Assembly: GCA_017654855.1 (NCBI GenBank) | Contig: CM030334.1 | Coordinates: 930,001-994,000, forward strand | Reading direction: 5' to 3' | Source: Podospora anserina | Taxonomy: Eukaryota | Length of the DNA: 64,000 nucleotides | Made by a program: the position numbers and the translations under genes | Part shown: positions 1 to 64,000 of the stretch, one piece after another | Layout of the letters: every line of letters begins with the position of its first letter | How positions within the stretch are numbered: the first letter of the stretch is position 1 | The notes under the pieces: generated by a model | The model's input: the letters and a program-made list of their open reading frames with translations, nothing else | Told to the model about the DNA's origin: nothing | The model's database searches: none

Positions 1-70
1 ACGACACAGGCAGCATGTCGAAGAAAAAAAAGAAAATGAGTGCGCTGCGACACCAGAGGTGTGGGCTTAC

Positions 71-157
71 TTGAATGATGGGTCCGCCGACGGGAGTCAT
101 CGGATCCGAAATGGCGAAATCGCCAGCGGGATCGGGGGATGGAGTTTTCTGGGCCAT
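71..157 (-). CDS. Probable first coding exon (MAQKTPSPDPAGDFAISDPMTPVGGPIIQ) of a gene running off the left edge
   Basis: ATG at 157, 29 open codons ending exactly at a GTAAGC donor (70). Upstream pyrimidine-rich leader with further donor/branch-like signals. Product not identifiable. Confidence 0.35.
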
Positions 158-3026
158 CGCCCTCTTCTTGTTTTGGCGGCAGCAGGGAGCGGAATCAACG
201 GTTCGTAGTGCGGCAAATCGTCGACAAGCGGAGAATATACCCCGCCATGGGGTTCTGTTTGAAATCCTCTGTGCAAAAAGGCGGAGAATGTCAGTTCAAG
301 CCTGGAATGAGTCGTTGCGATAGGCAAGTAGCGGTGTAACATACCTTTGGTCGACTTGCCAGGGTGGGATTTGTCCCATGAGTGCTTGTGAATCGGACCT
401 GTTCCCATTGTATTGGATTGAATTAGTGCAAAGGCGATCAGCAAGAGAAGAACAGAAAAAGTCGTAATAAATATCAACTGAGGCGGATACTGGCATACCA
501 GGGGAGTTGAAACCACTTGAGGCTGTGGTGGTGCTGGGTGGGAGTGGGAGGAAGAGAGATTGCTAGGTGGAAGAGGTTGGAGAGAGAAGAGAAAAGAGAG
601 AAGGGCAGCAGCGGAAGCGACTTGATTTGTACCTGAAATTTTGTGGGGCCGGCAGAATTCTTCAGTGAGTGGTAATATAGAAATCAGTCGCGACTCGAGT
701 CAGAACAAAACAAGAAAGGGGAAAGCGAAGGCCATGAATAATGGATGGAAATAACACTTATATGTGCGTGTTTAAGTGGTACCTGAAAATACTACACCAT
801 GGAGAGTGAGTTGACTTGGTCGTCGCGGTGCCATCCTCTTCTGCGCATGGCACTCATCAAAAATTCAGGGATATGTTAGATGGATGGATCCGCTGAATTG
901 AAACAACATTAAGTCAAACAAAGTCGAATCTTGTCATCGATATCGGGTCTAAAATGATGCTGTGGTGTCAGTAGCATATGGCAGCAGTCAATAACCTACA
1001 AGTACCATTCAGGATGTTGATTTAGTTGGGTGGCGAGTGTGATGATTTAAGGAATTTACTTGCTTATGGTATTCGTCCACGGGTAAGAGTCTCAAGTGAC
1101 AATGGCTCTGTACCAGGTTGACTAAGGTTTGTTTTTGGTATATAGGTATATAAGTCCCTGTTCCGCAATATGGTTATAATAACTCTGATTGGGTCCCGGC
1201 AATGCTCTGTTGGCGTCATAACACAGTCGCTGGTAACTTTGGATACCTTAATGGGACAACTTTCTACACTAGGGGCTACCCCCTGGGCTATTGTATAGCT
1301 TTTGTTATACCTTGGTGTGTTTATTTTCACACGGCCATGATGTCCAGGGTGGCTAATGAGATGGGACGGTGGGATGGGCCAAGATAACCTCATTTTTCTG
1401 TGGGATAGGTCAAAATCAACGCCCGTTTCATCGTACGTCTTACAGTATATCTTCCGAAGCCTTTGAAACCCCGAGGGCTATTCTAGCCCCCCGTCACAAG
1501 CGTTAACTTTGTTGTTGAGACAGTGGGCAAGGCCACTGTTCGCTTCTCTTGCGTTGGGCTTCGGCCCCCTGTTTCTTTCTTTTTTTTCAGTAAGATGGGC
1601 CAATTTGTGAGGGTTGTGGGATGAGCCGAAGCTCCGGAGCCGTGGGATGGGATAAATCGAGGGTCATCTCATCTCAACTCATCTTATTAGCCACCCTAGT
1701 TCTAGCTGTCACGGATGAAGTAGGTACTCGAAAGCTCTCCCTGTTTTGAATCGACTTGATGTCCAGACCAAGCAACACGACGAAGAAAAGAAAGAAAACC
1801 AAGTGCCGGTACACAAGATTTGCGGGCTTACACTGATGCTGGGATCCACCGGCAGCGACGACAGCATCGAATTTGGTGGCGGCAGCGGCGGCACGCTGAG
1901 GCGCGAGGGAGGCTGGGGAAGAGGGACAGCCGGCCGTTATCCCCAATGGCTCTCGGCCTGAGGTGATTGACTTGACCATGGATGACGAGGAAGACATGGT
2001 CAAAGTTAAAGAGCCCGAGCCTGAAGATGGCGAGCATGTCGTTGTCTCCAACCCGGGTGATAGATTGTTTCTACCCAGAGAGATATAGGCCCCTGCCATG
2101 AGGTTGGCGCCGGTCTGGGCATTTTTTCTGCGCAAAGAGTTGACAAGTCAGTCCAAGGGCTGAATAGATAGCGATGGGAAACAAGTTTAGAGGTCTCTCA
2201 AAGAAGCGGCGCTGTGTTTGTATTCTTCATCCAAGCTGAACATCATGGTCGCGCGCGTAAACGGAGTGTTTGATGAATAACACGGTATCTGAGCGCGAAA
2301 CTCTGTTTGGATATGATCTGAGCTTGACCCATATGTCCGTCAACAAGCGCTGCTGTATTTGTCCTTCTCATTTAAGCTTCAATTGATGGGATGGTGACAA
2401 AGAATGATGGCTTAAATAAAGCGTCGACTGTACATATATCTAAAATTGTTGCAATTATCGTATGTCGAGCTTCGATGGGTACCGAGCTTGAATGAAGTAT
2501 GATCTGAACAATAACACATGAAACTGCTGGTGACACCCCCGTGGCACAGTCAACCGTCATGTCGTAAGGTAATATGTCCATAACACACTCTTTCATAGCT
2601 GCAATACGTCTGGCATATTCAGCAATGCTGCCGTTCGGATCAATGTTGAAGTCGGATGTCGTTAAAATGGCGGCTGTTCTTCGGCACATTCCCCACGTCA
2701 ACTGTTTGGCCCCCACGTGGCGACAGCTGACGAAGAGCTGGCGGCGGGCCTGGGGTGGCGTCCCAGGAAAAAGGGACGCTAAGCCTAATTGGAGGCAAAA
2801 GCACACCTAATTCCATTGCATCCTACGGCCTTCGGCGCTGCGCTGTTCACGTCTCCGTCTTGCCGCCAAATTTCCCACGGCTCCGTCATCTCTTGAGCCA
2901 CCGCAACGCGACGACCACCGAATAGAAAACGACCCGCCACGGCGACCATCATCAATGTGGACACCATAGACGGATAATCTCTTCTCACTCTCTCTTTTCC
3001 CTTCTTCTCTGCAACATCGGCCAGCC

Positions 3027-6000
3027 ATGGCGCCGCTCGTCGATAACTCGCAGATTCAGTCCGCTGAACTGCTGCGCCCGCTGCCTCTGGCCCAGCATGC
3101 CTACATTTGGCCGTTTGCCATAATATGGCCCATCTTTCTACGATACTACCTCAGCGAGGAACTCTACAACAAACACATTGGGGCGCCGGAATGGACATTT
3201 GTCTGGGTTGGCTCTATCATCACTGTCCAGGCGCTGACCTGGCTCTGCACACACTGGAGCGTTAACCTTGATGCCACGTTCACCGCCCGGAAGGTCCGCA
3301 CCATCGAGGATGCGAAACTGATCAAGGTTGTCCCAATTGCGAATGCCGGCTCTGCTGAGATTTGCAAGCTTGTTCGCGACAAGGTGAGCTCTCGCAAACC
3401 CCCGACATTCTGGCTTCTCGGAAAGCAAAGAACAAGTACAGGGTCTAATCTTGAAAAATATCCAGGTCGGAGGCAAGCCCAACCTCTCGTTCCTTTTCCA
3501 AAAGCGCCGTTTTCTCTACGATCCTGAGACCAAGAAGTTCGGTACCCTTGCCTACGACATCGATGCTAGCCCTGCCCCAAAGCTTGAGAAGTTCCAGAAA
3601 TCCAGGGGTATCACCAGCGCCTCCGAGTTGGAGCGCCTCGAGCAGCACTATGGCACCAACACTTTCGACATCCCAGTCCCAACTTTCACCGAGCTCTTCA
3701 AGGAACACGCGGTCGCCCCGTTCTTTGTGTTCCAGCTGTTTTGCGTGGGTCTCTGGCTGTTGGATGAATACTGGTACTACTCGCTCTTCACCCTGTTCAT
3801 GCTCGTCATGTTCGAAAGCACCGTGGTCTGGCAGCGTCAGCGCACCCTTGTTGAATTCCGAGGAATGAGCATCAAGCCTTACAACATCTACGTCTATCGC
3901 CTCGGCAAGTGGACTGAAATCCAGAGCGACAAGCTTCTGCCTGGCGATTTGGTCTCAGTCTCGCGCACCAAGGAGGACAGCGGTGTTGCCTGCGATATGA
4001 TCTTGGTCGAGGGTACTGCGATTGTGAATGAGGCCATGCTCTCCGGTGAGAGTACTCCTCTTCTCAAGGATTCAATTCAACTTCGTCCCGGCGAGGCTGA
4101 AATCGATATCGAGGGTCTCGACAAGAACTCTTTCCTCTGGGGAGGCACCAAGGTCTTGCAGATTACCCATGGCAACACTGAAGAGGAGAGGCCTAAGCTT
4201 GCTTCAGGCGTTCCCGCGCCTCCTGACAACGGAGCCATGGCTATTGTCACCAAGACTGGTTTCGAGACTTCCCAGGGAAGCTTGGTTCGTACCATGATTT
4301 ACTCTACTGAACGCGTCTCGGCCAACAACGCCGAGGCTCTGTTCTTCATCTTGTTCTTGCTTATCTTTGCTCTTGCAGCCTCTTGGTATGTCTGGGACGA
4401 GGGTGTCAAGAAGGACCGCAAGAGATCTAAGCTTCTGTTGGACTGCATTCTCATCACCACAAGCGTCGTGCCCCCTGAGCTTCCCATGGAACTCAGCTTG
4501 GCCGTCAACACCAGTTTGGCTGCTCTTGCCAAGTTCGCTATCTTCTGCACTGAACCCTTCAGAATTCCCTTCGCTGGCCGCATCGATGTGGCATGCTTCG
4601 ACAAGACTGGCACTCTCACAGGAGAAGACCTCGTGGTTGAGGGTATCGCTGGTCTTGGCCTGGGCCACTCTGGCACTGACACCCCTAGGGAGACCGATGG
4701 CGCCCATAGCCATATGACCAAGGTCCACGATGCTGGCCTCGAGACCACCCTCGTCCTTGCCACTGCGCATGCTCTTGTCAAGCTTGACGAAGGGGAGGTT
4801 GTTGGAGACCCGATGGAAAAGGCTACACTCAACGCTCTTGGTTGGTCCTTGGGCAAGAATGATACCTTGACTAGCAAACCTACCACTGTTGCGACTACCG
4901 GCATTGCTGGCACCGTTCAGATCAAGCGCCGTTTCCAGTTTTCTTCTGCTTTGAAGCGCCAGAGCGCTGTCGCCACCATCCATGCCACTGAGAACAAGGC
5001 CGACCAGAGACTAAAGGGTACTTTTGTCGCCGTCAAGGGCGCCCCCGAGACGATCATGAAGATGCTGGTCACTGTGCCCAAGGACTACGAGGAAACGTAC
5101 AAGTACTTCACTCGCCGTGGTTCCCGTGTCTTGGCGTTGGCTTACAAGCACTTATCTGTGGATAACGAGCTTGGTATGAGCAGGATCAACGACTTGAAGC
5201 GTGAGAAGGTGGAATCGGAACTTACTTTTGCTGGTTTCTTGGTTCTTCAGTGCCCTCTCAAGGATGATGCCAAGGAGGCGGTTCGCATGCTCAACGAGAG
5301 CAGCCACCGTGTCGTCATGATTACCGGAGATAACCCGCTTACTGCTGTTCACGTCGCCAAGGAGGTGGAAATCGTCGACCGGGATGTTCTCATCTTGGAT
5401 TCCCCTGAGCACAGCGTGCATGGTGAGGAGAAGCTCGTCTGGCGCAGCGTCGACGACAAGGTTCAAATTGAGGTTGACCCCACCAAGCCTATCGACCCTC
5501 AGATTATCAAGACGAAGGATCTCTGTGTTACCGGTTATGCTCTGAACAAGTTCAAAGATCAAGTTGGCTGGAAGACTCTGTTGCGCCACACGTGGGTGTA
5601 CGCCCGTGTTTCGCCCAAGCAAAAGGAGGATATTCTCTTGGGTCTCAAGGATATGGGCTACTACACTCTGATGGCTGGCGATGGTACCAACGATGTCGGT
5701 GCGCTCAAGCAAGCCCACATCGGTGTTGCTCTTCTCAACGGCACTCAACAGGATCTGACACGCATTGCCGAACACGCACGCGACCAACGGATGAAGGGCA
5801 TGTACCAGAAGCAGGTCGACCTGATGAAGAGATGGAACCAGCCTGCGCCCCCCGTTCCTGCCATGATCGCCCACTTGTACCCCCCTGGACCCAGCAACCC
5901 CCACTACGAGAAGGCCATGGAGCGCGAGGCTGCCAAGAGAGGTGTCACAGTCGCCCAGCTCGCCAAGGCCAACGGCACCGACATCGAGACTGTGACTTCT

Positions 6001-7118
6001 CCTGCCGCTCAGCAGCTCATCAACCAAGACCCGCGGAGAGCTAAGCAATCTGATGCTGTGGCCAAGGCCACCAACTTTGCCGACAAGCTTCAACAATCCA
6101 TGATGGACGCTGAGCTTGACGATGAGCCCCCTTCGCTGAAGCTGGGCGATGCCTCCGTCGCCGCCCCCTTCACTTCCAAGCTCCGTAACGTCATTGCCAT
6201 TCCCAACATTATCCGCCAAGGTCGTTGCACCCTTGTTGCCACCATTCAAATGTACAAGATTCTCGCTCTCAACTGCCTGATTAGTGCGTACAGTTTGAGT
6301 GTTTTGTACCTCGAGGGTATCAAGTTTGGCGACGGTCAGATCACCATCAGTGGTATGCTCATGAGCGTCTGCTTCTTGTCTATCTCCCGCGCCAAATCCG
6401 TTGAGGGTCTGTCCAAGGAGAGACCCCAGCCGAATATCTTTAATTTCTACATCATCGGGTCCATTCTTGGCCAGTTTGCTGTTCATGTCGCGACACTTAT
6501 CTACATTGCCCGGTTTTGCGATAGGCTTGAGCCGTAAGTTTCATCTTCCCCGCCTGCTGTCTACTCGCATGCTGACTTGAGCGTATTAGTCGCTCCGAAA
6601 TGGTCGATCTCGAGGCCGAGTTCTCCCCCTCCCTTCTCAACTCGGCCGTCTACCTCCTTCAGCTCATCCAGCAGATCTCCACTTTTGCCGTCAACTACCA
6701 GGGCCGTCCCTTCCGCGAATCGCTCTCGGAGAACCGGGGCATGTTCTGGGGCATTCTTGGCGTCACCGCCATTGCATTTTCCTGCTCCACCGAGTTTCTC
6801 CCTGAGCTTAACCAACAGATGAAGCTCGTGCCCTTCACCGAGGAGTTCAAGACTACCATGACAGCGGTGATGGTGCTGGATTATGTTGCTTGCTATGCTA
6901 TCGAAATCGTTCTCAAGTTCTTGTTCTCGGACCTCAAGGCGAGGGACATTGCCGAGAGGAGACCGGAGCAGCTTGAGAGGGAGAGGGCGAGGAAGGAGGA
7001 GGAACGCAAGAAGAAGGAAGAAGAGGAGGATAGAAAGAGGGAGGAGCAGGTGAAGGAGTTTGAGAGGAAGCTGGAGGAGAATAAGAGGAGGCTGGCGGAG
7101 GCATGGGGGAGGAATTAA
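3027..7118 (+). CDS. SPF1: P5A-type P-type ATPase (ER transmembrane-helix dislocase); exons 3027-3383, 3466-6533, 6590-7118
   Basis: DKTGTLT phosphorylation motif, SGES actuator motif, PPELPMEL (P5A-specific M4), KGAPE, MITGDN, GDGTNDVGALK. GT-AG introns restore one frame. Confidence 0.97.
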
Positions 7119-8297
7119 AGGTTGTTTTATTATTTGGAATACATAAGGGGTTAGAAGTGTTCTAGAGCGGAGGGCACGTATTGATACCTTTGATGAATGA
7201 TTGTGTCAGGGGTTGGGTGGGAACGGAAAAGATGGGTTTTGGGATTGGGTGGGTTGGGAGCGAGGGCTTTTACACAAATGTATTATTTTTAGAGTTTTGA
7301 ATGTACAATAAAAGAATGTGATGTCATGACTATGGGTTTCGTGTTGAGATTGGCTTTGTGGCTTGGTGGTGTGGGATGGGCTATGGTGGTTATGGTTTCC
7401 AGTGTATCTACTATAAACGATCCACCTCTTCCTTGCTGCGCCCACTCATTGGCCACGAGCAGTATGTACAAAGTATAACCGCCGTTTTCCTTCTTGACAG
7501 CAGGCTAGACATTGGCCCTGTTTAATGTAACTTGTTCACCATCACCTGTGTCTACTTTTGAAACCGGATTCAGATGACTCCAACGCCACGCCAGCGGTCA
7601 TTGGTTGGTTAAGAGATTGTATACCTCAGAACAAACACATGGCCTGCCTCCAAGTACCTAAGAGATAGATAGGGAAAGTAGTGCTGGAGCTTGGTAGTAA
7701 AAGGAGCCAACAACCTGATAACATTCTCCCTATAGCAAACATTTAGTTTGTCCGAAACAGCACGGGGTCCTCTCCTCTTCTGTTCATGCATGCTAACTAA
7801 CACAGTCCGGTCGAATCCAATGTCCTGGTCAACACAAAGGTGGTAAGAGTGGAATCAATCATAACATTTTTGTGATAAAAAGAAAAGAGAATAGTTAATA
7901 CAGTGGTGAAGGCTGTCTAAAGGCTACCTCGACACAAGCCAAGCAAAGCCACAACAAAAGAGACATCCTGCTCTATGCTGGAAAAGAACATGTTCTATTC
8001 GCAGAGGCTCCTTCAAGCAAAACGCAAACACAAGACGCCATCCCGTTTTGTCGCCTGCTAAAAAACACTTGTCTCCCAGCTGGACTGGTACCAGCAACCC
8101 GAGACATCCATCAACCATACTTTTGTTGCCCGCAATGCACCACACGCCCTCTCCTAGGTCTTTTTGTTTAGCCGCATTCATCACCGCCATCACAGTTTGC
8201 CGAGGTTCATCCGCACGAGGTCTTTTGGGCCGCTTGCCAAAAAGAAAAAGGCTAGGCCATGATTATTTTATTTGCTTGTAGGATAAAACGGCTGCAT

Positions 8298-9494
8298 TTA
8301 TTTGCCGGGGTTGGAGGCCACGAAGGCAACACCCTTCTCGATGTTCTTCTTGAGGTCAGCGAAGCAGGCCTGGAGGAGACCCTCCTCGATGGCGTCAACC
8401 TTGCCGACGGGGAGGATCTTCTCAACACCGTTGGGGCCGAGCTCAACCTTGGAGCTGAAGAAGTCGATGCCCTGGTCCTTGTAGAGGGGGCTGTCGACGA
8501 AGGTGGGCTCAATGACGCCCTTCTCGCCCTGAGCAGCGCGGAGGACGGAGTCGGCCATGCGGGCACCGGCCATGGCCATGGAGAGGGTGGCGGAACCGGC
8601 ACCATCCTTGGCCTTGACAACCTCATCACCACCGAACTGGACACGCTTGACGAGCTCGGCGTCGGAGGAGAGGTCGGGGTGGTTGGACTGGGAGAAGAGG
8701 GGGACGATGGTCACACCGGAGTGGCCACCGACAACGGTGATGTTCTCATCCTTGGGGTCGGTGCCCTTCTTCTCGGAAACGAAGCGGGAGGCACGGACGA
8801 CGTCAAGGGTTGTGACACCGAAGAGGCGCTTGGGGTTGTACACACCCTTGGACTTGAAGACCTCGGCGCAGATGGGGACGGTGGAGTTGACGGGGTTGGA
8901 GATGATGAGGATGTTGGCCTCGGGGCAGGACTCGGCGCAGGCCTTGGCGAGGTCGCGGACGATGGAGGCGTTGGTGTTGAAGAGATCATCACGGGTCATG
9001 CCGGGCTTGCGGGGAACACCGGCGGGGATGAGGACGACCTCGGAGCCCTTGAGGGCGCTGGCGAGGCCGCTGGGGGTGGCCTCGTAGCCCTTGACGGTGG
9101 ACTTGGTGTTGACGTGGGAGACATCAGCAGCAACGCCTGTTTGAGGGTGGCAAGAACTGTCAGCTATTGATGGGACGAACGCGAGGCTGAGGCTCTCGGA
9201 GCTAATTAGCTCCAAGGTTCGGACGACGTACCAGGGGCGCCACGGATATCGTAGAGGGCGAGCTCAGTGACTCTGGGGTTCTGCTTCAGGAGAAGAGAGA
9301 GGGGCTGGCCAATGCCACCGGCGGCACCGAGGACGGTAACCTTGGAGAGCTGTTCAAGTCAAAACCAGTCAGCGCATGCCATTCATCACCCCGCACTAGT
9401 GCTTGGTGGTGGTATGTGCAGTGGTGTTGGCGATGGTGCATACCTGGCGGGCCGACACCGAGAAGGCGCGGGTCTGGATTCTGGAGGCAAACAT
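8298..9494 (-). CDS. MDH1: Mitochondrial NAD-dependent malate dehydrogenase; exons 9494-9444, 9349-9232, 9136-8298
   Basis: Presequence [25 protein letters not shown] Rossmann motif, [43 protein letters not shown]; strong codon bias; canonical introns. Confidence 0.97.
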
Positions 9495-12400
9495 TTTGAC
9501 GGTGATGATGATGGTCTTCGTGCGGCGGCAACGAGGATCTGGAAGGGGAGGTAGTGGTTCAAAGAAAAACAAATGCACCGGTCGAGAGGGAGGGAGCGGG
9601 TCGTTGAGGTAAAAAAAAGTTGGACCGATCCATCTTTAGCCTAGCGCTGTTGGGGAGGGCCAGGGGTGACAGTGGCGGGCCATTCTCGGAAGGATCGGAC
9701 CTCGGAAAATCCCGCTGGACGGCCAATGAAATCGATCCACTTTTCAACCTCCGCCTGTCCTTGCCCCGGGGGATCAACGAGTGACGTCTTCGGCCGAGAG
9801 GGAAACTGGATTTGTTTTCTTCGATTTTTGGATGCATGATTGTGTCGCTGGGTTCTTCCTGTTCCACGGCTCAAGTTCGAAGCCCGAGATGCCCATCAAA
9901 TGCGGCATCAGGACCCCACCACCACCTTGCAACTCCCGCCAAAACGGAATGTGGGGCATCCAATTTTTCCGCCATGTTCCAAGAGCGACACCGGACGGGC
10001 CGGGTAGCCAATGGCTTTTCGGCTTCGTGAATGAGCTCTCGGCTTCCACACATCAGGACAACGGACTGTCGGACCTCCTCGAGATCGGAGCTTGATGGAC
10101 GCGGCTGTAAGAGCGTGCCGAGTTCGATGTTAGCATATGATGCCGAGGTGCTCCACCTCCGCATTCCCGGCATTGGTCTGGTCCTTGGCGATTCGTTGGT
10201 AACTGTGCTTTTCCTTTCTCACCGTAGTCAATGATGACCAGCATCCTAGACCTCCCGTTGGTCAGAGAAGCTGTCATAAACTGGACTGGCCCGGTCTGGC
10301 GTAGACATTCACCACGTCTTGGTGATAGCCAGCCGAATCTACGTCGTTGATTTATTGAGAGCATGTAGCTGAGCTTAACCCTTGCAGCTTTGTTGACCAG
10401 CATATAATCCGCTCCCACGGCCAGTAACCTCACCCATATCACCAAATCGGGATTTAACCCTACAAGACCCAATGTTCCTTCAATTGAATGTGTCTAACAT
10501 GTCTTCGAGTCCTTCATTATGAGGGCACAGAAGAGGACGATGGCCGCGAAGACCAAGCCAGCAACGCTATATCTCAATTGGAGATGTTCATCCTAGCTTA
10601 GGATGTTTACTGTCGCTCACTGACGCTGCCGGATATGTGCTTGGATGGAAGACGCTCGCTTGGGAATGGAGCTCGACGAGGTTTCTCGCGCTTGCTTGCC
10701 AGATGGAAGATGCCCTCGTTTGCTAACGAGACAATGATGAGATTCTCTGGCGTCTGGTTACCCGTCTTGGGGGGTGGGAATGTCTTCTTGATGTCATCCA
10801 AACATCTTCAAGACAAAACATCTACATTGGCATCCACTTCTGAAGCTGTTTATATTCACCTTTGTGAATACATGATGGCTATTTTGCCTCTGAAATGAGG
10901 TAGCAGCTAAATCTATAGCAAGGTTGGTATAAATAAACATCTCTACACATCTCACTCTAGGTGCCCCAAATAAGCTGTGAAAAGTTATTTACCTGGTACT
11001 TTCTCAAAAACAGCTCATCAACCTTTTGCGTGTTAAATGAGTCTGAAGGGGCTCCTTGGATAGCTTTAATGTTCCCATGGTGCACGGGGGCACGGCTTGG
11101 AGAGCCTTCTTATACCTCACCTTTGTCACCGCCACTTTGGCTATCTACCAAGTCAAGTATCACGATATTTAACAGCCTCCAGTCCACGTTTTAAACTAGG
11201 TAGTGGATCAAAGTCCCTTGACTAGTCTTGATAAGTCTTGAAAAGACTTTTGGAAGTACGTTTGGCCTACTTCCGAATCGAATTTCAGAACAACCCGAAA
11301 GGTTCAAAAGGTCTATGGTTGAACGACAATATCGCAATGTCATGTAAATGAGAGGAAAGGTGATGTCTTGTTGCACGTACCCAACGAGTCGCGCTATCTT
11401 GACATGCAAATGGTGATATCCATCTTGGGTTGCATTGACATGGAAACTCATGATATGTCAGGTTACAAGCAGCTACATCGGCATACTGTCAATTACAATA
11501 TCTTCAGGAATCTCAGCCATCAACCATAGGTCAGAACACATGCGCCCTGGCAGGGGATGATGAGTCTGACGGCCCACCACTCAACCCCAAGCCCCTTGCC
11601 CACACTCCTGTGCCCTGTTAAGCGATGCAATATTTCAGCAACCCACAAACGTAGCTTTCAGCCCCCCACCAAGGCGGAACAGAGGGGCCGGCCAGGCAGG
11701 AGGAGCGGGCGCAGCGGTGTTGTCTCCCCAAGTCAAACGAAACCCCTACACTTCCGCACCACTCGAATCACCGAGTCGGCAAAAGCAGGAGTCGGGCCTG
11801 TGCCACTGCCGAAGCAGACCCCCCAGCTTTCGCTAGGTTCAATCGGCTGGGAACTGTAGAGGGGTGGGGGGCACGCCAGCACCCACAGTGGTGGTTGCCG
11901 AGATCTCAAAGGTGATCTCCGACTGCCATCGAGAGATGACAGTCGCTGCGGGCGAAGGTTCCAAAGCTTTCCCCGTTTTCCGTTGACCGGGTACGGCCCC
12001 ACGAATGACGGGACGAACCGAGAATCTAAAAAAGAAGACCGGATGCTGGGGACACAAAAGGGGGTTGAGTGGGCTTACCTTGAATGTCTGATGTCTTGGG
12101 GACCTCGGGGGCGGCGGTGGGGGGATCTGGAGAGAGTTGCCAAGACACTCAAACGTCAGAATCGATTCCATGTGCATGGCCCGAGTGGAGGGGAAAAGAA
12201 AAGGCTTGTGCAACAAAATGAAGTTCTGCAAAACATACCAGCTGGGATAGACTTAAGGCCGCAAGGGCGCGCTGCTGAGGTCGCAGGAGGGGGCGGTGGA
12301 CGAGGGTCGTTATCGTGACTGAACGACCAAGTGTTGGTATGCTTGGACAAAAAGGTAAGAAGAAAAGAGAGCGGGAGTTTGCGAGGAGAGGTTGAATTTA

Positions 12401-13835
12401 TACCTACAATTATGGGACTGGGAATTTGCAAGCAGCCGGACTTTGCAAGCGGGCACAGATCGCAGAGATACACCTATTCTGGGGCATTCTGTTTGGCTCT
12501 TTTCACCTCAAGAGTTGCTCCGACCAATAGGCTGACGCGTAATCCGGGTGTTGACTTTTGAAAAGGTTGCTCATGAGTTGCTCGTCTTCACCCTCTTGAT
12601 CCTCCGGCATATCCTGCCAGGCTCCACAACACATCATCCCTCGCTGATTACTTCAGAGGGGTGCCTGGAGAAGCGTCTGAGGAATTTGGGTCGGTTGGGC
12701 AGTGTTCGTGATAGTTCAGAATAGGCCTAGGTAGACAGAAGGTCTGCTCAGCGGAGATGTAGGAGAAAGGAGCAAAGGCTCAAATTACCTTATGTCGAGA
12801 GAATTCATCTCTAGCAAACAGCGTCTTCGTGGAGGGTTGGGCTGGCATCAGAAGCTGAACCCTGGCGGATCAACCTGGGTACACAGGGAGAGGACCAAAG
12901 GGCCACAGACTGGATGCCCTGTTGGGGGGTTGTCTCATTCAGTCAGCACCCCTTCCTCTTCCCACCCCATATTATCAGATTGGAAGCGCAGGACTTCCTT
13001 CGCGCCCCTCTTCTACCCACAGTCCTTCGTCTTCCCATGACCACACTATTCCCAACCGATACCATCGCTGCCCCTGTGCCTCCATCTTCCAGTCAACTCG
13101 GATGTATGTGTTTCTTTCCTACCACGCACCACAGCCACAGCGAAACCCTTTGTTTTCATTTCCCCCCCTCCTTCACTTCCCTTTTTCTCCTCTTTTCATT
13201 TGGCTTGAATGGCGGCTGATCGTTATTGTAGCACAACAGATTGCGTTCAAAACTGAAAAGTAGAATATCCTTCCTGACTTTGACGCGACAGCATTACCAG
13301 AACTCTGGTACGTATCCCCTCTTCTCCAGGAAAATGGTCTATTCTCTCCGATGAGTTTGAACTGACAGTTTCTTTTCTGACAGCCAACTCCACGCAATAC
13401 CATCGCCGATCCGATGTCCGATTCGGATCCTGATCCCGATCCCGGTGCTGATTTCTGTCTTGCTTCTTCCCATTGCTCGATCAAAATTAGACACACCGAC
13501 AGCCTATCTGGGATCTGTTAGCCGAAAGGGATTGCTGACTTTCATATGCCAAAGTCTTCAGTTGGGAATGGCATGGGCGAGAGACGAGGGAGGTAGTAGA
13601 GGTAAAAGAGGCCACCAAGACCCCATGGCCATATGGCCGAAGGATTGCGTGCCCGCTCTTCCTGACATGAACAAATGGCGCTCTGCTGCAGCCGAGGTGA
13701 TCTGATTGTGGCCAACTGGGAGAACGGCTTGTGTTTCATCTCGAGGTTCTAAGAAGCTACTGGTTGTAACCACCTTCTGTCGGTGGTGGCTGAGGCAAAG
13801 AGACTGAGCTCTAATCTGAGGCGAAGAGACTGAGC

Positions 13836-15164
13836 TCAAGTCTGAGACGGTTCAGATTTAGCTTCAAGGTCTAGTCGCAAAATTGGAGGGAGAGAAACAC
13901 CGAAGCGGTTCCAGGTTCTGTGGTCATGCTCTCGTGAAGCCCGGCGCACTAGATCATAATGTTCATCCTCCAGTATCAAAACATCTGTTGACCTGCTCGG
14001 TCCGCTCCTGTGAAACAATGCCCCCGTTGGCACTGCAGTCCATGTATGGCTTGCAACGCGACGGTATGCTCTGGAAAGCTTCCCATTTATAACGAAACTC
14101 CCTCCCGGAACAGGCTGAACATAAAGAGCCAAGAGAACCCAGCGGTTGTCACTATTCAAGATATCGCACCCAATGATCGCCATCTGAACCTTTTCCTCAT
14201 CGTCTTCGGAATCGTGGATTTCGAGTACATTTTTCGGCACCCATGTGCGGTCCTCAACCAGGATTTCGACAATGTTCAAGCGTACTGACAACCCAACATT
14301 GGTCATATAGAAAGGAGCGAGGTTGCGAGGAGCCCATAACCCAAGAGTCGGTGGGCAGGCAAATGCAGCAGGTGAACTGGCTAGAAATCCACTACTTGAC
14401 ACATCTTCCTTCCACACGAAAAGACTTTGGTCAAAGGACACACGCATGATCTCTTTTTGTAGCCGACGGAATGCCTTCTTGCCCCCCTCGCCATAGAGAA
14501 TAGGCATGCAAATGTTGAAGATGCCCATGAGGCTGTAGGTTATGTCTTCGCTGCGTGTGGTATGTCGCTCTGATGCCCATCCCATTCGTTCCGATATGCT
14601 CACCTCGGAGACATTGTCACGAAATAGAAGACAGGCGTCGCCAATCTTAGTGATGTTCGAGATAACGCTGACGAGGTGCCTGTTTGTGATGGGTTGCCAT
14701 GTGGCGTCGAAGAATGATCTTGTCTCAGGGGCAAGGAGCTCTTGAAGGGTCCAACCGCGTGTGAACCACCGACATGGCCTTAAAGCATCATCAAGCTTGG
14801 CAATCGATAGGCTTCCCCAGTCAGCCATCGCTTTGGTATCGGAGAGGTAGACGAGGCAGTCTCCTGAGTCGTAGTAATAGCGGTACATGGAGTTGATGGC
14901 CTCGGATAGGTCGGCACTGTTGCGCTTGTCGATGCAGCAGGTGTCTACCCAACCATATTCGTAACCCTTTTGACTTGCGAGGCGGCAAAAGTTGGTGATC
15001 TTTGCGAAACCGGTCTTGTTGGTGATGGTTTCGCGCAAGCCCTGCATCTCCACAAAGGTCACTTCCTGACTTGGGACATCCCAGGTATGGGACAGGATGG
15101 CATAGGGTGGAAGGTCATTGCAGAACTCTTCTAGTTTCAAAGTGATTGTGTTGAGAAGCCACAT
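13836..15164 (-). CDS. HET-domain (heterokaryon incompatibility, PF06985-like) protein, 442 aa
   Basis: MWLLNT..L, PYAILSHTW, WVDTCCIDK, LSEAINSMYRYY, WFTRGWTLQELLAP, SERMGWAS.R.TTR.ED..YSLMGIF, LYGEG..AFRRLQ motifs. Confidence 0.93.
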   Translation of the reverse strand: MWLLNTITLKLEEFCNDLPPYAILSHTWDVPSQEVTFVEMQGLRETITNKTGFAKITNFCRLASQKGYEYGWVDTCCIDKRNSADLSEAINSMYRYYYDSGDCLVYLSDTKAMADWGSLSIAKLDDALRPCRWFTRGWTLQELLAPETRSFFDATWQPITNRHLVSVISNITKIGDACLLFRDNVSEVSISERMGWASERHTTRSEDITYSLMGIFNICMPILYGEGGKKAFRRLQKEIMRVSFDQSLFVWKEDVSSSGFLASSPAAFACPPTLGLWAPRNLAPFYMTNVGLSVRLNIVEILVEDRTWVPKNVLEIHDSEDDEEKVQMAIIGCDILNSDNRWVLLALYVQPVPGGSFVINGKLSRAYRRVASHTWTAVPTGALFHRSGPSRSTDVLILEDEHYDLVRRASREHDHRTWNRFGVSLPPILRLDLEAKSEPSQT

Positions 15165-15659
15165 AGTGATGGCAGATGATGATCATGTTGTAGGGTTTTG
15201 TTGATTGTTCAGGGAACATTTCTCGTGTTTACGTGCGGGGAACGGGACCCAAGCATGTGACCCAGCGGCCAATGACCTGCTACATGCATGAGGACATGCA
15301 GCCGAGCTGAAAGATTGTAACCTGCTATCAACATCAACATCATTTCTCTGTCTTGGTACAACTTATGATCGTTAGATGGCTCTAGTGTTGAGAGCCTGAA
15401 TTCTTACACGAGGTTCCCTGGTATTATGCCCGTCAGGGGAGAGGTCGTCGAACAGATACAAGTTGATTATGAATGACAATTGGCAAGGCATAACGAAGGA
15501 CGATGAACAGTAAATTGCATTGAGTAGGTAGTGTGCTTGAAGCGGCCAGGTGGGTGGTTATGTACCCGTGGACCTTATGTTGGGCGCCGCCGCCTGCTCC
15601 CAGCTGTCCTTGGCCTTCTCCCGCCAGAAGCACACGCTGAACAGGTCACCTGGGAGCTC

Positions 15660-18269
15660 CTATTCCACCTGTAGCACAACCTCCGCCGACTTGACACCAT
15701 TCGCCGTGGCCGCCACTGTAATCGCCCCCGATGCTCCAACCTTTGCACGCACAATAGCCAACGCTCGTCCTCGAAACGCTTTCCTCTCCTTTGACGGGAA
15801 CGCAACCATATCAGTCGAGTCTCCATTATCCGTAGTGACAATGTCACCAGGCCCAGTGATGGAAAATGTGATGTTGGGTTCCGCGGTGGGAACAACATCG
15901 CCCTTGTCGTCCACGACAGCAACACTGACAAAAGAGAGATCCTCGCCGTCAGCTTTGATCGTCGCGCGGTTATGATACGTCGACAACCGCAACTGAGAGG
16001 CCGTCCCGGTAGTCCGAACTGTCGCATTCGCCCATTCATTCCCATCCTTGTATGTCACGACACGCACCTCTCCTGGCTGGTAGGTGACCTGGTCCCACCG
16101 GAAACGATAGGTGTACTGCGCCTTCTTCTGTCGACCCTGGGACTTGCCGTTGACGAAAAGCTCGGCTTCGTCACCCGAAGAGTACACATGAACAGGCGTG
16201 ACTTGACCGACGCGATTGGGCCAGTTCCAGTGAGGCAGGATGTGGGCTATCTTCACGCTTGGGTTCCATCTTGACTGGTAAAGGTAGAACCGGTCCTTGG
16301 GAAACCCAGCAAGGTCGATGATGCCAAAGTAGCTGCTCCGAGAGGAATCATATGGCGTCGGCTCTCCAATGTAATCCCAGCCTGTCCAAACAAACTCACC
16401 CGCAACGTACGAATACCGATCTTGTGCCACAAAGACCTTGTCAGGTGAAGCACCCCATTCCATGGCGTACAGGTCATACGAACTGACTTGTCTAGTAGTA
16501 GGATCGGCGCCAGGACCATTCGCCCGTACAATCGCGTTGTTGCTGTTCACCACTGGGAAGAGGTATGTGTCCCTGGAGCTGACCACCGACGAGCTCTCAG
16601 TGCTGAAGATCAACTTGTTAGGGAACCGTCCCCGGAAGTTTTCGAACGTTGGCGCGCCGTTTCCTTTGCCCTCTCCCTGATAGTTCAACCCGATAAGATC
16701 AACAATCGAGACAAAGGCCGTGTCAGGCCCAGCGTTGTTCATTCCGACGGTGGACTGTCTGGTGGCGTCCTCCTGGCGAACAATATTTCGAAGACGCTCA
16801 GCTTGTGCTGCACCGTTGCTGCTTCCCTGCTCTGCGACCTCGTTTCCAAAGGACCAGGCCCAAATTGAAGGATGGTTGCGGTCACGGCGAACAAACGCTC
16901 TGAGATCTGGCTCAGACCAGTCGGCAAAGATGGTCTGGAAATCGTTGCGAGTCTTGTGGCTGCCCCACGTGTCGAAGATCTCGTCCAGAACAAGGAAACC
17001 CATCTTGTCAGCAAGATCGAGCAGCTCAGGCGCTGGAGGATTGTGTGAGGTTCTCATCGCGTTGGTTCCCATATCCTGGAGCATCTCCAGCTGACGCCGA
17101 GCAGCCGGAATGTTGAAGGCGGCTCCCAACGACCCAAGATCATGGTGCTGGCAAACACCCTGAATGTACACGCGCTGACCGTTGACACGCAGTCCATCGC
17201 CAAGGTACTGCAGAGAGCGGATGCCGAAAGGAGTTTCGTATGTGTCTACTAGCTGGTCCCCAACGTAAAGACGGGTGATGGTAACATGCATATTGGGCTC
17301 CTGCGTCGGACGTGGACCCCAAAGCTTTGGGTTCTGCACAGTCGCTGATGCATTCACAGATGCAATAGACCCTGGGGAGACGCTGACTGTGGCGTTAGAG
17401 AAACCACCGATCTTTGCTCCCGCCTTCCCCGAGACCGCATCGTAAGAATGAATGTCAGTGACGACCTGGACCTGACCTGCTGCGGCGGTTGTTGCGCTGT
17501 TCTCCACCTGAACAGTGAGGTCAAGCGTTGCCGTTTGAGCTGACGAGCTCCTGGTTTTGACGAAGGTACCGAACTGGCCGACGTGGATGGGGTTTACTTT
17601 GGTCAACCAAACGTTGCGGTAGATCCCTGCACCTGGATACCATCGCGACGACTCAACGGCTTGGTCAAGGCGAATAGCTAGCTGATTGCTTCCGGACTGC
17701 AGATACGGAGTGAGGTCGACACGGAATGAGGCATAGCCATACGGCCATCCACCAGCGATCTTCCCATTGATCCAGACCGCAGCATAGGACATGGCGCCGT
17801 CAACCTCGAGATACACAGATTTCCCCTCGTCGCCCGGGTTGAGCGTGAACTTCTTGCGGTACCATCCAACCCCCTGGATGGGAAGACGACCCATGTTTCC
17901 TCCGACGGGAACATTGTTGCCGACATAGAAAGGTCCTTTGACAGCCCAGTCGTGAGGCAGACTCAGGGCTTCCCACGAGTTATCATTGAAGTTTGCTTGG
18001 GTGTAGGTGACGTTGGGTGGCTCGTTGGATGGGCGCTTGGTGCGGCGGGAGGCATCATTGATGAAGTTGTTGGCTGATGGTGTAAGCCATGGCTTCAGGG
18101 TGTTGTAGTTGAGGTTGTCAGGATTCGAGGTGAAGCGTTGGAAACGCCAGTCCGCGTTCAAGCTTATTCTTTCGCGAGTTGCTGCTTGTGCGAGGACTCC
18201 AACGATGAAAAGCACCACTGCTACCAGCAGTTGCCGCACGACACTGGAGGCCGCACAGCGCGAAGACAT
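15660..18269 (-). CDS. Secreted glycoside hydrolase family 2 (beta-galactosidase-like), 869 aa, intronless
   Basis: Signal peptide; LPHDW, GWYRK, WYPGAGIYRNV, RTSHNPP, DRNHPSI..WS.GNE (acid/base), GEFVWTGWDYIGEPTP, HILPHWNW. Confidence 0.93.
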   Translation of the reverse strand: MSSRCAASSVVRQLLVAVVLFIVGVLAQAATRERISLNADWRFQRFTSNPDNLNYNTLKPWLTPSANNFINDASRRTKRPSNEPPNVTYTQANFNDNSWEALSLPHDWAVKGPFYVGNNVPVGGNMGRLPIQGVGWYRKKFTLNPGDEGKSVYLEVDGAMSYAAVWINGKIAGGWPYGYASFRVDLTPYLQSGSNQLAIRLDQAVESSRWYPGAGIYRNVWLTKVNPIHVGQFGTFVKTRSSSAQTATLDLTVQVENSATTAAAGQVQVVTDIHSYDAVSGKAGAKIGGFSNATVSVSPGSIASVNASATVQNPKLWGPRPTQEPNMHVTITRLYVGDQLVDTYETPFGIRSLQYLGDGLRVNGQRVYIQGVCQHHDLGSLGAAFNIPAARRQLEMLQDMGTNAMRTSHNPPAPELLDLADKMGFLVLDEIFDTWGSHKTRNDFQTIFADWSEPDLRAFVRRDRNHPSIWAWSFGNEVAEQGSSNGAAQAERLRNIVRQEDATRQSTVGMNNAGPDTAFVSIVDLIGLNYQGEGKGNGAPTFENFRGRFPNKLIFSTESSSVVSSRDTYLFPVVNSNNAIVRANGPGADPTTRQVSSYDLYAMEWGASPDKVFVAQDRYSYVAGEFVWTGWDYIGEPTPYDSSRSSYFGIIDLAGFPKDRFYLYQSRWNPSVKIAHILPHWNWPNRVGQVTPVHVYSSGDEAELFVNGKSQGRQKKAQYTYRFRWDQVTYQPGEVRVVTYKDGNEWANATVRTTGTASQLRLSTYHNRATIKADGEDLSFVSVAVVDDKGDVVPTAEPNITFSITGPGDIVTTDNGDSTDMVAFPSKERKAFRGRALAIVRAKVGASGAITVAATANGVKSAEVVLQVE

Positions 18270-21200
18270 GATGAATTAGGCCTACTCTGGCCAGCACCTA
18301 CCGTTCGTCTGATCTGATCAAACAATGCGGCAACATTTAACCTTAAAGTCAACCTCAGACGGAAAGACTTCATCTCCATCCTCCCCATGATCTCGACAGC
18401 AGGTAGCCGTCACGCTGGCGGCTATCATCTCAACCACTGCCTTCTATTGGGGCGCTACAATTTGTCCTTGTCAGGAGACAGTGGATAGCTGTCGGGCAGT
18501 TCCCCTCGTGGTACATCACACAATCATACCGTTGCTCTCACATGGCAAAATATTTCTCCATCATAGCCTAAGTTGCAGATCGATTCCGTTCCTGTGATAC
18601 TTGTCGCCCAATCACCGCCCGGCAGAGAGTGGTACAATATTTCTCCAGTGTTTCAGTGAACGTTACCTCGAGACCCCTCCTATTTGTTGGTCACGGCCCC
18701 GCAGATGACATGATGGACTTGGGGTGAGGTTGTACTCGAGAGCCGTTATGCCGGTCTTGGCGCATGAGGAGATACATGTTGCTTCGGGCCGTGCCGGACC
18801 GGAGGATGCCAATGGTGCGTAAATGTTTCGGCCATTTGAAGATGCACCGAGGACCATGGATAGAGGTAGAACACGCGGGAAATCGTTGCCATTCCTGCGG
18901 TATGGATATCTTCTCATATGGAACCTGGGTGCACGTATACGTTAGATACATCATCAGGGTGATTTGGTAGCGTAAAGACAGCTGATTTTCGAAAAGGCGC
19001 CAACGTAGCAGATCACCTTGTTGCATATTGGTGTCTTTGGGCCATCTTCCCAGTATGACGTGAGGGATATTCCCAGCCACTTCACCGCTGAGCAATCAGC
19101 AATTGTTAAGCTTATACACTTCAAGGATATCTATATTCATAAGGCAATAGAGATGCTCTATACACTGCTTACCTAGAGTTCGAGGTCGCCATCCCACTTG
19201 TGTCCTCATGGGTTGTAGACGTCTTGGAAGACCTCATAGAGAACCTCTCCTTCAGCGGAATCATGCGATAAGTTCGTATCAGGCATCTGACATACCTACT
19301 TGTAATCACCCCAATAGAAAACCTACCTATCATTGACGGTGTAGCTTGCGTATAGCCATGGTCTTGACAGTTACAGAGTATATAAATGTGCCATAGCATG
19401 AGCACCTAGTGAAAGCAGATGAATTTAGAATACCTATTTTTCTACCAAAGCCACACACTCACCAGTGCTGAATAAACAGCAAGATGGCTAGTAGCCGCAT
19501 AAGAGATCCAATGCGTGAGGCTAAGCAGGTGCACAACTAAGCATTACTATCCCCACCTCGTTTAATTACATAGATGACACTTCAGTACACTTCTTCGAAT
19601 CTTACAAATAACTTAAAACAGAAAATAACACATCTTGAGTGAAATTATGGTGGCTCCTTAGAATATAGCATCCTTTAAACCGTTAGCGTACCCATTCAAG
19701 AGGCTTTTTGCAAGAACGTTTCCTTGGATATTACCTCGCTTAATTAAGAACCTCGATTCTAATAGTAAGGGTTTCTAATGTGCGCTAGAGCATGGCTAAC
19801 GCCGTCGACTTCAAAATCGCTATCTCTATAAAACCCCTGTTGAGGGAGTCCTGATAAAGTAGAACCGGGTCAACCGTAGAAGCTCACACACGAGATACAA
19901 ATGTTCAGCTTACTGACAGCATGAACTGAGATACTATCTATAAAAATCTGTGATGGTGACTGCCATAAGCTCGGATGGCATCTATCATAAGCTCCACTCT
20001 CCAGACGCCGTTGAACAGGCGCATCACCCACTGGATCGATTGTCATGCGCTAAAATAAACCGACATCCTATTTCCCAGAGACTTTTCATCTCATATCACG
20101 GCCCACGTGCGAGGGCTCGCACTGTGCTCGAAGCAAACTGGAAAAAAAGAGCACCCTGCCCGCCGAAATTCTCCGCCATTTTCCGAATCTTTATCTCCCT
20201 CTCGGCCTCTCCTTTTTCACTCTGCAACTCCACTCTCACAGTCGTGAACCATGTTGATCCCGAGCCAAAGTTGGCAGACCCACGCGGCGGAGAAGAGCGA
20301 GAGCCTTCTTGCCAGTATACCCGACGGTTGGAAGCTCTCGCCAGAGGACTCCACGAAAGCGAAAAGCCAACGCGACATCACTGGTGTTGTTCGAGAGCAC
20401 TTGGAAGCCGCCGAAGCGTCGATATTAGCCAAAGACGCTCCAGCTATCGTCAGTCACTTGAAGGATGGGACCTACAGTGCTGTGCAGGTCACCACTTCTT
20501 CTTGCAAAGCGGCAGCCATTGCCCACCAATTTGTAAGTCTTCCACATACCTAGGTAGTCATTCGCTCCAGAGAGATAAAAGTACGGGCATGCTAAAGTGC
20601 TCTGGCTTTTCGTAGGGCAACTGTCTTATGAAATCCTCTTTGACCAGGCCTTGGAACGTGACCAAGGCTCTCGACGCCCATTTCAAGGAGACAGGAACGG
20701 CCTCTGGACCTCTTCACAGTCTTCCCGTCAGTTTGAAGGACCAGTTCCACGTCAAAGGCGTCTATACAACTATGGGATACGTCGGATGGATAGGCAGCAA
20801 CCTCGGCATCAAGGACCCCAACCAGGCTCACAAGATGGAGAGTCAAATCACTACAGAATTCCTATCTTTGGGGGCAGTGCTGTACTGCAAGGCTAGCCTC
20901 CCGCAGACACTCCTCTTCGGCGAGACCAAAAACAACATCATCGGCGAAACACTGAACCCGCATAACCAGAATCTGTCATGTGGTGGTTCCTCCGGAGGCG
21001 AAGGTACCCTTCAAGCCTTGGGGGCAGTATTCTGGGAGTAGGCACGGATATTGGTAGCTCGGTTCGCATTACTGCTGCGTTCAATGAAATCTTTCCCCTC
21101 AAGCCTCCGCCTGAGCGACTTTCGTACCGAGATGTCGCCAATACCAACCCGGGCCAGAATACATACCGATCGAGTGTTGGTTTCCTCAGTACGTCCGTTG

Positions 21201-21925
21201 CAGGGCTTGAGCTTGCCCTTCGTGCTACGCTTTCCACCAAACCTTGGGAGAGGGATCCAGCAGTTGTGCCGATTCCCTTCCGTCAAGATGTCTTCGACGA
21301 ATATCGGTGCCGGGCTAGAGGTGATGGAACAGCTTCAAAGCCGTTAAAACTCGGAATTCTTTGCTACGTACTTGTCTTCCCACGCTCATGGACAATCAGA
21401 AAAGACATCTCTGCTTCCTTAATATGCCTATAACGTATTTGATAAGCGAGCGGATCGGATAAGCGAGTGGATCGATTTCGCACGCAATACAGCTCTCTAC
21501 CTGCAACATCAATTTCCTCCTACCATACTAAGATATCTTCGATTCTAGTTAAGGCAAAAGTTGTTCTTACACTTAAAGCCCTTAAAAATAACCCTAAGCT
21601 AAGCCTCAAAGCTACAGCGAGGCTCTATTCTGTACCTTATACTACCCTCTATCGCCGACGCGCTAGTAAGCCTGCACGGCGCGATATTCCAGCCAACTCA
21701 CGTAATCTAACGGATCTGGAGGAGCAGACGATAGTTTAGTACGTCCTTGAGCTCTCTACACGCGTATTCCCACCTAGATTAAGTAGTATAAAAGATATAG
21801 CCAACCAACTACTACGCGTACGCAACGCGCCTCCTATTAGTAAACGCTAGGCTTATAACTTCGTTAAACGCTAGCTATAGCTCCGTACGCGTTTTACGCG
21901 TAGATACGATTACTAAAGGGCTAAG

Positions 21926-22309
21926 TGTCACGGCTTTGACACTCAGCGGGGCGCAGGCGCACCACGGACCAATCATCAGAACAGGATCAAGGACCAATCA
22001 GAACAGGATCATTGGGATCGAGGATCGATCCAGAAGAGTCAATCCCAAAATGGACAGTATCGATGGGATCGATACTCGAGTCCATCGATCCAGGACGGTG
22101 CCAGGCTTGGCACAGGGTCTATATATACGGAGGAACTGGGTGGCGTAGATAGACAGTTCCGCAGTATGCAATTGCACAGTTGTATTCACGGTATCTTGCG
22201 TTTACATTGAGACATCTTGTTGTGCACTGTCTAGCTGCACCGAACCAATTGTCAGAAGTTACCTTCAACCCGTATCCCTTTCAGAGGTTCTGTACAGGGG
22301 TTCGTCACA
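21926..22309. mobile_element. Solo LTR (~384 bp) nested in the Fot1-like element
   Basis: Begins TGTCACG, ends CGTCACA (TG...CA, imperfect terminal IR). Abruptly interrupts the transposase after ...RYDY*RAK. TATA-like CTATATATAC and internal GGACCAATCA-GAACAGGATCA direct repeats. Confidence 0.8.
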
Positions 22310-22755
22310 CGTAACCACCGATAATAACTAAACTACTAATCTAATAAGCCTAAATTAAATTAAACACTTCGATTATTATAGCGTCCTATATAAAAGGTAA
22401 ATACCGGTTATTAATCCTCGACGGCTACAAAAACCACTACACGATCGGATTCGAGCGCTACTACTAATAAAACAACATTATTACGCTCTACATACCTCCA
22501 CATTCCTCCCACCTCCTCCAGCCACTCGATATTGGCTACTTTGGGCCGCTAAAATAGGCGTACGGTTACCAAATCGAGGACTTAATGCGCGCGCATATCA
22601 ACCACGTAAGCAAGGTCGAGTTCCTCTATACCTTCCGCGAGGGCCTTCTTCGCCTTTATAACGGAGAAGAATATATAGGGTAGTTTTGCGGGTACTGGCC
22701 TTATACCGTACGATCTAGAAAGGGTGCTTTTTAAGCTAGATATAAAGCTTTATAC

Positions 22756-23118
22756 TGGTTTGGGGTACGGCCACAGGCCTGAGAGTATGAGTAAGGAAGC
22801 GGGGCGCTCAGAGGACTCAGGGGTTCAGGGGGGCCATGTATATAAGTGGTCTGCTTCGGACATTCTATTTTAGACAGGACATCGACTTTTATTTTTCTTC
22901 GTATTTTGTGCCTTGCACGCGTGCAGGCAATTCTGGCCCTCTGATCAGGCCAATCCGGTGCTTATTATGTGGCCTGCGAGCCCATAGTGTCTTTTCTTTG
23001 TCCTACGTGAAGTGCGGCCTGCGAGCGAGTCACTGTCACGCAGGTGTGTTCATTCTGAGACCTGTTGAGGGTATATTTGTGCTGTTGTGGTTGTTTTGTG
23101 TGTTTTCTCACCATTTCA
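22756..23118. mobile_element. Second, unrelated solo LTR (~363 bp) nested in the Fot1-like element
   Basis: TG...CA ends, 4-bp target-site duplication ATAC (22752-22755, 23119-23122). Removing it rejoins the transposase LDIKLYT-LIPP segment. TATATAAG at ~22839. Confidence 0.8.
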
Positions 23119-23760
23119 ATACGTTAATACCCCCGACTTTACGGCCCGGCACTCCATAACCTTAGGTATTTTAGATACTATAAAACCTCCGAGAAGCCAA
23201 TTTACAATTAACGCTTATTAAGACTTGTATTACTAACTATTAAAATAGCTCCCTAACTTCAATATTAACTATAGTAAACCAGCTTACTAAAGGTACAATA
23301 GCTATAATACACTAGGTGGCTCTCCTTCGTGCAGAGAACGCTGTACTCCGTAAGGCTAACGAGGCTTTAAGCAAACGCCGGAGAGCCAAAAGAACACGTG
23401 TGTAGCTTGGAGGATCACTTACTGTGTAAGATGCACAGGATCTACTAGACCAGAAGGCCGTGGGTGGGGAGGTAGTGGAAGAAATACAGCCGGATGGCGG
23501 TAGTGCAGGGGGGCCTCGTACGAAGGTTCGGTGCTGTGGTGTGTGCGGCAAGCCTAGCCATAATATCCGTACGTGCCAGGAGGTTGCAGAAGAGTCTGAT
23601 TCAGCTGTTTCTGATGTAATTGTAGTAGGTTAGTAGTATTGTTGTTTTGCAATTGAGGATAGTTGTAATAGGGTAGTAGAAATCGATCCACTCGCTTGTC
23701 CGATCCGCTCGCTTATCAAATACGTTATATAGTCATTGAAGCTCTATTAATCCCTTCATA

Positions 23761-24056
23761 ACACCTACTTACTATTTTTCAACACATATTTTCTATCCTT
23801 TGAGCCTTACCATGTCTTCATGTCTCTTCACTCTGCTTTGCCCCTATTTACTATTCTTCATCACGTATTTAATATCTTTTATCACCTATTCATTATCATC
23901 TAACGCCTATTTACTATCTTTACACACGAATGCATGTTTGCAAATTTTCAACAGATATCCACCATCTTTCAACAAGTACTTGCTTTCTTTTTATGCATCT
24001 TAGTTTCTCCCCAATGGCTACCGACTGTCTTTTTACGCCTGCTCACCATCTTGGTA
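23761..24056. repeat. Degenerate 21-bp tandem repeat (minisatellite), AT-shifted
   Basis: Units such as ACACCTACTTACTATTTTTCA (23761), GCCCCTATTTACTATTCTTCA (23840), TCACCTATTCATTATCATCTA (23882), ACGCCTATTTACTATCTTTAC (23903), ACGCCTGCTCACCATCTTGG (~24035). Confidence 0.7.
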
Positions 24057-25107
24057 CCTTTGAGCTATGAAGTGTGACATTAGGACTGATCAAGCCGTCG
24101 GCCCACATCCTCCCATTCTCAGGGGTCTTCGCCATGTAGCAGATGCCCTCAAGGCAGACGGGCAAAATGTGGTTGATTGGGAGCCGCCGCTTCAGACTAC
24201 CGCTAAGCGGGTTCATGTAAGCCCCCTTCTAGGTTCTCTTCAATGTCGGAATTGCTTGACTGCAGACCGACAACAATCCGGCATGGCAAAGGTCTCCTTC
24301 CTCCTAGCAGACGGCGGAAACGACATCCACCCCCACCTCGTTCTTTCAGGAGAGCCCCTGATCCCCGACCTCCAAGAATCATTCCAGTTCAAAGCCGCAG
24401 ATTGACCTCCTCGAGCATCAGAACCTCACTTTTTTCAGGGGTTGGAATATGAGGCGGCCTATTGCGAATATTGGAACTCGACAAGCGAGAATAATGGTCA
24501 GATCGTGGATGCAGTCATCATTCCAGTGGCCCCGCACGCTGCGGTGATTCCAGACAAATGTTATCATACTGGTGAAAATGGGGTCACATTGCACCGCTGA
24601 AAGCTGCCTTTCAAACTACCGATAAACAAAAAGCCTACACCGAAGTTATCAATTTGATGAACTACTCTGCGGCTGTCATCCCCATGACCAAGGCAGACAA
24701 GACGATCGACGTCGTCCCGAAGGGTGACAATGCCTACAAACCTCTCAATGAAGTCGATCAACAGAAATGGGAGGCCTGCAAGTCCTTCCCTTCTCCACCT
24801 AGTTACCTACCTTGGGTGCTAATGCCTGACTCCGCAGATGATCCCGAAATCTACGACGGGGTCCCGGTTGGCGTACAGATTGTGGCACGGACATTTGAAG
24901 AAGAAAAGGTCCTTGCCATTGCTGGAATCGTCACTGCTTGCTTGAACGTGGCAGTTTGTTGCGAGTATGCTTCCAGTTGTTGGGTATAGGGGCAACAAGA
25001 CTCTTGCACTTCTCAGCCGCGCGAATTTACCAGGAGGGATTCGGCATTCTCGACTTTCAAGGTGAGATTTGGGAGGAGAGGCCTGGCCGAGAGTGAGAAA
25101 GGAGAAG

Positions 25108-25704
25108 TCATGGAGAAGAGATGATGACAAATGGACGGAGACTTGATTTCTGCACACAGAGCTCTCCTTGGTTCCAAATTTGCTTCGACGACAGTGTGAA
25201 TGTCAAACACTTCCACACCATCCTCATCTTTAACCCAATCAATAGCCTAGATACACAAAACCCATCCAACCGAGATGTCTCTGCACCGCTCAATAACTCT
25301 CAATCCTATAAACCTCATACGCCGGCTCCTCAAAAGGATGCGCCCTGCCACATAACGTCAGCACACCATTCAACACCTGTTACATGTACATGTAAGTTGA
25401 GTAAAACCTACCTCTTCAAAGCCTCCACCGCCCTCCTAACCACATCCTCCCCCACAACCAACGTCTCAACTCTCGCCTCCTCAATCCTCTCCAACCTTCC
25501 AACCACCCCCGTATGCGGATTAGCCCCTTTCCCGGGTCTGAACTGCCCCGTTCCCATCGCTGTCCAGCAGCACTCGGTGTAGTTCCCCGGTCCGGGGTAC
25601 CGCCCCGCTCCAACCTTGAACACGGCAGCTTTGCATTGCTCAGTGTGGGAGGTAGGGACGAAAAAGACTAGTTTGAAGCGTTGTGTTGTGGCGAGGCTGC
25701 CCAT
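25108..25704 (-). CDS. Small NIF3/YqfO-like (PII-like insert domain) protein; exons 25704-25412, 25344-25108
   Basis: KLVFFVP...K.AVFKVGAG..PG.GNYTECCW...GTGQFRPG.GANPH.G..G.LE..EE.RVE, spliced to AHPFEEPAYEVY. The 3' end is uncertain. Confidence 0.8.
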
Positions 25705-26497
25705 TTTGTTGTGGTGGGAAGAAGAGGTGGAAAATGCGAGATGGGATGGAAGTTGGGTTTGTGCGGGGCTGGGGAGTGGTGACTGATGATAAGGTGGGAG
25801 TGATTGAGATGAGGGGAGAGTGAGGTGTTTTATACGCCGGATTGAAAATCTCCAAGACATACTGGTGGGTGTCACAGCATGGGAGTTGTCAACTCTCGTG
25901 ATCAGTACGACGTGAGCATCGATTGCCGCCTGCGTTCTCTAGCTCATGATGTGCCAATGCGGGACGGTTGACATCATTGGCGAATCGGCAGTCGATCCCT
26001 AACCCTAGACCCGCCCTAGCGTTTAGGGGGAAGCGCCGAGGAGGTTGGTAGAGGAGAAGTATCGTCAGGCTGAGCCCGAGGGTTTGGTACCACGCGCTGA
26101 GATGAATTAGTGGCGGAGGCTTTGGTGATGAGGTTCCGGGGAGAGATAGAGACATTGTCTTTGGCAAGTGCTCCCACAATGTTCATGGGGGTTAATTGTG
26201 AATATGCATTTATGAATTAGTAAGTGGTTTCCGACAAGACTTGGCGCCATCTCGCTGAATGCAACCTCAACCCTTGCAGGTCCACCGCCCCCGACCTCCA
26301 TTCAAGGATCGCGATCCATGATGGCGACCGTAACTCTCGACAGAAGCGTTCCTGCGTATCCTTTGCCCGACTTGACAGCGCATGCTTGGATCCGAAGGTC
26401 ATGATGCAATCTTCATAATTGACCTCAGGCAGGAGGTGCGGATGAGGTTTTGTTCGAGCTTGAGCTCTCAGACGCCGGTCCAGACACGCACTTCGAT

Positions 26498-28417
26498 ATG
26501 CGACTCATCAACGTGACAACCCTCCAAATCGACGAATACTTCGGCACCGGCATTCCAGAGTACGCAATTCTCTCCCACACATGGGACGCGACAGAGGCAA
26601 CGTTACAACAATGGAGCAAGCGGACGACGAGACTTCGAAAGTTCAAGGTTCCCGGCTACGCAAAAGTGTACGGAGCTTGCAAACTTGCGCGGCAAGACGG
26701 ACTTCGATATCTGTGGATCGACACCGTTTGTATCGACAAATCTAGCTCGGCTGAGTTGTCAGAAGCCATCAATTCCATGTTCGCATGGTACGAAAACGCC
26801 AAAGTATGCTATGTCTACCTGTCAGATGTCAAAGTACCGTCAAAGGACGACAACATTGACGTGTTGAGTCTGTTCCGGCGTTCTCGATGGTGGACTCGTG
26901 GCTGGACCCTTCAAGAGCTTTTGGCGCCAACAAACATTCTTTTTTACACTCGGGAGTGGGTGCAGATGGGAACCAAGTACGCGTTGGCTATGCTCATTCA
27001 AGAGATCACGGGTATTGGCGAAGGGTACTTGCGAGGGACACGGCGGATATCTTTGTGTAGTATCGCACAGAGGATGAGCTGGGCCTCCAAGCGAGTTACG
27101 ACAAGGGAGGAGGATCTCGCGTACTCCTTGCTCGGCATATTCGGAATCAACATGCCCCTGTTGTATGGCGAAGGGAGCCAGAACTCCTTCCGAAGACTTC
27201 AGGAGGAGATCATCAAGACATCGATCGACCAGAGCATATTCGCATTCGAGACTGGCTCATCGGATAACACCCTTCTCGCCCATCACCCAAGAGACTTTGC
27301 TGCGCAGGGTAGCGTACGACCTAGCTTCGCACGCAAGCTGACACCCCCTTTTACCCTTTCCAATGCTGGACTTTCCCTGACAGTACCGTTGATTCAAACC
27401 ATGTCTCCGTATTGGGTCTTGGCGGTCCTGAACTGTGTCGAGTTGCACTGGGACCAGGAGGACGTCAGCGCAAGGTCTGTCATTTGTCTTCCACTTCTTG
27501 GAAGGGACAAGAAATACATGCGAGCTCGAGCTCCGGTTACTCTGATTAGCCTCGGAGCTGACTTGGCGGGCGGGCCAAAGCCGACTATACGCCCAAAGCT
27601 CATCGACAACAGCGTTGAAGACGTTCGTGTTGGAAGAGAAGATGCCGATACAGACACCGTAACGACAGACAGCACGTCGAGCATCGAGAGGACTACACCA
27701 CTTGAAATACAGGATTTGACGACGCGGGAGGATACCGAGATACTCGTCTCGTACTTTTCTCGCATCTACACTCTTTGGGGTAATGAGATGGATGAGGCCA
27801 TGAAGGGTTTCGCCGTTAGCGAGATGATGCTGGATTCCACGACCGAAACGCCGGAACAAGGATTTATGCTCACCTTCCCCAGGGGGTTAGGGGAGTACCG
27901 CTATCGCTATTCGTATCCGCATACAGACCTGTATCCCAATATCAGCTTCTTTATCCCATCGGCAGTCGCTCCTCCGATGCACCACGACCATAACAGCAAC
28001 GGCAATAATAGGGAGGACGGCGCTGATCCAGATGGCCACCACCAGTCCCAACACCCCCGGCATGGAGAAGTTAAGAGAGGTCTACTGGTCTTTGCCCCCC
28101 TCCGCGGTGCGAATTACAAATATGTAGGCATTTACCTCGCAGTGGACTCGGCCACCAGGAACTGGACCTGCCGGATTCTAGACCTCGGCGCCAGCTTCTC
28201 TGGAATGAGATCGGACCTACAAGAAATGACGGGGCTCGGTGACGGTCTCATCCTGGGAAAGTCTGAAGAATGGCTCCACTACGATCAGCGGGGTGATGTT
28301 ATCGTGGCTGCTCGGACGAGATTCAAGACGGTCAAAGGCAAGCCCTGCAAGGAAGCGATCATGGTGGAGCTGGTGTTTGATGTAGAGGAGTTGTTGGAAG
28401 AGAGGGATTCGGAGTAG
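26498..28417 (+). CDS. HET-domain protein, ~639 aa, with long variable C-terminal region
   Basis: MRLINVTT, YAILSHTW, WIDTVCIDKSSSAELSEAINSMFAWY, WTRGWTLQELLAP, AQRMSWASKR.TTREED.AYSLLGIF..NMPLLYGEG. Confidence 0.93.
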   Translation: MRLINVTTLQIDEYFGTGIPEYAILSHTWDATEATLQQWSKRTTRLRKFKVPGYAKVYGACKLARQDGLRYLWIDTVCIDKSSSAELSEAINSMFAWYENAKVCYVYLSDVKVPSKDDNIDVLSLFRRSRWWTRGWTLQELLAPTNILFYTREWVQMGTKYALAMLIQEITGIGEGYLRGTRRISLCSIAQRMSWASKRVTTREEDLAYSLLGIFGINMPLLYGEGSQNSFRRLQEEIIKTSIDQSIFAFETGSSDNTLLAHHPRDFAAQGSVRPSFARKLTPPFTLSNAGLSLTVPLIQTMSPYWVLAVLNCVELHWDQEDVSARSVICLPLLGRDKKYMRARAPVTLISLGADLAGGPKPTIRPKLIDNSVEDVRVGREDADTDTVTTDSTSSIERTTPLEIQDLTTREDTEILVSYFSRIYTLWGNEMDEAMKGFAVSEMMLDSTTETPEQGFMLTFPRGLGEYRYRYSYPHTDLYPNISFFIPSAVAPPMHHDHNSNGNNREDGADPDGHHQSQHPRHGEVKRGLLVFAPLRGANYKYVGIYLAVDSATRNWTCRILDLGASFSGMRSDLQEMTGLGDGLILGKSEEWLHYDQRGDVIVAARTRFKTVKGKPCKEAIMVELVFDVEELLEERDSE

Positions 28418-31400
28418 TTGTGGATGGCCTGGTGTATGTGGTATGCCCCTGAGATTGTCATGGCTCGCTGCTATATCGCATTGAGTGCTTGCGAGACGGT
28501 TTGAGCAATAGGAGTGGTCGGGGATGGTTTGAGACTCACCTGTGCTATTTTCCTTCAGCGTCTATCGAAAATCTTGCGAGCCCCTGTGCTCTGCATAGCT
28601 AGGCTCCTTTCATGAGAACTGCACAAGAACTTGAAAGTCCTGTTGTCTTCTCAGGCAGAAATCGCACCATCTCAGGCTCTCCCACCACCCCGAACCAACC
28701 ACACCAGGCTGAATATCAGAGTGTCTAGTTGACACTGTGCTCTAAACACAGCAACAGATCATCACCTTGCTTTCTTGGGGGCCAAAACTGTGCCGAGATT
28801 CCGGGTAGCGCTTGTGGCGGGCTGGGGGGTTGCCGCGCTGGAGGCCTAATGAGCACGGCCCGACACCCGGAGGATTCTCTCCAACACGAGGAAAGAATAC
28901 GTGGTGAGATCCCAAAGCAGAAGTGTCGATCTGGACCTCTTTGTGTTGTTTATGTATGTCCTTACTCTTGGACGAGCCGTCTCTTGGCCTCGATAGTGTC
29001 TTACACATTGCCCAGTCCGGGTGTTTCCCGCTACCCGGTCAGGGCTGTGTTCCGACTCAGAATTGTACGACCCGGACTGGACCGGAGTCTAGAGGATTCG
29101 ACGCGCGAAAATATTGTATGGATTTGGCTAGGCCGCGCACGTTTCGAAATATTCCTGTTTATGAGTTGTGATATCAAAAGCTGTCACAATAGAGATTTCA
29201 GCTATCGGCCCATTGAGCTGTCCACCGTTGACGTCTGAACGGCCGAATGTGCGGGTCGTGTCTGAATGTCAGGGCTCCCTTGAATCCATGAATCCATGAT
29301 CGCTGGACACCAAGTGGAGATCTCCCGCTCAGTGGGGAATCGAGCTTAATCGGACTGCACCTCGTATCAAACCGGCTCTATCGACGGTCTGCATGCAGGG
29401 TTTGACGTTTTGTTCAACTGCGCACGTAGCGGCGTCTGGTTCGGTCTACAATGGGCTCTCGGCGTCGGCCGGCCTTTCTGTCAAGAGCAGTTCACTGGGA
29501 ATTGAGAAGTTGACACCATCGAACTGTCAACTGGCTAAGCCCAACTGGGGTCCCCGCAGTTGGCTGTTGGCCTTTAAAACACATCTTCACTGCCCGTTCA
29601 CTGCCTCAGCGAGGCCATTGACACCCGGACTGGTTTAAAAGGGGCCACCAGTTCACAAATCGGAGGAAAATATCTCTTCCGGCCGTACAGCTAACTCCCG
29701 TTGTTCCTGAAAACCCCACCTCTGCGTTGATCGGCTTGGCACGCCTGAGGTGTGGAGCTGCCGCCCCCGCTCCCTAGCGTCGCGAGCGCACTGACCAGCC
29801 ACCTTTTGCTGAATAAAAAAAAACCTCAGCTTCACTGCTTGTTCATCACACAGAAGCCTAACAACAAGGGAAGAGTCTCGGCGGTTCCTAAACCGCGCAT
29901 CATGAAAAGTCGAAAAACACGAGTCAGGACTGCCGAATATTGCCAGTCTGCAAGCAGTCGCCGCATTTGGATGACCGCCACCCTCTTTCGATGAGCTCAC
30001 CGTCCGACAGCGAACCACACTCAGCGGCGCCTGTGGGTGAGCGCCATCAAAAAGCCACCAGTTTCTCACGCAACTCCGCTTGCATAGGCCCGGTCGAGTC
30101 ACAGAGCCAAAAACCAACTCGACAGTTTGGTTGTTCCTGTCATTTTTCCATCATCGCGTTGCGCCACACACCGACTAACAGATATCGATGCAACAGACCG
30201 ACAGGGGCCTCACACCCACGCCGTTCAGCCCGATTTTGGGTCCGGCCCATGTTGCCTCCTGAATGGCTGGTGCTTCCCCCGTTGACATTGCCTTACCACC
30301 TTCCACGTTCTGGTCAGCGCTGGAAACTCGGCATTGCCCACCAACGACCTTCATAGCAGTCGAATTCAGCACCAAACTCTGAAGACACCATGCCCCATCG
30401 AGCTGTGAGGCCGTCGGTTCAGCTCGAACACCGATGAGAGGACAAGCATTGACAAGCCAGACAAGCCTCATCAAGCTTTGAAGGATTATCTTTGGCATGG
30501 CTTGGCCTCTGCGGCGACTACAAGCCAAGTGGACCGAGGAATTTGTCTGACTTCTTACTTTGCAACACGTGTGCCGTCCCTGTCCGGGAAACACAATCAA
30601 AGTTGTGCTCGCTTCGAGACGGCATTTGCTGACAAGCATGCATATTGGTGAGGTAGCACAGCTGTGGTTTCATATACACTAGCCGCATCGAGCAGGGACC
30701 AGCACTGAACATCTCTTGAACCCCTACCACTTGGGTGGCTTGACGCCCTGCTGACGATCTTTCCCCTCCCCCGCAATCCGTCCCTCACGGTCCCGAGCTG
30801 CCGAGTTGTGATATTTTTTGGACGCACCCGTCGCTCACTCAGCGTCGCCGTAGCTCGAACGAGCCGAACTGGATCTTCTCGAGTTCACAAACGAGCGGTT
30901 ACTGGCGCCGGCCTGCCACTATTTCTCATCTCTGTTCATTTCTGGTCGATATGAAGGCTGTTGTGCGAGGACCTGTCAGATGCAGGTGTTCCCACGCCGC
31001 TGCAACCCCCTACTTCCCCTCGCATGTGGTGTCCTGCCCTTCTGGCCTCCCATTCGCTGGCCGGCTGCGACGCCATCTCCAGAATGCAAAGATTCCCTGG
31101 GTGCCCATCTGATTTGTCGGTATTTCTCTCACACCTTTTTGTGGGGTTGAGATCCGAAAAAGTACACCAGGCTGGGTCAGGTGCAGCAACCGAATATGAC
31201 GCCTCAGAGGCAAACATGCCAGCAAGGAGGGTGGCCTTTGACAAGTCTCGAACATCAACAAGACACAAGAGGATTGTCTCTTTGATCCAGCCCAAGCAAG
31301 TATTGACATGTGTGTCTTGGATTCTCCTGACTATATCGTTGAATCCACTATTTGTGATTGTCTCATGTGGCCAAGACGGCCAATGCAGACAAAACAAGGT

Positions 31401-31774
31401 TTGGACGGCAGGCTACTTCGGGAGCAGGGTTTCTGGGTCAATCCAAGCTGCCCAGGCACCCGATCGATGATTAGCCGGCAGAGGGTAATCCACCACCATC
31501 AGTGACCCTCCCGACGTCACGCAAGACGTCCCCCTGAGCATCCTTAACCAGGGGCCGTGGCCGGCGGCACAGAGCCTTCTTTTTTTTTTCTGCTTCTTTT
31601 AGTAGTCCCCTCACACCCAACCGCGACCACTCCGGCCCTTTGTGCCCCCACTCTCTTCAACATACCTCAAATACCTATAAAAGGAAGACGGCCTTCTCTT
31701 CAAACCACAGTTGCCGCTAGCACCATCACGACGTCACAACTTATGAGGCGTGACCTTATATTTTTCCACCAAGC

Positions 31775-31795
31775 CCTCTCTCTCTCTCTCTCTCT
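31775..31795. repeat. (CT)n microsatellite in 5' leader
   Basis: About 10 CT units seen directly. Confidence 0.85.
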
Positions 31796-31917
31796 GTACT
31801 ACGCCAAACACAACTTCAACAACATCCAATCCCAGCAAGACAATAATCCTCCAGCCGTATCAGAACATTCCCAGTGCATCTTCTCCAAATCTATTAGACG
31901 CACTTGCCACACTCACA

Positions 31918-33141
31918 ATGGCGAGCCAACCCCCACGGCCCCAACTCAGAAAGAAGGCGAGCTTCCGGGACCGCTTCAAGTCATGGCAGAAATCGGCACC
32001 TCCTGCTTTGGAGGCAATTGAGGAACCAAAGCAAAAGTTTGTCTACGAGCCCAAGCATGCCGCCTCGGACTTTTCTCGCATGCCAGTGTTGCCAGTGGGC
32101 AGCCAGAGACACCGGATCTTTGACTCCAGGCGAACTGCCCCGTTGCAAAGTTTGCCTGAGGGGACAACAAGACTCAAAGCACGTAGGGGAAGCCAGTCAG
32201 AAGGGAGGAGAACAGACGACACAGTGAACCCTCCGCCCCAGTTGGCCCTCCAACATGAGCTGGCGAGAAGAGATTCCAAGTCAAAACGATACTCCTACAC
32301 TCTGGTAGAGGATCCGTTGCGGGTTTCCCAAACGGCAGCCGTCCACCAAGTTCCTATCAGCACCCGACCGATGAGTTGGGACCAAGCTCCGACAGAGCTC
32401 CGGCAGGCAAGCCACACCCCAACAAGACACCACTCTCACAGTCAGCACACCCGGCAGCCAAGAGCGTCGCCATCGACAGACTTTGAGCTATTTCTTGCCC
32501 AAGCTGAAGCCGAAGAACGCGCACATCACGAGGTTGTCTTGCGCCAGATGTCACAGCGCGCAGCGGCAGCTCAGGCGGCTTATCCCCATCGGCCTACTGT
32601 CCATCCCAATCCCCACACGCAATTTGCCAGTGCGGTGTCGGATGTAAGCACCGCCACCACAGCCGTCGGAGGAAGGACGTCCGCCAGTGGCGGAAGCAAG
32701 AACAGCAGCCGGAGAAGCAGAGATGCTGCGTCCACTGGCACCGGGAATCGATCGCATTCGTCTTTTGCCCGTCCTCTCCCAACAGAAGTCTCCCAACAGC
32801 CGCTCGAGCAGCCGCCTCAACGATTGCGCCACAAAGGACATTCAAGAAATCCCAGCTGGGCTACTGGTGCGAGTGTGGAGTTGACGAAGCTTGATACATT
32901 TGCCGCGGAAACCGCGCCCACTGTGCAACCGGTTCAGGTGTTGGGCGTGGATGAGGCCTTCAAGCCTCCCCATACACAAGTTGACCAGCCACGAACGTTG
33001 AGACGGCAGTCGAGCATAGCTCAGAAGATAGCCGAGTACATCCGACCTTCCCGACAGGTGGACGGCGGTGTTGGGTACCAGAGGAGTGGATCCAAACGTC
33101 ATAGTCAGGCTATCCCTAAAGTCGAAACGCTGGCCGAGTAA
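31918..33141 (+). CDS. Hypothetical low-complexity, probably disordered protein (~407 aa)
   Basis: Long ORF with ATG in good context (CACAATGG) downstream of a TATAAAA at ~31676. RKKASFRDR and RRQSSIAQKIAEYIRP basophilic motifs. Confidence 0.75.
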   Translation: MASQPPRPQLRKKASFRDRFKSWQKSAPPALEAIEEPKQKFVYEPKHAASDFSRMPVLPVGSQRHRIFDSRRTAPLQSLPEGTTRLKARRGSQSEGRRTDDTVNPPPQLALQHELARRDSKSKRYSYTLVEDPLRVSQTAAVHQVPISTRPMSWDQAPTELRQASHTPTRHHSHSQHTRQPRASPSTDFELFLAQAEAEERAHHEVVLRQMSQRAAAAQAAYPHRPTVHPNPHTQFASAVSDVSTATTAVGGRTSASGGSKNSSRRSRDAASTGTGNRSHSSFARPLPTEVSQQPLEQPPQRLRHKGHSRNPSWATGASVELTKLDTFAAETAPTVQPVQVLGVDEAFKPPHTQVDQPRTLRRQSSIAQKIAEYIRPSRQVDGGVGYQRSGSKRHSQAIPKVETLAE

Positions 33142-33940
33142 GAGTTCAGATTCAAGTCTGACTGGGTATCAGAGGTGGGAGAATGAAGGATGATATCATG
33201 AATGGATGGACCGGGACACTAAAAAAGAATGGGGTCCTTTTTTTTGGGAGATACCCCTGAAGCAGGTGAATGACGACACGGGGAACGAATAAATACCAGG
33301 TTGGATATATCAAGGGACGGGCGCATATTCGAGTTGAAGTATGTCAAGAGTTCTGAGATTGAAACAAGTGCTAGCTGGGCTAGAGGGGAAAGTAATCGCA
33401 TCGTATGTTAGATTCAGTATTGACATCCAATGAGACGCTTACAGCTTGCTGTCACAAAGACCTTTTTCACCTGACGCTCCTGAACATAAGCTCACGATCC
33501 GTCGCCTGACGTTTGATGTCTGGGGAAGTGCACGCAAGCTAAACCTCGATTGTCAATCGATGGCGGCTACCCCTCACGCTACATCCCCAAGCGGCTCTGT
33601 AAGTACGTAACGACGATCCTCTCACCAGTGTAGGGATTCTCTTCCCCTCATGAACCCCACACCAAGCATGCCAAAAGAATATCCCGTCTCTCCGCATGCA
33701 CAACCATGTCGGGGAGCCGGGAGTAGAGGGGGTTCTATTCGGAGGGTAGTACTATGCCGGCAGATGCGGAGCAATCCTCCCCAACCTCGACCGTGTGCCA
33801 GGTGTCGCGGGGTAGGTTGTGGGCGGAAATATTAACCGTGTAGACCGAACTTTGGGAGATATATTTCAACTCTGGTATCTCGCCGTCGCCAACTTTCCTG
33901 CATCTTCTCACCATTCCCAAGTTGCTACTGGTTCATTACG

Positions 33941-35999
<2,059 letters not shown>

Positions 36000-36699
36000 C
36001 TGGTGCAAATGTACGACGGAGCTGGATCGACAGGATGGATAGTTCACGTGGATTATGTCAACACCTGACGTTATCATCTGTTGAGCCCAAACACGAGAGT
36101 AATCACGTGGTGGTTGGTGAAAGAACCAATATCTAGCTTAGTCCATGCTCAATACCGTGTTACCTTTGCTCCCGCATGCGGCTCTTACATGACCTTTGGT
36201 CTGGGGTAGTCACAAGGCAGTTTCGCCGGTGTCCTTTGCGCTGTCGCTCGAAACCAAGGGTTCAGGAAGAGCCAGATGCTAAATGTGGCATCATGGCACC
36301 GACATCGCTGTGTTTATGCTTTCAAGCGGCAACTTGCCTACCTGGTATACATGGAAACATTAATTTACACTGATACGCATCTCATAAGCAGGAGCCGGGC
36401 GATTTAAGTCACAAGGTCATCAGGTCTAACCGTGTCCTCTGCTGTTTCCCAGCAGGTCTCCTCGCACTCATATTTCGTAGTTCTAAAACCGAAACTTGGC
36501 AGGAGATAGTACCTCTGCGCCAAATGTGGACAAATTTCCTGCGGTGTTGAATGCATAGACACCAATGACACCATCTCACTGATCAGCACCTGGTCCGTCG
36601 CTGTTTATTGTACATTACGGTGGACATGGCGATAGAATAATCAAGAAGACCGACGATCTGTCTGGGCCCAATTCCTTTACTGCTGCCGTAATAAGAGAC

Positions 36700-38250
36700 A
36701 TGACACGTTCGGTCGCTCAAGACGGCTTTGTGATTATTTTAGAGCTACAGAATCGCCTCACGAAGCGAGAGGAAAAACTGTTTGTGACGCCGATATACAT
36801 CGGAATGACTGGTGGGAGGTCCATACGCTTAGCACCAATCATGCCCGACAACGAACGGCCAACGGACATCCCTCAAGCGAAAACATTCCTCCAGCTCCTC
36901 ATCAAGATCAAGGATGAGCTAACAGAGAGAAACACGAAGGAGATCAGCCTTTGGATCAAGACCTCCGGAGTGCCAAACATCGTGTCGGGCCTTGAACTTA
37001 CCTTTGCCCGGACCGGACAAATATGCAACGCTGTGGAGGATATTCGCAGAGGAGAAAAGCTGTTCACGCATCACGTCCGGATGGTCGACAAGGACGAGAT
37101 TATGGCCGCTTGGAATAGGGTCGTGTCCCTGGTTCAAGGGTATCGCTCTCTTCATCAACTTCAACCGGGATTCAACAAGCCGCACCAGACTGGCCATTTC
37201 TTAAAAGAGCTGGTCAAGGACACCGAAGACGTTTTTGGGCTTCTTGAGAGATACATTTTGACTGGCCCTGCATTGGAGGAAGGAGAGGCATTGGAGGCGA
37301 TGATTAGCGATGAGACCTTCCAAGCTCTCGGCCTAACAGGACCACTGCAACTGGTCAAGATCGATCGTCAAGATATCTCTCTGGGAGCAACCACCATGGC
37401 TTACAGTGGCACGGCCATCCAAGAGAAGATTTACGGCCCTTACCTGGATCCTAGGGATATTCCGGTCGTTTAAAAACGAATCAGCGTCCTAGCCAACATG
37501 TTGAAGGCCGTTGAGTCTCAAGACTTCCGTGCGCTAAGGTGCATTGGGTGGTTTCCCGAGCCCTTGGAGCATTGTTACATTCTCAACTTTGAAGTACCGC
37601 CTGGCATCGAGGACCAGAAATATGTGACATTGCAGCACGTCATCCACAAGATGAAAGGCCCCGACCGGCCATCCCTGGACGAGAGACTAGGTTTGGCTTT
37701 GGCGCTCGCCAAGGCAGTAGAAAATTGGCATCTCGTCGGTTGGCTTCATCAGGGGATCAGCAGCTTCAACATCATCTTCTTCCATAGGCCAGGAACACGC
37801 AGGATTGACCACGCAAAACCATACTTGCACTGCTTCGAGTTCGCATGACCTGGATCAGATACCTCAATAGGGCGAGCAGTGGACTCTATTGAATTCAATG
37901 CCTATCGACACCCTGATCGCCAAGGGACTGTAGAACGTGGTCATCTCGCCAAACATGACATTTATTCCCTTGGCGTGGTATTGCTCGAGATCGGTCTATG
38001 GCAGAGTGCTCTGGATGTTGTGCGGAAACTGCCTAGCAAATTCTCCGGGTTGGAAGCCCAATCCTATCTCGTGAAGCAATGCAACGAGAGACTCGCATAT
38101 TTCGTTGGAGAGTCGTACCAAGATGTTGTAGCAACTTGTTTGACGTCGAGCTACGAAGTTGAATTCGATGACACCACCCGCTCGTGATCAGCCAAGTCAT
38201 TTCACGAAAAGGTCGTCATGAAGCTGAGCATGGGCATTCAGCCCCTGTAA
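36700..38250 (+). pseudogene. Helical N-terminal (possibly HeLo-like) + degenerate protein-kinase-like domain gene, 517 codons with three in-frame stops
   Basis: ORFs 36700, 37498 and 37879 share one frame, separated by TAA 37471, TGA 37846 and TGA 38185. Motifs FRALRCIGW, PSLDER..LA..LA, H.VGWLHQGISSFNIIFF, PYLHCFEFA[R]P, YRHPDRQG and DIYSLGVVLLEIGLW are typical of the fungal HeLo-associated kinase-like family. Confidence 0.85.
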
Positions 38251-38251
38251 T

Positions 38252-38958
38252 TCAGGAGATCGAGCAACAGCATTCGTCACCCCCCTTCGTCGTTGTTGTC
38301 AACGCTACAAGGACCGCGGCATAGCTATCGAGAAGCCGTTAGCAAGATTGTCCATCTAGGCGCAGCAAAGCACTTACCTGGCTCCCGAGGCAAATCTGTC
38401 AACAGTCCTGGTTGTTGTGAAGAACGAAGCAACCACAAGGAACATGATTGCGGAAAATATGCTCGCCAGCACACGGCCTGCGGTTGATATTATCGATGGG
38501 ATGAAGGTGGTTGGGATGAGGATCACCAATGTCACGGCGACCACTGCGAGGATGCGGCTAAAACGCCGGAGGTGTGGTCCGAGGAGAAGAACATTGCTGT
38601 CGGCTGTGATCTTGTAACGCTGTGTTTTTAGACGAGGGAAGAACTGGGATCGGACGTCAGCTCTGACATTCACCCTTGCCCTATCAGCTGCAGATAATAC
38701 TCATACCCTCCCTGCCAGCCGATCCAACCAGTACGTGCATTCTTCCACGAAGACCTCACTGTACGCCAAAGCCCTGTCCACAGGACCGGCAAGGCTGCCT
38801 ATGTCCTCATCCATCTCAAGATAATCGGTCTCCTTCCGGCTGATACTGGTCTTGATGCCCAGCCCACAGACCACTCCAAAAGCCTTACGCCTGTTAGCAC
38901 CTTTTAACACTGCCTCTGGACCAGAATCCTTCAGGCCCACGGCCAGACCCGAAGAATT
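38252..38958 (-). CDS. DUF6594-like membrane protein (5' end missing or unresolved); exons ~38958-38707, 38643-38378, 38324-38252
   Basis: Two canonical introns (38706-38644, 38377-38325) join ...ETDYLEMDEDIGSLA... to a three-helix hydrophobic C-terminus ending RTVDRFASGASYAAVLVAL, resembling the DUF6594 signature (E.FAATAAYAAVLVVF). Confidence 0.7.
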
Positions 38959-39133
38959 CTAGATCGACCGATCAGACTTTGCACCGCCGCAACCGAGTCA
39001 GCTACTTGCTTCTACCTAGCTTATTACACAACTTCGGAGATAGCACGGCAGCGAAAATGCTGTACGCAGACGACGAGCAGCATTACCGTCCCCGAATAGA
39101 TTTCTATGTCGAGGTAGGAAACCCGTTGCAGCG

Positions 39134-39397
39134 ATGCTTCCACAACATTCTCCAGATTCCTTTGTACAACAACTCATTATCTCAACAACGGCGCTGACAT
39201 CTTGAAATCAGGGCAAATTTCGCGTCAACGAACAGGTATACGTAACCTCTGACGACGGCCGCAGTCTGCTCGGTTCATACACGGTGGCCCGGGTGGTCGA
39301 AGGCAGCAATCCAAAGAAATACGAGCTCGAACATGACGATAGAACAAGCGTGGAGGGAGGAAGAGAGTATAATGAGGATCAATTGGAATTTGCTTGA
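39134..39397 (+). CDS. Small (~65-70 aa) beta-rich, SH3/Tudor-like protein absent from the ORF track; main exon 39212-39397
   Basis: Branch GCTGAC (~39193) and CAG acceptor (39211), then 61 open codons GKFRVNEQVYVTSDDGRSLLGSYTVARVVEGSNPKKYELEHDDRTSVEGGREYNEDQLEFA*. First exon uncertain (ATG 39134 with a weak donor, or ATG 39106 out of phase). Confidence 0.6.
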
Positions 39398-39554
39398 ATG
39401 CCAAAAAAAAAAAGATACAAAAGGAAGATGCGGTTGTGAAACACGGCCGGCGCGTCTTGAACGGCACCGAGAGAGCCTCACAGGACAATTGCTGATATTA
39501 TGTATGGTATACCGTAATGACCCGACAAATCCCCAACCTGCATGCTTTCATCCC

Positions 39555-40865
39555 TCACCCCCCAGCCCTCCCCCTCCAAGTAAAATGCCCCCTCGGATCC
39601 CTCCCCAACTCCCTCATAGCCTTCACATCCCCATTTCCCTCCCCAAACTCCCTCACCACCGCCTCCTCCGCCAACTTGGCATACCTGACGGCATTCTTCG
39701 CATCCCCCAACATATTATAATTCAACGCCACCAACGTCAACCCTCCCGCAATCTTACTCTCCAACCTCTCCTCCTGATACAACCTCACCAACCTCTCCAA
39801 CAACTTCCTATCCACCTTATCTGTAAACCCGCTCAGTTTCCCCTCAATCTTTTTGATCTCCTCCAAATTCCTATCCGACTTTTTAATCTCCTTCGCGCTC
39901 CCCGCACAAACAGCACAAGAGCAGTCAAACCCCCAAGCATGAAACGCCCTCATCTTCCGGTTTTCCGTCATGTCCATTTGATCGAGATAAGAAATTGTCA
40001 GTTCTTCATCCGGCTTCACCTCTCGGACAACGGTGGTGACGTGCTGCAGGGTCTTCGGGTTGATTTGAAAAACGACATTGGGGCGGCAGTCGTGGTTGAA
40101 CCTGCTGACCTCAGGCCAGTTGCCGTAGTGGTGGCCGCCCTCGGGGGCTTTGGTGCTGAGGTCCATTTGGAACGAGTTGGTCTGGATGATGGAGTGGATC
40201 TGATCTCCCGAAAAGTGCGCCATTTGTTCTTGGAAGCGTTTCCGAAGGGGTTCGGGGAGGAGGTCAACGGCTGCGGAGAGCAACGGGGCTTGGGCCGAAG
40301 CAGGGATTTGGTCGAAGAAGGTCCGGTGGACAATGAGGGCAGGGTAGAGGGACATGACGGTGGTTCCTGGGGAAAGCTTCTCGTTTGCCACCAAGCCTAA
40401 TCCCTTCCCTGGAATGGCCGCCTCGCGGTATGGTAGGGGAGTGGGATCGTATTCATCCACATGTGGAATAAGATCAGGGGGCGACTTTTTGTGAAGAGCC
40501 TGGAGGCGTTGGATATTGCGGGCAGTGGTGATGGCTACCATGCCACGTCCGTGAGCGAACCTTGGGTTGTGGAAGACGCAATACTGGTCGACGCAGTGGT
40601 TGGTCGACTCAAATTCAGGCGACGCTGGTCGAAAGGCAAAGGGTGGCGGATGCGGTGGTTCCAAGGTCACATCTGAGCTGGAATACCTGGCCTCACCGCC
40701 TGTCAAAGCGGGACAGATGTACTCGCGTAGATGGATGACCGTCTTCGGGTCAATGATGTCTGGGGAAGGTTTGCCGATGCACACGTCTGCAAAGGACAAT
40801 CGTGGGATGAGTTGCTGGACAGCTGCTGCGCCTGATGCGAGTGATAGTAGGTGAATGGCCCACAT
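39555..40865 (-). CDS. SET-domain protein with predicted N-terminal signal peptide and helical C-terminus, 436 aa
   Basis: IPGKGLGLVA, SRFNHDCRPN, EELTISYLD, WGFDCSCAVC post-SET motif. The N-terminus MWAIHLLSLASGAAA is hydrophobic with an AxA site. Confidence 0.9.
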   Translation of the reverse strand: MWAIHLLSLASGAAAVQQLIPRLSFADVCIGKPSPDIIDPKTVIHLREYICPALTGGEARYSSSDVTLEPPHPPPFAFRPASPEFESTNHCVDQYCVFHNPRFAHGRGMVAITTARNIQRLQALHKKSPPDLIPHVDEYDPTPLPYREAAIPGKGLGLVANEKLSPGTTVMSLYPALIVHRTFFDQIPASAQAPLLSAAVDLLPEPLRKRFQEQMAHFSGDQIHSIIQTNSFQMDLSTKAPEGGHHYGNWPEVSRFNHDCRPNVVFQINPKTLQHVTTVVREVKPDEELTISYLDQMDMTENRKMRAFHAWGFDCSCAVCAGSAKEIKKSDRNLEEIKKIEGKLSGFTDKVDRKLLERLVRLYQEERLESKIAGGLTLVALNYNMLGDAKNAVRYAKLAEEAVVREFGEGNGDVKAMRELGRDPRGHFTWRGRAGG

Positions 40866-41641
40866 TGTGGCTGAATCTTGGTGAAGATGATGATGAACAA
40901 GGTAAGGGCAATCTCAGCTTTTGTCCATGGTGTCGTTCGAAGCCAGTGTCTGTTTCATGTTTCATGTTGGCTGAAACGGTTGGCATTCAGGGGTTGAGAT
41001 GCCAAGACGCCTCTCTATCCCAATCTTACCCACTGAAGGCGCTGTGGGGCGCTTGGTTTTGGGGGCCAAAGCGTGCAGAATAGGGGTCCAGCAGTGATGT
41101 CATGCTGAGCTTGAGCAAAAGAGTGGTTGAAGACATGCCGATGGTTTATGGGAGTGGTTTAGGTCCTCCGCTCGTGACAGTCCGGAATGCTGCGCCCTTT
41201 CAATGTCGAAGAAACCAGGAACTCAGGAATGCCGCCACCACCAGCCCCTGATATTCCCGAAATAGAATGAGATGTATCGCTCGCGTGTTTGTGGCTTGAT
41301 AGATGTAGACGGACAATCTTCCCCGGCCCAATGCACCGGGAGGTGGCTCGGGAGATCCCCTTCGTCCCGCATCCATCCCTGAGAAGCGGTTCGAGATTGA
41401 CCCAGAGCACCTGAGTCCCCGTCCCGGCATTCCACACCAACCGGTTATTGTACACGCGATATCACAGCTGGGAATGTCCGGAATTTAGAGCTCAGCCGTA
41501 CTCATTCGATCGTCGACGACTAAATTGCTCTTAAGGACAGGATGCTATCCGCCCAAGGTTGCTTAGCTTCGCCCCTTCGTTGCTGTCAGTTCTGCCCAGC
41601 GCAATAACCATATCGTGAGTCATCCGATCTACACTCTCATC

Positions 41642-42354
41642 ATGGCGCTCAACTTGTTGTCGCTTGCCCCCCTCTTGGGGTATGCCTTTGCCCTACCACA
41701 ATCCCAACCGTCGGCCTCGCCCAACATCCAAAACCTGGCCATGTGGGGCACTGGCTGCCCCCTTGGTGCCGCCGGTCTCATGTCCGGGGTTCGCAATGGA
41801 ACTCCCATCTTCAGCTTCTCAGAATGGGGTCTCGTGCTGCCTAACGTGGATGACCCTGAGAGCGAGACCACAGCGTCCAAGTTCTGCACCGAGGAGATAA
41901 CGCTGAACAATGGACCCGTCGGCTTCCAGCTTCGCATCGAGACGGTGACGGTCGGTGGATGGGCCGAGCTAGAGGAGGGGACTAAGCTGGTGGTTGAGGC
42001 CGAAACCAAGCTAGGCGACGTTGTTGCTGGAGTAAGTCAGCGACCGCACTTCGGAGATAAATACAACAAGGACTGACAAGTATGTAGGGACAAACAACCA
42101 GGGTCACCAGCGGAGACCTCAAGGGCAATGACTTGGAGGTGTCTTTGGATATTCTACCATTTGTCTACTCTGCCTGCGTTGACGAGAGTGGCACCGTGCC
42201 CAAGATTGTTATCAAGACCACCGTCAGTCTTGTCGGGGAGAAGCGCGCTGATGGAACAGTCTCCAAGGGAGTAGTCGGGGGTGCCAAGGCTCTGGGCGTA
42301 CACTTCAGTCCCGTGTGGCGCCCTTGTGCGAGACCAATGGCCAAGACGATATGA
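41642..42354 (+). CDS. Small secreted protein, DUF4360-like; exons 41642-42031, 42088-42354
   Basis: Signal peptide MALNLLSLAPLLGYAFA, GTGCP motif, K.C, terminal WRPC; canonical in-phase intron. Confidence 0.75.
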
Positions 42355-42929
42355 TGTTTGGTGAAGGGTCCAGACCCTTGAGGCTAAATATCGATGCATG
42401 TATCCCTCTCTTGGTCTCAGTCTTGGCCCGAGAACAAAACCTGGGTGGCATTGCAGCAAACCACCAGATAGACGAGATCACTGGTCGCCCTCAAGGCGTA
42501 CAAGCAGTGTCTCAGCGGGCCGCCACCGGAAATTTATGTCTCTTTCGGCGCCATGGCCCTGCAACCTTGATCAGCCTTCGGTGCTCCGGGACATGCCGTA
42601 CAACACGCCATCAGCGATCCAAGATATCGGGTCGTGAGTCCAATGGTAGAGTGCGACTGTTCCAAAGTACAGGTTCCTCAAGGTGCACTATCCGTAGATC
42701 TGTCGTACTCGTCGAGACGTGGTGGGAGCTTGCAGCTGCCAATTGGCCGATGAGGCCGGACTCCGGAACTTCTGTCTTAGACACTAGGATCTTCCCATGA
42801 GAGACGAACGTCTACATAAGGAGCCCGTTCATCCCTAGGTCGTGTCTTATGTCATGGTTGCGTCCACTAACACCAACACCAAGCCCGAACTTTGCTCCTT
42901 GATTGTGAAATTGCCGAATCGCGCAGACC

Positions 42930-44502
42930 ATGGAGAGTGCCCTGACAACAAAGACCGAGGGTGGTCAGCAGTATCACAGCCAAGATGAAACTTGTGTGGG
43001 GGATATTTCCTGGACGCCAGAGGAGGAGCGGAAGGTGGTACGAAAAGTCGATTTGCGCTTGATCCCGACAGTCTGGCTCATGTTTGTCATTTCCTGGATG
43101 GACCGCAGCAAGTCAGTATCACCTCTTTTATGGTCGAGTTCAGGGAACTAACGATAGGTTCAGTCTGGGAAATGCCAAAATCGCAGGGCTCAATGCCGAC
43201 CTCCACCTGTCGTCCACCGACTACAGCTTGGCAATCATCACGTTCTACTGTACGTGCTGCCGTATGTCTGCCCATACTAGGGGAATGGTAACTAATAGCA
43301 CGCCCTGGTCCAGTCGGCTATGCCTTCTGCGGTCCTCTGTCCAATCTCATCATCACCCGCGTTAGACCATCCATCTACTTCGCTGGCCTGATGATGGTTT
43401 GGGGTATCGCAACTTGTTGCATGGGTGCCGTCAAAACCTTTCCACAGCTCCTTGTTCTCCGCATCATTGTCGGTATCTTCGAGGGCGGCTTGACCCCGGG
43501 CGTCTATTTTGTCATCTCAAGTTGGTATGTGCCCGCAGAGCAAGCGAAACGTGCCGCCTTTGTGTTGTCTGCTGTTCTCCTCGGCGGCGCGTTTGGTGGT
43601 ATCATCGCCGGCGCTGTGACAGGCGGTCTCGAAGGCCGCTACGGGATCCGGGGTTGGCGTTGGCTGTTCATCGTGGAGGGAATCATCACCATCATCTGGG
43701 CGATGATTGCAGGCTTCATTCTCCCTGACTTTCCCGCCACCTGCCGACACTTCACCCCCGAGGAGAAGAGAATCGCGACTAGTAGGCTAAGGAACTGCGG
43801 CACGAACATCGGCGATAACCAAAGTGATGGGCCACGGCTTGGAAAAGTGCAGTCGATAAAGCTCGCTTTGTCGGACTGGAGGACTTGGGGTGTGGCTGGT
43901 GGTATCGGGGTAAGTGACGAGCGATGGGGATCCCGAAGTGCAGTGCTAACTGGTCGCAGCTATGCGGATGTGCTACGGTTCTCCCCTACTTCTATCCAAC
44001 GTTGGTCAATGGCCTTGGCTACAAGGAGCACGTCACAGCACAGTACATGACCGTACCAATCTGGGCTGTGGCATTTGTGTGTGCCCTGTCCAGTGGGTTC
44101 ATCGCTGACCGAATCCCCAATCACCGTGCTGCGTTCATCGCCGGCTGGTCGGGGTTTGCTGCCATCATTTCCATCGTGGTGTGTGTCGTTGAGGAATACA
44201 AAGCGCGGTATATCCTCCTGATCTTCCAAGGATGTGGTGTCTGGACATGCATCTCGCTAGGTGTGGCTGTTGCGACGACGACGTTCCAGGACATGAGACC
44301 GGAAGTGCGAGCGATCTCGGTCAGCTTGCCGCAGGCCGTCGGCAACGCTGCCAACATCTACGGGGCGTATCTTTTCCCTCAGGAACATGCGCCGAGGTAT
44401 TTGGCGGGCTTCGTCGTCATTACTGTGACTCTGGCGGCAGGGTCCTTATTGTTTGCTCTTGTCGATCTCGGCTTGAGTCGAAGGCGGAAGGTTTTGGCAT
44501 AG
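42930..44502 (+). CDS. MFS transporter, anion:cation symporter (Dal5/Tna1-like) family, three introns
   Basis: EERKVVRKVDLRLIP, MDRSNLGNAKIAG, SWY...EQAKR, GIRGWRWLFIVEG, ILPDFP, GNAANIYGAYLF...APRY..G. Confidence 0.92.
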
Positions 44503-44658
44503 CAAGATGCATTTGGAATAATAAATTTGATTGTGATTGGATAGGTAACAGTTGTATGCCGAGATAGAAATTATGGACACCCCCCTATACCCTGGTTAAC
44601 CTGCCCTGAAAATGCACAACCCATTTCTCCCTGGAGGAGCAACTACCTCTCGTCATCC

Positions 44659-45270
44659 TCAGGGCACCGACCCACCAAATCTTTCCAGCGATCTCCTCAA
44701 ATTCGCTCTCGCCTTCTCCTCCAGCAGCCCCCTAAAAATATCAGAGTGATAAATCCATTCCCTGTCCAAAAACCCCCTCAACACAGCCGCCCTCCCCTCC
44801 CTCCACCCTTGCTCATCCACGTGCCCATACTCCTTCCTCACCGCACCCTCATACTCATCAAATGCTTCTTCCTCAGCCCCCAGAACACCCAAATCCATAT
44901 CCAAAAAAATGGCCGCATCTGCCACCACCTCAGAACTTGGCAACTCATCAGGCACAGTGTGCGTCGCCGTTGCCTCAATCATGACTTGTATCCCTTTCAG
45001 ACGTGTTGCATCCACAAGCCCAGAGAGCATAGAGCCTGCCAACTGTGCGCTTTGAACCTCATTACAGTTTCCCTGCGCGTGGACATTGTAGATGGCATCA
45101 TGAAACCAGATGGCTGCTTCGATTGCCTCTGGGTCGTGAAATTTCTCCCGGTGAGTGGAAAGAAGAGCGAGGAGAGCTTCGATATGGTTGAGGGTGTGAT
45201 AATGGCGTGATGTGTGAGAATAGAGCTCCTTCAGCTTGTCACGGATGTGATCCGAGATGAGTGTCATCAT
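44659..45270 (-). CDS. Predicted metal-dependent HD-superfamily phosphohydrolase (~203 aa)
   Basis: RHYHTLNHI, AIWFHDAIY, NEVQSA, IEATATH, FLDMDLGVLG, VRKEY, GRAAVL..FL, ARANL motifs; intronless. Confidence 0.88.
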   Translation of the reverse strand: MMTLISDHIRDKLKELYSHTSRHYHTLNHIEALLALLSTHREKFHDPEAIEAAIWFHDAIYNVHAQGNCNEVQSAQLAGSMLSGLVDATRLKGIQVMIEATATHTVPDELPSSEVVADAAIFLDMDLGVLGAEEEAFDEYEGAVRKEYGHVDEQGWREGRAAVLRGFLDREWIYHSDIFRGLLEEKARANLRRSLERFGGSVP

Positions 45271-46276
45271 GGATGCGAGGTTGATGTTTTGAGGGAGAGG
45301 GCACATGAGCAGGACCAAGGAGCTTGACTGTTCAGCTCTTGGCGTTTCCCCTCTCTCAACAAGGCAATCATTGCGCAGCTGTCTCACCCGCATGATCTGA
45401 CTGATATACGCTCCGTACATCAATCTCATCCTCCCCTCTTGGACTTCAAACTTCTCAATCATGTCGGTCAAATCTCTCACATCAATCTCACCACTTCCCA
45501 CTTAGATAATGTCATGGCGCGTCACATTCATGTGCTTCCAAACACAAACATCCCGACCTTACTTGAGCCTGGCGCCATTCCTCACACCAAAAAGAAGGAT
45601 AACGCGCGATTAGAGTATGTTTGTGCGGATAGCTAAAAGGATGAGAGAACCCGCATTGAGAACCCAAACCGTGGTACCTTATGTATCATCATGATGAGCT
45701 TCGGTTTGAGGTCAAGGATAGTCTGAAGAGGTGTCCCGTTGACATGAACTTCAGTGTCAGACTGTGGAAAGACCTATGGAGATAGTGTAAAGATATTTAA
45801 ATATCATGAGGGCATGTCAACATGGCATCGAGACATACAAGTGATCTGGGGGCGCATCCAAACTCCACTCAAAGAACCTTTTGCCTATAGGGTATGGTGA
45901 GATTTAACTGTGCAACAACGTCGAGTGGGGGCATTACTCTTACTTTTAAACCTATTCGAGCATAGTACAAAACCTGTCATGATAATCCGAAGGCATATGA
46001 TGATACCTCCAGTATGAAGGCCTACAATGATCGTTGAAAGGCGTACTCAGATAGAGTAAATACATCCCAAGATAAAATCAAGGCGTGGCAAGATCACATC
46101 AAGGCATACAAGTCATAGTTGAATGTATTCAAATTCCACTCATGGCCCTATAAAAATGCTCAGGGCTTATTAGCCCGGCCAACATCCTCCGTCCTCCGGT
46201 CTCCAACGCCTCCCCCCTCGCCTCCGCACGGCAGACCAAAACGTCCCCAAACGCCACCACGACCACCCACGAACGT

Positions 46277-47557
46277 TCAGGTCTTGGACTCGCCGGCCCG
46301 GCTCTCGCGCGTCGCCGCACGAGCTGGAGCGCTCACAGGCGCGAACTCAACCCCGAACTCCACCGTCCTGGTGATCCCTGCTGGCTCAACACCAGCCTCA
46401 ACCCCCTCGCCAGACCCGAGGATCTCGTCGGTACTATCCGACCCATCCAGCCCAGCATCACCCCCCACACGTGACCAGGGGCGGTCGTCCAGCTCGATCT
46501 TAACGGGCCAGGTTGTGGCCCCCCCACCGGCCCTCGCATATCTGTGCCCAGCCGTGGCACCACTGGTCTGGCTTCTTCCAACAGAGCTTTTGAATATTGT
46601 TGGCCAGGTTCTCACCAACAGCACCCTCACCGAAGGCAAGCACAAGCAAACAAACGCGAGATTATACTCGATGATCGTCCACAACGTTCCAATGATGTCG
46701 TATGTCCTGTCCGTCACATGGCTCACTAGGAGCGACTGGACTCGGAGAGCCGATGCCACCACAATAAACACACCCAATCCAAACACTGGCATCAACGCAA
46801 GCTTCTGGCTCAGGGGGATGTTCAATCTAATGACGAGAGGGAACGGGAGGACCAAGATGATGAGATCGGTGACCAGAGAGACGATGGCGTTCATGTTCCA
46901 GATGATGTAAAGGTTCAGACACTTTCCATGGATGTCGAGATCCCAGGCTGAGGCGATGGGGATGCATTGGCAAATTCCCACGATGCTCGAAGAGGTCATG
47001 TAAAGGAGGATAAAGTAAATCAGGCCCATTGCTGTTAACTTAAACGCTCGGACGTGACTAAAGATCCGGACGTAGAGCAAGAGGAGCGAGACCTTGGTGA
47101 GATGGAGAGCAATCTTGTGGGTGATTTGACCAAAGAACCAGATCTGAAGGGCCGAAAAGAGATCGTGCTTGGGGATAACATCGGAATGCTTGCCAAAACC
47201 GTGGCTGACCATGGCAAAGAACATGACATTGGTAGCTATGTTGAAGAACTGTAACGTGAAAAAAAGGTCAGCAAGCTGGGAGACTGAAGAGGAGGGGTAA
47301 AAGTATGGCACAATCACGACTGGGACGACCGTAGTGGACGGCCAGAGTCAAGTCGGGACGGAGAAAATGCATACCAAAGCTGTGGCACTGATCCAATCAC
47401 CACGGTCCAACATCGTGGTCGCTCTGCGGGCGTGGATTCGGATGGCGAGGAGAAGAGGGCAGAGAATGGTAAAAAGAATCGTGGGAATCAACACCCAATG
47501 GGCTCGGCTCTCGTCATTGTAGCCACGATAGGGCTCTTGGGCTTGCTGGGTCGCCAT
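46277..47557 (-). CDS. PTH11-like (fungal rhodopsin-domain) integral membrane protein without CFEM; exons 47557-47375, 47248-46277
   Basis: GDW, HGFGKH, TKVSLLLLYVRIF, QCIPIASAWD, TDLIILVLP, QKLAL..VFGLG, WTIIEYNLAFVCLCLPS motifs. Confidence 0.9.
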
Positions 47558-47584
47558 GATCGTTGCTGGGATGGCGTTGCCTTC

Positions 47585-48050
47585 AATGAAGCCTTGCGTG
47601 GCGTTGACGTTTCCCGACCGAGAGTTGAAGTTGTAGTCGCTGGGATCGAACAAGATGTCAATCCTTGCATGAGGTTGTTGTTCTTCACTGGAAAGACCAA
47701 GGTGGTTTCTGGGATCGAGCAGGATCAGAAGCCTCGAATGGGGTTGTTGGTTTCGACAAGGTCAAGATGTGGTCGCTGGGATCAAGCAGGGTGAGAGGCC
47801 TCACGTGGGGTTGTTGTCTTCTTTCCACAGAAAGGGTCAAGGTGTGATCGTTGGGTTTGAGCACGATGAGAAGCCGAGTGGGGATCTGTTGTCTTTGACA
47901 GGAAAGGTCGAGATGTGGTCGTTGTGGTCGATCAGGGTGAAGCCTCGTATGGGACTTTTGCTCTCCACTGAAAAGGCCAAGCTGTGGTCGTTGAGGTCGA
48001 AGCTCGAACGGGGTGTCAAGCCTGGCGTGGGGTTGCTGTTGTTGTCATTC
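47585..48050. repeat. Seven degenerate ~70-bp tandem units immediately upstream of the PTH11-like start
   Basis: Recurring AGCCT-n-GTGGGGTTG...GGTCAAG-TGTGGTCG-TGGGATC with anchors near 47590, 47661, 47730, 47797, 47872, 47941, 48019. Confidence 0.75.
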
Positions 48051-51000
48051 TCAGGGTTAGGTGTGGTCTCTGGAACCAAGTCAGGATGCACTGTACCCGG
48101 CAGCTTGGAAACGGCACGGCAGGGAAGACGGAAGAGTGGAGTCGAAGGAAAATAAAACAACGGCATGGCATCCGATATATGGGTAACGTAGCCACACCCG
48201 TCAGCCCTGTTCAACCTCTCACAAGTTGAATAGAATTGAGTGCCTCTTGCTTGCCTTCGATAAGACGAAATCCTTCCTGTGATGGGCCGACTTCCCCGGA
48301 CAGCATCCGCATCCTGTCTAGGGCGTTTCCTTGACCGTTGCGTGATGGGATTGACGCATGCCTAACCCCTCTGGATGCACTTGATCGCCTTTGGCTTCAT
48401 CCTTTGCTTTGCCCCAGCGCAAGGCTTTGAACAACCCCCCAGGAGCTCAGCCTCTTTCCCCGGAAATGCAACACAGCCGTTCCCCGGCAGCCGGTTCTGG
48501 CGTTGTTGGTCATCACATACCGAAAGCACCTGCGTATTGAGTCGAAGGATTGACTTGAACCAGGTAACATACCCTTGACCAAAGCTTGTGTGTTTGGTCA
48601 CTGGTCGCTCGTGATCAAGGGTTTCCTGCATGCGCAGTTGACGACAGGGGTCGACTCGCAGCTCGGTGAGCATGGGGGTCAACACCACACTGCCGGCCAA
48701 TTTACGGTCCGAGCCAGGCACTTTGCTTTTGCCAGATGCTTTCTTGCATGACAGATGGCGTCCAACCTTGCGTCTTGCAGAAATGCCCACGCCAAGACAC
48801 GTTGTGTTCCTCGACCTTGACCAATGTTTGTTCCGGGTTCCGAGTAGCCAGGGTGTTTCGTCTGGCTGTGACCAATGTTTCTCGAACTTTTCGACGTTCT
48901 CAACTAGGTTCTAGGGTCAGATTGTTCGGTACGGGAGGTCCGCGCGGTGCGGCGTAGGTGGTTGGCTTGGCCCTGGTTGGAGAACCTTGTCAGTCTTGCT
49001 CTTCACTGGGATCAAGGTAAGAAGAAAACGATGAAAGGAGATACCATGCTCGAGCCCTCATTTCATCCAGAATGTTGAGCTGAGAGTATGGATTACAAGA
49101 GTATGCAGGAGTGATGCTGAAACGACATCAGTGCTTGCAATCCGCGATGTCCCGAGAAGGTCCACAGTTGTGCAGCCAATGGACGGGCTGCTGTCGTTGA
49201 ATCTGCCCCGGAGTTATGTCTGGAGATATTGGACATCGTTACTGAGACCAAGAAGTCAGGCTTCTTTCGGGCTTGGATCAACAACGGTAGAAGAAATGCT
49301 GGTGGCTTGCAAAACGCCTCCTGATTGCGAGCAGAGACTGCATGGATGTGACAATCTCGTGCTGCATGTGGTGATGTGGAGGATAGGCCATAGGTTGGCT
49401 TTGACCGAGCTTTACCCGTCACAAGTTTTGGATTGGCGAGGGTGTGTGTGGTGATGTTGCTACCCTGTTCCTTGGTTGGTTTCAACTTTCTATTGGGGGT
49501 TCCATGTTGTACTGAGGATCAGCGCCGACCAGCGAACACGAACTCCAAGCCAATTCGAGTCTCCGTCTGTGTATTCAATGCCAAGTTAAAATGTCCCGTA
49601 CCTTGAAAAGAGATGTTGTCAAGCCAGTCAATGCGAAAGAAAAAACATACCAAGTGTTCAAACACGACCACTTGGCAACAAGTCCAGGGTCTCAATTCCG
49701 GGGTCCAGTCAACCGGTGACAAGGATGTTGGACAAGAGTACCAATGACCCTTCTGAAGGTAATCCACATGTAGACGGTTGAAGCGTCAACAATGACCATC
49801 GCCAGCGACCGTAGAGTGTGAGGAAGTAATCGTCGTCGCCTTGCAAACAGTGAATGGACAGTGGAATGGATGTTCTAAAAGAAGCTGAATCTGGAGGGAC
49901 GACGACCTTGTTATCAGCATCAGGCTGGTGGGCCGGGGAGGAAAAGACATCTAGAGAACAGACAGAGCCGTATAGGAGGGGCTTGCTTACTGACGTAGAT
50001 ACCCGATTTTGAGAGGTTAACAGGGGCTGGACGGTCCGGTTTTGGGTTCGCCCAACGGCTGGAGTAAGGGATATAATGGTCAATTATAGCTGTAATGATG
50101 CATATAATGATTTCCAGTGATGATGCTGCTTTCATGGGCACAAGGCTAAAAAATGAATGAAGATGTTGATGGGATGGGTTCGTGTTTGTCCGACTTTGTG
50201 GTGTTGTGACGCTAGGGCTTTTTCCCCTCCAATGCCTTTAGGAGCAACAAAACTTTTTGTGCGTCTGAAAAGAAACAGGAGTGTTGTGGGTCACTGATTT
50301 TGCAGTGGGTAGAGTCGATAGAGGTGAGGGAAGAGCCTAGGTAGGGTTTGTAGCGGCAGAACCAGCCAGGTTGACTCAACCTGAGGAAGGACCGACCTTG
50401 ACAAGAAGCACGGGCCTTGATGGAGCTCATCTGCTGTGACTAGGTGATGGTGATACCGAAGTATCCGACTGTCAATTGGTATCTCTCAACTCGACGATGT
50501 GTTATGGTGGTCATCCTAAATCATGACTGGTGTTTGCCTTCATGACAAAGCTCAACACCGGTCGGTGATGAAGCAGCTGCGCCATGTCCCCTAATGGCAC
50601 TCACGAAGTCATTTGTTGACAGGAAGTCAATTCACAAGGAGTCAAAAGCCCAGTCACACAATGACTGGTGAGAGAAATAAAATGGGATTGGTACCCAGTT
50701 TCTAAGCACCATCAGAAAGATTCTAGATCTCATTCAACAAACCCGTGATTATCTGAACAGGCTCCTGACGGTTGAAGTCATGAACACTGCGTAATGTACA
50801 AATGCATCTCTGAGCGTTCCTCAACACTTCACACACATTGATGCTCTCAATGCCTTCCTCTTGTGAGACAGGGACAGCACAGTAATAACAACCCTCCAGA
50901 CAGTGGCAGAGGAAGAGCTGCTTGGATCTTCGCCGCCAGCGTCGGCCATCTCCAAGTCACTGGGGTTGTCAGACTCTTGGCTCAGGTTGATTGACTCATG

Positions 51001-51325
51001 ATCTAGGGTCGTAGAGCGGTCATCTTCATTTGCGGCAAGGCTCTTTGTTTTGGTGTCCTAGGAGGAAGCTCGGCCCAAGAGCTGGAAGGGAGACCGGACA
51101 TTCCTTCCTAGAGGAAATTGCCCAAAGGACCTTCCCTCTCTTCCAGCTGCAAGCCACATATTATCAAGACGGCCACCAGCAGCAGCTGCCGCCGCCAACT
51201 TTCTGTCGTCTTCGCGCGCCTTTCCTCTCGCTTCCTCTTGTGTGTCTGTCGTCCGGGCTCGTCTCAGTTTTTTCCTTTTGTTCCCAAGATGCGCCGGTAA
51301 GCCCTCTGTTCCATTTCTGCCTTGC

Positions 51326-51679
51326 CTAGTCCTTTACAGGGTCGCCTCGGAAGAGAATATCTCGACGGGCTCTTGGATCAAGTGCTTTCCAGATACTGGT
51401 CCCTGTTTCGACTAGTGCCTCCCACCCCTCTCTTGTTTCCAACATGGTGAGACCAAAGTGCATGGCAAAGGCAACGAATCGAAAGGCTCGGGACGTTGCT
51501 GCAAGGGGGCGGATGTCGGCCGGGTCGTCATGGTCTTGGGTCACAACCCGGGAGTTCTGAAGGATCCTGCGAGGGTCTTCACGAGGGGTGGGAGAGCCGG
51601 AGTGGGAACGGGAGTGGTCGCTGCTTTGTGCTGACCGGGGTGCGCTGGAGAGGGAGGAACTGGAGGATCTTGAGGACAT
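51326..51679 (-). pseudogene. Truncated hypothetical protein (Ser-rich start, then FRFVAFAMHFGLTMLETREG...)
   Basis: Protein-like ORF from ATG 51679 ending at TAG after GDPVKD; the downstream sequence looks coding-like but the frame is not maintained. Confidence 0.4.
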
Positions 51680-52610
51680 AGTTATTGGATAACAACCCGG
51701 TGATACCGGACGACAGAGGAAAATGATATGAAGAAAAACAAGAAGAAAATGGGAATTTAGCAATGCTGTGATACCAGATCACAGGCAGAATAGCGATGTG
51801 AGTGACTGAAAAGGGTGGGGGTAAATACGAAATGTAGGGAGGACCTGATAATGTCGTGATACCAGATCACGTCGGAATGCTAGGCAGGCGGGTGATGAAT
51901 GAGGCGAGAAGGAGAGGCTTGATGGTTAGAATGATGATAATCCGGACGGCCAGAGGATCTTTACATACTCACTTTGCCCATAGGCAGGGCCTCTTTCGAA
52001 TCGCGATAGCTATCTCCTCAGTGAACAAGGTCATCATACGGTACCTGATACCCACATGTCCTGGTCGCTTGTTGTTGGCCTAGCGAGGCCTGGCGCCTGA
52101 ATTGTAATGGAGAGCAACAATCTGCCCGTTGCGGCTCATGAATACTCCGAAAAGAAGGCGGTTGGGTACATGTTGGGTATTATTCACAAAACCACCGACC
52201 TGGCCATGCGTAAGAGGCTCAGCCTGACAGTAAGGGTGGGCCAGCCATCCATACTTCTAGTGTGATTGGCGTCTTCTGGCCAATGTTGTCACTATTTTCA
52301 TATCCAGCTGGACCCGACAGACTGGTAACGATGTCCGACGAAACGATAAGGGGGTTGGCGCCCATCAGTGCCACCGGCTCACCCATCCCCACTTCTTTTG
52401 CCAAGAATGCTCCCTGCAGCCTGGAAGTCACCGACAAACCAACAACCGACTTTCTCTTCCCCCCCATTCACTTCACCCGCTCTTTTCTTTTTCCTCCATA
52501 TATAACACCCTGGAATCTCAGAATATCATCCAGTAATAAATAGCTATGGCCTCAAGCACGTTCCACTACGACATTGATGCACCGCACAGTCCAGCTTCGA
52601 CCCTGACGAC

Positions 52611-54021
52611 ATGGATGCCATCACAGAACTCCTCCGCGCCAGAGCTCTCGCAGATCACAAAGCGCGTATTCCCATCGACAGGCTAGATGCCGAACACCGC
52701 AGGCACTTGGTGCGCGCCATCAACAATGTGCTGTCTACCGAGCTCGCTCTGTTCACATACGCTCAGATCATCGACGGCCTTCCCACCGGAGATGTCGCAT
52801 GGGAAGTGAGAAGCCCTCTCCTACAAGGGGAGCACCCGCTGGCAACTGAGCACGAAGAACTCTGCCCCGGCGCAATGGAAAAAGCACGCGAGGTCTGCCC
52901 GAAGTGGGATACGGAGATGCTTAGGTTCAGCCCCCAGGTGCTCAATGCATATCAAAAAACGGCCCCCGGCAGCAAACTGTTCGCAACCCGTCTCATTGAG
53001 ATGGTAGCCGTCGCAATCCACGAGTTCGGTGTGCTTCTCTACCAGCTTGACTTTTGTGTGCACAAGGGAGGACGAGAAGCGGTCGATGCCATTGCCAAGT
53101 GGAAGGAAACCAGCAAGCCCGAATTGTACTCATGGATGACAGACGAGGAATGGTGTCCTCCGGATCCTATCTGCACTGTTTTCCACAGCATACACTACCT
53201 CGACCACGACATCTACCCCCAAGGTGTGGCCGACGTTGTGGCTATTGGGCAGAGGACCGGATTCTCGGCGGCGTCGTTGTCTTTGAGCGTCGGGCAGAGG
53301 AATGCGACGGCCACAACTCCAATTACAGCAACCCAGACCCACCAAATATCTACCTCTCTCCCTCCCGAGCTAAAGTCACAATAAGGGTTACGCAGCTCCG
53401 CGATGAGCAGCAGCAGAAACTGGTCGACTTTTTGCTGCTCGAAGATGCAAGCAAGGCGGCTGAATCAAGCCTGCTGCCCATTCTTGTGGACAAGAAGAAT
53501 CTCAAACGGTTCAAGCTGGAGTCATCCATCGTCAAATATGGATCTTTCGAGATATATGGGAGCGAAAGCCACTGGACCGGGAGGCCCTCAGGTATCTCAA
53601 CAGGCGGCCAGGTTCCGAGCTTGACGATCCTTGGGCCTTTGGCCTTATGGTCATTACCAACAGTGTGTCGGGGAACCCGTTGCCGGCAGGCGTGAAAAGG
53701 CGCCTGGAGGATGAAGAGCCAGGGCTCGCGGAGGCTTATAAGAAGGTAAAGTTGGAGGTGCAGTCGGGGGAGGATAGCGAAACACAGGATGGAAAAGGGA
53801 AGGAAAAGAACGACGCCGGGAAGGGGCTGGATAGTAAAGATGAGAAAGACGGCTCACGAGATAAGGTTACTGAGGTGGTCCAATCGGATGAGAAAAACAC
53901 AAAGCGCAAGATAGCAACTAAGCGCGCGAAAAAACGGAAAAGCGAAGACGGGGTAGAGATTAAAAGTGTAGATAAGTTCTTAAAAAGTTTCCTGGGCGCA
54001 TCTGAACAACCAGATACGTAG
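52611..54021 (+). pseudogene. Fungal hypothetical protein (LALFTYAQIIDGLPT / [26 protein letters not shown] family) with two frameshifts
   Basis: ORFs 52611, 53054 and 53647 join into one protein if one G is added at ~53240 (GTG GC TAT) and one at ~53540 (TAT GG ATC). Confidence 0.75.
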
Positions 54022-54586
54022 GACTATAGCAATTGCGCGGGGTTTAAGTAGAGAATTTTATTTGTTTAATGTCGAGCATGAGACAACTGGCGAGTGTATT
54101 GTGTAGCAGCGTTATCTCGAAATTGAATGATCTACGCCAGCCTATGTGACACCCAACTTGATGTGAACATGCTAAAGTGTCATGTCATAGCTCCATCTTT
54201 TCCACAACCGGAGTTTGAGATGTGCAAGGCTGACAAGGACAAGGCTGCAGCGCCCATGCTTCTGCAGTGCGCCCGACATGCTCCAGGCTCAGGGGCAGGA
54301 GCAACATCCACGTCCCTGTCGGCACCTTGACGGCAGGCCCGTCTTGTTCCGAGTGAAACTGTCACCCATCGACAAACAGCGGCACACACGTCTCCCATAA
54401 TGGCAGCAACCACCATCGTAGGTAGCACGGGCTTTGCCAGTGCTCCTCTGCAGGGGCGCACAGAATGACACAAGTGTGACCAGCAAAACAAACACACAGA
54501 TCGCCCACACCACCTTCAAGCACCTGGCGATGCCAAGACGACAAGTTTCCTTTCGCATTCTTGTCGAAGAATGTCATATCACCACG

Positions 54587-56254
54587 ATGCTATCGACAGT
54601 CGTGTTGGCACTGGCCATCACCAGCACTAGGGCTGCGCTGAGCGTGGACCTCGATTCTGCGGGTGCGCACACTGCCTGCTTCTAGGTACTTCGCGATGCG
54701 AACATTGGCTGACGATTCGCAGACTCGATACGCTTCGCCGCCGGTCTCGTCGCAAGCAAGCTGATGGACTACTACCATGGCGAAGAACCGGGCCAAACCC
54801 CCGGAATCCTCCCCGGGCCCCCTCCCGCAGGACCGTACTACTGGTGGGAAGCAAGTCCACCTCCTCTCCCTCTTCTCCTCAAACGCATAGCTAATGTTGA
54901 ACCATCCAGGGCGGCGCCCTCTGGGGAACCATGGTAGACTACTGGCACTACACCCACTCCCAATTCTACAACGACCTCACCCTCCGCGCCCTCGTCTACC
55001 AAGCCAACCCCCCCCACAACGACTACATGCCCCCCAACTGGACCGCCTCCCTCGGCAACGACGACCAAGGCTTCTGGGGCATGTCGGCCATGCTAGCCGC
55101 CGAAACCACATTCAAAAACCCACCACCCGGTCAACCCCAGTGGTTAGCCCTCGCACAAGCAGTCTTCAACACGCAAGCCGAGCGATGGGACACGAGGTAT
55201 TGCAACGGGGGTTTGCGGTGGCAGATTCCCCTCTCCAACAACGGGTACAACTACAAGAACTCGATTGCGAACGCGATTTTTTTCAACCTGGGGGCGAGGT
55301 TGGCGAGGTACACGAACAACAGGACGTATGCCGAGTGGGCGGGCAAGACGTGGGATTGGATGGAGGGGGTGGGGTATATTGACAAGGAGAATTGGAATGT
55401 GTATGATGGGGGCCATGTGGAGGGGAATTGCACGGATATCAACAGGGCGCAGTTTTCGTACACGGCTGCTATTTTTGTGCAGGGGTGTGGGTTTCTTTAT
55501 AACTATGTATGTTGTTTCCCTGGGATGGATGGGAGTAAGACTATGAACGTACGCCCATGCTAACCTTGATTTCTACTAGACAAACGGCGAGCAAAAGTGG
55601 CGCGATAGGCTCGAGGGACTAACAAACCGAACTTTGAACAACTTTTTCCTTAGTCAACCAAAGGCCGGGATGAGACCGGCGGCTATGGAACCGAGTTGTG
55701 AGTTGGAGGAGAGGAACCAGTGTACGACGGATATGTTGTCTTTTAAGGGGTATCTCCACCGGTGGATGGCGCAGACGACGCAGATGGCCCCGTTTGTGAG
55801 GGGGGTTGTCATGCCGGTGTTGAGGGAGTCGGTGAGGAGCATGGCGGAGAGTTGTTTGCCGGATGGGACGTGTGGGTTTAGGTGGAATAGGGGCCAGTAT
55901 GATGGGAACACGGGGGCCGGGCAGCAGATGAATGCGCTGGGGGCCTTGGTCAGTTTGCTGGTTGAACAACCGGAGGTTAAGGAGGCTGTGACGGCCAAGA
56001 ATGGGGGGACGAGTGCTGGGGATCCGAATGCGGGACGGGAGGGGGAAGTGGGGGAGTGGGAGGGGGAGAGCGAGGTTATTACCGATGCGGATAGGGTTGG
56101 GGCGGCGGTGGTGACGATTTTGATGGTGGGGACTGTGATGGGGATGATGATTTGGGTTAGTGCGACTACGGGGGAGGAGGAGGAGGAGGAGTATGCTAGG
56201 GTTATGAGGGGGGAGAAGAAGAAGGGTAAGGGCAGGGTGATTGAGAGGACATGA
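54587..56254 (+). CDS. GH76 endo-alpha-1,6-mannanase (Dfg5/Dcw1-like); exons 54587-54662, 54724-54850, 54910-55506, 55580-56254
   Basis: Signal peptide, YYWWEGGALWG, LGNDDQGFWG catalytic DD, CNGGLRWQI, YKNSIAN, SFKGYLHRW, GQQMNAL, GTSAGDPNAG. Confidence 0.93.
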
Positions 56255-56866
56255 TATTGGTTTTGTTGGAGGAATGTCACCTGGAGATATCGCTGTTATT
56301 CATTTGGGAGACTGATAAGACGTAGGGATATAAGAGGTACATCAAATGTAACAGCGGCTCGGCAATACGAAATGATTTATATACGAGCAACTACCGATGC
56401 GGTGACAGCGGGATTCGGGGGCGTCGGGTTGGGAAAGGGTGTGATGTGCATTGCTCCGCCATCTCACTGACGAATGGATGGGTATGCTGTGCCAATGATG
56501 CTGGCGTTTCAGAAGGGCTGGGACAATATCAGACCGTGTATTTTATTCGCTACTGATCTTCTTTCTCATCGAGCCCGCCCGTGTTGACAAGAAAATAGGC
56601 CTGGCTTGGCTGCATACGGCAGACACAGAGAATATGCAGGTTTCGGCGCCGAAGGTCTCAGCTTACCCCTCGCTTTCTAGGAGATGATTCCCTTGCTTTA
56701 GCCATCAGTTGTGATCGGTGACTGTCCGACTGATGTTGGGAACTGTGAGAGCTATGGTTTTCGGGCCCGAAACAAGTTTCTCACTGCAGCTGGTGAGCTG
56801 GATTTGCGGTGAACGTTTGGATAGACGCCGATCTGACGTACATATTGCAGGCAGGGATCTGCGTCG

Positions 56867-56897
56867 TGGTGGTGGTGGTGGTGGTGGTGGTGGTGGT
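56867..56897. repeat. (GGT)n microsatellite
   Basis: About 10 GGT units seen directly. Confidence 0.85.
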
Positions 56898-57065
56898 GCT
56901 GTGTAGCCGTAACATTCGGATGAGGCGGGGATTGGATTGGATTCCATGCTGACTGCGGTCGGATCGGGTCGGGCGGTTCGTGTTTGTCTCTCCTTTAAAC
57001 TGGGATGGGATCCCCCTTTTCCTTTCCGTTTTTTTCTCTCCCTCTGCTGTCAACAAACCGCAAAG

Positions 57066-57773
57066 ATGGCACCTGCATTACCACCACGACGCTCACGGAT
57101 CACAAAACGAGACGCCCTTGGCCCTGGATTTGACGATGACGACGACGACGATGGATACAACCCTTGGAGCGACTGGAATGAGAAGTCGTATAACGGACCT
57201 GGAGGGGGGAACAGCGGATCGGATGAAGGAATTTCGAGCGGAGATTTTGGGCGTGACGGGGAGAGGAACAACATCGACTTTGACCTTGACGACAGAGTCA
57301 CCAGCCGGAACAATCGTCTCTCTGGCGGGCAAATAGCGGCGATTGCAGTGTCGATTGTGGTCTTCTTCTTGTTGGTGTCGGGGTTGTGCTTCTGGAGAGA
57401 TCGGCGGAGGAAGAAGCGGAGGCTGGCGGAAGAGCAGACGTTGGCCGATGATGGAGTGAAGAGGGATGTGTATATGAAGGAGCAAGGAGAGGAGCTAAGC
57501 CCTGTGTCGCCTATTAGCACCCAAGGAGTGGGAGGGACGACGCCAACACCGGGACAGGGTATAGGGGGACAGGATGCGCCACCACCATACGAGCCGAGGC
57601 AGCCTGAAGCTGCGCATGTTGCGGGAGGAGAGACAGCAACAGACAGCGGCAATTGGAGACAATCCAGACTTGGGACAGAGGAGGATGATATCATGGTTAC
57701 GGATGGGATGCCGCCTGACAGTGGGAGACAACGAGAGGGAAAAGGGAGTGGGGGACTTGAGATCGGGACTTGA
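57066..57773 (+). CDS. Hypothetical single-pass membrane protein (~235 aa) with cytoplasmic PPPY motif
   Basis: LSGGQIAAIAVSIVVFFLLVSGLCFW TM helix followed by RDRRRKKRR; DAPPPYEP motif. Confidence 0.75.
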   Translation: MAPALPPRRSRITKRDALGPGFDDDDDDDGYNPWSDWNEKSYNGPGGGNSGSDEGISSGDFGRDGERNNIDFDLDDRVTSRNNRLSGGQIAAIAVSIVVFFLLVSGLCFWRDRRRKKRRLAEEQTLADDGVKRDVYMKEQGEELSPVSPISTQGVGGTTPTPGQGIGGQDAPPPYEPRQPEAAHVAGGETATDSGNWRQSRLGTEEDDIMVTDGMPPDSGRQREGKGSGGLEIGT

Positions 57774-58120
57774 ACAGTAGACTCTAGGCATCGGGGGCAA
57801 AGGAACGCGTTCCATTACGGTGACTGGTGGTGAACAAATATCTCTTTCAATTCACCGGTTGACCATCATGCCGTTGATCATGTCCCGAGCTCTTAACTCT
57901 GTCCCGAAGGCGCAAGTTGCTAGGGTGTTGGTGGCAGCGTCCTAATGGCTCGTTCTGTCCTTCTTCCCTTGCATTCCTCCTACTTTGATGTTTGTTCCAC
58001 CGATTGCCCCATACCTCCTTCGGCTCAAACACTGAATCTCTTCAACCGCTAACGCCTTCATGACTTCAAAGCTCCGCTACGTCCTTCAAAACGCTGCTGG
58101 AGAGCCACCAACACTACTGC

Positions 58121-59131
58121 TCAGGTGTCGGAACATATTCCCACACTGATACTCCGCCAGGTGTGACGCCGAAACCAGTAAGATGCCCCATCTGCCGGGA
58201 AAGCCTCGGGCGTGTCCGTGTATTGGTCCTTATGCTGCTCTTTATGCTGCTCTTTATGCTGGTCATGTGTGGGCTGCTTCGATTCAGTCGATGTTGGAAT
58301 GGCTGGCTTGGATTCCGGCGGTGTTGATGGATTGGGGGTCTCGTTGTTCTGCTTCTCTCGCTTGATAAACGACCTCAGCGTTGACTTTGATCTGGTAGGC
58401 ACCTCAACATTCTGGTTCGCCAGTTGCGTCGCGCGGTCGTTTTCTTTCTCCCTCTCCTTATCCTCTCCCCCCTACTTCTGCTTCCGGCTCTGCTCCACCC
58501 TCTTCTGTTCCAACAGCCATGGTTTCATATCCCGGATCTCCATGATTGCCATCAACATCACTGCCTTTCGAAAATTGATGTCCTCCAGATCAGACGACTG
58601 GAAAGAGATCTGTGACCCGGCAACAGCGCGCTCCTTGAAGCAGCATTTTCCCAGATACAACGCCGCATCCACAACGGCCCACTGGTGGTCTGGCAAGGCA
58701 CTGCGATCGTCGACAATCTCCCGAAAGTCTTCCGGGATGACCCTCTGGGCATCTTTGGGCCGCTGCTTGGCCGACTCGAGGGCTTCGAGGACGGCCTGAT
58801 GGACCTCCTGCGGGGTGAAGTTGTGGCCCTCAGCCCGGAATTCCTCAAAGTCGGCAAAGAACTGGAGGAGATCTGACTTCGCACACTTTGACCAGAGCGC
58901 CCGGTCGCGGTAGTACTCGGCCGGGTCGTATGCGTTCACGAGCGCCGGGGACTCGTCAACAAGCGGCGAGGGGGCCGGAGCCTCGCCCGCGGGCGGCAAA
59001 ATCTTGGGCGCTTCCTTGCGCTGCTTCGAGGTCGACCTCGCAGGCGGGAGAGCTCTGCTGGGCCTAAAATCATGGCTTGCGAAGAACGCCAGCGCGTTTG
59101 TTTCGAGATTGACCGTCTTTCTGTATCTCAT
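58121..59131 (-). CDS. Hypothetical protein: 219-aa ORF plus an in-frame 116-codon continuation after a single TAG (58474-58472)
   Basis: ORF 59131-58472, the 23 intervening codons and ORF 58402-58121 are in one frame with only one internal stop. Confidence 0.6.
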
Positions 59132-60191
59132 TTTGTCCTGTGCTTTTGCTGCTGGATTGAGGAACCCGATCGATGTTGCCGAGCACTGAACAGAAATGCC
59201 CTTCGTTGAGGATCTGTTCAGAGCCTAGGTGCAGGGCCTCCACCCCTTTTCCCATATGGAAGGAGCGGCATCAAACGGGGAGACATAGGTACCCGCCCAC
59301 GGTTAAGACTGCCCAAAATTCCCCTGTAGCACACAGTTAAACCCCAAGCATGTCTTCCAGATTGCCTTTGGATACCTACTAACTTGTACCAACTTCGTAT
59401 CCACAACAGAATCGACGGCTGCCATGGCTTTACCGATTCCCTGGACACTCCGGCGGCTGCCAAAGCTCCCTGATCCCGCAAGAGGCAAAGAGCAACCTGA
59501 ATCAACCCCATCCAGCTACACAAGCTGGTTCCGCGTCAACCTCAACTCTGTCAACCTTCGCTCCCAGTGCCATCGACTTTTTCCCATGTTGGCTCGCATT
59601 CCTCGAGCAGGAGACGCACACCTTTAAAAGGCTTATTGGAGAGGGGGCGGTGGATGTGGGGAGAAGGTGGCGCTCCAGTTGATAGTGTAGGCGCCTATTT
59701 AACACTCAGACATCTCTTTGTTCGTCTGAAGAGCCGGTACCACACCCACTCAGCTCTTAAAGACCGGCTAACAGCTGAACGAAATTCGAGAATGTAGCAG
59801 CCATCCATTAAGTGCCCGCCACTCCTATCCGACATCCCGACGCCAGCCCCCACCGATCCAGTGCCGTCGAACCTGATATCCTCGAAACACGAGTAAAGAT
59901 TCCAGGTTACCAGTAGCTTGGATCTAAAGTCGGTTTCTCGTGTTTGTACAACAGTGGCGCGCTAATCTCCGACGCCAAGGCGTTCCCCTGATGCTTTTAC
60001 CATGCGCGCCGCCCTGAGTAAGCCCAGGCCCGTAAGCTGGCCTAGCCTACAAGCAAACCACAAACTTCCACCGCCCTCAGGGGGCCATTCATAAAACCCG
60101 AGATGGCCACAGTTCTACCTCCCAGATCGCGCAAGGAGATTTCGCTTCCCACGTCACGGCATATACGTATGGGTAGTCAACATCAGAGGAT

Positions 60192-61347
60192 ATGGGGGAT
60201 GAAGCATCGTTGAGGACAGTCGAACGCCCTATCTGCGCTGCTATTGCCCACGAAACTCGGTTACCGGAGTGCTACGACGACTGGATCTTGCCAGAGTGTT
60301 ACGACCATTGGGATCTACCAGAGGTCTACATTCCAGTTGCCAATCCCATCGAACCGGGCCAGCGACCGTCTAGGCGAGACAGGGCGAACAAAGTACAGGC
60401 ACCTGCAGCTTTGGGCGAAAAGCAGTCCCCTCCTCCAAGATCCTGTTGGCGACGACACTGGGCTTGGTGGATACTTGCTGTTGTACTCGTTGTGGGAGGG
60501 GCAGCTGGCGGTGCCATAGCCGGTGCTCTCACTCTAACGCGTCGCCAAGGTTTGGACGGCTCAGTTGTATCAGCGTCACCAACACCCATCGAAACGTTAT
60601 CTGGGTAGGTTCTACCTACAGGTTACCGGCACTGCCATGCTTCAAGATTCTAATCGTTCTAGGACCACATCCCTATTTGGATTGACCCAGCCCCACGGCG
60701 CCACGTCGGGCGCGGCATCACAAAACACACAAGGAACAACAACAACAACAACAGCCGGGATCCAAGCTCCTACCGTGCCGACTGACTCGCGCTCAACGTC
60801 TACATCCACAGGCTCAGGCTTCTTACCTTCAAAGCCACAGATACAAGAGACCACCACTTCAGCAACAGCCCCTCAGAAAGACAGCGAGACCGGTACGTTG
60901 GGGGCAACCCACACTCAACGGTCAATCTCCTTGCCAGCGCCAGGCACAACAGTTGAGGGATCCCCAGCAACGCCAATCAAAAGTCCTTCACCGTCCTCCA
61001 ACAGTCCTGAGCCCGCCCCTCTGATGGGTCAGCCATCGAAGCCAACACGCGCTGTCCAGATCGGAAGGGCATCTCGGCCCGGAGAGGCCCGTGACTTGCT
61101 AGAGATCGCTTTCTATCCCGAGAGTCCATGTGACTACGAAGTAATAGGAAACTATGGCACCTGGGTCTGCGACACGCCGTTCGCGCTGGGTGGAACAGAA
61201 TACCAGTGGAAGGGCTGTGGTAGCTATACCTGGTTGGTTTGGGGACCGACTCAGGAGAGATTTGGAGCGTGTGCGGATAAGGTGACTGCTAAGACGCTTT
61301 GCGGCGGTTTGTTGGTGATAGGGGTTTGGTTGTGTAGTCCGGAATAG
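60192..61347 (+). CDS. Type II single-pass membrane protein: LPEC repeats, TM helix, Ser/Thr stalk, C-terminal Cys-rich domain; exons 60192-60604, 60663-61347
   Basis: Phase-2 GTAGGT...CTAAT...TAG intron joins the two ORFs. WRRHWAWWILAVVLVVGGAAGGAIAG TM helix; six Cys in the last ~75 aa. Confidence 0.75.
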
Positions 61348-61820
61348 AGCCAAGCTGACATCTAGAAGATGGCGGCTTTGAGCAACCCAGGGGGGTGTCG
61401 CCAGGTTCTTGTCAAAGCAAATTTATAATCATGCTAAAAGCTATCGAGATCTCAAGCCACGGCGGTTGGCTAGCCCATCAGATACGGGGGTATACCTGTC
61501 AGGTTTTCAGCCGGTGCGGCAACGATGCACGATCACCACCAGTAAAATTACCGCCCCTAGAGCCTTATTCCTCAGACATCAACTTCTGGCCTAGCCCGCT
61601 GAATTCTGATACATTGGTACCAGCCACGCCGCACGATCTGCATCACAATTCAAGCTTTTCGATCACCTGTGCAGAAACGAGGCGTAGATATTGCATGTTG
61701 CCGCCTTGACCCAGATTCTCAACGCAAGGGGACCAAATGTCGAGAGTGTTAAATAATTGAAGTGCCCCTAGCTGGCGTGCCTCTTTGCTGTTCCGGCAGA
61801 TGTTCGACTGTTTTGCGAGA

Positions 61821-62397
61821 GATGGAAAAGCCTACTCCAGCTGAGGCCACGGCCACCAAATGCTTCACCCACTCCGCTGAAGTCTCGAATCTACCGGAAT
61901 GTGTTCACAACATAAGTAGCGATCTCCCTGAGTGCTACGACCATTGGAATCTTCCCGAAGTCTGCGATCATTCGAACCTTCCTGAGGTGTGCAGCTCGCT
62001 CGATCGCGACAATCGATTACCACCTCAGAGCCCCAACACTTCTCAAACCCCATGGTGGCGACGGCACCGCATATTGCTTGTCGTCGTAGCTTTGTTGCTT
62101 CTCGCAGGGTCTGTAGGCGGTGTCGTTGCGGGTGTCCTGGCTTCAAGATCAGCGCAGGACACATCCATTGCGTCGGTGATGCCCTCAACAAGTACCATTC
62201 CCCCACCCGATCAATCCTCAACAACTACCATCCAGGAAACCTTCCCGACATCTACCTCCAGCAGGAGCACAGCTGCTACAATAACAGCCGGCCCATCAAG
62301 TGACGCTCCTGGTCTTAGTCCACCGAGTTTGCCGGAGCCGGCTTTACAAGTCTTTCCGATTAACGTTGGGGAGCCACCGGATACCTCACCGCTATAG
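61821..62397 (+). CDS. Tandem paralog of the preceding gene, C-terminally truncated or decayed
   Basis: NLPECVHN/DLPECYDHW/NLPEVCDH/NLPEVC repeats, WWRRHRILLVVVALLLLAGSVGGVVAG TM helix, Ser/Thr stalk, early TAG. Confidence 0.65.
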
Positions 62398-64000
62398 TCA
62401 TCACTCTTAACAAATACTGGCGCAATTTCGGCGTGGAGCATTCGTTAGGTGGAGGCGTCCAACGATACCTCAAGGGACCAAAGCATGCCGGAGGAAGTGA
62501 TCGCGAGGCCCTACTTGACGTCTGGTGGGACATGGAAGATTGCTGATCTGGAAGAACACCTTTCAGTCTGTGCTACTGCCACGTTGTTCGAACGTACGCC
62601 TTTCTGATTGCGAAACGATTAGCTCTTGAGGATGAAGCGATTACAGCTCGGGGCTCAGCGGCTGACAACCTGGCAACTTACCTACCTCGACGAATGGGTG
62701 AAACGGGAAGTGCGGACTGAATAAAGAGAGGAAGAGCTTGAAGGGGAGGAGGTAACAATGGGAGTGGTGATCATGTTCGCCATGTGTGTATCTGCGGGTT
62801 TAAAGTGACCTGAGAGTGCGGCATAATGATTCGAATTTCCTCCATTGCAGATCTGCGGATAGCGGTATCTTCTTGGGTGACTGATATGTATGTGATCGTC
62901 ACTGAAGACATTTCCCGGCCGTATCGTGCCATTTCTTGCACACGATCCCACAAGAACATCATGTCAAAAGAGCCAGTCAGGTGCTTCCAAGCCCATCACA
63001 AAACCACCTCAACGTGGTAAGCTACCGGTGCGCACAGTATTACCCGTCCCCCATCATCAAGAAGTCTGAACCCGGCACCAGTATCCGACGCCATGATCTC
63101 CAACCATTCACCCCCTTGACAAAATACACTCACCCCCGGCCGTATGTCCCCTTTTCCAGCCACCTACCCATTCCGGTGATGATGCGCATAGCCTTACTCG
63201 ATGACGAAGCTAACAGTACCCCACACTACAATGCGTGACCTGACGTGCAGCATAGTAATAATTACCACACGAAGCATCCCGACAAACAGGCCACACAATG
63301 CCCACCACCACCCCGTCGTCTTCCAGTTCGTAGAAGCCAGGATCGAAGAGCGTGACACCACTCGTGGAGAGGGACAATAGGGGGTGGTGCGCCTTGCCTG
63401 GTAGCTTCCAGACAGCTACTATGACTGATTATCCTCCTGTAGGTCACAGGTTAGACATCCGACGGTCTCAAAGCAGCGGTTGAGCTGTATCGTTTCTGAA
63501 TCACAGCCCCGAGAAGAAATGTCAACGGGGATGTACGAGATGTGTTTGGCTTCGCTGCTGTCGGGATCGCGTGTCTGGACTGCGTTGGTTGTTGCCGTAG
63601 TTGAGACAAGTACAGGACGGACTGCTGAAGCACACTATCGCCTTCTTCAGTGCGTCGTTGGTGGAAGCACCGGAGATGATTGAGCCAGCGGCATTCCCAA
63701 GGTCTTCTTCGAACCGTGACCGTATGGTACTTGAACAGAAGCGGCCACGGCTGTCCATCAGGAGGGCGTGATTTTGTAGTTGTAAGTGTTGGTTCCTTCG
63801 AGGATGAGCCGAGGGATGTAGGCTTCGGGAAGATCATGCCTGGTATCACTGCGATGGAGCCGGTGCTCGCATTTGATCTCGCGGTCGGTTTGAGGGTAGG
63901 GTTCCTGTTGGTGTTGAAGATGGTCTTCGATATCAGACCACTGAACACCTCGGTGTTCGCAAAGCCGCAAGACGCCCTCCCCGTCGATACAGATGCGCTC

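Follow-up and report, generated by a model that had tools for sequence, protein, structure and literature searches.

The analysed window, a stretch of 64,000 nucleotides from contig CM030334.1 of Podospora anserina, carries a cluster of three compact genes, which comparison with intact relatives identifies as a decayed version of a three-gene module conserved in filamentous ascomycetes. The module consists of a caspase-like protease joined to a pseudokinase-like domain (gene 1), a DUF6594 membrane protein, and a microprotein predicted to fold as a Tudor/SH3-like barrel. The recurrence of these genes side by side supports a conserved, co-inherited cluster, and the trio most likely combines a protease-sensor, a membrane-executioner and a small regulator, a function that we infer by analogy. 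There is about an even chance that the window holds the decayed copy of a trio in which the protease/pseudokinase would trigger a membrane response serving death or defence. Judged from the damage to its genes, the module is dead in the species of the window, where the microprotein gene alone is intact; the same decayed state is common to at least one other sequenced strain, and the loss shows that the module is dispensable there.

The first-pass annotation, which was made from the letters alone, had already proposed three compact genes at this place, and tblastn, Pfam and gene models confirmed them, with gene 1 and the microprotein gene on the forward strand and the DUF6594 gene on the reverse strand (Table 1). 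Gene 1 and the DUF6594 gene are tail-to-tail as proposed, and since their stop codons (the latter at 38252-38254) are only 1 base apart, they are packed more tightly than had been described. The microprotein gene, said to start head-to-head within about 200 bp of the DUF6594 gene, has its ATG at 209 bp from position 38847, where recognisable DUF6594 codons begin, while in intact loci the distance from the barrel to DUF6594 is 618-2130 bp.

Table 1. Features of the three-gene locus (positions in the window)
Feature	Position	Strand	Evidence or remark
Possible additional gene 1 remnant	36027-36113		
Gene 1 pseudogene, recognisable part	36520..38250	+	tblastn of orthologue P0002, Pfam DUF7580, family HMM map
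In-frame stop TAG in C14 remnant	36556..36558	+	
In-frame stop TGA in C14 remnant	36580..36582	+	
C14 stub with caspase His motif HYGGHG, sole C14 remainder	36592..36639	+	C14 family HMM
Frameshifted remnant and deletion junction	36636..36668	+	tblastn HSPs in two frames
Helical middle region	36712..37377	+	Family MID HMM, 203.5 bits
In-frame stop TAA	37471..37473	+	Orthologue has Glu
DUF7580 pseudokinase-like domain, in pieces	37474..38241	+	PK HMM, 166.7 + 152.2 bits; Pfam DUF7580
In-frame stop TGA	37846..37848	+	Orthologue has Arg
In-frame stop TGA	38185..38187	+	Orthologue has Arg
Natural gene 1 stop TAA	38248..38250	+	
5'-truncated DUF6594 gene	38252..38847	-	tblastn of P0122, P0123, P0124; Pfam DUF6594
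DUF6594 exons	38707-38847 (truncated), 38378-38643, 38252-38324	-	
DUF6594 intron, 53 nt	38325..38377	-	Joint 38324>38378 in RNA runs X18, X19; absent from DNA run X17
DUF6594 intron, 63 nt	38644..38706	-	Joint 38643>38707 in RNA run X18
Residual 209-bp spacer	38848..39056	.	Lacks ~131 codons of DUF6594 and the greater part of the divergent promoter region shared by the two genes
Microprotein exon 1, N-terminal tail with RPx[IV]xxY motif	39057..39113	+	tblastn of P0125 residues 1-18
Microprotein intron GT...AG, 98 nt	39114..39211	+	Sequence
Microprotein exon 2, Tudor/SH3-like beta-barrel, stop 39395-39397	39212..39397	+	tblastn, HMM, fold

Intact orthologues of gene 1, such as those of Cercophora samala and Triangularia verruculosa, encode proteins of ~715 aa, in which a DUF7580 pseudokinase-like C-terminus is preceded by a helical middle and, at the N-terminus, a caspase-like Peptidase_C14 domain, and both PF00656 and PF24476 are present in the nearest homologues. 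The reading frame of the window copy spans 36583-38250. According to tblastn, residues 184-716 of orthologue P0002 map to 36658-38247 with 80% identity, residues 69-105 to 36520-36636, and residues 110-120 to 36636-36668 in another frame, while residues 121-183, including the LDCC Cys motif, found no match at the deletion junction. Altogether, gene 1 has suffered a frameshift, five in-frame stops and the loss of orthologue residues 1-68 and ~121-183; all three stops reported in the first-pass annotation are present, and two further stops lie upstream of them. RIP was considered as the cause of the stops and is not supported: compared with the Glu codon class of the orthologue, one stop reflects a G-to-T change, the orthologue carries Arg where two TGA stops now stand, and the local GC content is ordinary.

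Peptidase_C14 (PF00656) was recognised in orthologues P0002, P0003 and P0011 with 23.9, 25.3 and 26.6 bits, respectively, against a cut-off of 21.4, and scores across the family (20-27 bits) are barely over this cut-off. The His motif HYGGHG is invariant (28/28 family members), and the Cys motif LDCC is kept in at least 90% of the same 28. Intact gene 1 shares these motifs with metacaspases and other Peptidase_C14 proteins, but it differs from them in its fusion to a pseudokinase-like domain and in the very weak similarity given above. The window copy retains only the His stub, where the C14 family HMM matched positions 68-83 of 175 (16 positions, 17 bits), and with the Cys motif deleted this copy no longer qualifies as a Peptidase_C14 member. 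DUF7580 (PF24476), in turn, was detected in the window read-through P0001 (E 6.1e-8, 33.1 bits, cut-off 27) as well as in P0002 (28 bits). The family consensus reads HQGISSHN in place of the kinase HRDxxxxN, a position also compared in an alignment to LIMK1, so that the catalytic-loop Asp of active kinases is absent, and a DFG-like Asp is retained. Solved kinases matched the family with E values of at least 0.01.

A HeLo-like N-terminus had been suggested for gene 1, and this suggestion was not borne out. The orthologues bear Peptidase_C14 at this end, a profile search found no HeLo (PF14479) in P0001, P0002, P0003, P0006, P0008, P0011 or P0014, and HeLo is confined to paralogous DUF7580 proteins (e.g., P0069 and P0110), whose loci, unlike those of gene 1, possess neither the microprotein nor the DUF6594 neighbour. 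Gene 1 resembles these fungal HeLo/HELL-pseudokinase proteins, which are MLKL-like, in its C-terminal ~360 columns (hhalign probability 100%, E 7.6e-72) and in the absent catalytic-loop Asp. As this C-terminal part is shared, the C14 domain, together with the helical middle, occupies the place of the N-terminal, membrane-targeting HeLo death domain of the paralogues.

The DUF6594 gene of the window corresponds to residues 132-290 of a 290-aa orthologue, including three predicted transmembrane helices. DUF6594 (PF20237) was recognised in this fragment at profile positions 114-231 of 238 (E 1.7e-7, 31.8 bits, cut-off 30) and over the full length of orthologue P0122 (175.9 bits), and the dufC HMM scored 87.8 bits on the remnant, whereas the dufN HMM found no match in the window. 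The N-terminus, already noticed as missing, could indeed be located nowhere in the window when residues 1-131 of P0122 were searched by tblastn and family HMMs. Genes 1 and 2 have therefore both decayed as had been proposed, the former through stops, a frameshift and deletions and the latter through 5' truncation. Transcription and splicing of the DUF6594 remnant persist; the RNA-like contigs cover neither microprotein exon 2 nor gene 1 upstream of 37870. The structure model of the orthologue is all-helical, with an N-terminal coiled-coil hairpin and three C-terminal transmembrane helices, and bears no likeness to known pore formers: Foldseek against the PDB gave no match below E 2.7, the Atlas returned DUF6594 itself only, no gasdermin was found among either set of fold matches, a profile search of PDB sequences gave no credible match, and hhalign against HeLo reached a probability of 0.2%.

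The microprotein gene model is intact and encodes 80 aa, the same length as the annotated C. samala orthologue P0125, with 90% identity in the barrel and 78.2 bits for the Micro HMM. The RPx[IV]xxY motif and the intron position are also found in other loci, and the family consists of stand-alone proteins of 55-108 aa with their own N-terminal motif. The Tudor/SH3-like character ascribed to it earlier probably holds at the fold level: the AlphaFold2 model (mean pLDDT 75) shows five predicted strands, and Foldseek gave TM 0.5-0.56 with probability 0.97-1.0 but E at least 0.065, superposing the barrel on the Tudor domains of 53BP1, PHF1 and LBR (TM about 0.55), with further matches to SH3_Tf2-1 and chromo-like Atlas models. 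A five-strand barrel like those of Tudor, chromo and integrase-type SH3-like domains is thus predicted, but sequence-level membership in these families was not found, as none of 42 microprotein members (0/42) has a consistent Pfam family, and the profile search of the PDB gave a single weak match, YdhK (E 0.005).

To examine conservation, metagenome loci were gathered with gene 1 alone as query; 80 loci were fetched, among which 34 of C14 type fell into 26 groups at ≥90% nucleotide identity. First-round partner detection used Sordariales seeds only, and the HMMs for both partners were scored on loci that had also served to refine them. The microprotein gene lies downstream of gene 1 on the opposite strand, 33-389 bp beyond its end, in all groups with room for it (19/19), and DUF6594 adjoins the microprotein in 15 of the 16 groups, mostly metagenome contigs, in which the full trio could be assessed. 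In one lineage (L003/L023), gene 1 and the microprotein are kept and DUF6594 was undetected within 10 kb. Among other DUF7580 loci, both partners were missing from all 22 control groups with at least 1.5 kb downstream, even at E ≤ 10. The difference (15/16 vs 0/22) gives p = 1e-9 in Fisher's exact test, although the groups are not phylogenetically independent and, with related species sharing their history, independent events are fewer than the counts suggest. RNase H, as a fragment in L003, was the only mobile-element gene seen in the flanks of the loci looked at.

Adjacency of the trio was also found in C. samala, Xylariales sp. No.14919, Xylaria grammica, Apiospora hydei and three Aspergillus species, and adjacency of gene 1 and DUF6594 only in T. 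verruculosa, as read from protein accession order (consecutive or two apart, with contigs of equal length) rather than from DNA. These named genomes belong to Sordariomycetes and Eurotiomycetes; in addition, locus L001 matches an Alternaria protein at 95% identity, and Hyaloscypha has a microprotein nearly identical to that of L007. The trio is thus recurrent in at least four classes of Pezizomycotina, and the gene-neighbourhood check agrees with the co-inherited unit proposed in the first-pass annotation.

The two genes of the microprotein/DUF6594 pair always stand head-to-head and have been inverted as one unit in the lineage of the window, and whichever of the two is the neighbour of gene 1, it is tail-to-tail with it across a very short spacer. 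Moreover, the three genes show correlated pairwise distances (r = 0.76-0.84, reached by 0/2000 permutations). Plain conserved synteny or shared regulation without functional coupling, in which neighbours have simply not yet been separated, could explain the gene order of C. samala and T. verruculosa by descent alone, but it is very improbable for the trio at large, because the adjacency holds down to 25-40% protein identity across four classes, outlasts the inversion of the pair and has no counterpart in the control groups.

In the function proposed here, an intact module would be made up of a first protein of the length and architecture described for the orthologues, with the C14 His-Cys dyad kept and an MLKL-type DUF7580 in which HRD is changed to HQG, a second protein with a helical N-terminal part of DUF6594 before the three transmembrane helices, and a third of ~80 aa with the short conserved N-terminal motif and the barrel. 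The pseudokinase domain may act as regulator or sensor, upon which the C14 protease would target either the membrane protein DUF6594 or a microprotein that keeps it in check. The response would be directed at the membrane and would most likely amount to regulated cell death or a defence reaction, and the microprotein, expressed alongside its partners, could serve as regulator, inhibitor or adaptor. The more specific reading, that of an undescribed death or immune module of Pezizomycotina in which the C14-pseudokinase controls a DUF6594 executioner and the microprotein serves as inhibitor, bait or adaptor, is put forward tentatively, as one that is somewhat doubtful in its full form. A three-chain complex prediction of gene 1, DUF6594 residues 1-200 and the microprotein, run without alignments or controls, scored 0.01, with the mark at 0.34, and speaks neither for nor against a complex.

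Among the closest known parallels are the fungal gasdermin/protease clusters. As far as the cited reports present them, these clusters (het-Q1/het-Q2 and CHAT-type het-Q2-like) exist in two- and three-gene forms with a patchy distribution in fungi (Clave et al. 2022, PMC8851545), their proteases carry an S8 or a caspase-related CHAT domain (PMC8851545), and the proteases are sometimes fused to kinase-like domains (PMC12881547). On this description, the trio resembles them as a small set of adjacent genes, patchily distributed, with a multidomain protease and a membrane-acting partner, and the adjacency of protease and partner genes is likewise conserved, both in the metagenome groups and in the named genomes. 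However, the partner in the trio is predicted to be all-helical DUF6594 with three transmembrane helices and not a gasdermin fold, the protease belongs to Peptidase_C14 instead of CHAT or S8, the Tudor-like microprotein is a constant third member, and cleavage of the partner is hypothetical in the trio.

The trio might also be a functional module outside death and defence, for instance in quality control or in stress signalling of membranes or organelles, where processing of the membrane protein by the protease would belong to normal physiology. Metacaspases have non-death roles too, which lends support to this reading; the linkage evidence is silent on the kind of function, and DUF6594 is unlike known executioners. 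We regard it as unlikely, though a real contender, because patchy distribution and outright loss in the species of the window would be unexpected for housekeeping, the paralogous DUF7580 proteins bear the HeLo death domain, and there are matches, albeit weak, to conflict-system caspase and kinase families. Among these, bacterial caspase-type conflict systems (NCBIfam 'caspase, EACC1-associated type') show weak C14 likeness (E 2.8e-6), which at 27 bits is far under the cut-off of 140 and serves as a lead only, and the PADLOC and NCBIfam searches gave only weak, sub-threshold matches, anti-phage kinases among them.

Decay that spared only the smallest gene would also be expected of a selfish poison-antidote or killer element, with DUF6594 or the protease as poison and the microprotein as antidote, the window being a disarmed copy that kept the antidote. 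The divergent promoter region always shared by the microprotein and DUF6594 agrees with such an element, as do the two family copies in certain genomes (e.g., Xylaria curta and Plenodomus lindquistii). This explanation is nevertheless improbable, since the co-varying distances of the three genes fit long vertical co-inheritance, mobile-element genes are lacking beside the trio in the loci looked at, apart from the fragment mentioned above, binding found no support, and the intact microprotein gene is one single observation.

No description of the trio was found in the searched literature, in keeping with the earlier suspicion that it is uncharacterised; Dataset S1 of PMC8851545 lists protease-neighbour architectures and could hold related ones. 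A literature search by family name likewise found no papers naming DUF6594 or DUF7580. The linkage offers these two families and the unnamed microprotein family a testable context, namely a caspase-like protease/pseudokinase with a membrane protein. If the trio works in a death or defence pathway, it would add a third type of fungal executioner beside HeLo/HELL and gasdermin, and a new case in which a protease replaces the pore-forming domain on an MLKL-like scaffold. It would as well give a first function to DUF6594, a large fungal family, and the window would represent the end state of the module, with protease and executioner broken and the small gene surviving. A decayed copy in a well-sampled species also provides a natural null background for re-adding the genes.

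Finally, repeated weak HMMER matches of the microprotein were observed in five large proteins (CAP-Gly, Jumonji, S8, NlpC/P60 and one unnamed), which we take as generic small-barrel likeness and not as partner fusions.

Three genes were noted within 2.7 kb in the first-pass annotation, and they were seen again on reading 36000-40200 and listing the reading frames. They represent a conserved three-gene cluster with a defined domain content, which has decayed in P. anserina. The genes are gene 1 (Peptidase_C14, helical middle and DUF7580), gene 2 (DUF6594) and gene 3, a microprotein with a predicted Tudor/SH3-like fold.

Features of the three-gene cluster in the window
Feature	Position	Strand	Basis
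Gene 1, single frame broken by stops	36583 to TAA 38248-38250	+	
Gene 1, internal stops	TAA 37471, TGA 37846, TGA 38185	+	frame reading
P0002 residues 184-716	36658-38247	+	tblastn
P0002 residues 69-105, with two more stops	36520-36636	+	tblastn
P0002 residues 110-120, different frame	36636-36668	+	tblastn
Gene 2, DUF6594 (Pfam match), stop one base off the gene 1 stop	38252-38254	-	tblastn
Gene 2, introns removed in contigs	38325-38377, 38644-38706	-	GT-AG; two RNA-like runs, same organism
Gene 3, 80 aa	39057-39113 plus 39212-39397	+	same length as annotated C. samala orthologue P0125

Metagenome contigs were fetched with alignment A1 of gene 1 relatives (243 stretches matched patterns, 162 relatives, 80 kept), and neighbouring genes had no role in the choice of loci. 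An HMM built from the three Sordariales DUF6594 orthologues found this gene in 18 loci, while the microprotein was found in 19 loci with P0125 alone (tblastn, E <= 0.003) and in 25 with iterated HMMs. After all parts were mapped and near-identical contigs merged, 34 C14-type loci remained in 26 groups. The microprotein was present in all 19 groups with the gene 1 3' end and downstream room, on the opposite strand and 33-389 bp off, and DUF6594 in 15 of the 16 groups with at least 1.2 kb more, on the gene 1 strand and divergent from the microprotein; the single group without it (L003/L023) has only an RNase H fragment downstream. As controls, 46 other DUF7580 loci (38 groups) were taken, and neither gene was found in any of the 22 control groups with at least 1.5 kb downstream (0/22), even at E <= 10. 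Fisher's exact test of trio versus control groups gave p = 1e-9, the groups being related to each other, and the pairwise distances of each gene are correlated with those of the other two (r = 0.76-0.84). The earlier idea of a co-inherited module is borne out.

Five of the remaining seven groups stop at or inside gene 1, and the others are two variants. L043 (1961-8512) has a 408-aa C14 frame that lacks the middle and the kinase-like part; an intact-looking microprotein/DUF6594 pair follows after 3.8 kb in which no genes are recognisable. L048 (353-1412) shows a third arrangement, in which microprotein and C14 gene share a strand and the microprotein comes first, upstream; the contig ends too early to show whether it has DUF6594. 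As well, L026 (1128-3544) keeps only the last ~170 kinase-like residues before the microprotein, with an ankyrin-repeat gene upstream on the other strand, and may be another truncated gene 1 copy.

Adjacency in named genomes was taken from accession order on contigs of equal length.

Accessions of cluster members in named genomes
Genome	Microprotein	DUF6594 or gene between	Gene 1
C. samala	KAK0670321	KAK0670322 (DUF6594)	KAK0670323
T. verruculosa	not found	KAK4205084 (DUF6594)	KAK4205083
Xylariales sp. No.14919	GAW19537	one gene between	GAW19539
Xylaria grammica	KAI0415717	one gene between	KAI0415715
Apiospora hydei	PG997_015279	one gene between	PG997_015281
Aspergillus brunneoviolaceus	RAH47765	none (consecutive)	RAH47764
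Aspergillus fijiensis	RAK77209	none (consecutive)	RAK77210
Aspergillus aculeatinus	RAH67301	none (consecutive)	RAH67302

Together with L001, which is close to Alternaria, and L007, which is close to Hyaloscypha, these genomes show the trio to range over Sordariomycetes, Eurotiomycetes, Dothideomycetes and Leotiomycetes. Strands were read in the metagenome loci, and there gene 1 faces the microprotein, followed by DUF6594 on the gene 1 strand; in the window, gene 1 faces DUF6594, followed by the microprotein. Since the two orders differ and the pair is divergent in both, the microprotein/DUF6594 pair has been inverted as a unit, still lying against the gene 1 3' end. By accession order only, the three Aspergillus species fit the metagenome order, and C. 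samala and the Xylariales, with one gene in the middle, fit the window order.

The best gene 1 homologues are the 716-aa Cercophora samala protein P0002 (80% identity) and Triangularia verruculosa P0003 (710 aa, 56% identity), and about 60 further full-length relatives (580-770 aa) occur in Xylariales, Hypocreales, Diaporthales, Helotiales, Pleosporales and Aspergillus. The homologues have an N-terminal Peptidase_C14 and a C-terminal DUF7580 domain. Across 28 aligned relatives, the caspase His motif HYGGHG never varies, LDCC, the Cys motif, is kept at >=90%, and the kinase catalytic loop reads HQG in place of HRD, and therefore the intact family is predicted to be an active cysteine protease joined to a pseudokinase. 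The HeLo cell-death domain once guessed for gene 1 is not there; it sits on paralogous DUF7580 proteins, which have the last ~360 columns in common with the gene 1 family (hhalign probability 100%, E 7.6e-72).

Window gene 1 still matches Pfam DUF7580 (E 6.1e-8). By tblastn, P0002 residues ~121-183, including the Cys motif, are absent from the window, as are residues 1-68, bar a doubtful remnant at 36027-36113. Family HMMs agree with this map of losses, recovering 16 of 175 C14 positions, the middle region (203 bits) and the kinase-like region (167 + 152 bits). With five in-frame stops, one frameshift and the catalytic core gone, gene 1 is therefore a pseudogene.

For gene 2, three homologues of 290-293 aa were found, from C. 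samala (P0122), T. verruculosa (P0123) and Apiosordaria backusii (P0124). The window copy aligns solely to homologue residues 132-290, across two introns, and residues 1-131 have no match anywhere in the window by tblastn or family HMM. Because RNA-like contigs extend from 38816 to 37870 without the introns, the remnant is transcribed and spliced, and its transcript enters the end of gene 1 in antisense; the ~380 nt beyond its stop codon (37870-38251) lie antisense to the pseudogene's 3' end. Convergent genes of intact loci also end close together, with gaps of 33-124 bp and, in L020, 389 bp, and hence the cluster may regularly have 3' ends that overlap. In a DNA run from another strain the structure is the same, and four bases differ. 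Only 2 nt inside the RNA contig end lies the first in-frame ATG of the truncated gene (38812-38814, -), from which a 149-aa product, chiefly the three transmembrane helices, might in principle still be translated. The AlphaFold2 model of P0122 is all-helical (mean pLDDT 73), with a confident coiled-coil hairpin (residues 31-110) and three hydrophobic helices (200-280); fold and profile searches found no solved structure resembling it, and DUF6594 shows no resemblance to HeLo. The DUF6594 C-terminus CCCSIS (38255-38272, -), shared with C. samala, resembles a CaaX lipidation box; T. verruculosa, A. backusii and L001 do not keep it.

Exon 2 of gene 3 is 90% identical to P0125. A full HMMER search returned 26 proteins (E <= 1e-3), ~20 of them fungal and 54-108 aa long, and Pfam profile searches placed the microprotein in no family. 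Its model is a five-strand barrel (mean pLDDT 75), for which the nearest folds are Tudor, chromo and integrase SH3-like domains (TM ~0.55, with non-significant E-values). In the window, as in 14 of 21 locus groups, the motif RPx[IV]xxY, followed by an intron, precedes the barrel by 77-94 nt. Five large unrelated proteins, P0126, P0131, P0133, P0143 and P0150 (CAP-Gly, S8 subtilase, NlpC/P60 and Jumonji types, and one without a name), each have 3-7 weak repeated microprotein matches, which are probably generic small-barrel repeats.

We infer that the three products act jointly. In a scheme modelled by analogy on fungal gasdermin/protease clusters and HeLo-pseudokinase proteins (PMC8851545, PMC10197012 and PMC12881547), the DUF6594 membrane protein would be under the control of the C14-pseudokinase, and the microprotein would serve as a regulator. 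Among the papers that the literature searches listed, none describes the trio, and no paper naming DUF6594 or DUF7580 was found; the novelty of the trio rests on this.

The immediate neighbours, an FAD-linked oxidase gene (33836-35999, +) and a SET-domain gene (39558-40913, -), both give long open frames, and thus decay is limited to the trio. Two HET-domain genes (PF06985) also lie in the 64-kb window, at 13839-15182 (-, E 9.3e-12) and 26423-28414 (+, E 3.9e-16), so that the region of the trio holds other incompatibility-type genes.

Follow-up and report, generated by a model that had tools for sequence, protein, structure and literature searches.

We found that the 64,000-nucleotide stretch of Podospora anserina DNA analysed here (hereafter, the window) carries a spliced gene for an 80-residue microprotein, which almost certainly represents a real gene family and very probably belongs to a module of linked genes, together with a caspase-pseudokinase and, as our data support, a DUF6594 membrane protein. 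To judge from its sequence, the copy of this module in the present genome is probably a decaying relic, with the microprotein decaying too.

Structure of the microprotein gene

The gene lies on the plus strand. Its first exon (39057..39113, 57 nt) comprises an ATG plus 18 codons and encodes the Arg-Pro motif of the family within a tail that is predicted to be flexible. A phase-0 intron of 98 nt follows (39114..39211, plus strand), beginning with GTAGGA and ending with a branch-point-like GCTGAC at 39193-39198 and the acceptor CAG at 39209-39211. The second exon (39212..39397, plus strand) contributes 61 codons plus TGA and encodes a predicted barrel of the SH3/Tudor type in which three conserved columns are changed, giving a product of 80 aa (19 + 61). 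The original prediction had described a 61-codon terminal exon, free of stops, behind an acceptor and a branch point; these elements are present in the sequence at agreeing coordinates, and the frame is stop-free over its 61 codons. The start codon proposed at the time, ATG 39106, has to be abandoned: it yields an exon of 8 nt whose reading frame does not match that of the 61-codon exon, and we therefore prefer the in-frame ATG at 39057. The donor lies 9 codons after a conserved arginine, as it does in 11 of 13 related metagenome loci; one other locus has it at 10 codons, and in one no intron was found. A donor at 39108 is also in frame, yet falls 7 codons past the arginine, as against 9 in those 11/13 loci, and was rejected. 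Exon 2 used as a query gave one match in the genome (a 36-Mb assembly of 9 contigs), and the 61-codon exon matched 0 Pfam families.

The microprotein in related fungi

For the window, the closest protein relatives belong to Cercophora samala, at 80-90% identity, and to Triangularia verruculosa, which points to a Sordariales saprotroph. The C. samala homologue, P0002, is the only close one and, at 80 aa, is as long as the window product, with 90% identity in exon 2 and 13/19 identical residues in exon 1. An exhaustive protein search at E<=0.001 returned 26 matches: besides P0002, there were 20 proteins with lengths of 54-108 aa, and five long ones that we judged to be spurious; the search for homologues called for at the outset thus yields 21 small relatives. 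Named members occur in Sordariomycetes, Eurotiomycetes, Leotiomycetes, Dothideomycetes and lichen fungi. Among relatives having a residue at the motif, the arginine is found in 14/14 and the proline in 13/15. Estimates of dN/dS, made between relatives rather than on the window copy, fell at 0.02-0.24 for the barrel exon in 5/7 pairs (two were saturated), which shows purifying selection in the relatives. As the small relatives, the common intron position and the low dN/dS all exceed chance, the family is real with near certainty.

A small barrel of the Tudor and SH3-like class

An AlphaFold2 model built from 22 sequences comprises five strands with a mean pLDDT of 75, residues 1-20 scoring about 51. 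In Foldseek and VIA-align searches, Tudor and chromo-barrel domains ranked first, though weakly (best Foldseek E 0.047, best Z 7.5); their rows aligned over 51-63 residues with Z 6.9-7.5, rmsd 2-4 Å and 11-19% identity. These scores sit within the range of common arrangements and, for a predicted model, indicate the fold class and not the family. With Foldseek there was no match at E<=0.001, no canonical SH3 domain occurred among the fold rows listed, and 0/28 members matched Tudor or SH3 Pfam families at E<=1. The family profile matched Bacillus YdhK at E 0.005. Aromatic residues that might contribute to a cage for methylated Lys or Arg are conserved at positions 22, 29, 42 and 56 in 28-32 of 33 relatives. 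A search of the ESM Atlas with the exon brought up small proteins without names (0.90-0.91) and R67 DHFR (0.89), scores too low for recognition and retained as a lead only.

The SH3/Tudor-like barrel of five strands that had been read from the strand pattern is therefore borne out by the model and the fold searches at the level of fold class. It resembles Tudor, chromo-barrel and SH3-like small barrels (PHF19, 53BP1, LBR; YdhK) in its five-stranded architecture, but is 11-19% identical to them and has no Pfam family at the cut-off. As modelled, the microprotein is an SH3-like barrel; inside that class of folds, its sequence family is new.

The partner is a caspase-pseudokinase

The neighbour, described originally as a dead kinase-like gene, is a pseudogene on the plus strand (36520..38250) that is 80% identical to the intact 716-aa C. 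samala protein P0004. It is dead as claimed, with five in-frame stops (36556, 36580, 37471, 37846 and 38185), a frameshift near 36640-36660 and two deletions, which remove the first ~68 residues and residues ~121-183, the caspase Cys motif included. The kinase-like assignment stands for one part of the protein, yet folds and catalytic motifs point to more than a kinase: a C14-like caspase, a helical linker and a pseudokinase (DUF7580). The model of the N-terminal region has a caspase fold (VIA-align to metacaspase 4: Z 17.4, rmsd 3.3, 209 aligned, residues 28-247), and that of the C-terminal region a kinase fold (BRAF, Z 19.6; MLKL pseudokinase, Z 17.4). On the caspase fold, a His-Cys dyad is conserved: the histidine occurs in 25/43 rows (17 gaps, 1 Gln) and so in 25/26 having a residue there, and the cysteine in 35/43 (8 gaps), or 35/35, the window copy being without the Cys region. 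In the kinase loop, another residue stands in place of the catalytic Asp in 43/43 rows. The helical middle (residues ~270-423) entered the fold search as part of the whole model. Set against MLKL, the C-terminal pseudokinase is present, whereas the N-terminal four-helix/HeLo domain is absent, with a caspase fold instead. From the models and the alignment, we assign the neighbour to a family of caspase-pseudokinases.

Changes along the window lineage number 60 in the pseudogene, as against 29 in C. samala (P 0.001). We found no other copy of the caspase-pseudokinase clade in this genome, where the other matches cover one domain only. In a DNA run, X11, no difference was listed at the stop codons of the pseudogene; the window and X11 differ at 37206, 37831 and 38529, all inside the two broken genes, with none listed in the microprotein. 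The difference at 37831 affects the codon of an invariant glycine and suggests either ongoing drift or an error in one of the sequences.

A DUF6594 remnant lies between the two genes

On the minus strand, 38380..38934 holds the remnant of a DUF6594 membrane-protein gene that covers profile positions ~92-231 and is missing its first coding exon. Its intron donors are at 38706 and 38377, and its last exon, a short one, lies below 38325. The piece has two hydrophobic segments, and relatives have 2-3 in 7/7 C-terminal pieces; the structure Atlas gave no named look-alike for a DUF6594 piece. Between the remnant and the barrel exon there are 278 nt; in relatives, the distance to the DUF6594 start alone is 734-1118 nt. 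By this comparison of spacing, the window appears to have lost ~0.8 kb, and with it most of the upstream region that the microprotein and DUF6594 share. DUF6594 is a multi-copy family here, matching the genome 20 times in varied surroundings; around four copies that we inspected, there was no match to the caspase-pseudokinase or the microprotein. Some 1.3 kb away from one DUF6594 copy of this genome, we observed an ORF with a caspase-like Asp-Cys-Cys motif (L085:1352-2732, minus strand) that has no Pfam match and a weak profile score; it may be a second pairing of a protease with DUF6594.

Linkage of the three genes

In 7/7 genomes where both were seen, the accessions of the microprotein and the caspase-pseudokinase are 1-2 numbers apart. 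These genomes (C. samala, three Aspergillus species, two Xylariaceae and Apiospora hydei) represent about four independent lineages, and the one-gene gap between accessions in C. samala, Xylaria and Apiospora fits a DUF6594 gene in the middle. For seven further named genomes with the microprotein, there was no partner among the 120 matches listed.

A metagenome scan with the partner as bait, to which loci holding the microprotein alone are invisible, gave 80 loci out of 150 confirmed, near-copies included. In a tree built by a quick method, leaving out 7 identical kinase rows, 4 short rows and L001, 19 of the 80 loci form one group (SH-aLRT 97). Within this clade, the microprotein lies tail-to-tail with the partner in all 17 loci that have DNA past the gene end, with a gap of 36-93 nt and in one case 404 nt; beside the partner in the other 61 loci, 52 of which have >=300 nt downstream and 26 >=2500 nt, it was found in none. 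The functional tie to the kinase-like neighbour that had been proposed for the microprotein gains support from this linkage (17/17 clade loci against 0/61 others), which makes membership of a module very probable.

Divergently oriented to the microprotein, DUF6594 occurs in 11/17 clade loci and in 0/61 others, supporting its place in the set as a third gene. Three of the six clade loci lacking it have <800 nt of flank, L012 has 1168 nt, and L015 and L016, identical copies, are without it in 7.8 kb. The window departs from this order: its microprotein-DUF6594 block is inverted, placing DUF6594 between the other two genes, whereas in the 11 loci it lies beyond the microprotein. The SET, FAD-oxidase and DUF4360 neighbours found in the window had no match in 18 clade loci (SET by tblastn), and gasdermin families were found neither in 86 ORFs beyond the microprotein nor in 22 chosen neighbouring ORFs. 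Two loci deserve separate description. At L015:10296-15228, the module is without DUF6594 and has a weakly scoring microprotein (28 bits); close to it is a fragment of RNase H that may stem from a transposon insertion. L017:1128-3541 is a second decaying copy of the module, with the C-terminal pseudokinase half only, a microprotein match spread over two frames and an ankyrin ORF.

Kinase-ankyrin genes and HeLo pseudokinases

A second kinase or ankyrin ORF occurs near the partner in 8/19 clade loci (5/5 of those with long flanks) and in 32/61 others. Among these nearby kinases, 30 of the 32 inspected keep HxDxKxxN, and ankyrin repeats often come after the kinase. Tests of 42 non-clade loci revealed HeLo in 19. 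A kinase that looks catalytically intact, often with an ankyrin ORF behind it, stands beside both HeLo-type and caspase-type DUF7580 genes (L003, L008, L010, L011, L015 and L021; 32 non-clade loci, e.g. L023, L051 and L062). We regard these neighbours as a candidate fungal RIPK-MLKL pair, for which our literature search found no description. The microprotein and DUF6594 come in when the caspase instead of HeLo is the predicted effector. For the kinase-ankyrin gene, the window gave no match, and two queries found no close match in this genome. Elsewhere in the genome, we noted an open frame of 645 codons with HeLo plus a DUF7580 kinase-like domain (L087:3658-5592, minus strand; G000:C8 near 2082500), with no microprotein match beside it, and a caspase-like domain, related in type, that lies upstream of matches to homeodomain and rhodanese-like sequences (L086:241-3260, minus strand; G000:C8 near 2409900), likewise with no microprotein match nearby.

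A proposed pathway and its alternatives

We propose a necroptosis-like module that would end in proteolysis, with the microprotein as a small regulatory subunit, and give this reading about an even chance. An intact kinase with ankyrin repeats would sense a signal and phosphorylate the pseudokinase domain, as RIPK3 does MLKL. This switch would free the N-terminal caspase, placed where related pseudokinases often bear a HeLo pore domain, and the caspase would then cut the co-inherited DUF6594 membrane protein, leading to membrane damage and cell death. The 80-aa barrel would be a latch or adaptor that binds either DUF6594 or the caspase-pseudokinase, a role that we consider evenly balanced between right and wrong. 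Proline directly after arginine usually blocks cleavage, and we speculate that the invariant Arg-Pro in the flexible tail could serve as a non-cleavable pseudo-substrate. We infer every biochemical step of this scheme from gene content and predicted folds. That the module kills cells in defence is the likelier case; only tentatively do we suggest the complete chain, which would unite the logic of necroptosis with that of pyroptosis in one cluster and in which a kinase-ankyrin sensor acts through a pseudokinase switch and a caspase on DUF6594 as a new class of executioner, with the Tudor-like microprotein as a dedicated inhibitor.

The same arrangement could be read with the microprotein as a substrate of the caspase: its tail would be clipped, and the freed barrel would activate or de-repress DUF6594, making it a relay and messenger, no brake. 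The invariant arginine in a flexible tail favours such a relay, as does the way in which the divergent microprotein and DUF6594 genes flip together as a block; however, that arginine is followed by proline in 13/15 relatives, and L015 and L016 keep a weakly scoring microprotein without any DUF6594, and we hold the relay unlikely. It is rather unlikely, too, that the three genes are co-inherited and cooperate for signalling or development instead of cell death or defence. The 20 DUF6594 matches in this genome, four of them inspected and found without a caspase-pseudokinase or microprotein nearby, would suit such a function; patchy spread over four fungal classes and lichen fungi, repeated decay (in the window and at L017) and the presence of HeLo, a known killing domain, on sister pseudokinases argue against it. 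Tudor and chromo-barrel domains as top fold matches raise the question of a methyl-lysine reader paired with the SET-domain gene next to it (39555-40913, minus strand), which abuts the 3' end of the microprotein gene, in the manner of het-V of P. anserina, for which the available part of PMC9262711 describes a pair of HET-Va methyltransferase and HET-Vb HeLo-TUDOR. The SET protein, though, had no tblastn match in 18 clade loci and 0/28 microprotein members matched Tudor Pfam at E<=1, which makes such a pairing very improbable. The SET gene itself is convergent with the microprotein gene, and putative RNA contigs in X1 and X4 cover it.

A last alternative concerns the window copy, which the original prediction took for an antidote or adaptor outliving its toxin; selection on an antidote in this genome after the death of the toxin is, in our assessment, improbable. 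In its favour, the frame is open, the splice signals and start are intact, and low-depth putative RNA contigs cover 38912-39088 and 39114-39264 (locus depth 2.8-6.5). Window-specific changes are also sparser in the microprotein (4/58 sites) than in the pseudogene (60/525), a difference that is not significant (P 0.38). The open frame is nevertheless no evidence of selection, because at the stop density of the neighbour the probability of no stop in 61 codons is 0.59-0.71. Furthermore, 3/18 conserved columns are changed in the window microprotein (D26E, P41S and G63R, C. samala numbering) and none in C. samala, small numbers whose share is no lower than in the dead neighbour (7/173, against 2 in C. 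samala); in both genes, the changes of the window stand to those of C. samala as 2:1. The greater part of the upstream region seems to be deleted, the genome yielded no further copy of the partner clade, and at L017, which also has a truncated partner, the match to the microprotein is spread over two frames. The claim of an antidote kept by selection accordingly finds no support in these comparisons, and the splice junction that was to be sought was absent: contigs from three putative RNA runs, consulted along with the DNA run X11, gave no joint in 3/3. One 151-nt contig (39114-39264, depth 2.8) starts at the first base of the intron and crosses the acceptor unspliced; contig ends are not reliable as true ends, and the contig could represent an intermediate of splicing or have arisen by chance. 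A further putative RNA contig, 39364-39535, may be the 3' end of the SET gene. The interval 36348-38783 had no cover in 3/3 putative RNA runs and was not used as evidence. A decaying relic thus probably describes the window copy, while the regulatory role proposed above concerns the family.

Relation to known systems

Fungal cell-death pathways organised in clusters of 2-3 genes, and HELL-pseudokinase proteins, have been described (the available part of PMC12881547). The proposed module shares with RIPK3-MLKL and the fungal HeLo/HELL-pseudokinases of that source the fusion of an effector to a pseudokinase, the intact kinase beside many loci and the HeLo-bearing sisters. It differs in that its predicted effector is a caspase, not a four-helix/HeLo domain, and in that the microprotein and DUF6594 occur only with the caspase clade; the same part of PMC12881547 names such fusions and mentions no linked kinase-ankyrin gene, DUF6594 or Tudor-like partner. 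The protease-gasdermin clusters of fungi (het-Q; a CHAT or S8 protease plus gasdermin; PMC12881547, in the part available) are similar in that a cysteine protease, sometimes in a kinase-like fusion, is clustered with a candidate membrane-damaging gene. In the module, by contrast, the candidate executioner would be DUF6594, with 2-3 hydrophobic segments, the protease is C14/metacaspase-like and a third, small gene is obligate. With het-V of P. anserina (PMC9262711, in the part available), the likeness is a Tudor-like barrel in a fungal cell-death setting, but the barrel of the module forms a protein of its own, 80 aa long and linked to a caspase-pseudokinase, with no co-inherited methyltransferase. 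No description of the module was found in the literature searched, outside which lay subscription journals and supplements; DUF6594 and DUF7580 returned no paper, and the available parts of PMC7849911, PMC5613156 and PMC10197012 added nothing on it. The parts are of known kinds, and their combination appears to be new.

These observations tie together a microprotein family without a Pfam entry, DUF6594 and a caspase-bearing branch of DUF7580. If the proposed pathway is true, fungi would possess a caspase pathway that is switched by a kinase, executed by a protein other than gasdermin and controlled by a small regulator dedicated to it, and the pairing of kinase-ankyrin genes with HeLo-pseudokinases would be a widespread fungal counterpart of RIPK3-MLKL. 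The linked kinases are candidate upstream kinases for fungal MLKL-like proteins and so bear on how far necroptosis is conserved in fungi, an open question (PMC12881547, section 18). The C. samala set (KAK0670321-KAK0670323) looks intact and makes the module testable, and the value of the window copy, a poor choice for experiments, lies mainly in pointing to the family.
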